A stretch of 62,969 nt of DNA, the filler included, from Octopus bimaculoides (Eukaryota): NCBI RefSeq assembly GCF_001194135.2. It is 5 parts of 4 records of this genome, joined end to end, with 100 filler letters (N's around TTAATTAATTAA, not from the genome) between each part and the next. Parts side by side here need not be neighbours in the genome. Positions count along the whole stretch, not along the records: positions 1 to 27,034 come from NC_069008.1; 4 more parts are not named here. One strand, 5' to 3'. Numbering within the stretch: position 1 is the stretch's first letter; each line of letters begins with the position of its first letter. The notes below the pieces were generated by a model. That model was given only the letters and a program-made list of their open reading frames with translations, had not been told where the DNA came from and made no database searches. Of this stretch, positions 1-62,969 are shown piece by piece. The position numbers and the translations under genes are program-made.

Positions 1-465
1 TGCTTAATACCACAGGTTTGCTTGTCAGTTGTTTGACCGTAACCAGTTGAGCATGTCCCTTGGTGGCTGACGATATGTGCATCTCTGATCATGAGCAGAA
101 GTAGTGGGAGAGCATCATAGCCATGTGTTGAGAGGAATTCTTTGGGGTTTGAATAATTCACCTTTGGAAACATGGGTGTTTTGCTCAACATCCTTAAACA
201 AACCTTATTCAGAGACCTTTTGAGGAGGATGGGCTACTCGACCTGAAGAAAATTCTAACTGGGCCCCACCTCCAAGGTCATAGGCTGTTTATCTTGATAT
301 GAAATCGCCATGCTGCGCACATGTGGTGGTGATGCATGTGCCTGGTTTACCCTTATCAGACGGGTAGTCATGATGGGTATAATGGGCTTCGTATATTTTA
401 CCCCAGTGTCACTTTGATGGCATGCACTGCTCTCTCACTCAATAATAATAATAATAATAATAATA
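1..465 (+). mobile_element. 3' end of an unclassified retroposon with (TAA)n tail
   Basis: Complex sequence ending abruptly in a (AAT)n tail. Family not identified. Confidence 0.35.
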
Positions 466-675
466 ATCATGTCTACTATAAGCACAAGGCCTGAAATTTG
501 GGGGGAGGGGCTAGTCACTTACATCAAACCAGTGTTTCACTGGTACTTAATTTATTGAGTCTGAAACATGGAAAGGCAAAGTTGACCTCAGTGGAATTTG
601 AACTCAGAACATAAAGACATGAAATACTGCTAAGCATTTTGTCCAGCATGCTAACGATTCTGCCAGCTAGTCGCC
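466..675 (-). mobile_element. tRNA-derived SINE family A (octopus-type), CpG-decayed copy
   Basis: The reverse complement has a ggcgactagctggcagaatcgttagca head, a B-box-like gagttcaaattcc, an aagtacca core and a ggccttgtgc tail. Many copies occur in the window. Confidence 0.85.
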
Positions 676-710
676 TTCATAATAATAACAACAACAACAA
701 CAACAACAAC

Positions 711-762
<52 letters not shown>

Positions 763-765
<3 letters not shown>

Positions 766-1086
766 GAGTCAAAATTAAAAGAAGAGTGCCATTTGTTATC
801 TAGTGAACGATATTTCGACATCTCGTGTGTCTTCAACTGGTTCAAAAAATAAATTTGTCAATCTACTTCATTTTGGTTAATATAGAAAGGATTGACTCTA
901 TATCTTCAGGAGGAGTTACCTCAATCCTTTCTATATTAACCAAAATGAAGTAGATTGACAAATTTATTTTTTGAACCAGTTGAAGACACACGAGATGTCG
1001 AAATATCGTTCACTAGATAACAAATGGCACTCTTCTTTTAATTTTGACTCTATATCTTCAGGAGGAGTTACCTCAATCCTTTCTAT

Positions 1087-1090
<4 letters not shown>
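763..1090. repeat. Perfect 133-bp inverted repeat plus ~45-bp direct repeat between (TAA)n tracts
   Basis: Arms at 763-895 and 921-1053 with a 25-bp spacer. Segment 894-938 is repeated at 1046-1090. ORFs 651..845(-) and 971..1198(+) share an identical N-terminus. Confidence 0.95.
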
Positions 1091-1162
<72 letters not shown>

Positions 1163-2044
1163 GTTGTTGTTGTTATTATAACAGCAACAACTATTTAATA
1201 CGGACATTTCAGATTATTATACAAGAGAGAAAAACAAATTCATGTCTTGAATAACATCTTAAATCAAGACATTTCAAAATATAAATAGTACAATAAAATT
1301 TACTCTTTATATAGTTTTGGCCAGGCTACATCAACAGAACCCATCTACAAGAAGATAAAAGGATGTAGTTTGCAGGCACAGAGTACTTATAGAGAACAAA
1401 AGGAAAGTGAGGGAGGGGGTAGGAGAGGGAGAAGATGTTTATGGATAAGAACAGGGAAGAGAAAAAGGCATAGCTTAGGGAGAGAGTAGAGAGAGGAAAG
1501 GCAGAACTAGACTGAAAAGAGAGAATGGATCAACTTAATAGATAAATAGATAAATGAAAACATGAATAAAGAAATTAATATGTAAATAGGTAAATGAATG
1601 AAGGAATGAACGATGAGAAAGAAGATGAAATACAAAGGGATAGTGGCAACATATAAATGATACAGTTGAAGGGAAGGATGTAAGCAGTGAAAAGGGATGA
1701 GAAAAAGGGAAGTTGAGAAAGAGGAGGGGTAGGTGGTGCCATAGGGACAGTAATATCAATTGGTATGTGTTTGATTGTAGATACAATGACTTGGTAGAAG
1801 GAATGGCCAAAACTGAAGTCCACATGGATGTAGGCCAATAGATGTGGATAGGAACAAACATCCACAAAAATAAACACATAGACAATCTGATATAATCTAT
1901 ACCTGTAGAAGCATGTGAAACGATATAGAGGTGAGACAATATTATGTAGATATGGATGTAAGAGGATGAGAAACTAAGAATGACATAAAAGTTAAAATTC
2001 AAAAGAAGGTTAAGTGATATTGGAAGGGATTATTGGGGGTTAAA

Positions 2045-2410
2045 GGGGACATGGTCCCACATTCAGTCTCCACTGCACGACACCTTGGGCAAGTGTCTTC
2101 TACTATAGCCTCAGGCCAGCCAAAGCCTTGTGAGTCGATTTGGTTGATGGAAACTGAAAGAAACTCTTTGAATGTATGTGTATATACATGTGTGTGTGTG
2201 TGTGTGTGTGTATCTTTGTTTGTTCCCCACCACTACTTGACTACCAATGCTGGTGTGTTTATATCCTCCATAACTTAGCAGTTCAGTGAAAGAGACTAAT
2301 AGGCTTTAAAAAAAATAAGTCCAGGGGTCAATTTGTTGAACTAAAAACCCTTCAAGGTAGCATCCCAGCATGACTGCAGTCAAATGACAAGTAAAAAATA
2401 AAAGATGGTA
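2045..2410 (+). mobile_element. SINE family B (CORE-like ccttgggcaagtgtctt, internal TG/TA microsatellite)
   Basis: Matches copies at 20690, 41452, 43945 and 48105. Confidence 0.85.
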
Positions 2411-2639
2411 AAAGGGTAAAGGGAAGAATAAGGGGGAAAAAAGAAAGGGTTAAAAAGTTTTAAAAGTTTGTGAGTAAAGTTAAAAATATGACAAAATTAA
2501 AGTAATAATAATAAGGATCATAATAACTATGAAAATAAAAAATACAAATAAAGACAATACTAAAAAGGAAAGGAACAAAATATCTAAAAAAACAAAAAAA
2601 AACAATAAAGATAAACAGAAATAGAAGGTAACGTAAAAA

Positions 2640-4060
2640 GTAATGATAAGGCTAACATAAAATGAATCCAGTAAGGTTATCTGTTCTCTCTCAGAAAGTT
2701 CTTGAAGGTAAATCTCAAATTTATGTTTACAGTTTACTATTTGTTTGTTGCACTTATTAAGGATCTGTTCCCTATCAGTGGAAAGAATTTCTAAACCTTT
2801 GCAGAGTCTTTAGAAATTCTTACTACTGATAGGGAGCTTGCTGTCACTTCTGTAGGTTTGGGTTGAGACCAGACTGTACCATTTAATTCCAAAGGTAATA
2901 TTTTAGGGATTCAATGTGTGAATGTGCTTGGCTAAGGAAACAAAAGATTTTAGTTTAACAATATGTAAAATAGGCCTAGAGATTCTGAGTTTCACTGGAT
3001 TAGTTGTAGATTCAACATTGTAGAATAGAAAGTAACCATGCACTCATACACCACATCAGCATGAGTGCAATCCCCATCCAAGGGACACATTTTCCAAGGC
3101 CTACAGTTACAACTGTGTTCTGGTGCTCTGGGTACTAATGGTATTACAGGAGTTCCATTATCCATAGTATGTGGTTGAGGTGTGGTGAGAGTTTTTGTGC
3201 TTATATCTGGCTCATTTGTAGGGGCTGAGATTAGATCTGATTCAGTGCCAGCCAGAACTACTCTAGACTGCTCAGAAGAGGGTTCAGTGTTAGCTGCTAA
3301 TTCCACACAACCTGTAACTCTATACAATGCTATACCTAGAAAGTTGAAGGGTAATATTCATCCTTTGGCTAAGGGAAGGGGAGTCAGGGTTATAGTTTCT
3401 AGATTTGTATCTACTAAAGGCAGTTATGATAGCTTCCAAGTTTGGAGTTGCACAATATCATAACTTAATTGTTTTCCTACTAAAAATTTTATGGTACCAG
3501 TGCTAAGGAGAAAGTTTCTAACAGTTATAGAAGGTCCTTGCAATTGAGGTTTTTGGTGTTATTTTACCAACATATATGGGGCTTCTTTATAACATTCAGT
3601 ATTATTTCTGAATATCGTATGATTGGCAAAAAGATTAGAAAATTCTAACAGAAATGTTCTTAACTAATGGAGATGTTCTTGACAGAGAATGGGTGATTAA
3701 ATGATCTATAGCCATACACTAAGTTCTTGTTTAGCTTATGGTAGGGGTAGTAAGTTTGTGAGTTGCATTCTAAGGTTAAGTCCAGGAAGTTAACAGATAT
3801 AATTCTCTTTCAAACAAGATTGCTAGAATAAAGTTTTTGAAAAACTTATATGATTTTTTCCTTAAGCTATCAAGGGACAAAGAGTGGTTAAAAAAGCAAG
3901 TAGAGTGTTGTCACAGTACAAACCTCCACCAACATAGGAAAAAACTTTGAGAGGTCATCTAAAAGATACAGACCAACGAGGTTGGTAACCTGTACAGAGT
4001 CAGATGAGCCCATAGTTACACTGAACCTGTTATCTCAAGCTGTATGAGATGATCCCTTTG
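2640..4060 (-). mobile_element. Decayed Penelope-like retroelement (RT C-terminus + GIY-YIG region)
   Basis: Minus-strand motifs: GLYCD (for GLYRDD), VNFLDLTL...YYPYHK...FNHP, CNCRPWKMCPLDGDC...VVYEC, and ILNK..CKHK at the end. Confidence 0.8.
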
Positions 4061-4406
4061 TATTTCTCTGACTTTTTACTTGTATTTTATCTTCTTTTTC
4101 CCCACCCACACCACTCCAAGATTTTGCTTGTTCCCTCATCCATCTACCTATTTATATATTTTTTATTCATGTTTTCATTTATCTATTTATTCATTTAGTC
4201 GATCCATTCTTTCTTTTTCTGTCAATCTAGTTCAGCCTTTCCTCTCTCCAATCTATTCCTTTCTCTTCCCTGTTCCCTCAAAGCTTCACTAAATCTTTCA
4301 CCATGCATCTCTGTACTGGGATTAAACAACAACTACTGCTACTGCAATCAATGGTGACAATGACTACAACTACCACATGGTCAACGTATGAGTGCTCAAT
4401 ACTTAC

Positions 4407-4472
4407 TTGCTCTTGTTGAAAGAACTGATGACAGGTCACTGCTTATGGACTCACTGCTTCTTGGAAGACAAT
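4407..4472 (-). CDS. Probable downstream exon of the TIR gene (CLPRSSESISSDLSSVLSTRA)
   Basis: Acceptor ...aatctatttag|ATTGT and donor ...AGAGCAA|gtaagt. The exon is 66 nt, phase 1-1, open, and in frame with the TIR exon if spliced directly. It is unique sequence among repeats. Confidence 0.55.
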
Positions 4473-4514
4473 CTAAATAGATTAAAAATATCATAAAATA
4501 TAGTATAATATCAT

Positions 4515-4830
4515 CATCATCATCATCACTTAATGTCTGCTTTCCATACTGGCATGGGTTGGACGGTTTGACTGGAACCAGTTGGTAAGCTGGAGAGCTA
4601 CATCAGGTTCCAGTCTCATTTGGCATGGTTTCTACAGCTGGATGCCCTTCATAATGCCAACCACGACTTCAATTCACAGGTGCATTTTACATGACACTGT
4701 TAATGGCCACGACAATTTCACAGATGCCATTCACATGACACTGGCATCAGCCACGACTATGATTTCACTTGGCTTGACGAGTCTTCTCAAGCACAGCATA
4801 TTGCCAAAGGTCTCAGTCACTGGTCATCGC
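4515..4830 (-). mobile_element. SINE/LINE-tail family C (ends ccatgc(t/c)agcatggaaagc.gac.ttaa + (GAT)n)
   Basis: Shares its 3' sequence with the RTE-type LINE tail at 13820-14090. Multiple copies in the window. Confidence 0.8.
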
Positions 4831-5249
4831 AATACATACATGCATACATACATTCAAGCACAAATACATAAATATACTTTAATATGTATGTGCATGTGTA
4901 TGTGTATATATACATACATAAACATATGTTTGTATGTACAGATATCTTTATGTGTGTGTATATGTATATATATATATATATATNNNNNNNNNNNNNNNNN
5001 NNNNNNNNNNNNNNNNNNNNNNNNNNNNNNNNNNNNNNNNNNNNNNNNNNNNNNNNNATAATTATAACCAAGGAGTATGGAGTGAACGAGTCCTTTTATT
5101 ACATTAATTTACAATTGTTTCATTGGAAACTGGTCTCATGAATATTGTTACATTCTGCAATAATATATGCAGCTACTGATTCATGAAGTGCCATTGATAA
5201 AAATTGAAATTCAATTCTTCAGAATTGTGCATAGAAGTTATTTGCTGTA

Positions 5250-6545
5250 GATACTTGAATTACTGATAATTTATACTGATAATGAGTTGGGCATGCTTAT
5301 ATGATTACAGTTACAAGCCTGCCAAAACAAAACAAACTGTGATTTGAATTGATGTTTTTTGAGGGATTTTGATTGTCTTTTGCTTTTGATTATTTTGTAT
5401 GGTTGTTGTTCCATTCTTTGGACTTGTCTCAGTAGTGGAAGGATCTGGTGGGTAATGTTGTAAACCTCTGTGTTTTGTGTTGTAATCAAGTGTAGAGTAT
5501 TGGGTGTATCTGAAGTATTTTTTGTCTTCCAAGTAGTATTTGTTTTAATTCCTGAAATACAGGATATTTTTCAGTTTTGGTGAAAATTGCATCTAACAGA
5601 GGAATTATTTGATAAGGAAAACAGGAACAAATTGAACAAAAAGCCTAAAAAATGTAGGAATAAAACATTAGATAAATTTTACGATTTCATATCTTCCTTC
5701 CCACACAAAGAACTACCACACTGTAAACTCAAACCCAATACCAGTCAAAAACAACAGGTAATCATGCATGAACTCAAAAACAATAACATTATAATTAAGG
5801 AAGCAGATAAGAAAGTGCAGTAATTATTATGGATGTTGAGCACTACAAAAGTACTATATTATCTCTACTAGAAGTCATGACCTATCATGACAAGGTCAAG
5901 ATTGTTGACAGAAAAATATCTATTTTTATTGTAAACAAAAAAAAAAATGTTACCATTACCATGAACAACAAGCACTGAGATAGTTTGAAGCTAATTGTTC
6001 TTGGGCTAGGTATGATAATAGTCACTGTATTAGGTTCCTTGATGTTAGGTGATCCTTGTGTGTTGTTGTCGCCATCCATCCATTGGTTTTTGTGTTGTTA
6101 CAGTGCTCTGGCTAGCTGCTGGTTCTACTTCTGTCTGCTGACTTCCTTCTTATGCATCCGGTTTGCTGTTTATTATCTGTCATCTGTTCATAGTGGTTAA
6201 AATACACTGAATATATAGTGGTGGATATGTTCAGAAAGAGTGCACAGAAGATGAAATTGTTGTTAGATCCGGTTCCACATGAAGTCTTGAAAGGCCAGAT
6301 TTGAATCATGATTGTGTTCTTGAGTTATTATTATTATTTTTTTTTTTTTTTGTCTTTTTACATTGAATATAGTGATCTGGGTTTGATTGCTAAATATTCC
6401 TGCTACAAGATAAACAATTACCAACAATCACAGACAATAACAAAAAAAGGTTTAACAAACAAACAATGTGACAACCTAATTAATTTTGAATGCAAAACTA
6501 GCTACTTCTACAACCTCCCCAAAATTCACAAACCCACATTTGTAC
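5250..6545. mobile_element. Scrambled Penelope-like RT fragments
   Basis: Plus-strand LKNNNIIIKEADK and YFYNLPKIHKP, which are PLE RT motifs. Some pieces appear inverted. Confidence 0.7.
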
Positions 6546-7051
6546 ATTGGGATAACATTCAGAATTGAGAAATGTGTTATGATGGAGATGAAGCACAGAA
6601 AAGTCATAAAACAGGCTGATTCATTAGTGCCATTGGACAAAATGCTTAGTAGCATGTCTTCTGGCTCATTACATTCTGGGTTTAAATGCTGCCAGGGTCA
6701 ACTTTGCCTTTCAACCATTTGTGCCTGAAATTAAATAGGATTTAACAGATTTACTTCATATGTATTTTATTGTTTCTATACCTCTTTGATACTATAAATA
6801 ACTAACATAGTATATAGCATTTACTCTTTACTTTTCATACTTTTACTCTAGGAGTGATCCTGATTTCTACTGTTCTCTCTTGATGCTATACAAGTTTCTC
6901 TAGGCCTATTTTAATCTATTTCATTATCAACTCTACATTCATTCAATATTAGCCTATTAACTAAATAATTTTATATCATACTTTCATTTCTTCCATAATT
7001 TTAGGTTTTTACTTTAATATCTTGAGCTGTCCCACCATTAAGTATTATATA

Positions 7052-7269
7052 TACAAGGGGATGCTGAAAACTTCCTGCTTTGGCTAAAAGAAAATACAGG
7101 AGGATCAGTTAATTATGATTTTATTCAACATATTCCCCTCTCAGATTCACACACTTATTGCAGTAATCCATCAGTTTTTCAAAGCCCTGTAAAAAATTTG
7201 GAAAGTTCAACCTTCAATGAGGCCTTTCACAATACCCTTCAAGCTAGGAACTTTTCAGCATCCCTTCGT
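7052..7269. mobile_element. Mariner-derived MITE
   Basis: Terminal inverted repeats tacaaggggatgctgaaaacttcctg and ctaggaacttttcagcatcccttcgt. Confidence 0.75.
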
Positions 7270-9214
7270 TTGTACAACATATCCAGACATGAGCACAAAT
7301 ACATCATATAAAAAGAAGTAGAGCCATCATTGAAGAGGTAGTGAATGGTGGGTGGGAGGAAAATGGGAGTAAAATGACAACTTACCTTATAGTCATCCTA
7401 ATAATACATGATTTGTAATCATTTGACACTAAATGACACTAGAATATTTAAATATTCATCAAGTAAAATGGTTACTGCCATAAAGCAGTAAAGAAAAAAA
7501 ACTATTTCATACCATATACAACAACTAAACAACACAAACTACTATCACCAGGTGAAAATACAATATGAAGAAAGATGGAGGCCTTTATATTCTCCAGTAT
7601 GCAAATTAGAACAATAGGGTAAATATAGGAGAATAGGGTAGAAGAAAAAGGTAAAGAGAGAAAGAGAGAGCATGAAAGAGGAGTGTGACGGTGTGGAGAA
7701 AAGCAAAGAACAAAGTAAGAGGGCCCTCTAGATTATGCCTCACACAAAGCAACAGAATGGGTGTGCATAGGTCAGCTAAAAATCCCTAGAAGGCTTAACA
7801 TAGGGCAGGGCAAGAGTGCATCACATCCTTTCTGTCAAGGATAATCACTCCTACTGAGGGACAAGACAGAGGTGCATTATTTGGTTTGGCCCACTCTTCT
7901 CTCATAATCTTAAAAACAATATCCCCAGGTTGTTTTCCCAAATACTAGATAGGGCTTTTTCTAGCCAGCATAGATACCATAGCATCTTCAAGCAGAATAC
8001 AATTATGTTATCCTTCTCCATTGCTGCATTACCATGATACCTAATAGGCACAAACTCAAATACTATGATGTGATTGCCACCAAGACTGGGGATGGAAATG
8101 CCATTGTTTACTCTGGAGCCCATACCACTCATAAGCTAGCATGCTGTGTAACCCATTCTAAGAGTACTCATGATGTAGATACTTCCACATAGTTTGGGGA
8201 TCTGCAGGATCATCTACCACTCTGGTTGAGATCAGAGTGGCTATTTAGGGTCATGTTAACCAAACAAATGTCCCACACTGTTCCACAATAGTTGGAAACC
8301 TCTGACCAGGGTTCTTCACCCACTAAATATAGGGTTCCTGACCAGCCACTGAATCCAGACTAATGTATGTATAAATGTAGGTTGTATAAATGTAGGTTCT
8401 ATAGCTACAGAGAGCCCAGGAAAGCATCACATTGCTGTGCACAAGCTAGAGTTAGGTTCTCCACTTCAATGGTTGAGTACACCAATACTATAGTACTAGG
8501 AAATGCTAATTATAGTCAGAGATGGTCAGTGTTGGGAAATATTTGGCCAAAGAAGGATTGGAAATTATCCTGGCCAGCAAAATCAATTTGCTTAATAATA
8601 GGTTTGTTTTGTGCTCACAGAAACTCACTTTCTGATTCTATCAAGTGGGCTTCAGCAACAATTATGATGGGATAAGCTAGTCTTTGACCCTTGCCCAGCA
8701 TGCTATGATGGGAATTTTCCCATTAGGCTGTTAAATTTCCTCATCTCATTTATCAAGCTACCCTTTGGTCTTTATCTGCCTCACAACTCCTGTCATCCTT
8801 TTCTACTGGTATGTATACGTTTGCTCTCCTTATCTCTAGTGTGTCTTTGGGGGATTTGATTCATCCAACCACTCTCTTCTTACCATTTTCACAGTCTTTG
8901 GGGTCTGGTGTATGCCGTTGTTGCTTTATCACATGTCTGAGTATTTATTTTCTTCTTTGTTGAACACTTCTTTTATGGTGATGTCATTGATAATTAGGTA
9001 GACCAATTCTTGTATAAAAGAGTCGATGGCATTGACTGCATGGTGGTAATGTTGATAAAGGACGAGGTTGATTTTGTTGAACCTTTCTCTTCTGTCATTT
9101 GATTTCTTCCTTTTCTCTTCTGGTGGCTTTGAAGTTTGTGGTTCCAATGGTGATGGAATACTGCCACTTGGTATGGTCTCAGGCTTGTGTTTCAAATGAT
9201 TTAGGTTCAATTCC

Positions 9215-9560
9215 AGTGGCTTTCAGTGTTGCTTTGAGTTGGTCCTTGTATTTTCAAGGAGGGAAAACCCATGGCCTTTTTCCTGAAGTGAACTCACTGA
9301 ATAAGACTTGATGAGGAACTTTGTCTCTTCCATTCTTCTTACATGTCCTGACAATTGAAGACAGTGTTTCATGATCATTAATTCAATACTTTGACTGTTG
9401 ACTCTTTCCAGGACTTTGTTATTGGTCACATAGTGTTCTCATTTGATGTTCAAGATTGAACGAAGGTTTTGCTGGTGAAAGTGTTCTAATTTTTAGATGT
9501 TGTGATGATATAGTGTCCAAGTTTTTCAGCCACATAGTAAGGTTGAAATGACCACAGCAT
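9215..9560 (-). mobile_element. RTE (BovB-like) LINE RT C-terminal fragment
   Basis: WTLYHHNI.KLEHFHQQNLRSILNIKWEHYVTNNKVLER...LQLSGHVRRMEE. Confidence 0.85.
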
Positions 9561-10323
9561 TATAAATCATAAATTTCTAATCCTGAATCTGCACATTGGT
9601 GTGAATGTGTGACAGTTGCCCTCCTAAGATCCAGTGACTACTTAGGAGTCTGGTCCTGCATGTGTGTTTGGACAAGCCTTTTAGGAGTACCGCTGCCCAC
9701 CTCAATCGAGGAAGGTCCTAGAAAAGGTGAACTAAACATTGAAAGTCATTACCACTGCTCGGCTGGGAAACCTCACCTGGCAGGCCACCCATCATGTGGT
9801 CAAAACAACAAGAAACTTAAGACAACCAATACCATCTTTGGAACATAGAATGTGAGAATTCTTGTTGACATTGACAGCACTGACAAACCAGAAAGATGCA
9901 CAGCTCTAATCTCAAAAGAACTGGTTGGTGTCAATGTGGACATCACAGCCCTGAGTGAAACACAGCTTTCAGGGGAAGGATAACTCAAAGCAACTGGTTC
10001 TGACTACACACTCTTTTGGAAAGGCAAGGATGAAGGAAAGAGAAGAATCCAAGGAGTCAGTTTTGCTATTAAAACCTGCATCATACAAGACCATCATTTG
10101 ACACCAATTGCCATCAATGAATGACTAATGACTCTTCCGTTACCACTTCCAAATTACATCACTCTCTTTTCTGCTTATGCTCCAACTCTTGATGCTAATG
10201 AAGAAGCAAAGAATCAATTTTACCAACAACTAAGTAACACCATTGTCAACATACCACCAAAGGACAAACTCTTGTTACTAGGAGATTTCAATGCAAGGGT
10301 AGGAAAGGATCATCGCCTATGGA

Positions 10324-11660
10324 ACTAGAAAAGCACTCCGAGAGCACAGACCTCCACCAAGCAGCTCATTTCCACCCATATACACGTATACTGAAAATTG
10401 CCCAATTTCTCAAACCAACGCCGGCAAAACATAACCTCCTCCCATACTTATCTCGACCATCATCATCATCAACATTGTCTCTGCTTTCACCACAATCACC
10501 GTCAAAACTACAATCACCACAATCAGTTTCTTTACACGGTTGAAAATCCATTATCCGATACTCATGGGACCGAGATGTTTGCAGATTTTTGATTTTTCTA
10601 ATTTCAGAATGCTTTATTAAAAAAAGAAATAAAATTGCATCTACAAAACGGAACAGTTTGAGGGTAGAAACCAGGTCTAAACACAATAGCTTATAGATAT
10701 ACTCTGAATGTAGTTCTATATAAATCTTTAATATTTTTTTTTTATACTAAACACCTTGAGAAATGTTAAGATATCAACCCCTACCCACGTTGTCATGCTT
10801 TGATTAAAAGGTTACAGCATAGATTAAGATTACTTAGATAAGTTTCGGCCGAAGTTGACTTAGGCCATGTCTAATTTAATAGCACCGCCTGGAAGAGATA
10901 CACAGTCAGCTCTGGGGAACCGTAGCCCATTCAAGCAGAAGGTTATTGTTTTCAGAGACATATCTGGGTGTGGGTGGTTTAGCTGGTATTTGTTGGGGGT
11001 AATCGTATAGGGATTGTTTGAATGCCGTGAAGTCACTTTCCTCCTTTATGTATGTCTGGCACGATGTTGAAGAGAGCAGGGCCAATTGAGGTGAAATAGT
11101 TTTGTCATAGTGTTGGCCCAGGGGCCAAGCCCCAGACGAATTTTAAAGATGGGCAATGTTGCTGAAATATTTTCCACATCATACAGATGATATAGAGCTC
11201 ACAGTGGTGGTGGAGGGAGCAAAGCTTGAGCTTTTTGAGTCGATCCCAATAGTCAAGGCTTGTCATGTCATCCTCCACAGACCTCCGTGAAGCAGCTCAT
11301 TTTAAGATAGATACGCGAGTATAATTACTAATAGAGAAATGAAAATAAACTTTGGAAACAGCAACGCCACCACAGGTTATGTGAAAACTATGAACATGTT
11401 TTCAAGGGAGATAATCAAAGAATGTAACATTGAAATACTTTATGTAAAGTAAATATAACAAATGAAAAACCCTTCAAGAATCCATAAAAATTCATGGATC
11501 ACTACCAAAATTTCATCATCTGTTCCTTGTGTCATTACCAACTTCTCCTGTAAATTTCATCAAATACTGTTCACAACATTTTGAGTTATTTTGCACACAG
11601 ACGGGCAGACGGACAAACCAACGCCAATGAAAACATAACCTCCTTCCTTGGTGAAGGTAA
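10324..11660. mobile_element. Composite insertion bounded by subterminal-IR element copies (Helentron/HINE-like, tentative)
   Basis: Starts actagaaaagcactccgagagcacagacctccaccaag and ends aaacataacctccttccttggtgaaggtaa. Subterminal IRs are at 10350-10361 and 11647-11658. There are two partial copies (10324-10440 and 11276-11660). Confidence 0.55.
10860..11270 (-). mobile_element. CR1-like LINE 3' fragment
   Basis: LKLCSLHHHCELYIICMMWKYF (CpG-decayed LKLYSLQRRRERY) and FTSIGPALFNIVP. Confidence 0.7.
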
Positions 11661-12029
11661 ATAATGTCATCAGTAAAGAAAGCATAAAGTATTGCAACTC
11701 CAATGGACATCTGCCATTAGATCTATGCATGGAACATAATCTATTCATCATGAATACTCAATTTCAACTTCCAAGTTGCTTCAAGACCACATGGATCCAA
11801 ATGCTGCCGTCATATGGCGACAAGACAAAAGAGACATCCTCATCACCAAAGTGAGCCTTAATGCCGATGACCAGTGGACACATCATTGCCTTGTCAATAT
11901 ACATATGAGAATCACCATTCATAAAAAAACAAGGATGCAACATCAACCACCATCTTGTAGAAAATATATCTCAAAACTCCAGACCCTGACACTGCAACCA
12001 CCCTTGAAGCCAAAATAATCAGGAAGATT

Positions 12030-12720
12030 AGTTCTAATCCAGTAAATGACAAGTCTGGTGGATGCATAATGTGAGGATCAAAAAAAAACAAAACGATTTT
12101 TCTCCCTTGTCTACCAGTACGTCAGGTTTCTGATGTTCAATACTATGATCATATTGAATTTTTTTTATCCACACAATATGTATACACCAAACCCCAAAGT
12201 AACTTTGCTTGGTCATTTTATATTACATCCTTTGCTTCAGGTTTATACTATTTTTTTTTTTTTGCTTCTCCAACCCAGACATTATTGTTATACTTTCTCT
12301 TGCATTCTCTCTGGGCCAGTCTATTGCATTCTCTTAAAATAAGCCACACTGTCTCTCCAGTTTCACCACATATTCTGCATTTGTCTTATTCAGCTGATTG
12401 GTCAATTCTGTGCTTGATGTAGTTTGGTCTCAATGCTTGTTCCTCAGCTGCACATATCAAGGCTTCTGTCTCAAGTTTTAGGTCCATTTTTTGTAACTAC
12501 AACCATCTTTTGTTTAGGTCTGTATCCCTTGGTACCTCTCTCAAGAACTGACAATGCATCTTTTTATCTTTCTAGTTATTTTGCCTCTTTGTTTCTATCT
12601 TTATTTTTGTAATTCATCTTGTCCTGACTGTTTTCCTTACAAGTACATGTAGTACTTCCTTTATATTCTTCTAGCCTCCCTTCTAGCTACCTGGTATAGT
12701 TTCCTGCTTCCACCACTCTT
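12030..12720 (-). mobile_element. R4/Dong-like (RLE) LINE 3' fragment
   Basis: IQYDHSIEHQKPDVLVDKGEK resembles the RLE motif IQ.D..IEHR.PDIV..DK. Confidence 0.6.
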
Positions 12721-14090
12721 CCAGTCCTATTTCTTTGCTCTAATTGCCTTGTCTCCAGCACACCACCACATCACCCTAGGTCTTGTTGAGACTTTGTACT
12801 TGCTGCAGACTGGTCTGTGGCATGCAGCAAGCTGTCGTGCAGGAATCCCCAGTTGTCCTCTATATTATTGCTGGATCACTACCAGAACTAGAGAAGAAAT
12901 TTCAGGTATGGAAGCAAATTCTGGAGTCAAAGGGCCTTAGATTTAATGAAGCAAAAGTTAAAGTATTGATAAGTAGGAAAACAGACAAATCACAGGTACC
13001 TACAGGGAGATGACCCTGCTCGATGTATATTAGGATGGTAAAAAATAAATTATAGTGCTTTTCAACTGGCAATTTTTAATCATGCGATCTGTTTTATCAT
13101 GTGAGAGGAACATATGAAATATATATATTTCCTGAATGAGCACATTTTTCTATTTGAATTTTGTGTGGATTATTTACATTTACTGTTCTTAAGATAAAAT
13201 TGAAAATGAAGGAAAATAAAATATATTTTCCTCATTTAATGCTCTTTTATTTCCAGAATGAAAAAATACTGCACAAACAGCAAAGAAGATATATACTGTT
13301 TATGGACGTGGTGTCATAGTTGCAAGTATTGTTTGTAAGTATTGTTTGTAAGGCTGGGTGAAGTTCAGAGAACTCCTACCACTGTTGGTAACAAAAGGCC
13401 TCTCCCTTAGAGTGAAAGGCAGATTGTATGATCCCTGTGTACAAACAGCTATGCTATATGACAGTGAGGATATGTGAAGACTTGAAAGAAATGAAACCAG
13501 TATGCTTTGCTGGATGGATAATGTCAGTGTACATATATGACAGAGTGTGAGTGATTTGAGAGAAAAACTGGGTATATGTGGCATCAGATGTAGAGTGCAA
13601 GAAAACTGAGCTGGTATGGCCATTTAATGCATATGAATGAGGACAGTTGCATCGAGTGGTACCAATCTCTAATTGTAGAGGGAACATGAGGAAGGGGTAG
13701 ACCCAGGAAGATGTAGGACAAAGTGGTGAGAAAGGATCTAAAAAACGTTGGGACTCACAGAGGGGATGACAGGGGACCGAGACTCCTGGCAGTTTGCTGT
13801 GCTTGAAAAGACACATCTAAAAGTGTGGTTGCCCTTGCATACAGGCTTGTCCCTTGCAACCCTTTCCAGCTGAGCATCCCTAATCTTGTGCTAGTGCACC
13901 CATTCTGGTGCTGCATAAAAGCACCCAGTACACTCTGTAAAGTGGTTGGCATTTGGAAGGGCATCCAGTTGTAGAAACCATGCCAAAACAGACATGGAAC
14001 CTGAACAACCCTTCAGCTGGTCAGCTTCTGTCAAACTTTCCAGCCCATGCTAGCATGGAAAATGATGATACAATGATGACGATATGTATC
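12720..14090 (+). mobile_element. RTE-type LINE 3' portion with family-C tail, interrupted by a mariner fragment
   Basis: LPELEKKFQVWKQILESKGLR and SVSDLREKLGICGIRC...TLGLTEGMTGDRDSWQFAVLEKT, followed by a 3' UTR and (GAT)n. Confidence 0.85.
13028..13345 (+). mobile_element. Mariner 5' fragment (TIR + transposase N-terminus)
   Basis: TA-ttaggatggtaaaaaataaatt TIR-like end and a decayed transposase N-terminus (..HLMLFYF...KNTAQTAKKIYTVYG). Confidence 0.7.
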
Positions 14091-14269
14091 ATCATCATCA
14101 TCATCATCATTGGACATCTTTTTTTCCATGCTGACCAGTTTGACAAGAACAGACAAGCCAGGAGGGCTCCAACAAGTTATACATATATATATGTGTTTGC
14201 GGGTGTGTTGGCATGGCAGGTATGGTGTTTATGTATGTAGGCATGCATGTATGTGTGTGGGTGTGTTGG

Positions 14270-14516
14270 TAGAAGGTTTAGTGGTTAGGCTGTTGCATTC
14301 ATGATCTTGATCTCTAGTTTGTGGGTGCAGCACATTGTGTTCTTGAGCAAAGCACTTCAGTTTACATTGTTTCAGTCCCCCTTTTGATCAGGGAGTAATG
14401 CTGGTCTACTTGCCTAGCCAGTGGGGTGGCATCATCCAAAGGTTTAAAACAATGCAAAGCACATTGTGACCAGTGATGTGTAACAACATCTGAGAGTCTG
14501 GTTGGTCATGTGATCA

Positions 14517-14520
<4 letters not shown>
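14270..14520 (+). mobile_element. Additional tRNA-like SINE
   Basis: Head ggtttagtggttagg and conserved-domain-like gtgttcttgagcaaagcacttca. Confidence 0.5.
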
Positions 14521-14563
<43 letters not shown>

Positions 14564-14779
14564 TAAAATCAGAAGCAAAAAAAAAATTTAGAAAGAGGAA
14601 AGTTAATGGCAAGTTTACAGTTAATATTATTCAGTTGACGCTCAAATAAAGAAAAAAAACCCTGATAAAATAAGGTTTCAAACATAATCATTCATCAGAT
14701 ACCAGAGTAAAGACCAGGGAGAGACAAGAAAAAGAGGAAAGAAGATACGAGGTAGTAGCAAAAGATTCTCAGAATAGTT

Positions 14780-15600
14780 AGGTTTAATAAAAAATAACTT
14801 ATTTACCTAAGTTTTAACATCCTCTCATTCAAAATAATCACCTTGCATAGCAATACAATGGCTTCAGCATTCCTGCCACATCTTGAAGAAGAGATGGAAG
14901 TCCACAGGTACTAAATCTGATAAATAGGGTGAATGTGGAAGTGATACCATGTTGTTTTTGGTGAAAAACTCATGTGTGAGGAAAGCTCAGTGACAAGGTG
15001 CATTGTCATTGTGAAGGATCCAATTCTTCGTACTCCACAGATCCAGTCACAAATGCTTCAAAACATTGTAGTAGAACTCTTGATTGACAATCTGGACTTG
15101 GGGGATGAATTCTTGATGCACAATACTGTGGATGTCAAAATAAATGATGAGCAAGCCCTTGACTGAGCTGCTTCTGACTGAAACACCTGTGTCGCTCGAA
15201 ACATTGCATACAACTCATTGCTGTAAGTTTGCTGAAGTATGTTGTAATCTGTGATTTTGTCATGGACAGGAACAAGGAGCCAACGTGAAATTTTGTGTTA
15301 AACTTGTGAAGTCTGCTACAGAGACATTGAGCATGATTTCCATCTCTTTCCCAATTTGAAAATGCAGCTCAAAAGTTGCCATTTTAACACCATTGTCAAG
15401 ATCCAAAGTGAATTGCAGAAGGTCTTTCACTTGCTTATGGAAAACAGCTTCCAGGCTGGATTCCAAAAGTGGCAGGAATCCTGGGACTGCTGTATTGCTG
15501 CGTAAGGTGACTATTTTGAAGGAGACGATGTTAAAACTTCGGTAAATAAGTTAATTTTTATTAACATAATTAGTCCAGGAACTTTTTGATTACCACCTCT
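14780..15600. mobile_element. Mariner-derived element with long imperfect terminal inverted repeats
   Basis: About 14800-14880 is the reverse complement of about 15470-15550, which encodes the transposase end (FQKWQE.WD..IAA.GDYFEGD). It ends gtccaggaactttttgattaccacctctta. Confidence 0.75.
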
Positions 15601-16759
15601 TATGCAAACTGATATATGCATGTACATATGACTATATCTATTTGAAAATACATCTAAAAGTACCTATGTCTTTATATAAAAGTTTATGTCTGTGTATGTG
15701 TTGTCTGTGTGAGAGGATATATACCCGAGCTTATGCTTATATGCGTTCATGCATGTGTGAGTGTATGTGCATATAAATGTATATGTCGATGTTACACATT
15801 TATGCATGGAAAAGAATAAATAGAGCAAAAAAAGAAAGAGAATGGGACTAAGAGAGACAGAGAGGGAGGGGGAGAAAGAGAGAGAATGAAGAAGTTGGGC
15901 AAACATCTGACAGTTGGCCAGTGTGTTTGTGTGTATGTTTGTGCATGTGTGTGTGTATACATGTGCTTGTGTTTGAGTGTGTGTGTGTGCATGTGTGTGT
16001 GTGAATGTGTTTGCGCATACATGGATATGTGTGTGTGGCATATGTTGGACGATTGCATGTAAGTGTGTCTGTGTGTGAGCGTGTAATGTGGGGGAGGAGC
16101 TGCAGGAAGGTGGGTGGTGAGTTGAAGCCAAACAATGTTTAAGTTTGAAGGGAAAAGATGAATCATTGTTCTTTGAGATGCAACACCAAGCCAAACACTG
16201 TAAACTGTATTTACATATTATACATGTACACGCACAAATACTTGCACATTCGTGTGTGTGTGTGTGTGTGTGTGTGTGCACATGTACACACACACACACA
16301 CACACAACTACATAAAAATATTAATACAAATTATATTAATGGAGACAAATTCTCATTATCATCACCAAAAATTACTAGACAAAAACAGTTTTTAATATGA
16401 CTGCTAAAACACAAACAGAAAAATAAATTTCTTAATAAAAATCAAAAAGTTATTCAAATATTGGTTTGATTACAGAGCAAATTGTTCATTATTAGCAATG
16501 TCCCTTTTGGTTTTGCTAGTAATTATCAATTCTATGAGAAACTGTGAAATATTAATGAGAGAATATAGAAGCAAGAAGTAGAAAATAACCTTTGCTCAGT
16601 TAATGAAATTATCTCCACTTTACATCTTGACTCTGGAGCATTTTCATTGGCTAAACAATGACAGCAATAAACAGTGGTTTGGTTGGAAATACTAATGAGA
16701 GATGCACCTCACTTGGAATAACAACAACAACAACAACAACAATAATGATAACAATAACA

Positions 16760-17333
16760 ATAATATTTCTAATTTTGGCACAAGGCGAGCTATTACATTG
16801 ATTGGTACCTTATTTTATCAACTCCAAAAGGATGAAAAGTAAATTACCTTGGCAATATCTGAACTCAGAATGTAAAAAAAAAAAACAGAAATGCTATCCA
16901 ATGTACTAACAATTCTGCCAGCTTTATGCTTTTATGATAACAATTCTTTCTACTATAAGCACAAGGCCTGAAATTTTGTGGGGGGAGGTTAGTCAATTAC
17001 ATTGACCCCAGTGCTCAACTGGTACTTATTTTATCATCACTGAAATCAACTTCAGTAGCATTTGAACCTGGGACATAAAACTGGAAGAAATGCCACTAAG
17101 CATTTTGTCTGATGTGCTAACAATTCTGCCATTTTGCTGCTGAAGTAATAATAAGAAGAATAGCTTATGAATTACCAGTTCCTGCCAAACTGTCGAACCA
17201 ATGTCAGCATGCAAGAAGGATGTTAAATGATGATGATGAATAATAGTTTCAAATTTTGGCACAAGGCCAGCAATTTCAAGGGCTGGGAGTAACTTGATTA
17301 TATCAACCCAAGTACATAACTGGTAATTTACTT
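16760..17333 (-). mobile_element. Tandem SINE family A copies
   Basis: Three consecutive decayed copies. The last is interrupted by the mariner and resumes at 18602. Confidence 0.8.
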
Positions 17334-18601
17334 TACAAAGGTGAGCTGAAAGGTTCATAAGTTGACTATGAATAATTGATGCTGGAGTTGTGAAGTCTTG
17401 AACGCATAAATTTCAAATCTTCTTATTAATAACTGCATTGTTTCTTTCCAAGTAAACTGACATCTGACTGTTTAAAGAAGACATCAAAAGTAACTGAATG
17501 GACACAATTTGGCATCATGGTATTATCAAGTACCTGCAGAAAAAGGGTTTAGCCTCCAATGACATTCATACTGACATGGTTGCTACATTAGGGGATGACA
17601 CTTCTGCTTTATCAACAGTGCAAAAGTGAGCAACTGAATTTATAAGGGAAAGGAAGAGTGTTGAAGATAACCCAAGATCCAGATCTTGGGTTATCTTCAA
17701 GACTCTCCCTTCCCCTTATAAATTCAGCTGCTCACTTTCAGGGAAAACATCGACTGTATTTACCACATGGATGATAGGTGATTGACTATAAATCAAACAG
17801 CCAATGCTAGAAACATATCCCGTGAGTTAAGAATATACTGTACAATGAACGTGGTATGATGTAGGTTTCTGCTCAGTTGATGTCACATCTTCTGACACCA
17901 GGTTGATCTTATCATGGGAAAATCTGACATTGTTTGAGGCAGATCCTGCTAGTTTCCTTACACATTTCCTAAGCCAGGACAAGTGTTGGCTTCATCACTT
18001 TGAGTCAGAAATGAAGCAATCCATGCAGTGGAATCATCCCTCCTCACTTGCTCCAAAGAAGGCCAAGGTCATTTCATCTGCAGGGAAGATGCTGCCTTCA
18101 GTTTTTTTTTTGAGATGCAAAAGATATTGTGTTAATTGACTATCTTCAAAATGGCCACACTATCAATGTAGAGTACTATGCCAACTTGCTGAGGCAGTTA
18201 TGAAAGGCTATCAAGACTAAACACTCAGGAAAACTGACAAAAGGGGTCGTGTTTTATCAGAACAATGTTCCAGCACACAAGTCCTTGGTTTCAATGGTTG
18301 CTATATGTGACTGACTTTGAACTGGTTGATCACCCTTCTTTTTCTCCTGATTTGATCCCATCTGACTAACATATGTTCCCCAACATGAAAAAACATTTAG
18401 TTAGGAACCAGTGTAGTAGTGACGATGATGATGCCATATTTGCTGTTGATGACTTTTTTTTAGCAATGGGATTCAAGCACCTCAGCAATGAGGGAAGAAG
18501 TGCATGAGCTGCAAGAGAGTTTATGCTGAAAAATAAACCTCATTTGTCACATTCCATGAGAGTATCTTGGTCAGCTATGAACTTTTTAGCCAACCCTCAT
18601 A
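17334..18601 (+). mobile_element. Near full-length decayed mariner transposon inserted in a SINE at TA
   Basis: TIRs tacaaaggtgagctgaaaggttcata and tatgaactttttagccaaccctcata. Transposase reads MDTIWHHGIIKYLQKKGL..., WLHHFESE and PDLIPSD..MFP. The SINE sequence is continuous across the site. Confidence 0.9.
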
Positions 18602-19035
18602 TCAAACCTGAAAAAGATGAAAGACAAAATTAACCTCAGTGGTGTTTGAACTGAGAATGTAAAGTATCAGAAGAAATACCATTCAGCATTTTGTCCTACA
18701 AGCTAATGATTCTGTCAGCTCATCACCTTAACAACAACAATAATAATAAAGTCAAGTGAAATGTTGCTAAGCAGTTTGCCTGGCCTGCTAATGGTTCTGC
18801 CAGCTCACCACTTAAACAATTATAACAATAATTTTTTCTTCTATAGACACAAAACCCGAAATTTTGGAGAAGGTGGGTACATCAATTACATTGACTCCAG
18901 TACTCAACTGGTTTTATTTTATTGCCCCAAAAATGTTGAAAGGTAAAGTGGGATCTGAACTCAAATGGTAAAGAGCTGGAATTACTGCAAGGTATTTTCT
19001 TCAATGGCCTAATGATCATGCCTATCTCTCACCTT
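18602..19035 (-). mobile_element. SINE family A copies
   Basis: Head and core matches to family A. Confidence 0.7.
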
Positions 19036-19183
19036 TAATAACAATGATGTGTGAGGATGATGTTGGTAATGTTGACGATGATGATGAGGGGGTAGAGGAG
19101 GAGGAAGAAGAGGAGAAAGAGGAAGGGGAGTGGGAAGAGAAGAAGAAGAAGAAGAAGAAGAAGAAGATTGTTTAGAAACTTAC

Positions 19184-20323
19184 TGCTACGTAACAGTCGT
19201 GTCAATGTTGAGTAAAACTGCTTCTGACGTACATCGAGATATCCAACAGTTTGAAGTGGTTCTGGCACATCACAGTCCTCCAGCATTATTACAATCAAAC
19301 GCTGCTGGTAGAGGCTGGATTCTGTAAGGTTCTGCAAGATCTCCTGGAAGTCAAACCATGTCGACAGGACATAGCTTCGGCTGAGCGCAATCACAACACG
19401 CTCACTGAGCATGGCAGCCCATAGTGTTGACTGGATTGTGCCATTGCTGGTCCTTGTTTTGGAGGTGGTCTTGCCCTTGTTCTTGCTGCCTGTATGGATG
19501 CACTGCTTTACGTTGAGACCATCTTCACTCTCATCAGCACCATCATCGTCGTCGTCATCACTACCATCACCAACACTGCAGTTGCTACTGTTGATGGTGT
19601 TGTTAGGATTGCTTTTGTTGTTGTTGTTATTGATGCTGTTGTTGATGATGATGCTTCTGGTACTGCTGCTTCTGCTGCTGCAGTTGCTGTTATTATTCTT
19701 GTTCTTGATGCTATTGCCGTGGCTAGGACTGCTCTGGCTGATAAGAATGCTAGGAATGCTGGGATTGCTGTAATTGTTATGGCTATGAATGCTGGGATTT
19801 CTATGACCACTTGGAATGCTGGGATTGCCATAGTCGTTGTTGAGAATGCTACATTTGCCATGACTTCTAGGAATGATGGGACTACTCATATTACTAGGAA
19901 TGCTGGGATCGCCAAGGCCACTAGAAATTCTGGGATTTTCTTGATTGCTTTGGGTAGCCTCAGTGGGGCTTGGTTTGGTGTAGTAACATTTATAGTTGTA
20001 TGGACATTCCTCCAGCTTCTTCACAATGCTCTCGATCCATGCAATATCATTGGGGCTGTGTGAAAAGAAAATATGGTAGCGGTATAGGTCCTGCAAGGGA
20101 GGGGCTGGAAAGAAGGAGTCCATGTTGAAGCAGGCATCAGCAGATGTTGTTGCACCACTTTCCATCTTGCTGCCATCACCATCATCATCATCATTATTAT
20201 TGAGCGAGATGGAACAGTCAATGGGACTGTATGTAGTTGTTGGTTCAACTGGAATCTGAGGTGTGTCCTCCTCGTTGCTGGCTGTGTCACTCTGTCCATC
20301 TTCAGGGATCAAGTTCTGGTGAT
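19184..20323 (-). CDS. Internal coding exon of a TIR-domain protein (TIR split by a ~180-aa low-complexity insertion)
   Basis: The minus-strand acceptor is ...ctttcctccacag|ATCAC and the donor is ...CGTAGCA|gtaagt. The exon is 1140 nt, phase 1-1 and fully open. Translation gives TIR-like elements: YHIFFSHS-NDIAWIESIVKKLE-PYNYKCYY, then after the insertion ERVVIALSRSYVLSTW, RLIVIMLEDCDVPEPL and YLD. Confidence 0.85.
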
Positions 20324-20689
20324 CTGTGGAGGAAAGAAAGAAAATAATGAAGAGGGACAAGAAGGCAAAATGAAAAAGAAGAGGAGAAGAAGAGGAACAA
20401 CAGCAACAAAATAACAATAATGATAGTGATAATGATAAGTCATGGCTAAGGCTATGCTGGAGCAGTGCTTTCTGTGATGATGAAGATGATAATGATATTA
20501 GTCATGATGATGATTGTGGTAGTGTCATTAATGATTGATGATAGTGGCAGTGGTGATGGTCATTATTGTAATATTGGGGTTTGTGGAGGCAGGGGTATAG
20601 TAGTCATGGTGGTCATAATGGTGCTGACAATGCTTATGATGGTCACAATGGTTATTGTGATAGCTGTGCTGATACAGTATTAAGGATGT

Positions 20690-21065
20690 TAGATGATGAT
20701 GTACATGGTGTGGATGTGTGGTAAGAAGTTTGCTTCCAGACCACATAGTTCTGAATTCAATCCCACTACATAACCTTCTATTATACCCTCAAGCCAACCA
20801 AAACCTTTTGAGTGGATTTAGTAAATGGAAGCTAAAAGATGGGCATTGTATATGTGTGTGTGTGTGTCTTTGTCTCCCACCACTGCTTGATAACAAGTCC
20901 TGGTGTGTTTATGTCCCTATAACTTAGCAGTTTGTTAAAGAGACTGATAAAATAAGTACTAAGCTTAACAAAAAATAAGTACTGGGGTCGATTCATCTGA
21001 CTAAAAATTATTCATGGCCATGCCCCAGTATGGCCACAGTCTAATGATTAAAACAAATAAAAGCT
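20690..21065 (+). mobile_element. SINE family B (decayed)
   Basis: gtgtggtaagaagtttgcttcc...gagttc-like B box...ccagtatggccacagtctaatgattaaaacaaataaaag. Confidence 0.8.
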
Positions 21066-21127
21066 AATATATNNNNNNNNNNNNNNNNNNNNNNNNNNNN
21101 NNNNNNNNNNNNNNNNNNNNNNNNNNN

Positions 21128-21160
<33 letters not shown>

Positions 21161-21331
21161 AATTAAAATGTCAAGGGAATAAGAAATGATATCATGAACT
21201 AGATAAGCTTACTACTGTTTCTGCTATAAGATGCAATGCACTCATAATTGTCTGCTGGTGAATCACCTTACAACTTCATTGGGGCTTCAAAAATGAAGTG
21301 CAATCTTATTTGGGAAAGTATTTACATTTAC

Positions 21332-21362
<31 letters not shown>

Positions 21363-22046
21363 TATATACATAGAAGCATACTATATACTGAGTTCTAACA
21401 CCAGGTTATTGCTCTGCCTAAGTAAAATAATAAAATATAAAAACTCCCATCTGAAAGAGTTTTAACAACTAATAATCCTATGGGAATGTCTTATTTGGGA
21501 ACTTCCATAAGAAATCTAACTATACCACCAAGAAAAGTTTACCTCAAAATACTGCTACAGTGTACCAATGACTTTCCTAGATACATTTATAAATGCTTTC
21601 CCAATTAAGACTGCACTGGTGAAGATATAGGGTGATACAAAAGCATTCAGCTATGAGTACATTGCATCTGATAGCAGAAACAGTTATAAGCTAATGGAAT
21701 TCATGACATAATTTCTTAATTTCTTATTCTCTTGTCATTTAAGTTTCTTATTACTGTTCTGTACTTGACTGATGCTTTGTCCTGAAGCATATGTATATGG
21801 AGTTCAAACACCAGGTTATTAGTATCCCTATGCCTAAGCAAAACATAAAAAATGCGTGAGTGTGTGTCTTTCTTTGTCCCCCAGTACTGCTTGACAACAA
21901 GTGTTGGTGTGTTTACAACCCCACAACTTAGCATTTCAACAAAAGAGACCAATAAGATCAGTATCAGACTTTAAAAAATAAGTGCTGGGGTTGATTTATT
22001 CAATAAACTTTATCAAGGTGTTACCTCAGCATGACTGCAGTACAAA

Positions 22047-22085
<39 letters not shown>

Positions 22086-22101
22086 TATATATATATGTGT
22101 G

Positions 22102-23364
22102 TACAAGGTGTCTTGAAATTAAGGCAACCAAAGTTTTGGACTTTAATCACTATCAATAAATGTGATAAGATATGAAAATTATCCATCATTATAAAAGGTT
22201 AGTGTCTTCTTTTTGTTTAAGATTAAATAAATTCAAACTTATAAATTAGATAATGGCTTTAGACTGAAATACAATCATAACCCTCCACAAAGAAGGCAAA
22301 AGTAATTCTGCTATAGCAATAAAGTTTAAAATTAACCAAGCAATAGTCTGGAAAATTATCAAGAAATTTCAAGAGACTGGTTCTACTGCTGATCAACCTA
22401 GACATGGCCAAGGAGGAAGTGTACAGACCCCTCAGCTTATCAAAAGTACCAGAGAAAAGATATGGTGAAATCCTTGTTGTTCTGTTAGTAAACTGGCTGC
22501 CATAGCAAAAATAAGCTGAACATCAATGCATCGAATGCTGAAGGAGGAACTCAGGAACCACCCCTACAAGATGGTTTGTTGTCATGAGCTCATGCAAGTT
22601 TATTAGGCCATGAGACTGGAGAAAAGTCGTCTTATCCTGTGTCAGATTGCTGAAGGCACACTACCCAACCTGGTGTTCACTGATGAAAAGACATTTGACA
22701 TCGAACAAACAGTAAATCACCAGAATGACCAATTTTGGAGTGTATCTGGCTCTGTCTAGAGTAGACTCGTAAATCAACATCAAAATCCACAGTCAGTTAT
22801 GGTTTGGGTGACTGTGACTGGAAGATCTCCCCTTTTTTTGTGCCTTTGGATGTTAACATTGACACACAATGATACATTACATTAGTGACATTCTGGAAGC
22901 TGACCTGCATCCAAGGGTGAATAAGTACTTTCAAGACACACATTGGAGCCTCCAACAAGATTCTGCACCATCCCACAGCATGAAACAGACACAACACTGG
23001 ATTCAGGAAAACATTCCATCATTCATAGGCAAGGATGTATGGCCCTCAAGAAGCCCCAATTTTAACTCATTGGATTTTTCTGTTTGGTCCATTTTGGAGA
23101 CTCTTCATGCTTCACTCAATGCTCTGAAGGCAAAACTGTACCAGGAATGGGCTTTGATTCTGCAAGGACAGCTGTTTGCTGTGTGTGAAGCATTCACACC
23201 TAGACATAAGGCTGTTAATCAAAACAGATGATCATATCAAATAAATGTGGTAGTGTCATAATTGTGTTTCCTTTAGCATTGCAATGCTTGGACCCAAAAT
23301 ATAACAATATTTTGTTTTGGCAAATTGAAAAATGACAATTGCTTTAATTTTGAGACACCCTGTA
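22102..23364 (+). mobile_element. Tc1/mariner-superfamily maT (DD37D) transposon, decayed
   Basis: TIRs tacaaggtgtcttgaaattaaggcaa and ttgctttaattttgagacaccctgta. Motifs VFTDEK and QQDSAPSH...WPSRSPNFNSLD, with 37 residues between the last two Asp. Confidence 0.9.
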
Positions 23365-23365
23365 T

Positions 23366-23558
23366 ATAAAGTGATAGCATGTTGTCAACTTAATGTGACA
23401 GTCCCATAAAAGGGAAGAATGTTACTGCTATTCAACCCTAGGAAACACCGTTTCCTGTTGGGCTTGATACATTTCCTGTTTCCTAGGTCTAAATAACAGT
23501 AGCATTCTTCCCTTTTATGGGACTGTCACATTAAGTTGACAACATGATATCACTTTAT
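23366..23558. mobile_element. Hairpin MITE (~67-bp TIRs)
   Basis: ataaagtgatagcatgttgtcaacttaatgtgacagtcccataaaagggaagaatg and its reverse complement. A partial copy lies at ~50055-50160. Confidence 0.85.
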
Positions 23559-23639
23559 CGTGCTGCTACTGCATAAATCTCTCTGAGAGATTTAGAAATA
23601 TATTATTTGTATTTTCAAAAACCCTGTATATATATATAT

Positions 23640-25390
23640 ATTAAAATATGAAATAGAAGCAGTGGTAGTTTAATAAAAATTATCAACCACATATACTTAT
23701 TATGTAAGTTTTGTGTATTTGTTAGTAGGCTGCGATTTGACACCATGGAGAATATTCTCTCAAAGCACCAGGTGTTAAAACACCTGAAAGTCATGGATAT
23801 CAATATGCCATTTGATGTGTTGATATGCCATTTTTGTGGCATATCACATCACATGCCCAAACAGAATTGGAGATATATCCTATTGCCAGTTGATGACTTA
23901 TATACATATAGTGAGAAAAACTATGTGACAATATGCCCAGACAATGCATACATAGGAATGATTTCAAATATGAAATAGAAGTAGCACTAGCATAAGAAAC
24001 ATTATCAACCAAATATATGCTGTTTTATTTGCTGGCAAGCTGTGGTTTGGAGCCATGGAGAATACTCTCTCAAAGTGGCCAATGTTAAAACACTTAAAAG
24101 TCATGGACAGGTGAGATAACTCACCTCTAATCCCATCTAGGAGTGATGGACATCAATGATTTGCAATTTTCTTGGGGCTGTATGCATATAAGTCATGACC
24201 TGGTGATATGATTTATCTTCAATCTTGTTTGGGTGCAGGATGTTGATAAACCACAAAAATGGTGAAACATCAATGTCCACCACTCCTAGATGAGACTAGA
24301 GGTGAGTTATCTAGCCTTTCCATGACTCTTAGGAATTTTAATACATGGCACTTTGAGAGAGTATTTTCCATGGTGCCAAATTGCAGTCTACATATAATGA
24401 CATGCAGTATATACATTAAGTATATTTGGTACTAATGTTTATTACATTAGCATTGCTTCCATTTCATATTTCAATTTATTCTTATGTATGCATAGCCTTG
24501 GCACACTTGCACAGAGTTTGCACACTATGTGCATGTAAGTCATTGACTGGCAATACGATTTATCTCCAATACGGTGCAGGTACATTATGTCAATAACCCA
24601 CAAAAATGGCAAAACATTCCTAGATGGGTTAAGAGATGAATTATCTCATGAGTCCATGACTTTCAGGTATTTTAACACCCAACACTTTGAGTGAATATTC
24701 ATCACCACACCAAGTACACGTTGAGTGTACATTAAGTAAATGTGACTGATAATGTTTATTGCACTAATGCTTCTTCCATTTCATATTTGAAATGAAGAAT
24801 TGCACTTCTATCTGGTCAATATTCATTATGAATGACCTTCAATTTTTCTTACCTTTCACACTTGTCAGATTTAGAAGTAATAGATCAATATATATTTACT
24901 AATACCTATGAAGATTATATTTACCAAACATTTCACTGAAGTCTAAACATTTCTCAGAAAACATGAAAACTGAAAATGTTGAAAAATCATCATGAAATCT
25001 CTCAAAAAGTTTTGAATGAAAAGTTGAACTTTTCTCAATTTTTCTGACTCACACCTATCACACTCAGAAGGAATGACGTGATGATTATATTTACCAAATA
25101 TTTCACTGAAGTCTAAACATTTCTCAGAAAACATGGGGACCACAAAAGTTGAAAATCTTCACCAAATCATTTGAAAATTTTGAAATGAAAATTTATCTCT
25201 GCTCCTGTTTGGATATGTGATGTTGATAATTTACAAAAATGGAGAGACATCTATGTCCATCACTCCTGAATGAGTTTAGAAGTGAGTTTTCTCACCTGTC
25301 CATGACTTTCACATGTGTTTATACCCAGTGGTTTGAATGAATATTCTCCATTGTGTCAAGTCACAGCCTACCAGTAAATACACAAGGTGT
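23640..25390. repeat. Modular foldback array of ~300-bp units (2 forward, 3 inverted)
   Basis: The recurrent atatgaaatagaag...ccatggagaata.tctctcaaag...aaagtcatgga block is forward at 23646 and 23968 and inverted at ~24260, ~24620 and ~25255. Confidence 0.8.
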
Positions 25391-25423
25391 ATTCATTTAG
25401 TATATGAGTGATATGTGTGTGTG

Positions 25424-25471
<48 letters not shown>

Positions 25472-25544
25472 NNNNNNNNNNNNNNNNNNNNNNNNNNNNN
25501 NNNNNNNNNNNNNNNNNNNNNNNNNNNNNNNNNNNNNNATATAT

Positions 25545-26470
25545 ATATCTTACATATTAAAACTGAAAATGTCTCTGTGTGTGTATCGGTATGTCCTCAT
25601 TTTGTGCCAAAAAGGCTTGACTGACTTTTCTTAAACTTCACACACACATTGCTTATGTGTCTGGGGAAGTTTTAAGAATAAATTGATTTTGAAAAAATGT
25701 TCAGGTAAATGTCAGGAGGAATAACATTTGGGTGCGGTTGAACGGCGGGCGTAATTATTTTTAAGCTTCCAAGGGAAGTAACCCATTCCCTCCTTTGTAA
25801 ATTATTTTTAAGCTTCCAAGGGAAATAACCCATGCCCTCCTTCATAAATTATTTGGTAAAAATGATATTGAGTATACTCATTTCTTAGTATTTGAACTAT
25901 TTTAGTTATTTTCTCAATTTATCCAGTACAAGGATTAAACAAGTTAATAGTATTCCCCTAAACAATAGATCACTTATTTTGGTTAGTGACTTATTAACGA
26001 ATATATCAACACAAGCGCTGCTGAGGGTAATATTCTCTGGGAACGCACAAAAGCTTTTTTCACAGTTAATTACTTTGAATTGTTATTATCTCCTATCTGA
26101 TCAGCCTATTATTACATAACATGTGTCACGATTTTAGTATACATACGTTATTAGTATTTCCTCCTAAATTCTATATACTCTGGGAACATATGAAAGCCCT
26201 TTTCAGGGCTACTTTATCTGAATTCTTACTATAGGGTAATTAATTTTATGTTATTACGTAACTGACTTCACAATTTAGGTATTCATAACTTATTGGAAAT
26301 TTCTAAAAACAAGATCCTTTGTAAGACAGTTTGGTATTCTCAATAAATACACAAAAACTGTTTTAAGGGCTACATACTTTGTATTGTAATTACTGGATTA
26401 GTGAAACAATTATGAGAATGGAACCAAAGGATAAGCCCGCTTTCCCGGGAATTACCAGGCATGTCACCTG
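25545..26470 (+). mobile_element. Possible non-autonomous Helitron-like element
   Basis: The 5' end atcttacatattaaaactgaaaatgtctctgtgtgtg resembles common Helitron-derived ends. A GC-rich hairpin-like segment lies near 26435-26465, but no clear CTAG terminus. Confidence 0.3.
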
Positions 26471-26479
26471 ATATATATA

Positions 26480-26770
26480 TATCGTCATCATTTAACATCC
26501 GCTTTCCATGCTAGCATGGGTTGGACGATTTGACTGAGGACTGGTGAAACCAGACGGCTACACCAGGCTCCAATCTAATTTGGCAGAGTTTCTACAGCTG
26601 GATGCCCTTCCTAACGCCAACCACTCCGAGAGTGTAGTGGGTGCTTTTACGTGCCACCGGCACGAGGGCCAGTCAGGCGGTACTGGCAACGGCCACGCTC
26701 GAAATGGTGTATTTTCCGTGCCACCTGCACAAGAGCCAGTTCGGCGGCACTGGTAACGACCTTGCTCGAA
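26480..26770 (-). mobile_element. SINE family C (young, CpG retained)
   Basis: tttaacatccgctttccatgctagcatgggttggacg... Confidence 0.85.
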
Positions 26771-27034
26771 TATGTATGTATATGTGTGTGTGCGTGTCTA
26801 TAGATACATGCATATTCATTTTACACGAGCGTGCTTGTGTGTGTGTGTGTGTGTGGTATGAACATGTCTCTACATGTATATGTCTCTACATGTATATGTC
26901 TCTACATGTACATGTCTCCTTCAACACACACACACACACAAGAGAGAGAACTTGCACAGATGTAGGAGGCAAAGGGTTGTGGTGGGAGTAGGGATAGCTT
27001 CCTCGAATTCCGTTGTTTTTTTCCTTTTTTTTTC

Positions 27035-27134
27035 NNNNNNNNNNNNNNNNNNNNNNNNNNNNNNNNNNNNNNNNNNNNTTAATTAATTAANNNNNNNNNN
27101 NNNNNNNNNNNNNNNNNNNNNNNNNNNNNNNNNN
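27035..27134. other. Artificial scaffold-join spacer (44N-TTAATTAATTAA-44N); also at 36219-36318, 52535-52634 and 60566-60665
   Basis: The same 12-mer (stop codons in all six frames) is flanked by exactly 44 N at four sites. Confidence 0.95.
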
Positions 27135-27707
27135 TATATATATATATATATATATATATGTATCTGTGTGTGAGAGCTCCTTAATATAGACAGATATTTA
27201 TACATATATACATACATATGTACATATATAAATATATACACAAATGCGTGTGCATGTGTGCATATACATATATAATTCATATCAACATAGGCGCTTAAAT
27301 GCATGCAACCCCTGCAAGCCTACCAACGCTGGTGGATAATACTGCAATATATCTTATTTATGTATGATCTTGTCAAGATACTCAGTGTACTAATGTAATA
27401 ACAGCTGGTTATTCGCTCTACGCAACAGAATGCATAATGGTATTTATCTATGCACTTAACGATGGTGTACATTGAGAAGGTGAAAGAGAACACGAACGAA
27501 AAAACGGAAGAACGATATCAACATTCGTGCGTACATACATAGATACACAAGTACATACATACATACATACATACGTACATGCATACATACATACGTGTGT
27601 TTATGCATGTGGGTGTGTATATGTATGCATGTGGGTGTGTATATGCATGTATGTATGTATGTATCTGTCTATCTATCTATCTCTTTCTCTGTCTTGATAT
27701 ATCTATG

Positions 27708-27738
<31 letters not shown>

Positions 27739-27865
27739 TTGCTTGTGTATGTATACATACATATATATATATATACATATANNNNNNNNNNNNNNNNNNN
27801 NNNNNNNNNNNNNNNNNNNNNNNNNNNNNNNNNNNNNNNNNNNNNNNNNNNNNNNNNNNNNNNNN

Positions 27866-27877
27866 GATTGATAGATT

Positions 27878-27916
<39 letters not shown>

Positions 27917-27945
27917 TGATAGATAGATAGATAGATAGATAGATC

Positions 27946-27998
<53 letters not shown>
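27866..27998. repeat. (GATA)n microsatellite
   Basis: Direct observation. Confidence 0.95.
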
Positions 27999-28369
27999 CC
28001 AGTACTTATCTAACAGTCAGGTGGATTATATCTAAATTTCTGGATAAATGGCAGAACCGTTGATTTAACGAAGACCTGCACAACAACAAAAGCAACAACA
28101 GCATCACCAGCAGCAGCAGCAGCAGCAGCAGTAGTAGCGTCGTTCTGTACTTATTAACTAGTCTTCAGACTTCATTTGCACCTTGAAAATCTGAAATATA
28201 AACATCGTCATGGTTATACTGTCAGAAATTTCTCTAGTGCATAACATGCCTATTTACCTGAGTTTCTGCATACGTACGTATTTATACATGTATTTTTTAT
28301 GTATGTATATATGTATGTATGTATGTATGTATATGTTCTCTTCTATCTTTAATTACTCGAAGACTTCCA

Positions 28370-28925
28370 GTAAGAAAGTAGCTGGTTTCTAACCAAGGTA
28401 CAAAGCTTCAACCTTTGAATGTAGATAACAAAAATAATGTTACATTTCGAACTTGAGAAATTTCTTGCATATCTCTACAATTCTGCTTACAGATTGCATT
28501 CGTAAGGGACATGCTAGCTGCTTGATGCTTGTTCTGAAAACCCTTGCTTCTTCCAATTGGCACTTAAGCATTTATTCACAAAATCAAGTACATTAATTAT
28601 TACTGTTATGTAAGTATGTCTCTTCTGTATTTAAATTCTTCCTCTGAAGAAAGAGCAGGTTTCGAACAAAGATGCAAAACTCCATCTTTGCAACGTAGAT
28701 GACGAAAATAATGTCACATTTTAAATTTGAGAAAAGTCTTGCATAGTTTTACCGTTCCGCTTACAGACTGTATTTGCAATGTGCGAATCAATATGATTTC
28801 TTTTTCTGAAAATCAAAGCTTATCCAAATTGACAGCTGGGCATTAACTTATAAAACCAAGTGCTCCAATTATTATTGGCATAAATGTAAATTTGTAACCC
28901 GGATATAGAAGCTGGAGGTTTCGAA
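28370..28925 (+). repeat. Two diverged tandem units of ~270 bp
   Basis: ggtttc(t/g)aac...aaaataatgt.acattt..a.ttgagaaa...cttgcata recurs at ~28385 and ~28659, and a third start is at ~28917. Confidence 0.7.
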
Positions 28926-29915
28926 GTAGTTGTCCATAATTATCTTCTTTGTCTTTGATTTTCAACGAGATATTTACACCAGCAGGACAGCTGACCTTTA
29001 TGTCGGTACATACATTTTCTTGTGTATCCCAAATAACAATATCCGGCGTGTTACGTTTACACTTGAAAGATGCTTTGATGGTAATGTTCCATCAGTATTC
29101 CTTGTGCTGATATTTGCGTACGTATTCAATAACAGGGGTATTCTCTGCATTTATTCCATGGCAGTCTTTTTTCCGAATGGCATTGTATATTGTTTTTGCA
29201 ACAACATCAGGTCACATACAGCGATAATACCTTGATGATATTTTTGGTCAGCTATTAATCACCTGTGTGATGTCTTCCACAGAAATATGACATAATCTAC
29301 ATTTACAGATGCATCTTGGAATTCCAAGGGCTTTATTGTCTCTTTTGTTGATTAGGTATTCAAGAGCAACCTTCTGTTCTTGAATTGCAAATGCATAGCC
29401 GTCGAAGTGCGATGTAGTGGTCACGAGTCCAAGACAGGCTTCGCTTCATGTCAATGTTACTATCTTCAAGTCTACAAGAAACATACTCATTCATGGTTTA
29501 TTTTTCTTTTGGTATAGTGAGCGTTTCACCTCTAGGCCTTTTTTTGAGGTATGCTAGTCCAGCTGATTTGGGGTTGTATGGGAGTTCATCAGGAACAAAT
29601 TGCTACAGATAGTTACATATCTAGACATGCTTATATATATTTAAATGATAAACTTCTGGAAAGTTTTACAAATTTTTACAGTCCCAGTGATTGATTGGAT
29701 CTGTAGTCTTCGAATTAGCTTTCTCCTTTCTGGTTTTGAGAAGCCTAATTTCTCAAGATTATTATTTAGCCAGTGTGTTACATATCCCAGGGCCCCAATA
29801 ATTACAGGTATAAACCTAAACTTGTAATCTGGATAGAGTAACTGTAGATTTCTCAATAGTTCAATGTAGGTTTCCCTTTTTCACTGATCTTCAGCTTTAT
29901 GCTAACATCTGCTGG
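28915..29915 (-). mobile_element. Two R4/Dong-like (CCHC + RLE) LINE 3' fragments
   Basis: CRLCH...YWWNITI...TPDIVIWDTQE...VSCPAGVNISLKIKDKEDNYG (28915-29500) and RNLQLLYPDYKFRFIPVIIGALG...KTFQKFII* with 3' UTR (29500-29915). Confidence 0.85.
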
Positions 29916-30609
29916 GAAGTATGTATGTATGTATGCTTGTTTGTATGTATGCATTTATGAATGTACCTCTACAGGTATGTGCGATTGTATGTAATTATGT
30001 ATGTCCTGCCTAAATAATACCTTCAACGTATGAAACTATTAGTAGCTCAGAGCTATATACTGTGTAAATTAAACAATATACATATATATATATGTACGTA
30101 CTTATGTAAGTATATATGCATGTGTGTGTATGAATATATACACATATACACATACATAAATACATACATCTATGTGAATATAGTATGTGTGTGTGTAATT
30201 TTGACAAAGGGTACTTACACCTTGTCGCTATACAAAATGCACTCGACTGACATCATAGATGATACGAAAGAGTTGTCTCTTCTAGTAGAACATTGAAACG
30301 ACAATAACCAATTTGTTTTCAATTGTTAGTGTCCATCACTTTTAGCTGCCATCCATTTGACAGTGTAACAAAAAAGGAACGTACCTGAAGTTATGTATAC
30401 AGGTCAGTCGGTATAAGCAGCAATCACTTAGTTCAGCTTCATAGACCGTTATATGAATCTTATTTAGATAAGATGGTTTCAAACAATCTTAAGTATATGT
30501 TACTTGTAACATGTTATGAATGATGTGTAGATATGGTTACATGTGCCAAAGTATGTAGCACACGCGTACACACAAACATATATATATATATATATATAAC
30601 GTGAAGTAT

Positions 30610-30806
30610 ATTTGCCACTTAAATGTGGCTAACCACTAATGGTGAATGCTACTGTAACTTGTAGCCCCAGGAGAACACCTCCAGCTGGCTATTGGTACAC
30701 AAGGCACAGAAAGTGTTCCAATAGCCCACTGGAGAAGGTGTTCTCCTGGGGCTACAAGCTACAGTAGCATTCACCCTTAGTGGTTAGCCACATTTAAGTG
30801 GCAAAT
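30610..30806. mobile_element. Hairpin MITE (~87-bp arms)
   Basis: atttgccacttaaatgtggctaaccac...ggctattgg and its near-perfect reverse complement. Confidence 0.85.
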
Positions 30807-31139
30807 CGTTACAGCGCCGGGGAAAATGCTTAAAGGAATTTCTTCCGACTTTACGTTCTGAGTTCAAATGCCACCGGGGTCGACTTTGTTTTTTATCATT
30901 TCGGGATCGATAAAATAAGTACCAAAATTGCTGGCCATGTGCCAAAATTTGAAACCAATATTTTATAGACATTGACTTGATTCGTCGCCAACATCGATTT
31001 GTTGGCGATCTATTACAATTTACATGTCATTAATATAAAATGACTATTTGCGTTTGTGCCAACGTGGAAGTTTTTAAATGGTCTCTTGACCTGCAAGGAA
31101 TAGCACCCAAATCTCCATAAGCTCGTTCCCTATTGTCCC

Positions 31140-31905
31140 TATTGTGGAGGTTAATCGATTATATCGACTCCAGTATTTAGCTCGTACTTTATTTCATCGA
31201 CTCCGAAAGAATGAAAGACCATGTTGATCTCAGCGAGATTTGAATGTAATGAGTCGGAAGAAATGCTACAAATCTAATGATTCTTATTTCTTTATTGCCC
31301 ACAAGGGGCTAAACATAGGGAGGACAAACTAGGACAGAGAGAGGGATTAAGTCGATTACATCGACCCCTGTGCGTAACTGGTACCTAATTTATCGATCCG
31401 GACAAGGATAAAAGGCAAAGTCGACCTCAGCGGAATTTGAACTCAGAACGTAACGGCAGACGAAACACCCGTAAGCATTTCGCCAGGTGTGCTAACGATT
31501 CTGCCAGCTCACCGCCAGAATTGGTAGACTGCGATAGTCAGTATGTCCGTTAACATTCCATTTTGGTGTTGGTGGTGGTGGTGGTGATATATAGAACTAC
31601 AGTACCGAATATGTCATGTCATTTATTTTAGAATTCAGTCAGCTCCGGTTGAATGATTTTGCATGCTTTGAAGTGAAGAAACGGAAATTAAGAATTTGAT
31701 TGTGAATTTACTGCTAATATTTTAAAGTTGGTGAAGGTGACAGAATCATTAGCTCCGGGTAAAATGCTTAGCGGCATTTCGTCAGTCTTAACTGCCTGAG
31801 TCCAAATTCCTCCGGGATTGATAAAATAAGTACCAGTTGTAATAATCGACTAACACCTTCCCCAATGTTGCTGGCCTTGTGTCAAAAGTTGAAACGAATA
31901 TTTTA
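31140..31905. mobile_element. SINE family A cluster
   Basis: Minus copies at 31140-31520 and a plus copy at ~31720-31905. Confidence 0.75.
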
Positions 31906-32171
31906 AAGTAGGTGACAGTAGATATTACATAATACTAATTTGAAGTTTAAGAATCACAAAAAGAAAAAAAAAATTCAAAAGGTGGACTGACGAGATGCGA
32001 ACTACTTATCTGTCGCTTGCCGTGCGATCATATTACTGATGGCACTACAAAGCGAAGAAATGTACTGCGCACAAAATAAGAGAAACAACGTATGGAGTCA
32101 AATTTAAGAAGGTGGCTAATCATATGCTCTCAGGTGTAATCGATAACACGGTTGTCTGGTAAGTGACAAGT

Positions 32172-32628
32172 GGAGGCGCAATGGCCCAGTGATTAGGGCA
32201 GCGGACTCGCGGTCATAGGATCGCGGTCATAGGATCGCGGTTTCGATTCCCAGACCGGGCATTGCGAGTGNNNNNNNNNNCGCGGTCATAGGATCGCGGT
32301 TTCGATTCCCAGACCGGGCATTGCGAGTGTTTATTGAGCGAAAACACCTAAAGCTCCACAAGGCTCCGGCAGGGTATGGTGGCTAACCCTGTTGTACTCT
32401 TTCACCACATCTTTCTCTCACTCTTTCTTCCTGTTACTGTTGTGCCTGTAATTCAAAGGGCCAGCCTTGTCACACTCTGTGACATCCTGAATGTCTCCGA
32501 GAACTACGTTAAGGGTACACGTGTCTGTGGAGTGCTCACCCACTTGCACGTTAATTTCACGAGCAGGCTGTTCCGTAGATCGGGATCAACTGGAACCCTC
32601 GACGTCGTAAGCGACGGAGTGACAACAA
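32172..32628 (+). mobile_element. tRNA-derived SINE family D
   Basis: A-box ggcgcaatggcccagtgattagg and B-box ggtttcgattccc. The 3' end gaaccctcgacgtcgtaagcgacggagtg is also seen inverted at ~35070-35160. Confidence 0.8.
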
Positions 32629-33414
32629 GGTAAGCGACAGACATATTGGTTCGTGCCCCGCTCATTCAGTTTTGAGTTCTTCATGCTCAAGAGTTTTATT
32701 TCTACCTGACATAAAACAGATCATTTTATGAAACGTATTAAAACAAAGAAGGGACAATTATGTAGAAACTCCTTGTTGACTTACGAAAACGTGGATACAG
32801 AAACTAGTTTCGTTCTCTGACTAGTTTAAATATGAGGTTTGTATTTCTCTACTAACTCTTTGCTTCAAATAAATGTAATCACTTCAAACGGGTATTTGTA
32901 TGTGTGTGTGTGTATGTATGTGTTTGTATACGGCTGTATACGTCCGTGTGTATGTGTGCTTGTGAATGTGGTCATAATTTTCTTTTCTTTCTAACAGAAT
33001 GTACGTAAACTCTCCCGTGGTACCTTGTGTAAAAATAAATGGGCTTGGGTATTGTACTAAGGGTATAGTGTCTGTGGAATACTCAGCCGCTTACACGTTC
33101 ATTTCATGGGTCGAACAACCGAATGCTCATTGTAGAAAGTGGCGAATAATCCACTATTATATTAAAATCCTGACGAGGTCGAGGTCAGCTTTACCCTCCT
33201 CTGCGGCTGTTAAACTAAGTTCCACTCATGCTGGAGCCGAGTTAAATGACTCAACCCGCTCCCCTTGTATCTGTGGTCATGTGCATTAAGTTAGAAGTTA
33301 ATAATATTATTATAAATGCATAAAACAAAAGTGAATCTAATGGAGTATGCGAATGTGAGCCAACAACAGCGCAGTAAATTGACAGAATCGGTAGATTCTT
33401 TTCTTTTTTACTCG

Positions 33415-33810
33415 AGACCCGAAAATTTTGGGGGATGAGGCAGTCGATTAGATCGACTCCAGTACGCAACTGGTACTTAATATATCGACCCCGAAAGGAT
33501 GAAAAGCAAAGTCGACCTCGGTGGAATTTGAACTCAGAACCTAAAGACAGACGAAATACCGCTAAGCATTTCGCCCGGCGTTCTAACGTTTCTTATTTCT
33601 TTATTGCCCACAAGGGGCTAAACAAGGACAGACAGAAGGATTAAGTCGATTACATCAACCCCAGTGCGTAACTGGTACTTATTTATTCGACCCCGAAAGA
33701 ATGAAAGGCAAAGTCGACCTCGGCGGAATTTGAACACAGAACGTAGCGGCAGACGAAATACCACTAAGCATTTCGCCCGGCGTGCTAACGCTTCTGCCAG
33801 CTCACCGCCA
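33415..33810 (-). mobile_element. Head-to-tail SINE family A copies, CpG retained
   Basis: gtcgacctcggcggaatttgaac...cgaaataccactaagcatttcgcccggcgtgctaacg. Confidence 0.85.
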
Positions 33811-33989
33811 GAATCGGTAGACTGCGATAGTCAGTTATATCCGTTAACTTTCCATTTTGGTGTTGGTGGTGATATTTAGAACTACAGCACCGAATATATC
33901 CTTTTCTTATTTAAATGGTAGGGTGTGGTTTGAAGGATATATGGTTGCTATTTCTAGCAGTTCAAACGACCTCTCTTAATGCTTTATCA

Positions 33990-34800
33990 TTGAGTTGGCT
34001 AAAGTATCCATATTGCTTTTATAGATTTACTTGGTAACTTATAGAATTGCTTTGATGTAGCTGAAGTTCTTCACATTGATGTGGGATTTTAGAAGCTTGC
34101 ACAATTTGTTGTGAGGAACTGCTCTACCATCTGTTGCTTAACGTTAACTCATTTCCTTGAAATCTTAGGGTTATTGTCTTGCCTTCGTCATCGAACCTCT
34201 GCTGTCAGCAAGGACTCTTTATCATTCTCGGTTTGAGTTTCCCGAAGAAAGATTCTTGGATATCTTTTAGTGTTTTTTTTTATTTATCTTGCTTGCAGAA
34301 AGAAGCTGGATTGATGACTCAGCATAAATCAAAAATGATTTCAAAACCTGCAAGTGTCAACTTTGCTAAACCTCTTTCCAGGATTAATAAAAATCACTCA
34401 ACTCTTGGATTGATATAATCATTGATTTTGTCTTCAAAATCTTGAAGTCATGTAGCCATGTTAGAAATCAATATGGGTTTACGATGATTTAATTGGTTTA
34501 TATTCAACACAGGATCTCAGATGACATCAGAGTTTATTTTATTGAGTCACGGGAAGAAGGGTGATACTCTTGATGTCTGCAGGACCTTCCTCTCCAACAA
34601 GTGAGATCGACATGGCTTATGTTTTGCTTGAACATTTGAAAGTTTATATCTACAGAAGCAAAAAACGTTGCCGTCAGTGTATAGAGAAAATGATTAAGCA
34701 TATTTTTTTCAGTGCAGAGTTTGCGAGATGAGTCACAAGAGCATAATGAAAGAATAAGAAGCTGTATCGAGTAGGTTTTAACCGGATGTAGTATGTAACT
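33990..34800. mobile_element. Penelope-like fragments in opposite orientations
   Basis: Minus: N-terminal-like NFYKLP region. Plus: RCRQCIEK...NKKL resembling the PLE GIY-YIG C-terminus. Highly decayed. Confidence 0.45.
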
Positions 34801-35656
34801 TGATTTTTGAGAAGAGTAAAAACCTTTGTAGAGCTTATTGTTGTTATTGTTAAACTCCAGGCCAACTCTGATCAAGCAAGTGCTATGATTAATAACCTTC
34901 TGGTCATAGATCTGTTTTCCAGTATTATTTTTTTCAAAGATAGAATCGTTAGCACACTGGACAGAATACTCAGCGACATATCTTCGGAATTTACGGTTTG
35001 AGTTCAATAGTCACCGAGGTTGACTTTGCCTTTCATCTTATTGGAGTCGATACAATAAGTAGCGGTTAAAGGAGCACTCCGTCGGTTACGACGACGAGGG
35101 TCCCAGCTGGAACGATCAACGGAACAGCCTGCTCATGAAATTAACATGCAAGTGACTGAGCGGGCGTGCGTGAGTGTGTGTTTGTATGTGTTTGTCTTCT
35201 ACCACCGCTTGACAACCAATGTTGGTGTGTTTACGCCCCCATTAGCAAGCGGTTCGGCAAAGGAGATCGATAAAATAAGTACCTGGGTTGATTCATTCGG
35301 CTAAAAGGAAAGCTCACGCGTTGACTTGAGGATAGAAGAGTAGGTACTGAAGTTGAGAAAAATATGCTTCAAACTCTGTTGTATCCCAGCTTGGCCACAA
35401 CCAACGCCACTCTGTTGTTCCTGTAACCGCATTAAGAGAGTACCCCCAATAATTCATTTTCAACATTTGACAAAAATAATTAAACAAATAAAATAATAAA
35501 TAGAGCAAAAATATAATTTGGTGAAGTGGTCTGTAGGTAAGTCATTGTTGCGTGCTGGTAGGTGAACCGGATGTCTTTCTTTTTGGGTGTGGTCTATGTG
35601 GTCTAATACGATGTTTTCTCAGACGCTCATATAACAACAACAACAACAACAACAAC

Positions 35657-35697
<41 letters not shown>

Positions 35698-36134
35698 TAA
35701 TATTAACGGTGTTCACAGGTGTAGGGTGTATAGAGGTCACTAACTATGTAAGCCCAGACTTTCAAGGGATCGAGTTGATAAATTAATAGCAGAACTGTTA
35801 CATTAACTATAAGCTGCAAAGGATGAAACACAAATGATCCCGATAAACCCATTTCGTGGCCTTTGTAATCACAGTTCGCATAGTTATTTATTTTTTCTGA
35901 GATCAAATAAGCCAGGCACAATAGTACACTTCCTGGGGTGGGTGGGTAACCAAACTCAATCTTAAGCTTACATTGTTGCTAAGGTGAATCATATTTAGCT
36001 TCGATGAAACTTGTGTTTTTTTTTTACTTCTTTTTCTCTCTCTCTCCCACCCAGTCTGTCTCTATCGAACTGTTTTCCTTTCTGTATATAATCTTTTTAA
36101 TTTTAGTTGCGACAGTCAACGACTATTCCCCCGC

Positions 36135-36218
<84 letters not shown>

Positions 36219-36479
36219 NNNNNNNNNNNNNNNNNNNNNNNNNNNNNNNNNNNNNNNNNNNNTTAATTAATTAANNNNNNNNNNNNNNNNNNNNNNNNNN
36301 NNNNNNNNNNNNNNNNNNAAGGAAAGTTGGTTATACATCATTAGATGTATACCTGACTTTCCTATATAAAATTAGAAATATAACGGAACGCTGAACTCCG
36401 GACTATCAACTTAAACAACATTTATTCAGGTGGTAAATATATACATCTTTAGCTCTTGTTTGTTGTTACAGCTTCTGTG

Positions 36480-36810
36480 TGTGTGAGCATTGTTGTTGGG
36501 ACGTTTGGTATGTAGATGTAAGCGAGCTGTCGAGCGTAAGTTCGAAAGATGAAGAGAGACAGCTAAACACGTAAAGAGACTGTCTCCAGAGTTGGAATGT
36601 TGGAGACACTGCTTGACACGTCCATGCTCATGGCCGGCTGACCGAGAAAGAGATAGAATAGAAGCGGGAACACTTGGTTGTTTAATTCCACGCATGCATG
36701 AGACTACGCATGCGCACGGCGTTACTACACTTTCATTAATCTGTTAATGTTAACTCAACTAGTACAGTGAGGCTTTGAAAAGCTAACTGAAAATGACTAC
36801 AAAGTAAGGT
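36480..36810. promoter_or_regulatory. CpG-rich promoter-like region with NRF1-like motif; possible first exon ending ATGACTACAAA|gtaagg
   Basis: Local CpG enrichment next to CpG-depleted DNA. The motif CGCATGCGCA is at 36707-36716, ATG at 36793 and a donor at 36804. Confidence 0.4.
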
Positions 36811-37269
36811 GGCAATGGTGGTGGAGCAGATGAACCAAGGGTTGTAATATTTCGATTATTTTCGCAAGTATGGGAGACAACTCCAGATATGTTTTAATCT
36901 TATTATAACCTCATCATTGAAGCATAGACTTCACTATTCTTTTCTACAGAACTGTTCTTAATACCTTGACAGTTGAAACAAATCAGCAATTTGTAAAGAC
37001 AGTGGAGATGGTCAGCGACTAGACTGCTAGGCAGTCTAGTCACAGACTATCCAGTTTGGATATGGTACCTCATAATCCTGTGTTCAAATACTATCAAATT
37101 TGGGATTTGCTTCCCTCAGGGCCAATAAAATAGATGCCATGAATGTACTAGGGTGTATTCATTTGATGAAATTTCCTTACATATGAAACATTGCCATTAC
37201 ATCTGGTCAAAGGAGATATAAGACTGGAAGAAAATACAGAGAATTAAATTTCGACTTTTGGGTATGCTT

Positions 37270-37720
37270 CACATTCTATGCGAGCAAGGAAAAATGAGCA
37301 TTAAAGCAGGGATGATGGTTATAGCAACAGAGGTGGTGATGATTTTGGCAAGGGCTATGATGACAATGACATCAAAGCAGATGATGATGATGATGATGAT
37401 GATAACAATGACGATAATGATGACGACGACGATGACGGCGATGACAATGGTGATGATGATGATGATGATGATGATGATGGTGGTAATGGTGATGATCATG
37501 ATGGTGGTGGTGGTGGTGGTGGTGGTGGTGGTAATGGTGGTGGTGATGCTGATGATGATGAGGAGGATGAGCAGGATGAAGGGAAGGATGAGGAAAATGA
37601 GGACAATTAGGAGGAAAATGTGAAGGAGGAGGGGGAGGAGGAGGAGGAAAGGAAGGAGCTAATCATCATAATTGTGGTTATGATAAAAATTATAATGATG
37701 ATTTTATTAAATACAATGAC
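37270..37720. repeat. Compound (GAT/GGT/GAG)n low-complexity tract
   Basis: Direct observation; it produces spurious ORFs. Confidence 0.9.
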
Positions 37721-38060
37721 ATTGCTAATGAAGATAATGTCTACAATGAACAGTGATTATAATTAGAAATCCGTTTAGATTTTTATTTTTGAACAATTTA
37801 CAAAAGCAGTGACTATACACTTGACTATACACTGAAGTTTTGGTGACTGGATATATGAATTATGAATAAAGATAAAAGTGTGACTGAATAAATGAATTAG
37901 AAGTAGGAAAGCTGGATGAAACATATGAAAGAATATGATTTAAAAATGAATGACTTTTTGACTAAATGATTGAAAAAAATCATTGAATGAATAAAAGATT
38001 GAATAAGTGATTGAATTAAACAATTGGTTCATTAAGGTGTAAAAATCCTTTTATCATCAT

Positions 38061-38091
<31 letters not shown>

Positions 38092-38599
38092 AGCAGCAGA
38101 AGCATCATTATCACCACCTTCAACATTTTAATGTCCACTTTTCCATGCTTGCATGCGACAGACGGAATTCATTGAGCCACATGAAGCCGCCCTTCCTATC
38201 ACCAACACCTCATTTATTTCCAAGTAAGATGGTACTTCCCTGTGATCAGACATGTTTTCATAGAAGATTGGAAATGAACGACACTGCTTATATGACAGTG
38301 ACACTTGTTTACAATTCTCATGTGATGTCAAAATGCAGAAGCACACACACACAATAGGTTTTTTTGTTGTTTCTATCTACCATAATAGAGTAAACTCTGA
38401 TATGTTTTTTTTTAATGTTTTTGATCATGTCCTTCTCTATACCTAGTGCTCTGATTAACATTGACACAATTTCTTTTTTATTTTCCTACTTCACCTCCTA
38501 CATAATCCTATATCAAGATCTTTGTACTTTGATAGTTCTCTTGGCTTCTTTTCAGACAATGTTTTAGATCAGAAGTGATCAGCTAACAGAATACATAAA

Positions 38600-39370
38600 T
38601 TTTTATTCCCTGTCTTTCATAATTATATCTGGATAGATCATTTTGATTACACTGTCAGTCTCAATAAGCTCACACCAGATTATTGTGGCCAGGTTCTTGT
38701 AATGTACCACATTTCATATATGCTTATATTTCTTTGTTTTCAAGTTGAAGTGTTGGCCTACTTCCCAATGGATATTGCTACCAATTTAGTCATGATTGTG
38801 GATATATTCTGTATTTTCAAAAACTGTGCTGTCAGAAATGGTGTGGTCTACTATTTCTTTGTGCTGACTGTATAATCTGCAACTGAGGTTAGCCTCTTGC
38901 TTCACTATTTTATTCTCGTAGTCTTTTTTTCTATTGTTTCATGGCTAGGCATTGATCCTGTGTAACTAAAATCGGACTTATTTCTGCTTTAATTCAGAGC
39001 TTTTAAGCTATTATTGGCTTTCATGCTGGCATGCTTCCTCAATGTTGAGTTTTGCAGGATATTCACTATGGGATATTTTTCTATCTATTTTTATTTTGTC
39101 TTTGGCAGTCCATTTTGCTTCCGTCTATGCTTTTAAAACCTTTTCTGTTGTTTTGTCCTTATCTAGATCTTTCTCATCAGCACAATTAGTTTCTATTTTT
39201 GTATTTTCTTGTTTCGGTGTGTATAGAGAAAAGTATTCATGTTTTGTTTTGATTTCATCATGTTCCTATATTACACTAATCAGTTTTATTTACTGACTTC
39301 TAAGGAATTTTCAGGCTTACTGTTTTACTATCACTGTATCTGTATCAAGCCCCTTCCTCCTTGTTTACAG
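38600..39370 (-). mobile_element. R4/Dong-like LINE fragment (CCHC region)
   Basis: SCRLYSQHKEIVDHTISDSTVFENTEYIHNHD.IGSNIHW matches the CRLC...TVDHI.SGC..L...EY..RH consensus. Confidence 0.65.
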
Positions 39371-39374
39371 AATT

Positions 39375-39750
39375 GGTATAGTCTGGCTTCCATGCTAGTG
39401 GCCCGTAAATAGCACCATTTGAGCGTAATCGTTACCAGAGTCGCCTTCTAGCACTTGTGCTGGTGGCACATTAGAAAATCATTCGAGTGAGATTGTTGCC
39501 AGGTGGCATGTAAAAAACACCTTTGAGTGTGGCTGTTGCCAGTACCGTGTGACTGGCCCTTGTGCCGGTGGCAAGTAAAAGCACCCACTACACTCTCGGA
39601 GTGGTTGGCGTTAGGAAGGGCATCCAGCTATAGAAACTCTGCCAGATCTGATTGGAGCCTGGTGCAGCCTTCTGGCTTGCCAGTCCTCAGTCAAATCGTC
39701 CAACCCATGCTAGCATGGAAAGCGGACGTTAAACAATGATGACGATGATG
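39375..39750 (+). mobile_element. SINE family C
   Basis: Ends ccatgctagcatggaaagcggacgttaaacaatgatgacg. Confidence 0.85.
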
Positions 39751-40899
39751 TGTGTATCAGCTTTTAGTTGGGTGGTTTCTGAATATAGTCAAGTAGTTTT
39801 CAAGATTCCTGTCTTAACTCTTGAACTCAATTAGTTTACACTTTAAAGTTGTAGTGGATGATTGATCTAGCTAATATATTTAAAGCTGCTATATTATTTC
39901 TTACAGTTCAGTTCTTAATATTAATCTGGCTGAAGAACAGCAGATTCATAGAATTGTCAGAATATTGGACAAAATACCTTGTGGTATTTAGTTGAAATCT
40001 CACTGAGGTCATCTTTAACTCCTCTTCTTCCAATGCGATAAAATAAAGTATAAGTCAATATAGGGGTAGATTTAATCAACTATATCCCTTCTTAAAAAAT
40101 TGTGACATTGTAACAGAGTTAGAAATCAATGTTAATCAAACTATTCTATGTTTTTCTTTCTTAATGTTCTCCTTCATCTCTATGTGATGTAATTTATCCA
40201 TTTCACCTACTATGTATTTGTAAGAATACTTGACTTACTTAAGTCCTTCCCTTACTATTGCGCTTAGGCCATTGACAACTTTTCTCTGTTGTTCTCAACC
40301 CTAGGCTGTCTTTTCTGCTTCTCTTCAGTTGGATCCCTGCTTTTTCAGCTTCACCTCAGTATCTCACCAAAGTTCTCCAGAGGGAAAGCCTTCCTTTCCC
40401 AGGTCTTGCTGGTTTTCAATTGTCAGTGATAATTCTGTAACTTTACTTCTTTTTAAGTAGGGATGTTAACCTTACACAAAACTGATTTCAGTTCAAGGAA
40501 GAAATGGTCCATAATAGTCTGGCCTGTATCCTTTGACCTGTCCAGCAAGGAAGGCCTCACCAGGAGCTTGCATTGACATAACTTTCAGAGTCATTGAAGC
40601 ACACAAGCCACCACATCACAAGAAATGGACCTTGTGGGTGGTTCTGTTCTAATTCTTTGATTTCAATGTCTGGATCTAATTTAATGTTATCAGTTTTTAA
40701 TTAATTTGTGTCTTTTCAGAGTAGCTTTGGTACATTCATCATCATCATCATCATCATCACCACCACCACTGCTACCACTGCCGCCGTCGCCGTCATCACC
40801 ATCACCGTTGTTGTTGTCATTGTCATCACCATCACCGTTGTCATCGTCGTCATCGTCATCATCATCATCATCATCATCATCATCAACAGCAGCAGCAGC

Positions 40900-41080
40900 A
40901 GCAGTTAATGTCCACTTTTCATGCTGGCATGGGTTGGATGGCTTGACAGGAATTGGCAAAGTCAGGAGCTGCACCAGGTTCCATTGTCTGTCTTGGCTTG
41001 CTTTCTATGGCTGGATGCCTTTTCTAATGCCAACCACTTTACAGAGTGTACTGGGTGCTTTTTACATGGCACCAGCACCC
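40900..41080 (-). mobile_element. SINE family C fragment
   Basis: gttaatgtccacttttcatgctggcatgggttggatgg... next to a (CAT)n tail. Confidence 0.75.
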
Positions 41081-41451
41081 ATTCCAATACTTTTCTGACT
41101 CCAAATCCATTTTGATAACCTAGACCAATCATGGATAACCTGGGGCCTGTGAAACATTCTGAAGAACATGCCTAGAAAAAGATTACCTTAAATTCTTTTA
41201 GTGGTGTGGCCCACCTCATAATGAGTCATGTCTCATGCAGCCCACTTCTCGTAAAAAGTTACCCATACAAGGCCTAGATGAATATCCCTATGTCAGCTAG
41301 GATCAAGCAGACCTATGGTCAACATGTTATCAACCTACTAAATGACTTGGTGTAACTCACAAAACCGCTGTTCTAGATATCCCATGACTCTGCCTAACTG
41401 AGGATCATATTGTATTCACTGAAATACAGTGATGAATCATATGGAAGTATA

Positions 41452-41673
41452 CTCTTTTACTTGTTTCAGTCATTTGACTGTGGCCATGCTGGAGCACCAC
41501 TTTTAGTCGAGCAAATCGACCCCAGGACTTATTCTTTGTAAGCCTGGTACTTATTCTATCAGTCACTTTTGCCGAACTGCTAAGTTACGGGGACGTAAAC
41601 ACACCAGCTTCGTTTGTCAATCGATGTTGGGGGGACAAGCACAGACACACAAACATACACACACACACACACT

Positions 41674-41707
<34 letters not shown>

Positions 41708-41875
41708 ACGGGCTTCTTTCAGTTTCCGTCTACCAAATCCACTCACAAGGCTTTGGTCGGCTCAAGGCTATAGTAGAAGACACTTGCCCAAGGTGCCACG
41801 CAGTGGGGCTGAACCTGGAACCATGTGGTTCGTAAGCAAGCTACTTATCACACAGCCACTCCTACACCTATAGTG
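41452..41875 (-). mobile_element. SINE family B, full length
   Basis: Reverse complement of ggagtggctgtgtgataagtagcttgc...ggcaccttgggcaagtgtctt. Confidence 0.9.
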
Positions 41876-42150
41876 TAACAATCTGCATATATACTTTTTA
41901 CCCTATCCAGTATATAACCTATTTCTGTACACTTGCAGATACTGGTGGTAACCACAGTGAAGGCAGATAAAATATCAAAGCATGACTTATAAATCCCTCT
42001 TTATTCATCAATGATGGTGTGCATTCTCATCCCAATTCCTGTACTTGGATTAATGATATATCTAATTCTGTGAGTGTTTTTAATATGCTAGGCTGGAGTG
42101 AGTAAGAGTGATCAAGTTCTTACTATTACTTTCGAGTTCTCATTTATTAT

Positions 42151-42185
<35 letters not shown>

Positions 42186-42525
42186 AACTATATCCAGAAT
42201 ATGCTATTATCAGTCTGTGCTTAACCTCAGCTGATAAATAGCATATTTTTAGCTTTGTCAGTATGTTTCTATAAGACAACTATGACTGGCTGCATGTGTT
42301 TTGATATGCATTATGAAACTTCTATCTTAATTAACTAATTAGATTTAAATATGAGAATTCAATAATGTATTTTGAATTTTTAATTGAGTTCTTTATAATT
42401 TCTGTACATATGAAATTTGTTACTTTGAAAAATCTTTTTTCAGTATTCATTTTATATGCATAAGACAGAAAGAAAGAGGGAGGGAGAGAGGAAGAGGGAT
42501 AGGGGGAAAGAGAGGGAGGGAGAGA

Positions 42526-42564
<39 letters not shown>

Positions 42565-42589
42565 ATTGGAGCATGCTAGCTTTATTTCT

Positions 42590-43610
42590 TTGAAGACTTT
42601 GCGTGTCATCTACATTTGACACTCAGCATCACAGGCAGTTCTAGCACAAATGTCATACAATCTGCCCTTTGCTCTGAAGAGAAAGAACCTCATTGTCATC
42701 AGGTGTAATAGCTCTCTGAACTTTTTCCAACCTGTTCTTACTCTAGCTGCTATACTTTCAAAACAACCACTTCCCCTGCTAATTATATCTCATTGTCATC
42801 ACCATCGTCATCATCATCATCGTTTAACATTTGTTTTCCATGCTGGCATGGGTTGGACAGTTCGACCGGGGTCTGGGAAGCCAGGAGGCTGCACCAGGCT
42901 CCAGTCTGATCTGGCAGTGTTTCTACAGCTGGATGCTCTTCCTAACGCCAACCAGTCCATGAGTGTAGTGGGTGCTTTTTACGTGCCACTGGCANNNNNN
43001 NNNNGATGCTCTTCCTAACGCCAACCAGTCCATGAGTGTAGTGGGTGCTTTTTACGTGCCACTGGCACAGGGGCCAGAGGAGGCTGGCAGCGGCCATGAT
43101 TGGTTGGTGCTTTTTACATGCCACTGGCACGGAAGCCAGTCAAGGCGGTGCTGGCATCGGCCACGTTCGGATGGTACTTTTTATGTGCCACCGGCCCGGG
43201 TATTACAACTACAATTTCCATTTGATTTTTATTTTGATGTTGATGTCCTAAATTATAAATGCTATTGGCTACTTCTAGAGAACCATCCAGGCATTTAAGC
43301 AAATCTAGTTCCAGCATGCTCATAGTGCTTCAGTCACATATGAAGTTTAATTTTTTTATTAGTCTATTTCTTTTGCACGCTACATCTGACCCCTATGATA
43401 TCTAATTTTTCTCTCAATACATTTGCCCATTGTCATGCATGGACACTGACATTGCATGTCCTCTTCATTCACAGCCCATATTTCACTACCATGTTGCATT
43501 GCTGCTTATATACAAGCATCATAAATTCTACCTTTCACTCTGTGAGAGAGAGAGAGAGAGAGAGAGAGAGGCCTTTTGTTACTAACAGAGGTACCATATT
43601 TTAACATGTA
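42590..43610 (-). mobile_element. RTE-type LINE fragments with a family C SINE
   Basis: Reverse-strand matches to the 13346-13810 RT region. The family C copy is at 42815-43200. Confidence 0.65.
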
Positions 43611-43719
43611 TAAGGAACCCATTTTTGTTAAAAATTAGGTTAAAAAAATATGGGAGTTTCTTATACATGAATGGTATTATAATCACTTACAAAACCTTTT
43701 TTCCAAATTTTAGGTACCA

Positions 43720-43868
43720 AAAATTAGGGGGCTCCGAATTCACTCATAAGGCTTTGCTCAACCCTGGGCAGTAGTGGATAATAGCTGCCCAAGGTATCAT
43801 GCTGTCGGACTGACCCTGAAACCACAAAGTTGGGAAGCAAGTTTTTCAACCATACAGCCATGCCTGAG

Positions 43869-43916
<48 letters not shown>

Positions 43917-44480
43917 TGCATATATATATATATACATATGTATTTTCTTTTATTTCTTTTACTTGTTTCAGTCATTTGGCTGTGGCCATGCAGGAGCACC
44001 GCCTTTAGTTGAACAAATTAACCCCAGGATTTATTCTTTGTAAGCCTGGTAATTACTCTATCAGTTTCTTTTGTTGAACTGCTAAGTTATCAGGACATAA
44101 ACACTCCAACATCGGTTGTCAAGCGATGGTGGGGGGACAAACACAGATATTTATATATCACAAATATTTATATATNNNNNNNNNNNNNNNNNNNNNNNNN
44201 NNNNNNNNNNNNNNNNNNNNNNNNNNNNNNNNNNNNNNNNNNNNNNNNNNNNNNNNNNNNNNNNNNNNNNNNNNNNNNNNNNNNNNNNNNNNNNNNNNNN
44301 NNNNNNNNNNNNNNNNNNNNNNNNNNNNNATATATATGACAGGCTTCTTTCAGATTCTGTCTACCAATTCCACTTACAAGGCTTTGGTCAGCCCAAGGCT
44401 ATAGTAGAAGACACTTGCCCAAGGTGCTACGCAGTGGGAATGAACCCGGAACCATGTGGTTGGTAAGCAAGCTACTTGCC
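43720..44480 (-). mobile_element. Two SINE family B copies
   Basis: Partial copy at 43720-43870 and a full copy at 43945-44480 with an internal gap. Confidence 0.85.
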
Positions 44481-44955
44481 ACACAGCCACTCCTGTGCCT
44501 AAAAATTTAGGCTTGTATATATTATGAATTATTTAACTCAATGACATAAAGCTACACAGTAAAAAAAGACACAGATAGAATCAACTTTTGATACAAAATA
44601 CAAAGGAAGTATGTGCTATCTTAATCCAAAGTAAGTTCTGCATATATATACTTTAAACTATTATCATTCACATCACATTTTCACATTTTCTCCCAACATC
44701 TCCCTCTCTCACACATGCACACCCACACAAAGGCACGCATTTACTCAAAATGACATATAACCCAAACAAACTATCACCATCATAATCTTATTGACACACA
44801 TATATTTGCATATTTTAAACTAAAATCCAATGAGGAACTCAAATGACCTTTAGTAGAAGGCCAAATCTAATGTATAGATCATGGTAGAGCATACATCCTT
44901 TATACATACACATATGCACACATACATTCATGCATACAAATATGCACACACACAC

Positions 44956-45007
<52 letters not shown>

Positions 45008-46060
45008 CTCTCTATATATATACACGAATATGTATTCTTATATAAGTAAATATGTATGCATCAGATACATGNNNNNNNNNNNNNNNNNNNNNNNNNNNNN
45101 NNNNNNNNNNNNNNNNNNNNNNNNNNNNNNNNNNNNNNNNNNNNNNNNNNNNNNNNNNNNNNNNNNNNNNNNNNNNNNNNNNNNNNNNNNNNNNNNNNNN
45201 NNNNNNNNNNNNNNNNNNNNNNNNNNNNNNNNNNNNNNNNNNNNNNNNNNNNNNNNNNNNNNNNNNNNNNNNNNNNNNNNNNNNNNNNNNNNNNNNNNNN
45301 NNNNNNNNNNNNNNNNNNNNNNNNNNNNNNNNNNNNNNNNNNNNNNNNNNNNNNNNNNNNNNNNNNNNNNNNNNNNNNNNNNNNNNNNNNNNNNNNNNNN
45401 NNNNNNNNNNNNNNNNNNNNNNNNNNNNNNNNNNNNNNNNNNNNNNNNNNNNNNNNNNNNNNNNNNNNNNNNNNNNNNNNNNNNNNNNNNNNNNNNNNNN
45501 NNNNNNNNNNNNNNNNNNNNNNNNNNNNNNNNNNNNNNNNNNNNNNNNNNNNNNNNNNNNNNNNNNNNNNNNNNNNNNNNNNNNNNNNNNNNNNNNNNNN
45601 NNNNNNNNNNNNNNNNNNNNNNNNNNNNNNNNNNNNNNNNNNNNNNNNNNNNNNNNNNNNNNNNNNNNNNNNNNNNNNNNNNNNNNNNNNNNNNNNNNNN
45701 NNNNNNNNNNNNNNNNNNNNNNNNNNNNNNNNNNNNNNNNNNNNNNNNNNNNNNNNNNNNNNNNNNNNNNNNNNNNNNNNNNNNNNNNNNNNNNNNNNNN
45801 NNNNNNNNNNNNNNNNNNNNNNNNNNNNNNNNNNNNNNNNNNNNNNNNNNNNNNNNNNNNNNNNNNNNNNNNNNNNNNNNNNNNNNNNNNNNNNNNNNNN
45901 NNNNNNNNNNNNNNNNNNNNNNNNNNNNNNNNNNNNNNNNNNNNNNNNNNNNNNNNNNNNNNNNNNNNNNNNNNNNNNNNNNNNNNNNNNNNNNNNNNNN
46001 NNNNNNNNNNNNNNNNNNNNNNNNNNNNNNNNNNNNNNNNNNNNNNNNNNNNNNNNNNNA

Positions 46061-46157
<97 letters not shown>

Positions 46158-46255
46158 CCTTTCTACTATAGGAACAAGTCTGCCTGCCTGCCTACCTGCC
46201 TGCCTGCCTACCTGCCTGCCTGCCTGCCTGCCTACCTACCTACCTACCTACCTAC

Positions 46256-46287
<32 letters not shown>

Positions 46288-47365
46288 TATCTTTTACTGG
46301 TTTCAGCCCAGGGCTGAGGTCATGCTGGTGTGTGTGTGTGCATGCACACACACACATGCACACACACACATGCACACACACATGCAAACACACACTAGCT
46401 GAGTATCCTGTCATTGTCGGGTAATTTTCATAATAGAATATCTTGGCAGACTTTTGGAATAGCACACTCTAAGTTGAATTTTCTCCATTTAGATGGATAT
46501 GTTTTCAAATTTTTCTTTTTACCATACCCTTGCAAATGATGATGGTGGTGCCAGGGATAGGTGGTGGGGCTGAGAGCTTTTTCTGAAAAATAATTTTTGA
46601 AAATTTATGAATCTGCTTCCCCACTTCTAGATCGATTTTGTCCAATTTTTTTTGCAGTATATACTTAAAAACAATGGAAGATGCCATTTTGATTTTTTAA
46701 AAAATGATAAATTTATGAATTTTTTCAAACACCACTTTCCCTACTCTATCAATTTTGGAAAATTTTTTTGCACTATACACTTAAAAACTATTGGAGAAGC
46801 TTTGATGGCTAAAAAACAATTTTGGAAATCAATGACTACCATTACAATCCTCAAACAATAGTTAAATTTCAAAAAGAATTTTTCATTAGCCCTGCCCCGC
46901 CTTCAATAAATCCTAAAATTTCAGCTTTTTTCAAAATTTCATTTAATCATAGTTTTAAAATACAGTCAGTCTGAATCTGCAATCTATTTCTCTTTATAAT
47001 TTCAAAATAATTTTCAGACGAAAAGGTATGCAATTTAAGGGAGATTTAGATGTTTTTAGCACATCCCAGATCGCTTGGTATCTTCCTTGTTCCTTTGTCC
47101 TATGTATTGGACAAAACCTTTCGGCTGGGAGAGGAAGTGGGGACACAGATGAATAGTTATGTATTTGCATGGCTGAGTCCAATTTGCTCACTTGCCCTGT
47201 GTCTCACTGCTTTCAGATATCTACACACTAAAGACATCAAGATGTTAGTGTTTAGCAGACAGAAGTTTGTAAATGACAGCTACATTTTCACCTCCTAATT
47301 TAATTGGAGTGGAAATGAAATATTGCTATGCTAGCTTTCTTGAATGGGACTCTGTTCAGTTACAG

Positions 47366-47676
47366 CTGTTGTTCCCAAACCTTTTCAGGCTGCCGGCCCC
47401 TTGATACCAAGGCCACATTCCTAGCGCCCCCACCCCAACTAACCATCACAAACATATACCTCTTTCTCAAGCAAATTCAGAGCAACTGTATTTCACAAAT
47501 AAAACTTAACCTCATGAATCCATTATTTTTGTTGTGCTTACAGGAATCGCTATCTCACTATTGCCCCACTTTTTACATGAATCACTTACCCATTATCGCC
47601 CTAGTTTTCTTCAATGCCTCCTTGGAACTTTCCACCGCCCACACGGGGGCAATACCACTCACTTTGGGAACCACTG
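47366..47676. mobile_element. hAT (Charlie-like) MITE
   Basis: TIRs ctgttgttcccaaa and tttgggaaccactg. A perfect 8-bp TSD AGTTACAG lies at 47358-47365 and 47677-47684. Confidence 0.9.
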
Positions 47677-47874
47677 AGTTACAGCATTATAGCCTAAAAC
47701 AGGTAAATATATTGTTGCCAAAAGTAATGTGCTTATGTCAAGACAGAGAATTCATGTGTTGATAGCTTCCACATGAAGATAATCAAAGTTGTTCCCCTTG
47801 AAGGTGAGACTCCTTTAGCACCTGTTTTGTAGTAAACGATGTTTGCTTTATTTTAATACATTTTCTTTTTATAG

Positions 47875-48030
47875 GTTTATCTGAGATGTCTTTGCCCAAA
47901 AATAAACCACTACTCTTAATTCATTCTGAAAGAGTTGGCCTTGATGATGCCGTGTTTTTATTTATCCCGGACTATGTTGTCAAATGTTACCTTAGTACTT
48001 TTAAGACAATTTGTGTTATTTGAGGGAGAT
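47875..48030 (+). CDS. Candidate exon (possible start-codon exon: M(M)PCFYLSRTMLSNVTLVLLRQFVLFEGD)
   Basis: Strong acceptor ttttctttttatag|G and donor GAGAT|gtgagt. Only the 3' part is open in the frame that ends at phase 0. No homology recognised. Confidence 0.3.
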
Positions 48031-48104
48031 GTGAGTGTTTTTTCTTTAGACATCAGTAAGATATAGTGTCCTTTTTAGAAGAATTTATCTGACGTTTTTT
48101 GTTT

Positions 48105-48261
48105 TCGTGTGGCTGTGTGGTAAGTAGTCTGCTTCCCAACCACATGGTTCCGGGTTCAGTCCTACTGCGTGGCATCTTGGGCAAGTGTCTTCTACTATAG
48201 CCTCGGGCCGACCAAAGCCTTGTGAGTGGATTTGGTAGACGGAAACTGAAAGAAGTCCGTC

Positions 48262-48320
<59 letters not shown>

Positions 48321-48530
48321 TGTGTGTTTGTGTGTCTGTGTTTGTCCCCCCACCATCATTTGACAACCGATGCTGGTGTGTTTACGTCCCCGTAACTTAG
48401 CGGTTCGGCAAAAAGAGACCGATAGAATAAGTACAAGGCTTACAGAGAATAAGTCCTGGGGTCGATTTGCTCAACTAACGGCGGTGCTCCAGCATGACTG
48501 CAGTCAAATGACTGAAACAAATAAAAGAAA
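48105..48530 (+). mobile_element. SINE family B, young copy
   Basis: CpG-retaining full-length copy with an internal (TA)n. Confidence 0.9.
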
Positions 48531-51500
48531 AAAAGAATAAAATATGAATGAATTTTAATGAAAAAATTGGGAATTAATAACATTCTTTGTCATGTTATAG
48601 TTGTTTATAGCATGTCTAATCGTTTGGTTCATTGTAATTGTAAAAATAGGAACATGAAGGAATCCTGTAACCAATTTGTTGACTGGATGATATCTTAAAA
48701 TGATTATATTTGTAGCAATCATAATTTAATAGACTGGACATCTATTTTCGTTCAGAGATCAAATTCTATTGTCGTCAATTTTAGATTCTATCATCTTTCA
48801 GTTTCCATGTACCAGCCAAAACTATAGTAAAAGACACCTGCCCAAGGTCTTATACAGTAGGAATGTACTTGAAACCATATAGTTGCAATACAAACTTCTT
48901 AATCATGCAGCAATTCTTGAGTTTCTAATTTAATTTCTAAAAATTTGCATACTTAGGGAAAAATCTGATTTTCTTTTGATTACACCCCCACCCACCAACC
49001 ATGCAAATTAATTCTGAAAGATCAATTCTTAATTCATTGTGATTATCTCCCACTTTTCTTTCAGAGTAACTGACAATTCTCACCAGGTTTTTATTGTTTT
49101 CTTTCTCCAAATAAAAGGCAAATTTGAATTTAATGAGAATGTTTTCGCATTTGCTAATCCTTAAATAACTTCTTGACATAATATTTAAATATGTGGATGT
49201 TATTGGCTCACTTGGGTTAATTGGAACATTAATTACTGTTGTGAGAAAAGACATTAATGTAAAACAGTGTAGAAATTTGAAAAAAAAATCATTAATTTTA
49301 ACTTCAAACAAAAATGCTTTTGGACAGATACAAGCAAACATGAAAATATTTTAAACAAGCAGCAAGGTTGTTTTATATCCCCATAAAACTAATAAAGAAA
49401 GGTAAAATAATAAGTTGGGTAAGAATTTGTTCAAGTCAGTTTATTGAACTCTCCCAGTTAAGTATTCATTCATAGTTATATGAAGCCATTTAAACTCTGG
49501 ACCCCTTATTCAACTTGCATAGCCCAGCATCTACATCAAACTGCTAATCCTGTTAAATTGTATAGAATATGTAGCTATTGGGTTGAGTCACATAAAATGG
49601 TGAGTATGCAAAATTTGCAATATTACATCATGAAAGAAAAAAAATAGAAAAAAGAAATTCTTTGTCTCTCCCTTCTTTTATAGTGTATTAGACTTCTTGT
49701 AACTTCTTGCTTTCAAACTCGTAGTGATGGGCCATGGATAAATTTTCAAACTTATGGTATTAGGGCATGAATCAGTTTTCAAATTCACAATACTCAGGCA
49801 ACAGTTAATTTTTAAATTTGTCAATGTTGTAGCCATTTGCACTTATTGTAGAAAACAGCTGCACTTGTAGGAACCAGGAGGACTTGTAGAAACTAATTGC
49901 TCTTGTAAAAGCTAGCTGCACTTGTTATGGAAGCCATATATATTTTATGTACTTTATTGCTCCAAACAGTCCTCAAAATTTTGCACAGAGAATGATGTAT
50001 AGATTCCTCACAGAATAATTTCTGATTTTCTGATTAATATTTAAAGTGGTAGTATATTATCAACTTAATGTGACAGTCCCATGAAAGGGAATAATACTAC
50101 TGCTATTTAGCCCTAGGAAGCACTGCTTTCTGTCGGCCTTGACACATTTCCTGTGTCCTTATGTTTACAAAGGGGGAGATAAGCACCTCCACCCAGCAAT
50201 GCTAGCATCCAGAGACTAGTTTCTGAGTCATTGCTCATCATCAGTCTGGAGTAGCATGGCTTGCTAGCTGTCGATGTCTATCTGCCTCTGTAAACATGTA
50301 ATAATTCAAGAGATTTAGAAATGTATTATTTCTATTGATTAATATTTGCTTGTGAGAAAACCAATTTTCCTTAAAATATTCTGGATACAAAAGTTTGCTC
50401 AGAGAAATATTGAGATGTATTAAAATATCTTTTATACATAATGTGAAAGAATAACAAAGAGAAGAAAGAAACACTTTGGAATTTCAGAAATGATCTTCCT
50501 TATAAACGTATACTACAATAAATGAATGAATGTGTGTATAAGTATCAGAATATATTTATACCAATTATAGTTATGCTCAATGAAACATAGAAGATATATT
50601 AACTCTTAATCCTATTTTTATTTTCTATTTCTTAACTGAATGGGATTATAGAATGTATGCTTAAATGTATCTTATTCTAAATCTCTTTGTATGTACATAT
50701 ATTCATAGAAATCTTATGTACATCTTTTAGAAATTTCTTTAATGTATATATGTATTCACTGACATCTTATCATCACTGTCTTTATCTCTGTTTCAACCTC
50801 TACTCCAATTATTTCCACCCACCCTTATATAATGCATGGTAGCCATGTATCTTCTCTACAATAAGAAATCTGCTCTTATCCCTTCTTTCATAATTTAACT
50901 GCTCAATTCCTCTCTACTATACTCTAAATCTCTTTTAAGTTTTACCCATATCTTTTTTAAAGAGATACATTAGTCCTGAGTGTAATATGGCAGCAAAGAA
51001 GACAATATGGTTACAACTTGAATACAGATTGAATGATGGAAAAAAAAAATCAATAAACAGAAACATGTATTCCAACTTCTCATGTAGACAATGTGTGAAA
51101 GTCATGACTGTGTTTGAAACAAACTTTAAAACATTTAATAAGCCTTTCCAGAATGCTCACAGTAATACAGTTAAACAACACCACATTTCACAAATGGCAA
51201 CACTGACAATAACTGCATACAATAAAAACAGAAATAACTTCTATTTGTTTATATACTTCTATTCTTATCACCTCTTTAGCAAACAATGGCAGTTACAGAG
51301 TTCTGTCTTTCTTACTGAAACCTTAATACTTGCTAGATTTACTTTGAGGACTCTCAATTCAAGATTTTGCTTCCAAGTTTGGAAAATTTCTTCTCTAAAT
51401 TTTTGACAGATTCAATAAAGAACTAGGTCTCTGTCTCATATACTAAATCCCATCCTTATACAATTAAATTTTAGTTTATTCTTTCGCAGTCAGCCCAATT

Positions 51501-51865
51501 GCAATTAGACAACACTTCAAATATATATCTACTGCTTTGGTGGTGTGTTATCATTAGCAAATGTAAAATTAAATGTAAAACATTTTGTTTCATACTCATT
51601 TGCAGTTGAGTGAATAGTAAATTTAAAGTCAAATATCTGCTTTTTAACTCAGTTTAATGATATTTTTATTTTTGAAAGAAAGAGAAATTAGAAAGTGTGA
51701 TACTCATACTTCCTTTCTGAGTATATAAAAAAAAAATTGAAGTCAATAAGAAGTTGTAAAGAGCTTCATTCTGACAATTGAATCAAACCACTGAACTAGT
51801 TCACCAAAAATTTATTTACTATTTTGCTATGATGTAAGAGGAGAAGGAAGGTAATGATTTTACAG

Positions 51866-52010
51866 GTTCCAAGACTGGTATGGTGGAGAAGAGGAGACCA
51901 TGACATATTCTACAGCAATAAGAAGCAGTTTATCAAGATTTCAAATTATTATCTAATTGGAGCCAACTTTGCCAAATACACCCGTTGGCTAGCTATTGAT
52001 GTTAAATCAA
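51866..52010 (+). CDS. Candidate exon (VPRLVWWRRGDHDIFYSNKKQFIKISNYYLIGANFAKYTRWLAIDVKS)
   Basis: Bounded by ttttacag| and |gtaatt. It is 145 nt, open from phase 0 to phase 1 in AT-rich unique DNA. The acceptor pyrimidine tract is weak and no homology was recognised. Confidence 0.3.
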
Positions 52011-52384
52011 GTAATTGATTAGATGTATGTCAAATTATGCATTTCATTCTTTTCTAAGGGAAATTTGCATTGTAAGCAATGTGCAAATTAAATTGTAAGT
52101 TAAATTCCCTCTATTAGGTATCGAGGTCATGCTACATGTTGCTAGCTCATCCCTATTTCATGACTCTTGTTAAAGAAGAAAAACGAAAATTATTTCTTAC
52201 ATTTGCACAATGCCAATAAATTTTCATGAGGTCAGCATCAATTGAAACAATCACTGTAACATATTTGGTGTTAATTTATTGATCCAGATAGAACCTATAA
52301 TGCAAATTTCTTTTAATTGTGTTTGATTTGATTATATTCTGTATATAAAAAGTTTGTTATTTTTATTCTTATTCTCCATACACC

Positions 52385-52534
52385 TGTTGGGGCAAGTGAG
52401 CACAGCTTGCGAAGACTTGTCGGGGCAAGCGAGCTCAGCTTGCGAAGACTTGTCGGGGCAAGCGAGCTCAGCTTGCGAAGACTTGTCGGGGCAAGCGAGC
52501 TCAGCTTGCGAAGACTTGTCGGGGCAAGCGAGCT
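52385..52534. repeat. 33-bp GC-rich minisatellite running into a gap
   Basis: Unit tcggggcaagcgagctcagcttgcgaagacttg, at least 4.5 copies, no spacers. Confidence 0.95.
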
Positions 52535-53299
52535 NNNNNNNNNNNNNNNNNNNNNNNNNNNNNNNNNNNNNNNNNNNNTTAATTAATTAANNNNNNNNNN
52601 NNNNNNNNNNNNNNNNNNNNNNNNNNNNNNNNNNTTTTCTTCATATTCGTTCACAGCAAGTTGTTTTACACCTATTACACTATTCTTTTTTTTAATTTTT
52701 GAGCTCGGGTTAAACGCTTTAGTTTGTCCCAAAGTTTTACTCATGGAATATGGGGATCTGATACAATAACAAGTGACATCAGCTGCTGTTGGATGCAGTT
52801 TTTCGATGCTGAAAAAAAAATCCAGGCAAAAGACAGCAATATTTTGCCTACTATATGTTGAAGCATTATATCATATTGTACTCTAATAAATTTCCGCAAT
52901 AGTTATTTTTAAAATTGTTTTGATACTCGTATATCACAAAGTAAACAAAACTAGAATGAACCCCCTAATGCTTATGGATTTATTAATAATAATAGGATTA
53001 AAATAAGGTTAAAATCTATTAACAAAGTTTAAAAAATAGGGTTAAAATCAAGGAATTTTTAAGGTTAAAAAAATTGCCCTACTAATAAATAAACCAGCCA
53101 CACACCCACCTATCTTTCCTACAGAATCAACTCCCCCTCCCCACTTCGCCACTGACCTCATCCATTGAGAAATATAAACATCGAAAGTATGTCAGTTGTC
53201 AGTGGTGATATGGTGGTGATGGTAAATAGTGTGTAGATGTATGTAAACGTATTTAAATCGACACTAACCAACAGCTAAATTATAGGCACAATAGGTGAA

Positions 53300-53745
53300 T
53301 AATTTGTCAGACGGCTTTCAACATTTTTACGGCGAGGGTTCGTGAAGTATGTCATTCACGGCGTGTGTCAATATATGAACAGAGATAGAGAAAATATGTA
53401 TGAGCATGAGTGCTACAAACAGTTATGTTTGCACCGATGCGCGCACACACACACACAAGACAGAGATTGGAACGAGGACGGGACAGTAAGACGATGGGGG
53501 GGGGTGAGAATGTGCGCAAGTGTATGTGTATTTATATTTCCAGGGCAGACATCAAGGACCGCTTGAAAAAAACTCATACTATGTCTTCTTCCCCTTTAAC
53601 AATAGGAGATGGCACTGTCCCTCTACACGCTATAAAGAATAATACTGTTTTACTACACCAACCAGTCTATTTGATAAGATACGAAACCTATGGAGATTAT
53701 TGTGGTCTGCAATGAGGGATGAGATAATCACAAGCTTCGCGGCTC

Positions 53746-53812
<67 letters not shown>

Positions 53813-53830
53813 AGTGATATCTAAAACAAA
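53300..53830. promoter_or_regulatory. CpG/CG-run and (GA)n-rich promoter-like segment
   Basis: gcttcgcggctccgcgcgcgcg is followed by (GA)n in non-TE sequence. There is a possible minus-strand donor (gacata|gtatgag) near 53580. Confidence 0.25.
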
Positions 53831-54349
53831 ATATGAGAACTGAAAAACCCAGAGGTCAACTACAAAATATATTTTTAAAAATATATAAGAAAGAGCATGG
53901 GAGTCCTTGACTAAAAAAGCCCAGACAGGGCTACGCAGGAAATATTCCATCAACTTCGCTGAAATGAAACAAATAACAAGTTTACAAATTACCCAAGTAC
54001 TGGATCCCAACCCCATGTGTCTTCTGCAATAAGATTGCAGCAACTTTTTTTTAAACCTCAACCGGTCTTGTTTTTTCAGCATTATCAGGGAAGAACTCAA
54101 AGAAGAAAAAGATCTCATGACCTTCGCACAGTAACTGGGCAAATTTCTCTAAGGAATACTAGACAAATCTTCAACGTACAGATATATTCCGTCTCACACG
54201 TCCCTACTTAAGTGGGCTATGACGTCTCAAAATATGACTTAAATTATACTACACACACACACACACACACGCATACATTGGAAAACGTGTGAGATCCTTG
54301 TACACCACATCTGATGCTTCTTAGGTCCAACTTTTCTCTCAGAGCGCTT

Positions 54350-54930
54350 ACACTTTGTCGTGTATGCACACTGACATTACACATCTAGCGGAGCATACTA
54401 GTAGCTTCATTCCTTGCAAGCAGTCACAGCCCATGTTTCACTGCCATGTAACACGGCTGTTCGCACACATGCGTCATACAGTCTACCTTTTACTCTGAGT
54501 GAGAGGCCCTTTGTCACAAGCAGAAGTAGGAGCTCTTTGAACTTTGGCCAGGCAATTCTTATTTTAGCAGCTACACTCTCAGAGCATCCACCCCCGCTAC
54601 TTGTAGTTTTTTCTCCTGGAATGTGACAGAAGCTGTTTTCTGCACATTTTCAGTGTTTATTGCCCCTGAGCATTTACCACACAAAAACTATCTTCCCAGC
54701 TAGCCTTCCTTTGATATTGCTGCACCTCTTATGTGACCATAGCTTGCACTGGGTACATTTTATAGAGTTTCTACCTACACCTTTTCTACAGATCGAGCAG
54801 GGCCATCTACCTGAAGGGGTTTATGGTTTGTCTGCCTTACTACTTATTAAGATTGGTTTTTGCCAGATTGACTCTAAGGCCCTTCGATTCTAGACCTTTC
54901 TTCCACACCTGAAACTTCTCTAGTTCAGAT
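54350..54930 (-). mobile_element. RTE-type LINE RT fragment
   Basis: RIAWPKFKELLLLLVTKGLSLRVKGRLYDACVRTAVLHGSET on the minus strand. Confidence 0.85.
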
Positions 54931-55499
54931 AGAGACTAAGCTATCAGAGCAAGGTCATAAAAACCTATATGTATACACATACACAGATATATACACACAC
55001 ATATATATTTACACATCCACACACATGTATAAATATATGTATGCATACATATGCATGTATATATATATATATGTGTGTGTGTGTGTTTCTTTATTGGCCA
55101 CACAGGGCTGAACACAGGGGACAAAATACAAAGTAGAGCTTTTCTTTTTAGGAAGAAGAAGAGAAAAAAAAGTGGGTCGAATTTCGATCAAAAGGGATCG
55201 TGGAAAAAAAAAGAAAAAGAAAGGCCGACCAATAGGGATCATGTATCACAGAAATGGCAATGTAAAAAAGGAAAACGGATTGGGTTTATCCGTGAAAAAG
55301 AAAAGCCTACGGAAAAGACCAGGTAAGCTTGGGCAATAATGTCATGCAAAAAAAAAAAACATTACAGTAAGAGACTCTTTTTTCCTTTCTTTTTTTGGTT
55401 CATAGGATTATGCTCAAGCTGGCTCCGTCATTTACGCGTGCCATCCTTGCTACATTCACCCATCGTTTTTTTTAAACATTCACTAGACAAAACTTCCCT

Positions 55500-56088
55500 C
55501 TCTCTCACCTTCCTCTTCAAGTGATACTTGAAGAAGTTGAGAGATTAACCAGAGAGGAAAGTGTTTGTCTCTAGACCTTTTAGACGCGTCCACCATACAC
55601 ATTTATTCGCCATAACCACAATTACATTGAAAATGGTTCTTCCTCCCCGTTTCAAGGAAGGAGGCGTGACAGTATTCACGATAGACTTGGTTGTTAAAAC
55701 GACTCGTCCCACATGCGATAGCAGTCGTTCGACATAGGCCTACAAGTCGGAAATGGTTGGACACTGTACGGGTGCGTGCAGGACGGTTTCGTCGCTCTGA
55801 CCGCATCTTGGCCACGTGTTTCTCGAGCCATGCTTGTAGAGCTTATCCCGAACGGGTAGTGCTTCTCGATAGCACTGCCAGGCCAGGGATCTCTGGAAGT
55901 TGTCCAAAGGTCCCGGCCCAAAAGTCGTCTTGAACAGGCGGGTCAGATATTCCTCGTCGACGCTCAGGTTCCCCTCCATTAATCCCCTATAGAATACTTT
56001 GGTTGTGTTGAAGTCGCTCAAGGTCGACTCGGGACGGCATAGTTGCTTGATAGCAACGCGACACTCGCGGTGCCATTCGCTCTTCCTC
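55500..56088 (-). mobile_element. L1/Tx1-like LINE 3' fragment (zf-RVT region)
   Basis: SLAWQCYREALPVRDKLYKHG...CGQSDETVLHAPVQCP. Confidence 0.8.
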
Positions 56089-56509
56089 NNNNNNNNNNNN
56101 NNNNNNNNNNNNNNNNNNNNNNNNNNNNNNNNNNNNNNNNNNNNNNNNNNNNNNNNNNNNNNNNNNNNNNNNNNNNNNNNNNNNNNNNNNNNNNNNNNNN
56201 NNNNNNNNNNNNNNNNNNNNNNNNNNNNNNNNNNNNNNNNNNNNNNNNNNNNNNNNNNNNNNNNNNNNNNNNNNNNNNNNNNNNNNNNNNNNNNNNNNNN
56301 NNNNNNNNNNNNNNNNNNNNNNNNNNNNNNNNNNNNNNNNNNNNNNNNNNNNNNNNNNNNNNNNNNNNNNNNNNNNNNNNNNNNNNNNNNNNNNNNNNNN
56401 NNNNNNNNNNNNNNNNNNNNNNNNNNNNNNNNNNNNNNNNNNNNNNNNACTCCATCATCCAAAAATAGATCAATAAATATGTAATTCCTGGCAGTGGCTG
56501 ATGGAGTCT

Positions 56510-58250
56510 ACCACACAACATTGTCAGTCAAGCGAAAAATAAGGCTCCGAGACACCTCTTATCAAAATTACGCGCCCTTCTCATTTATTGGATGATGGTG
56601 TGTACCACGTGACAGCTGGATGATTGTCGCTGCTGGAGCCTACCTGTCAGTATTTAAGGATGAAATAAATGCATCATTCCTCGTTCACGTAGAGAGGCAG
56701 ACATACACACAAGTTGTTCAAAATGAGAAGAGAGAGGCAGGACAAATCCGTGGCAGAAAAGATTCAATTGTTAGAGCATTACAAAGCTCTTGGGAAAACA
56801 ATTCAGTGGCAAGCAGTACAGAGTTGAGGAATTTCAAGAGGTCTGCTCCAGAATTTGCTAAAGAATGAGGATGACCTTCGTGCCAAAAAACACAATAGCT
56901 GTTCATCAAAGAGAAAGCGCCAATGAGAGGGACAAGACCAACAAATAGACCGTACTCTCTACGATTGGTTTGAAGTTATTCGCTCGGGAAATGTTCCCGT
57001 CAATGGCTCGATCCTAATGCACAAAGCCAATATTGTTGCTCAAGCTGCTGGACACGATTTTAAGGCATCCGAAGGTTAGTTTTACCACNNNNNNNNNNNN
57101 NNNNNNNNNNNNNNNNNNNNNNNNNNNNNNNNNNNNNNNNNNNNNNNNNNNNNNNNNNNNNNNNNNNNNNNNNNNNNNNNNNNNNNNNNNNNNNNNNNNN
57201 NNNNNNNNNNNNNNNNNNNNNNNNNNNNNNNNNNNNNNNNNNNNNNNNNNNNNNNNNNNNNNNNNNNNNNNNNNNNNNNNNNNNNNNNNNNNNNNNNNNN
57301 NNNNNNNNNNNNNNNNNNNNNNNNNNNNNNNNNNNNNNNNNNNNNNNNNNNNNNNNNNNNNNNNNNNNNNNNNNNNNNNNNNNNNNNNNNNNNNNNNNNN
57401 NNNNNNNNNNNNNNNNNNNNNNNNNNNNNNNNNNNNNNNNNNNNNNNNTATTTTGTAGGTGATGCAGCTGAAGCTGACATTGATGCAGTCCATCAATTTT
57501 GTGAGACAACCATGCAGCTTCTTTTGAAATCGTATCAGCAATGTCAATGAAACTGGGATATACTTTCGTGCATTTCCAGGAAGTACGTATGTCAATGAGA
57601 GCTGCATGAAAACTGTGAGAGGCTTTAAGACAGCAAAGGACCGTGTGACCTTGATGATGGCCTGCAACATGAATGGAGACAAAGAAGACTTGCTCTTAAT
57701 CAGAAAGGCTGATTCGCCAAGATGCTTCAAAAATGTCAAAATGCTTCCGATTCAGTAGGACTTTTCAACCAATGCTTGGATGACAGAAAAAAACTATGGA
57801 AGATGGCTCAGATCTTGGGTTCGTCGTTTGCGGGAATCTGACAATTGCTTTTCTCTTGTAGTCATCAATGATCTCAAAAATATCACATTAAAATTTTTTC
57901 TCCCAGCACAACATCAGTGCTGCAGCCCTGTGACATGGGGATAATCAAGACCTTCAAAGCCTACTTCAGACATGAAATGTGCGAGAAAATCATTGATGTT
58001 ATGGAAGACACTGAAGTGACATTTTTGCCCAAGAAGTTGTAAAGCAGGTCACCATTTTGGATGCCATGTACATGTTAAGCGTAGCGTGGAAAAACTCTTA
58101 ACGAAAAATTCAATGCAAAGTTGCGAACAAAACGTCCAACAAAGCAAACAGCACTCAACAAAATTTTCATTCAATGACATTGTTTCTAATGTTTTTATTT
58201 GTGTATTCACATATCTATGTATTTCAATAAATACACGTTTAACCAATTGA
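56510..58250 (+). mobile_element. pogo/Tigger-like DNA transposon (CENP-B-type HTH + DDE_1), decayed
   Basis: LYDWFEVIRSGNVPVNGSILMHKA...FKASEG, TAKDRVTLMMACNMNG and TSVLQPCDMGIIKTFKAYFR. Confidence 0.85.
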
Positions 58251-58362
58251 CGAATTTTGTTCCCTCTTTATAAATCCCTCGTTTAATAAATTTAAAATAG
58301 GTAGTCCCAAGATGGATTTATAAAATAGGGTCTACTGTATGTATGTATGCAAGTAAGTTTTG

Positions 58363-58398
<36 letters not shown>

Positions 58399-58441
58399 GA
58401 GAATGTACGGAAAAAAACAACAGACGAGGACAGGTGGTGTA

Positions 58442-58469
<28 letters not shown>

Positions 58470-58485
<16 letters not shown>

Positions 58486-59695
58486 CTTCCCATGCTGCAG
58501 TATTTTCAATGCTGGACAAGCGAGTCTGAAGCTCGTTCCTAACTACAACATCATATACCTTGTGGACATTTAGACGGTGAGGAATGCTGACTGGTCCTCT
58601 TCTCTCTTTCACCCTAATCACCATTCGGAACTTTGCTCGCACCAGACTGTGGTCTGTCCAGCATTCTGATCCATGCAAGGACTTGACATTACAAATGTCA
58701 TAAATGTCGCGCTTGCGGATGATGACATAATCCAGCAAGTGCCAAACTTTGGGCCTTGGATGCATCCACGTTGTTGTGTGATCACCTTTGTGCATATAAT
58801 GAGTGCTTGTGATGTAAAGTCCATGTTCTTCGCAAAGCTCCAATAGCATGAGAACGTTGCTATTCATTTTCCCTACACCAAAACGTCCTAGAGAGTTCTA
58901 TGTTTGCCAGTCTGTTCCAACCCTGGCATTGAAATCCCCCAGTAGAATGACTTTATCAGAATTGGGGATTTTTCTAAGTATGGCTCTCAGCTGGGTATAA
59001 AAGATTGTTTTATCTTCATCACAGCTAGTCAAAATAGGTGCATAAGCACTTATTAGAGTAGCAAACCGCCTACCTTTCAAGTGCAACCGTAGAGTCATTA
59101 TACGTTCATTTATAGAAACAGGAAGCTCTTCCAACTTCTTAAGGATATCAGATCGAACTGCAAAACCAACACCAGCCTCTCTGCGCTCCTCCTTTTGCCT
59201 TCCCTTCCAAAAAAAAAAGGTGTATTCACCTCCTACTTCCTCAAGCTGACCATCACCTTCTATACGAGTCTCTGAGAGTGCAGCTATATCAATGTTATCA
59301 GTGTGTCTTTCAGGCCTACAATCTCTCTTGTTGTCCAACAGAGTGCGCACATTCCAACATGAAATGTTTAAGTTCCATCCAGATTTTATAAATAAAAGAC
59401 TTTGTTTTTCGAGCGCAGGGTGTGCATCCATCAGCTAAACTGACCAGATATGGAACGACAGGCAATTTTTGGTTCACCTTTTCTAGAACCTTCCCGGCCT
59501 CCGGGTGAGCAGAGCCCTCTCCAAATGGAGCTGCTCAGACACCCATGCAGCAACCGAATCCTACCGCTGTCTTGGGCGACAAGGAAACGATTTTATATCT
59601 AGCATGGGCCGCCTACGTGCAGGTTGCTGACTACATGCTTCCAACTCGTCAGGTCTGCATGCTTCACCACCTTCCCATCACCGCAGGACTTCCTA
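58470..59695 (-). mobile_element. RTE (BovB-like) LINE 5' UTR + APE endonuclease, 3' truncated
   Basis: WNVRTLLD, IAALSETR, SAYAP, LLGDFNARVG and WHLLDYVIIR...CWTDHSLV, with a GC-rich 5' UTR at 59430-59695. Confidence 0.9.
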
Positions 59696-60353
59696 ATAAA
59701 AAAAAACTAAAAATATATAAATATATACTAAAAATGAAGAAAATATATGCTAAAAATAAGTTAAATATATTCTAAAAATATGATAAATATATATAGGGGG
59801 GAAAGAAGGAAAAAAAGCACATGTCGAGCAGAGGTCGGCAATGCCTGTGCAGAGTTTTAGGTGCACTAAGGCTTGCACAACACCTCATAGACCCTCTCCA
59901 CTTTATTGACATTATCCAGAAACAAGCCGGAGCAAGATGTCTGGTGCCAATGAGTCGCAGGCTCAGGGATGTGGGAGCGCCGTGATCTCTAGCACAAACC
60001 AAATATCCCCAAAATGTCCAATGCATATCTGGTTTTATATCAGAGTGACCTTCTCCTAGAGACATGCTTCAACAAAAGCTGAAGGGTGCTTCACTCCCAG
60101 GGTCTTTCAGCACACCGGACACCATCCCAGAATTTTTGTGTACCCGTACTATGTCAGGTCACTTATGAGGCTCTCATAAGTGCTACTGGTAACATGTAAT
60201 CCAGTACAACCTGTTGTATGGTCGGGTTGTCGGCGACTAAACTGGCACCACCACCAGGCTATCCTGGTGAGGTGGGTTGCTAGAAACCCAGCAGGATTAA
60301 AAACAAGACCTGTTGAAAGCTCGGATGGACCTAGCGCAGGCTCAACAGCTATC

Positions 60354-60414
<61 letters not shown>

Positions 60415-60665
60415 TCAGAAAATAGTGGGGTTGTGTTAACCGCACGTGGGGAAATAATAGGAAAATGAAAAAAAGCCAGAATGCTAAACTGGAAGCATTC
60501 CTGCTTAACACAAACTTTTAACCCTTTTTTTAAAACATAACAAAACTCTCAACTCTCATGCATCCNNNNNNNNNNNNNNNNNNNNNNNNNNNNNNNNNNN
60601 NNNNNNNNNTTAATTAATTAANNNNNNNNNNNNNNNNNNNNNNNNNNNNNNNNNNNNNNNNNNNN

Positions 60666-60709
<44 letters not shown>

Positions 60710-60904
60710 ACGTTTGTCTTTGTAAGGAGATGTCTATGTATGAATGCCAGATCTCTTGAGCAAGGACTTGCAAGAACATTAGAATTCTAGCTCGCTCTTT
60801 AAATGAATGGTATCGATATCTGAGATTGAAAAATGTATCATAGTCAATTTACACCTTTAAACCGAACAGGAACCAAATTTTTTTCTTGATGGCGATATAA
60901 ATGA

Positions 60905-61480
60905 CTATATTAGGGCGGTGAGCTGGCAGAATCGTTAGCACGTTAGGCGAAATTCTTAGCGACATTTCGTCCGTCTTCACGCCCTGAGTTCAAACTCTAC
61001 TGAGATCGACTCTGACTTTCATTCCACCGAATCGATAAAAATAAGTACGAGCTGAGCAGGGAGGTCGATGTAATCGATTTGCCCTCTCCCCGAAGTTGTT
61101 GGTCTTGTATCGAAATCTATCTGGCATTAGCTAACAGATGGGTAAATTAATCTCGCTTTATTTCTTTCGAATCTAGTCTCAGCTTAAATTCCACCATATT
61201 CAATATTGCCTTTCTTCCGCCTGGGGTCAATAAAATAAAGTACCAATCAATTAGTGGGGGTTGATGGTAACGACTAACCATCTTCCGCAAAAATTAGAAA
61301 CATTATAATCTCTATCCTCCTCCTCCTCCTCCTCCTCATCATCATCATCATTAAAGGTGATGGATTGGCATAAATGTTAGAGCGAGGGACAAAATCTCTA
61401 GCAGTATTTCTTTTTAGTTCAAAATCGATGCCAACGATTCTGTATCTGATTGTTAGTCTATTTCATCGATCCCTCTAAAC
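60905..61480 (+). mobile_element. SINE family A copies
   Basis: ggcggtgagctggcagaatcgttagcacg...gagttcaaac head at ~60914, with further fragments downstream. Confidence 0.8.
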
Positions 61481-62585
61481 ACTAGGAATCAAAATATTTA
61501 CCACATGGCATTTCATCTGATTCCTTAAATTCGTGTTACAAAGATTTGAATTTTTCGCCTTGTTCAGTCATGCAATAATTTTTTACACGCATATATTTGC
61601 TCTGTGTTTCGATGGGTTATATCTCCCAGTGTCTTCGGGTGACACCCCGCGAGATATGTGCGTACACTAAACTCGAACTATAAACATCTATTTCTAAATA
61701 TATAGAAAAATAAGGGTTCTTGCTTTTGTTGCTGTTGCTGCTTCTGTTGTGGCTTAGTCTTACATAACTGTTTATCAAGCAGACTAACGACCAAATGTAT
61801 TCCAGCCTTGACCATCCCATCGCATTTCCAGACGTTGTGCAAATAAGATCTTATTAACCGATATTACTTTTTCCTGAAAAACACTGTGGTGTGATTCGGA
61901 TAGGTTTGGCTACTATATTTAGTAATTCGAAGCTCTCTCATTGGCTTCAGCAAAAAAAAAGAAAAAAGAAAAAAAAANNNNNNNNNNTTTTTTTTGGTTT
62001 CTTTTTCGTTTTGTGTTTCAAATGTAACCCTACAATCAACAAAGATTTTTGGTTTTAAAAATTATAAATAAATATATAAATGATGTGCACGGATGGTCAC
62101 GACTGGAACCTCTTTGGATCATGGGTAATGCTCGATCCTTGAACCAAGCAACAACAACAACAACAACAAATGTTACAACATATTTTCCAAACAAACAAGG
62201 AATACGCAAATAAAATTAATTATGCAAAGAAAAAACCCACCACCATCACCACCACGAACATCTTCAACCCCACCTCACAAACAAACAAGCAAAAATAAAG
62301 TACTAAAGAAAGAAACAGCGCAAAGAAAAACGAATGATGGACAGAAAAATTTAAAAGATAAATAAGAAAATAAATGAATGAATGAATGAATAAATAAATA
62401 AATAAATAAAGAGATAAATAAGTAAATAAATAAATGAAAGTTCGCTAATTCCCTCTAATGAGCAAAACACGAAAGGATGTGTCTGCTGCAAACCATGCTC
62501 AGCTAAGTCGGATCACATAACGTCACAAAGACATCATTGCTCCCCATCCACTTGTACGCACATCCTCCTCACACCTCATTTTCTC

Positions 62586-62638
<53 letters not shown>

Positions 62639-62969
62639 CCTCTATCTCTCTCCCTGATACTATCCGGGCGACCACCCAAACAAAGCCAAAACGGAGGTCC
62701 CTGTCAACAGACATGTTAAATCCGCTGGGACGTAGTTGATGTCGGGTCAATGCTTGGCTTGTAGTAGTTATGACAGTGGTAGAGGGAATTGGACGTTCTG
62801 GTGAGGGTGATGGCGATGGTGATGGTTGGGGTTGTGGTGGTGGTGGTGGTTGTTCTACTAAATGTGGCGATGATGGTATTTGTGGATCTAACAAATGTGA
62901 TGATGGTGTTCTGATTAGTGGTGGTGGGAATGGGAGAGACTGGCGATGGTGGTGGTGGTGGTGGTGGTG

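What the first reader, a model, noticed from the sequence alone, without database searches (positions are those of the whole stretch)
19440..19979. TIR domain whose BB-loop is replaced by a ~180-aa disordered, repeat-bearing insertion
Seen: the exon encodes the TIR N-terminal half (YHIFFSHS...YKCYY, 19980-20081) and C-terminal half (TIQSTLWAAMLSERVVIALS...YLD, 19188-19439). Between them are 180 codons of S/N/P/D-rich sequence with no stop and the frame kept. Known: in canonical TIR domains this position holds the short BB-loop (DRDxxPG-like), a main TIR-TIR interaction surface, and no such motif is visible here. Inference: this is a TIR adaptor or regulator with an intrinsically disordered loop, which could change partner choice, act as a decoy, or promote condensate-type assembly. 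It is the most novel-looking host feature in the window.
Basis: partly seen in the sequence, partly recalled or inferred. Interest (0 to 1): 0.75.

Follow-up and report, generated by a model that had tools for sequence, protein, structure and literature searches.

The report
Octopus TIR domain with giant loop
In octopuses, one surface loop of an immune-type signalling domain (TIR), in a little-studied membrane protein, has grown from about 17 to 187-756 floppy, repeat-rich residues while the domain around it stays conserved; the loop is real and probably translated, but what it does is untested.

Summary
Window 20323..19184 (minus strand) is one coding exon of an Octopus bimaculoides gene (RefSeq XP_052833621-3, 100% identical). 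It encodes a TIR domain whose βB-αB (BB) loop holds 180 extra in-frame codons (19979..19440).

- Pfam TIR_2 matches in two pieces. With the insert removed it matches end to end.
- AlphaFold2 gives a confident TIR core (pLDDT about 90) and an unstructured insert (about 30).
- About 45 relatives have only 17-20 residues here. These are bivalves, gastropods, decapodiform cephalopods and further relatives, unnamed or from a nemertean; O. sinensis and O. vulgaris have 196, Argonauta hians 756.
- The frame is open in all four octopods, far beyond chance. The insert has no good splice sites, and every annotated isoform keeps it.
- The insert holds a 27-39-nt repeat array (core AATCCCAGCAT, peptide NPSIPS) and triplet runs. 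It is the fastest-evolving part of the protein.

The interpretation needs correcting. No close relative has the canonical RDxxPG motif, so nothing was "replaced". The protein is also not a soluble adaptor: it is an N-terminal TIR fused to a two-pass TMEM268-like (DUF4481) membrane protein found across Lophotrochozoa.

My best reading is a tolerated, slippage-driven disordered loop, possibly carrying short docking motifs. Decoy or condensate roles are untested.

The parts
19184..20323 (-). Single coding exon (1140 nt, phase 1 at both ends). It encodes the pre-TIR region, the whole TIR domain and the loop insert.
   Evidence: The acceptor AG is at 20325-20324 and the donor GT at 19183-19182. It is 100% identical to XP_052833622.1 (P0008). 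The same single-exon layout is seen in a decapodiform genome (L001) and in Argonauta (L003).
19980..20105 (-). TIR N-terminal half: APPLQDLYRYHIFFSHS (βA), αA, and YKCYY (βB).
   Evidence: It matches the first part of Pfam TIR_2. In the AF2 model, E17-21, H24-38 and E45-49 have pLDDT about 90. The family's invariant residues are kept.
19440..19979 (-). Insert of 180 codons in the BB loop (βB-αB). It is low-complexity and predicted to be disordered. Net gain over relatives is about 167-170 residues.
   Evidence: 0 stops where 7.4 are expected. pLDDT is about 30. The spacer is 187 aa against 17-20 aa in about 45 relatives. No donor site matches the consensus at 5 or more of 7 positions.
19753..19937 (-). 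Array of six 27-57-nt units with core AAT CCC AGC ATT CCT AG. The peptides are NPRISS, DPSIPS, SPIIPR, NPSIPS, NPSIHS and NPSIPS.
   Evidence: The same core, with the same codons, occurs 9-12 times in the Argonauta insert.
19725..19766 (-). Block NPSIPSILISQSSP, the only stretch of the insert clearly alignable with Argonauta (NPRIPSIRISESSP). It contains PSILIS, which resembles PxIxIT and pLxIS motifs; that reading is speculative.
   Evidence: BLASTP finds 11/14 identical, E = 0.007. 8 of 11 identical residues use the same codon, against 29 of 78 in the TIR halves.
19500..19724 (-). N/S-rich and acidic low-complexity part: NKNNNSNCSSRSSS...NNNNNK...DDDDDD. It is built of triplet and 9-24-nt tandem repeats.
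   Evidence: TRF rows at 19588-19689. Repeat family D1.
19185..19439 (-). TIR C-terminal half: αB (IQSTLWAAMLSE), βC (VVIALS), αC, βD, βE and αE.
   Evidence: TIR_2 profile positions 50-120. In the AF2 model H225-239, E242-247, H249-267, E276-280 and H303-312 have pLDDT about 90. It is 96.5% identical to O. sinensis.
4407..4472 (-). Next coding exon of the same gene, (N)CLPRSSESISSDLSSVLSTRA(N), about 14.7 kb downstream.
   Evidence: tblastn with P0004. Splice sites ttAG|AT...GCAA|GTAAGT.

Best explanation
This is a genuine, almost certainly translated, octopod-specific expansion of the BB loop (βB-αB) of a TIR domain.

The gene is the Octopus bimaculoides orthologue of a lophotrochozoan family. 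Family members have an N-terminal TIR domain followed by two transmembrane helices and a TMEM268-like (DUF4481) region.

The ancestral loop was short (17-20 residues), already lacked the canonical RDxxPG motif, and in coleoid cephalopods contained a run of Asn codons. In the octopod lineage it grew in two ways: replication slippage or unequal exchange of triplet runs, and spread of a 27-39-nt unit (core AATCCCAGCAT, peptide N-P-S-I-P-S). It reached 187 residues in O. bimaculoides, 196 in O. sinensis and O. vulgaris, and 756 in Argonauta hians.

Shown here:
- The TIR core around the loop stays under purifying selection and folds normally.
- The insert is a flexible, fast-evolving surface tether.

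Inferred:
- The loop is mostly a tolerated, nearly neutral expansion.
- Because it sits on the surface that scaffold-type TIRs (MyD88, MAL) use for head-to-tail stacking, it probably loosens or gates TIR-TIR assembly.
- Its conserved N-P-x-I-P-S units and its PSI[L/R]IS block may serve as short docking or phosphorylation motifs.
For: Identity and context:
- The exon is 100% identical to XP_052833622.1, and every isoform in three Octopus species keeps the insert.

TIR assignment:
- Pfam TIR_2 scores 36.1 bits on the native ORF and 42.6 bits on the joined halves, covering 1-121 of 122 profile positions.
- The AF2 core has pLDDT about 90 and the insert about 30, lying between βB and αB.
- Foldseek's top hits are TIR domains: Hydra TRR-2, TRAM, MyD88, TLR10. 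For the orthologue without the insert, TM-scores normalised to the target are 0.64-0.71 to MyD88, MAL and TLR10.

Lineage specificity:
- The spacer is 17-20 aa in about 45 relatives and 187, 196 and 756 aa in octopods.
- A decapodiform genome has the same single exon with NNNNNRMSKNKNSM at this site.

Coding status:
- There are 0 stops in the coding frame. Shuffles give a mean of 7.4, and 0.06% are stop-free. In Argonauta the mean is 23 and 0 of 1000 shuffles are stop-free; the other five frames there have 5-68 stops.
- O. bimaculoides and O. sinensis differ by 4 in-frame indels.
- The insert has no consensus-like donor site.

Constraint on the core:
- 42 of 43 family-invariant residues are kept in Octopus and 41 of 43 in Argonauta.
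- Against O. sinensis, the TIR halves are 96-97% identical and the insert 87%.

Growth by repeats:
-.

Homology of the insert across octopods:
- Both ends and one internal block align between Octopus and Argonauta.

General tendency to expand:
- The pre-TIR region is 62 aa in decapodiforms, 73-75 in Octopus and 305 in Argonauta.
- Argonauta also carries C-terminal low-complexity inserts.

Family architecture:
- DUF4481 is found in orthologues, and DUF4481 is the TMEM268 domain.
Against: - No transcript or peptide evidence was seen directly. No RNA-seq-derived contig covering the insert turned up in the collections searched.
- The antisense frame is also stop-free in Octopus, so composition explains part of the frame's openness.
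- dN/dS could not be computed, because O. sinensis and O. vulgaris DNA was not retrievable. "Nearly neutral" versus "selected" therefore stays open.
- The core AAT CCC AGC AT keeps its synonymous positions across Octopus and Argonauta. The conserved block keeps 8 of 11 codons against 29 of 78 in the TIR halves. This hints at constraint beyond a neutral loop.
- All functional statements (steric gating, docking motifs) are inference.
Confidence: 0.8

Rival explanations
1. The loop is a selected functional module, not just tolerated. It would be a multivalent array of short linear motifs (N-P-x-I-P-S; PSI[L/R]IS, resembling a calcineurin PxIxIT dock or an IRF-recruiting pLxIS site). That array would give the TIR-TMEM268 protein a new signalling output in octopods, or a regulated lid over its assembly surface.
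For: - The motif core is repeated 6 times in Octopus and 9-12 times in Argonauta with the same codons.
- The block NPSIPSILISQSSP / NPRIPSIRISESSP is conserved, E = 0.007.
- The insert has been kept in frame since the Octopus-Argonauta split.
- It is 87% identical between two Octopus species.
Against: - Identical codons in the copies point to amplification at the DNA level rather than selection on the peptide.
- Length (187 vs 756 residues) and composition differ greatly between genera.
- The insert is the fastest-evolving part of the protein.
- By my own rough estimate, a 4-residue [LI]xIS-type match in 180 S/I-rich residues is expected by chance about 0.4 times.
- Other loops and tails of the same protein also expanded in Argonauta.
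- No binding data exist.
Confidence: 0.2
2. The insert, or most of it, is removed from the mature mRNA as an unannotated intron or exitron. The protein would then have a normal short loop.
For: - Its length is a multiple of 3, and low-complexity exonic stretches are typical exitrons.
- An older O. bimaculoides model (P0004) started only at MLSERVV.
- I have no direct transcript evidence.
Against: - No GT in the insert matches the donor consensus at 5 or more of 7 positions, and there is only one weak acceptor.
- All eight or more annotated isoforms in three species keep it.
- The frame is stop-free over 180, 189 and 756 codons in four species, far beyond the shuffled expectation. Selection would not maintain this in an intron.
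- Indels between species are in frame.
Confidence: 0.06
3. The TIR domain is decaying: a pseudogenised or functionless domain disrupted by a repeat expansion.
For: - The insert splits the domain at a functionally important surface.
- The Argonauta TIR is more diverged from Octopus (61-69% identity) than the decapodiform TIR is (75-77%).
Against: - 42 of 43 and 41 of 43 family-invariant residues are kept.
- The TIR halves are 96-97% identical between Octopus species.
- The core has a confident AF2 fold.
- The rest of the protein is 99% conserved.
- The reading frame is intact in four species.
Confidence: 0.03

Closest known systems
Scaffold-type animal TIR domains (MyD88, MAL/TIRAP, TRAM, TLR1/2/6/10, Hydra TRR-2; PDB 7beq, 8w8m, 5uzb, 9dki, 2j67, 4w8g/h)
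   Same: Same fold and order of secondary-structure elements. They are the best sequence matches (4w8g, E = 1.8e-5) and the best structure matches. The insert lies in the loop that these TIRs use for head-to-tail assembly; that role of the loop is established knowledge, not tested here.
   Different: - There is no RDxxPG or conserved Pro-Gly in the loop.
- The loop is 187-756 residues long instead of about 10-15.
- The domain is at the N-terminus of a two-pass membrane protein, with no LRR, Ig or death domain.
TMEM268 (C9orf91; Pfam DUF4481)
   Same: Orthologues of this gene carry two transmembrane helices and a DUF4481 match: 79 bits in Capitella P0082, and 26-32 bits in oysters and others. 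Human TMEM268 is described as two TM domains plus DUF4481 (PMC6748091).
   Different: - In human TMEM268, DUF4481 is reported to span residues 38-328 of 342, which leaves no room for a TIR domain.
- The octopus protein itself does not reach the Pfam threshold for DUF4481.
- That part of the gene lies outside the window.
ecTIR-DC families (evolutionarily conserved TIR-domain-containing proteins of invertebrates; class cited in PMC6321704)
   Same: An invertebrate TIR protein, conserved across phyla, with no TIR-bearing vertebrate counterpart known to me (not tested here) and no known function.
   Different: The defining paper is not in the library, so I cannot say which numbered family this is, if any. 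I found no description of a long BB-loop insert.
Low-complexity (Asn/Ser/Gln-rich) inserts inside conserved domains, as in Plasmodium and Dictyostelium proteins (from my own knowledge)
   Same: Triplet-repeat-driven, fast-evolving, disordered inserts placed in surface loops with the fold preserved. RefSeq even named the octopus proteins after Dictyostelium-type proteins.
   Different: - This one is in a cephalopod and sits at a specific, functionally central TIR loop.
- It includes a longer (27-39 nt) unit with a conserved core shared by two octopod superfamilies.

Membership tests
TIR domain (Pfam PF13676 TIR_2 / PF01582 TIR) | Profile match above the curated threshold | tested here: met
   TIR_2 scores 36.1 bits on the native ORF and 42.6 bits on the joined halves, against a cut-off of 28. 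PF01582 stays below its cut-off (13.5 and 16.8 against 21.3) in octopus but passes in orthologues.
TIR domain (Pfam PF13676 TIR_2 / PF01582 TIR) | Flavodoxin-like fold with order βA-αA-βB-(BB loop)-αB-βC-αC-βD-αD-βE-αE | tested here: met
   The AF2 model has these elements in that order with pLDDT about 90. Foldseek's top hits are all TIR domains.
TIR domain (Pfam PF13676 TIR_2 / PF01582 TIR) | Box 2 / BB-loop motif (RDxxPG with a conserved Pro) | tested here: not met
   The motif is absent in octopus and in all close orthologues, whose loops read, for example, NDSVIQTKQN. Only a more distant subfamily has RDFD. This motif is typical of TIR domains but is not required for the fold.
TIR domain (Pfam PF13676 TIR_2 / PF01582 TIR) | Catalytic Glu of NADase-type TIRs (SARM1, plant and bacterial) | tested here: inconclusive
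   A Glu is present in αC (WFDFQEIL) and is mostly conserved in the family, though it is Q in P0005 and P0006. Its register relative to the catalytic Glu was not established. Structural neighbours are scaffold TIRs; SARM1 ranks only 50th.
TMEM268 / DUF4481 (PF14800) | Profile match above threshold, plus two adjacent transmembrane helices | tested here: inconclusive
   Met in orthologues: P0082 79 bits, P0065 31.7, P0016 27.1, P0014 26.5, against a cut-off of 25. The model has helices at 326-348 and 358-406. The octopus protein P0008 gives no DUF4481 hit at E <= 0.1; the link rests on full-length orthology.
Classical TIR adaptors (MyD88, TIRAP, TRIF, TRAM, SARM1) | Their partner domains or motifs (death domain; PIP2-binding motif; SAM/ARM; myristoylation site) and a soluble or peripheral-membrane nature | tested here: not met
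   Pfam finds only TIR in octopus, and TIR plus DUF4481 in orthologues. The protein has two predicted transmembrane helices.
TLR / IL-1R-type receptors | Extracellular LRR or Ig domains, then one TM helix, then a C-terminal TIR | tested here: not met
   The TIR is N-terminal to the TM helices, and there are no LRR or Ig matches.
ecTIR-DC families | Assignment to one of the numbered architectures | not testable with these tools
   The defining paper is not held in the library. The class is only mentioned in PMC6321704.

The most novel reading that the evidence does not exclude
The octopod BB-loop expansion is an evolved regulatory module. It would be a disordered, multivalent array of N-P-x-I-P-S units plus a conserved PSI[L/R]IS site (pLxIS-like or PxIxIT-like). 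This array would recruit a kinase, phosphatase or transcription-factor partner, or would gate TIR oligomerisation. In that case an ancient TIR-TMEM268 membrane protein would have been rewired into an octopod-specific signalling hub.
Probability: 0.15. Interest if true: 0.65.

Novelty: new variant of a known kind. Interest (0 to 1): 0.4.

Why it matters
The BB loop is the best-studied interaction surface of TIR domains. This is a natural case in which that loop carries 170 to 740 extra disordered residues while the fold and the family's invariant residues are kept. It offers three things:
- a ready-made test of how much the loop matters for assembly in a non-canonical TIR;
- an example of how triplet and minisatellite slippage builds disordered regions inside folded domains in cephalopods;
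- a reason to look at the uncharacterised TIR-TMEM268 (DUF4481) family, whose vertebrate relative TMEM268 has been linked to integrin signalling and anti-infectious responses (PMC6748091, PMC11169502).

It also flags annotation problems. The RefSeq names ("pats1 kinase", "H3K79 methyltransferase") are low-complexity artefacts, and the Argonauta model lacks the first half of its TIR domain.

Tried and rejected
- Interspecific dN/dS. DNA of the O. sinensis and O. vulgaris orthologues could not be fetched: the gene ranges are 131-138 kb, too long, or only the longest product is indexed. Only protein-level identity per region was obtained.
- Transcript evidence from public assemblies. No RNA-seq-derived contig with the octopus insert appeared. 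The decapodiform transcripts found (P0010 cluster, 102 contigs) have the short loop.
- An intron inside the insert. A splice-site scan found no plausible donor, so I rejected this as unlikely.
- Origin from a transposon or dispersed repeat. The core motif occurs only inside the insert in the window and in the 36-kb Argonauta locus, and not in the 20-kb decapodiform locus. There are no Rfam hits in the window. No support found.
- A known domain within the insert. Pfam at E <= 10 finds only TIR models on the ORF.
- Exon 1 (MQDIWVSS...). It is not in the window.
- Literature. Nothing was found on TIR plus DUF4481, on long BB-loop inserts, or on this octopus gene.
- A structural match for the DUF4481 part. 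None in the PDB; all significant hits were to the TIR domain.
- The antisense ORF 19494..20063 (+). It is stop-free only as the mirror of the coding frame, so I do not treat it as a gene.
Full report
**What is in the sequence**

The finding lies in a 460-codon ORF on the minus strand, 19035..20417. Reading the DNA and comparing it with the annotated protein shows a single coding exon, 20323..19184 (1140 nt). Its acceptor is ...tcctccacAG|AT and its donor is AGCA|GTAAGT.

19979..19440 is 180 codons (TKPSP...TSNG). These lie between RYHIFFSHS...YKCYY (20081..19980) and TIQSTLWAAMLSERVVIALS... (19439 downward).

Pfam TIR_2 hits the native ORF in two stretches (36.1 bits; cut-off 28). On the two halves joined it scores 42.6 bits and covers profile positions 1-121 of 122.

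The insert has no stop in the coding frame, and 2 and 26 in the other two sense frames. Dinucleotide-preserving shuffles give a mean of 7.4 stops, and only 0.06% of 5000 shuffles are stop-free. The mirror frame on the plus strand is also open, as expected for the antisense of a stop-free frame, and is not evidence of a second gene.

The insert is 71% S, N, P, D, G, T and K. It is built from triplet and 9-24-nt tandem repeats plus six copies of a longer unit. The core of that unit, AATCCCAGCATTCC, occurs 6 times here (7 matches in the whole window) where about 0.23 are expected by chance.

**Whose gene it is**

A protein search with the exon plus the downstream sequence returned XP_052833622.1 of Octopus bimaculoides. 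It is 711 aa, 100% identical and covers 100% of the query. Also returned were orthologues from O. sinensis (90% identity), Argonauta hians, a cuttlefish-like decapodiform, bivalves and gastropods.

The RefSeq names are clearly artefacts of the low-complexity stretch: "probable serine/threonine-protein kinase pats1" and "histone-lysine N-methyltransferase, H3 lysine-79 specific".

The next exon of the gene is at 4472..4407 on the minus strand. Exon 1 is not in the window.

Full-length family members have four parts:
- an N-terminal disordered region;
- the TIR domain;
- a conserved linker and β-rich segment;
- two transmembrane helices and a helical C-terminal domain.

Pfam DUF4481 is found in several orthologues: Capitella P0082 at 79 bits, P0065 at 31.7, and oysters at 26.5-27.1, against a cut-off of 25. 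The octopus protein itself gives no such hit. DUF4481 is the domain of human TMEM268, described as a protein with two TM domains (PMC6748091).

An exhaustive profile search found 169 cluster representatives at E <= 1e-10. The named ones include gastropods, the annelid Capitella teleta and the nemertean Lineus longissimus. All are labelled "uncharacterized". So the gene is not a soluble adaptor. It is a member of a lophotrochozoan TIR-TMEM268-like membrane protein family.

**Where the insert sits in the fold**

I ran AlphaFold2 on the window-encoded TIR region (313 aa, 17-sequence alignment). The results were as follows:
- βA is 17-21, αA 24-38 and βB 45-49, with pLDDT of 86-93 over most of this stretch.
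- Residues 54-227 have pLDDT about 30 and no secondary structure.
- αB is 225-239, βC 242-247, αC 249-267, βD 276-280 and αE 303-312, with pLDDT of 74-92.

The insert is therefore exactly the βB-αB (BB) loop.

Foldseek's best PDB matches are TIR domains: Hydra TRR-2, TRAM, MyD88, TLR10 and TLR1. The decapodiform orthologue has no insert. Its model matches whole TIR domains of TLR10, MyD88 and MAL over about 136 columns, with target-normalised TM-scores of 0.64-0.71. NADase-type TIRs rank far lower: RUN1 is 32nd and SARM1 50th. A family profile against PDB sequences agrees, with 4w8g at E = 1.8e-5. Even the short decapodiform loop is modelled with low confidence (residues 138-156), so this loop is probably flexible across the family.

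**How unusual the loop length is, and how old**

I measured the distance from the βB motif (YxYKCYY) to AAMLSERV in every retrieved relative:

| Group | Spacer length (aa) |
|---|---|
| Bivalves, gastropods and the further relatives that match both motifs | 17-18 |
| Decapodiform cephalopods | 20 |
| O. bimaculoides | 187 |
| O. sinensis, O. vulgaris | 196 |
| Argonauta hians | 756 |

None of the close relatives has an RDxxPG-type motif. Their loops read NDSVIQTKQN, TDYRIQSKLG or NNNNNRTSKNKSSN. Only a more distant subfamily, which includes the nemertean, keeps an RDFD-like sequence.

A decapodiform genome (L001) has the same single exon with the same acceptor. Its loop begins with the codons AAT AAC AAT AAC AAC, a short Asn run that is a plausible seed for slippage.

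In the Argonauta genome (L003) the published model starts only at MLSERVV. The genomic ORF 6305..10336 nevertheless contains the missing first half of the TIR domain and a 2268-nt spacer in frame. That spacer has 0 stops, against a shuffled mean of 23, and 0 of 1000 shuffles are stop-free. The other five frames have 5-68 stops.

Three parts of the insert align between Octopus and Argonauta:
- the start, T(K/R)P(S/A)P;
- the end, ...SSKNASMQS compared with ...TSNGTIQS;
- one internal block, NPSIPSILISQSSP compared with NPRIPSIRISESSP (11 of 14 identical, E = 0.007).

The expansion therefore predates the split of Octopodoidea and Argonautoidea, is absent from Decapodiformes, and has since changed greatly in length.

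**Is it coding, and is the TIR still under constraint?**

All annotated isoforms keep the insert: X1-X3 in O. bimaculoides, X1-X2 in O. sinensis and three in O. vulgaris. Within the insert, no GT matches the donor consensus at 5 or more of 7 positions, and there is only one weak acceptor.

Identity between O. bimaculoides and O. sinensis varies by region:

| Region | Identity |
|---|---|
| Insert | 87.2%, plus four in-frame indels totalling 9 residues |
| TIR halves | 96.5-97.2% |
| N-terminal region | 95.4% |
| Rest of the protein | 99.1% |

Of 43 residues invariant in the non-octopod family alignment, Octopus keeps 42 and Argonauta 41. The domain is therefore not decaying.

I could not obtain direct transcript evidence or nucleotide sequences of the other Octopus species. 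"Translated" thus rests on frame conservation in four species and on the gene models. dN/dS remains to be done.

**How the insert grew, and what it may do**

The six NPSIPS-type units in Octopus use nearly identical codons (AAT CCC AGC ATT CCT AG). The 9-12 units in Argonauta (NPSMHC, NPSMLC, NPSIPS, NPRIPS and others) share the same AAT CCC AGC/AGA AT core, including its synonymous positions. In Argonauta four identical 39-nt units stand in tandem. This is the signature of minisatellite-type amplification at the DNA level. The rest of the insert is triplet-repeat-like.

Argonauta also expanded the pre-TIR region, which is 305 aa there against 62 in decapodiforms and 73-75 in Octopus. It carries low-complexity inserts in the C-terminal domain too. 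The protein therefore accumulates such sequence wherever it is tolerated, and the composition differs between genera. This favours a largely tolerated, slippage-driven expansion over a composition-dependent function such as a prion-like one.

Against pure neutrality, the conserved block keeps 8 of 11 codons, compared with 29 of 78 in the TIR halves, and the unit core has persisted in both lineages. The block contains PSILIS in Octopus and PSIRIS in Argonauta. This fits the calcineurin PxIxIT pattern and resembles the pLxIS motif of TRIF, MAVS and STING. Both readings come from my own knowledge of those motifs, are easily matched by chance in an S/I-rich sequence, and are offered only as hypotheses.

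In MyD88 and MAL filaments the BB loop inserts into the neighbouring subunit (established knowledge; the PDB entries listed are such filaments). A long tether at this position would therefore probably hinder or gate such stacking. That too is inference.

**Comparison with what is known, and novelty**

- The fold is an ordinary scaffold-type TIR.
- The architecture (TIR plus TMEM268-like) belongs to an uncharacterised invertebrate family, probably among the "ecTIR-DC" proteins. I could not read the paper that defines those.
- Low-complexity inserts in domain loops are a known phenomenon.
- I found no description of a TIR domain with a BB loop of hundreds of residues, of TIR plus DUF4481, or of this octopus gene.

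I rate it a new variant of a known kind. It is solid as an observation and moderate in interest, and it would matter more if the loop proves to carry functional motifs.

**Verdict**

- Best explanation: a translated, octopod-specific, slippage-built disordered expansion of the BB loop in a conserved TIR-TMEM268-like membrane protein. Confidence is 0.8 for the anatomy and history; the functional consequences are inferred only.

Noticed in passing
window 19184-20323 (the gene as a whole): The RefSeq product names for this gene are misleading artefacts of the low-complexity insert: "probable serine/threonine-protein kinase pats1" in O. bimaculoides, and "histone-lysine N-methyltransferase, H3 lysine-79 specific" in O. 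sinensis, O. vulgaris and O. bimaculoides isoform X3. Pfam finds only a TIR domain.
   Followed up: yes
L003 6305-10336 (+), Argonauta hians BAAFZT010000055.1: The deposited Argonauta protein (GAB1607139.1) starts at MLSERVV and so lacks half of its TIR domain. The genomic ORF upstream holds the missing half, a 756-aa in-frame loop and a 305-aa pre-TIR low-complexity region. The Argonauta TIR is also more diverged from Octopus (61-69% identity) than the decapodiform TIR is (75-77%).
   Followed up: partly
window 19753-19937 (-); L003 8414-9305 (+): The repeat core AAT CCC AGC/AGA AT(T/G) keeps its synonymous positions across all copies and across Octopus and Argonauta. Whether this reflects recent amplification in each lineage or a constraint at the nucleotide or RNA level is unexplained.
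   Followed up: partly
proteins P0040, P0056, P0058, P0069 (nemertean and unnamed relatives): A more distant branch of the same family keeps an RDFD(K/E)N sequence at the BB loop, close to the canonical RDxxPG. The mollusc branch apparently lost the motif before the octopod expansion.
   Followed up: no
proteins P0008 vs P0019 (downstream exons, outside the window): Isoform X2 skips a 48-residue segment (IALGMLNRCVHVNQ...DISECVL) just after the second transmembrane helix. The same alternative form exists in O. sinensis and in Magallana gigas (P0015), so the exon skipping appears to be conserved.
   Followed up: no
window 22869-23231 (+): This ORF has a sequence (QQDSAPSH...WPSRSPNFNSLDFSVW) that looks like the C-terminal part of a Tc1/mariner DDE transposase, in the upstream intron. 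Pfam DDE_3 gives only E = 0.16.
   Followed up: partly
window 4984-5057, 21073-21127, 25472-25538: Runs of N (assembly gaps) lie inside the introns flanking the TIR exon. Long (CA)n/(TG)n-type microsatellite tracts lie at about 15.7-16.3 kb and 26.6-27.0 kb.
   Followed up: no
family-wide (P0082 Capitella, P0040 Lineus, molluscs): A TIR domain fused to a TMEM268-like (DUF4481) two-pass membrane region is conserved across Lophotrochozoa, and every named record listed is labelled "uncharacterized" or "hypothetical". I found no paper that mentions this architecture.
   Followed up: partly
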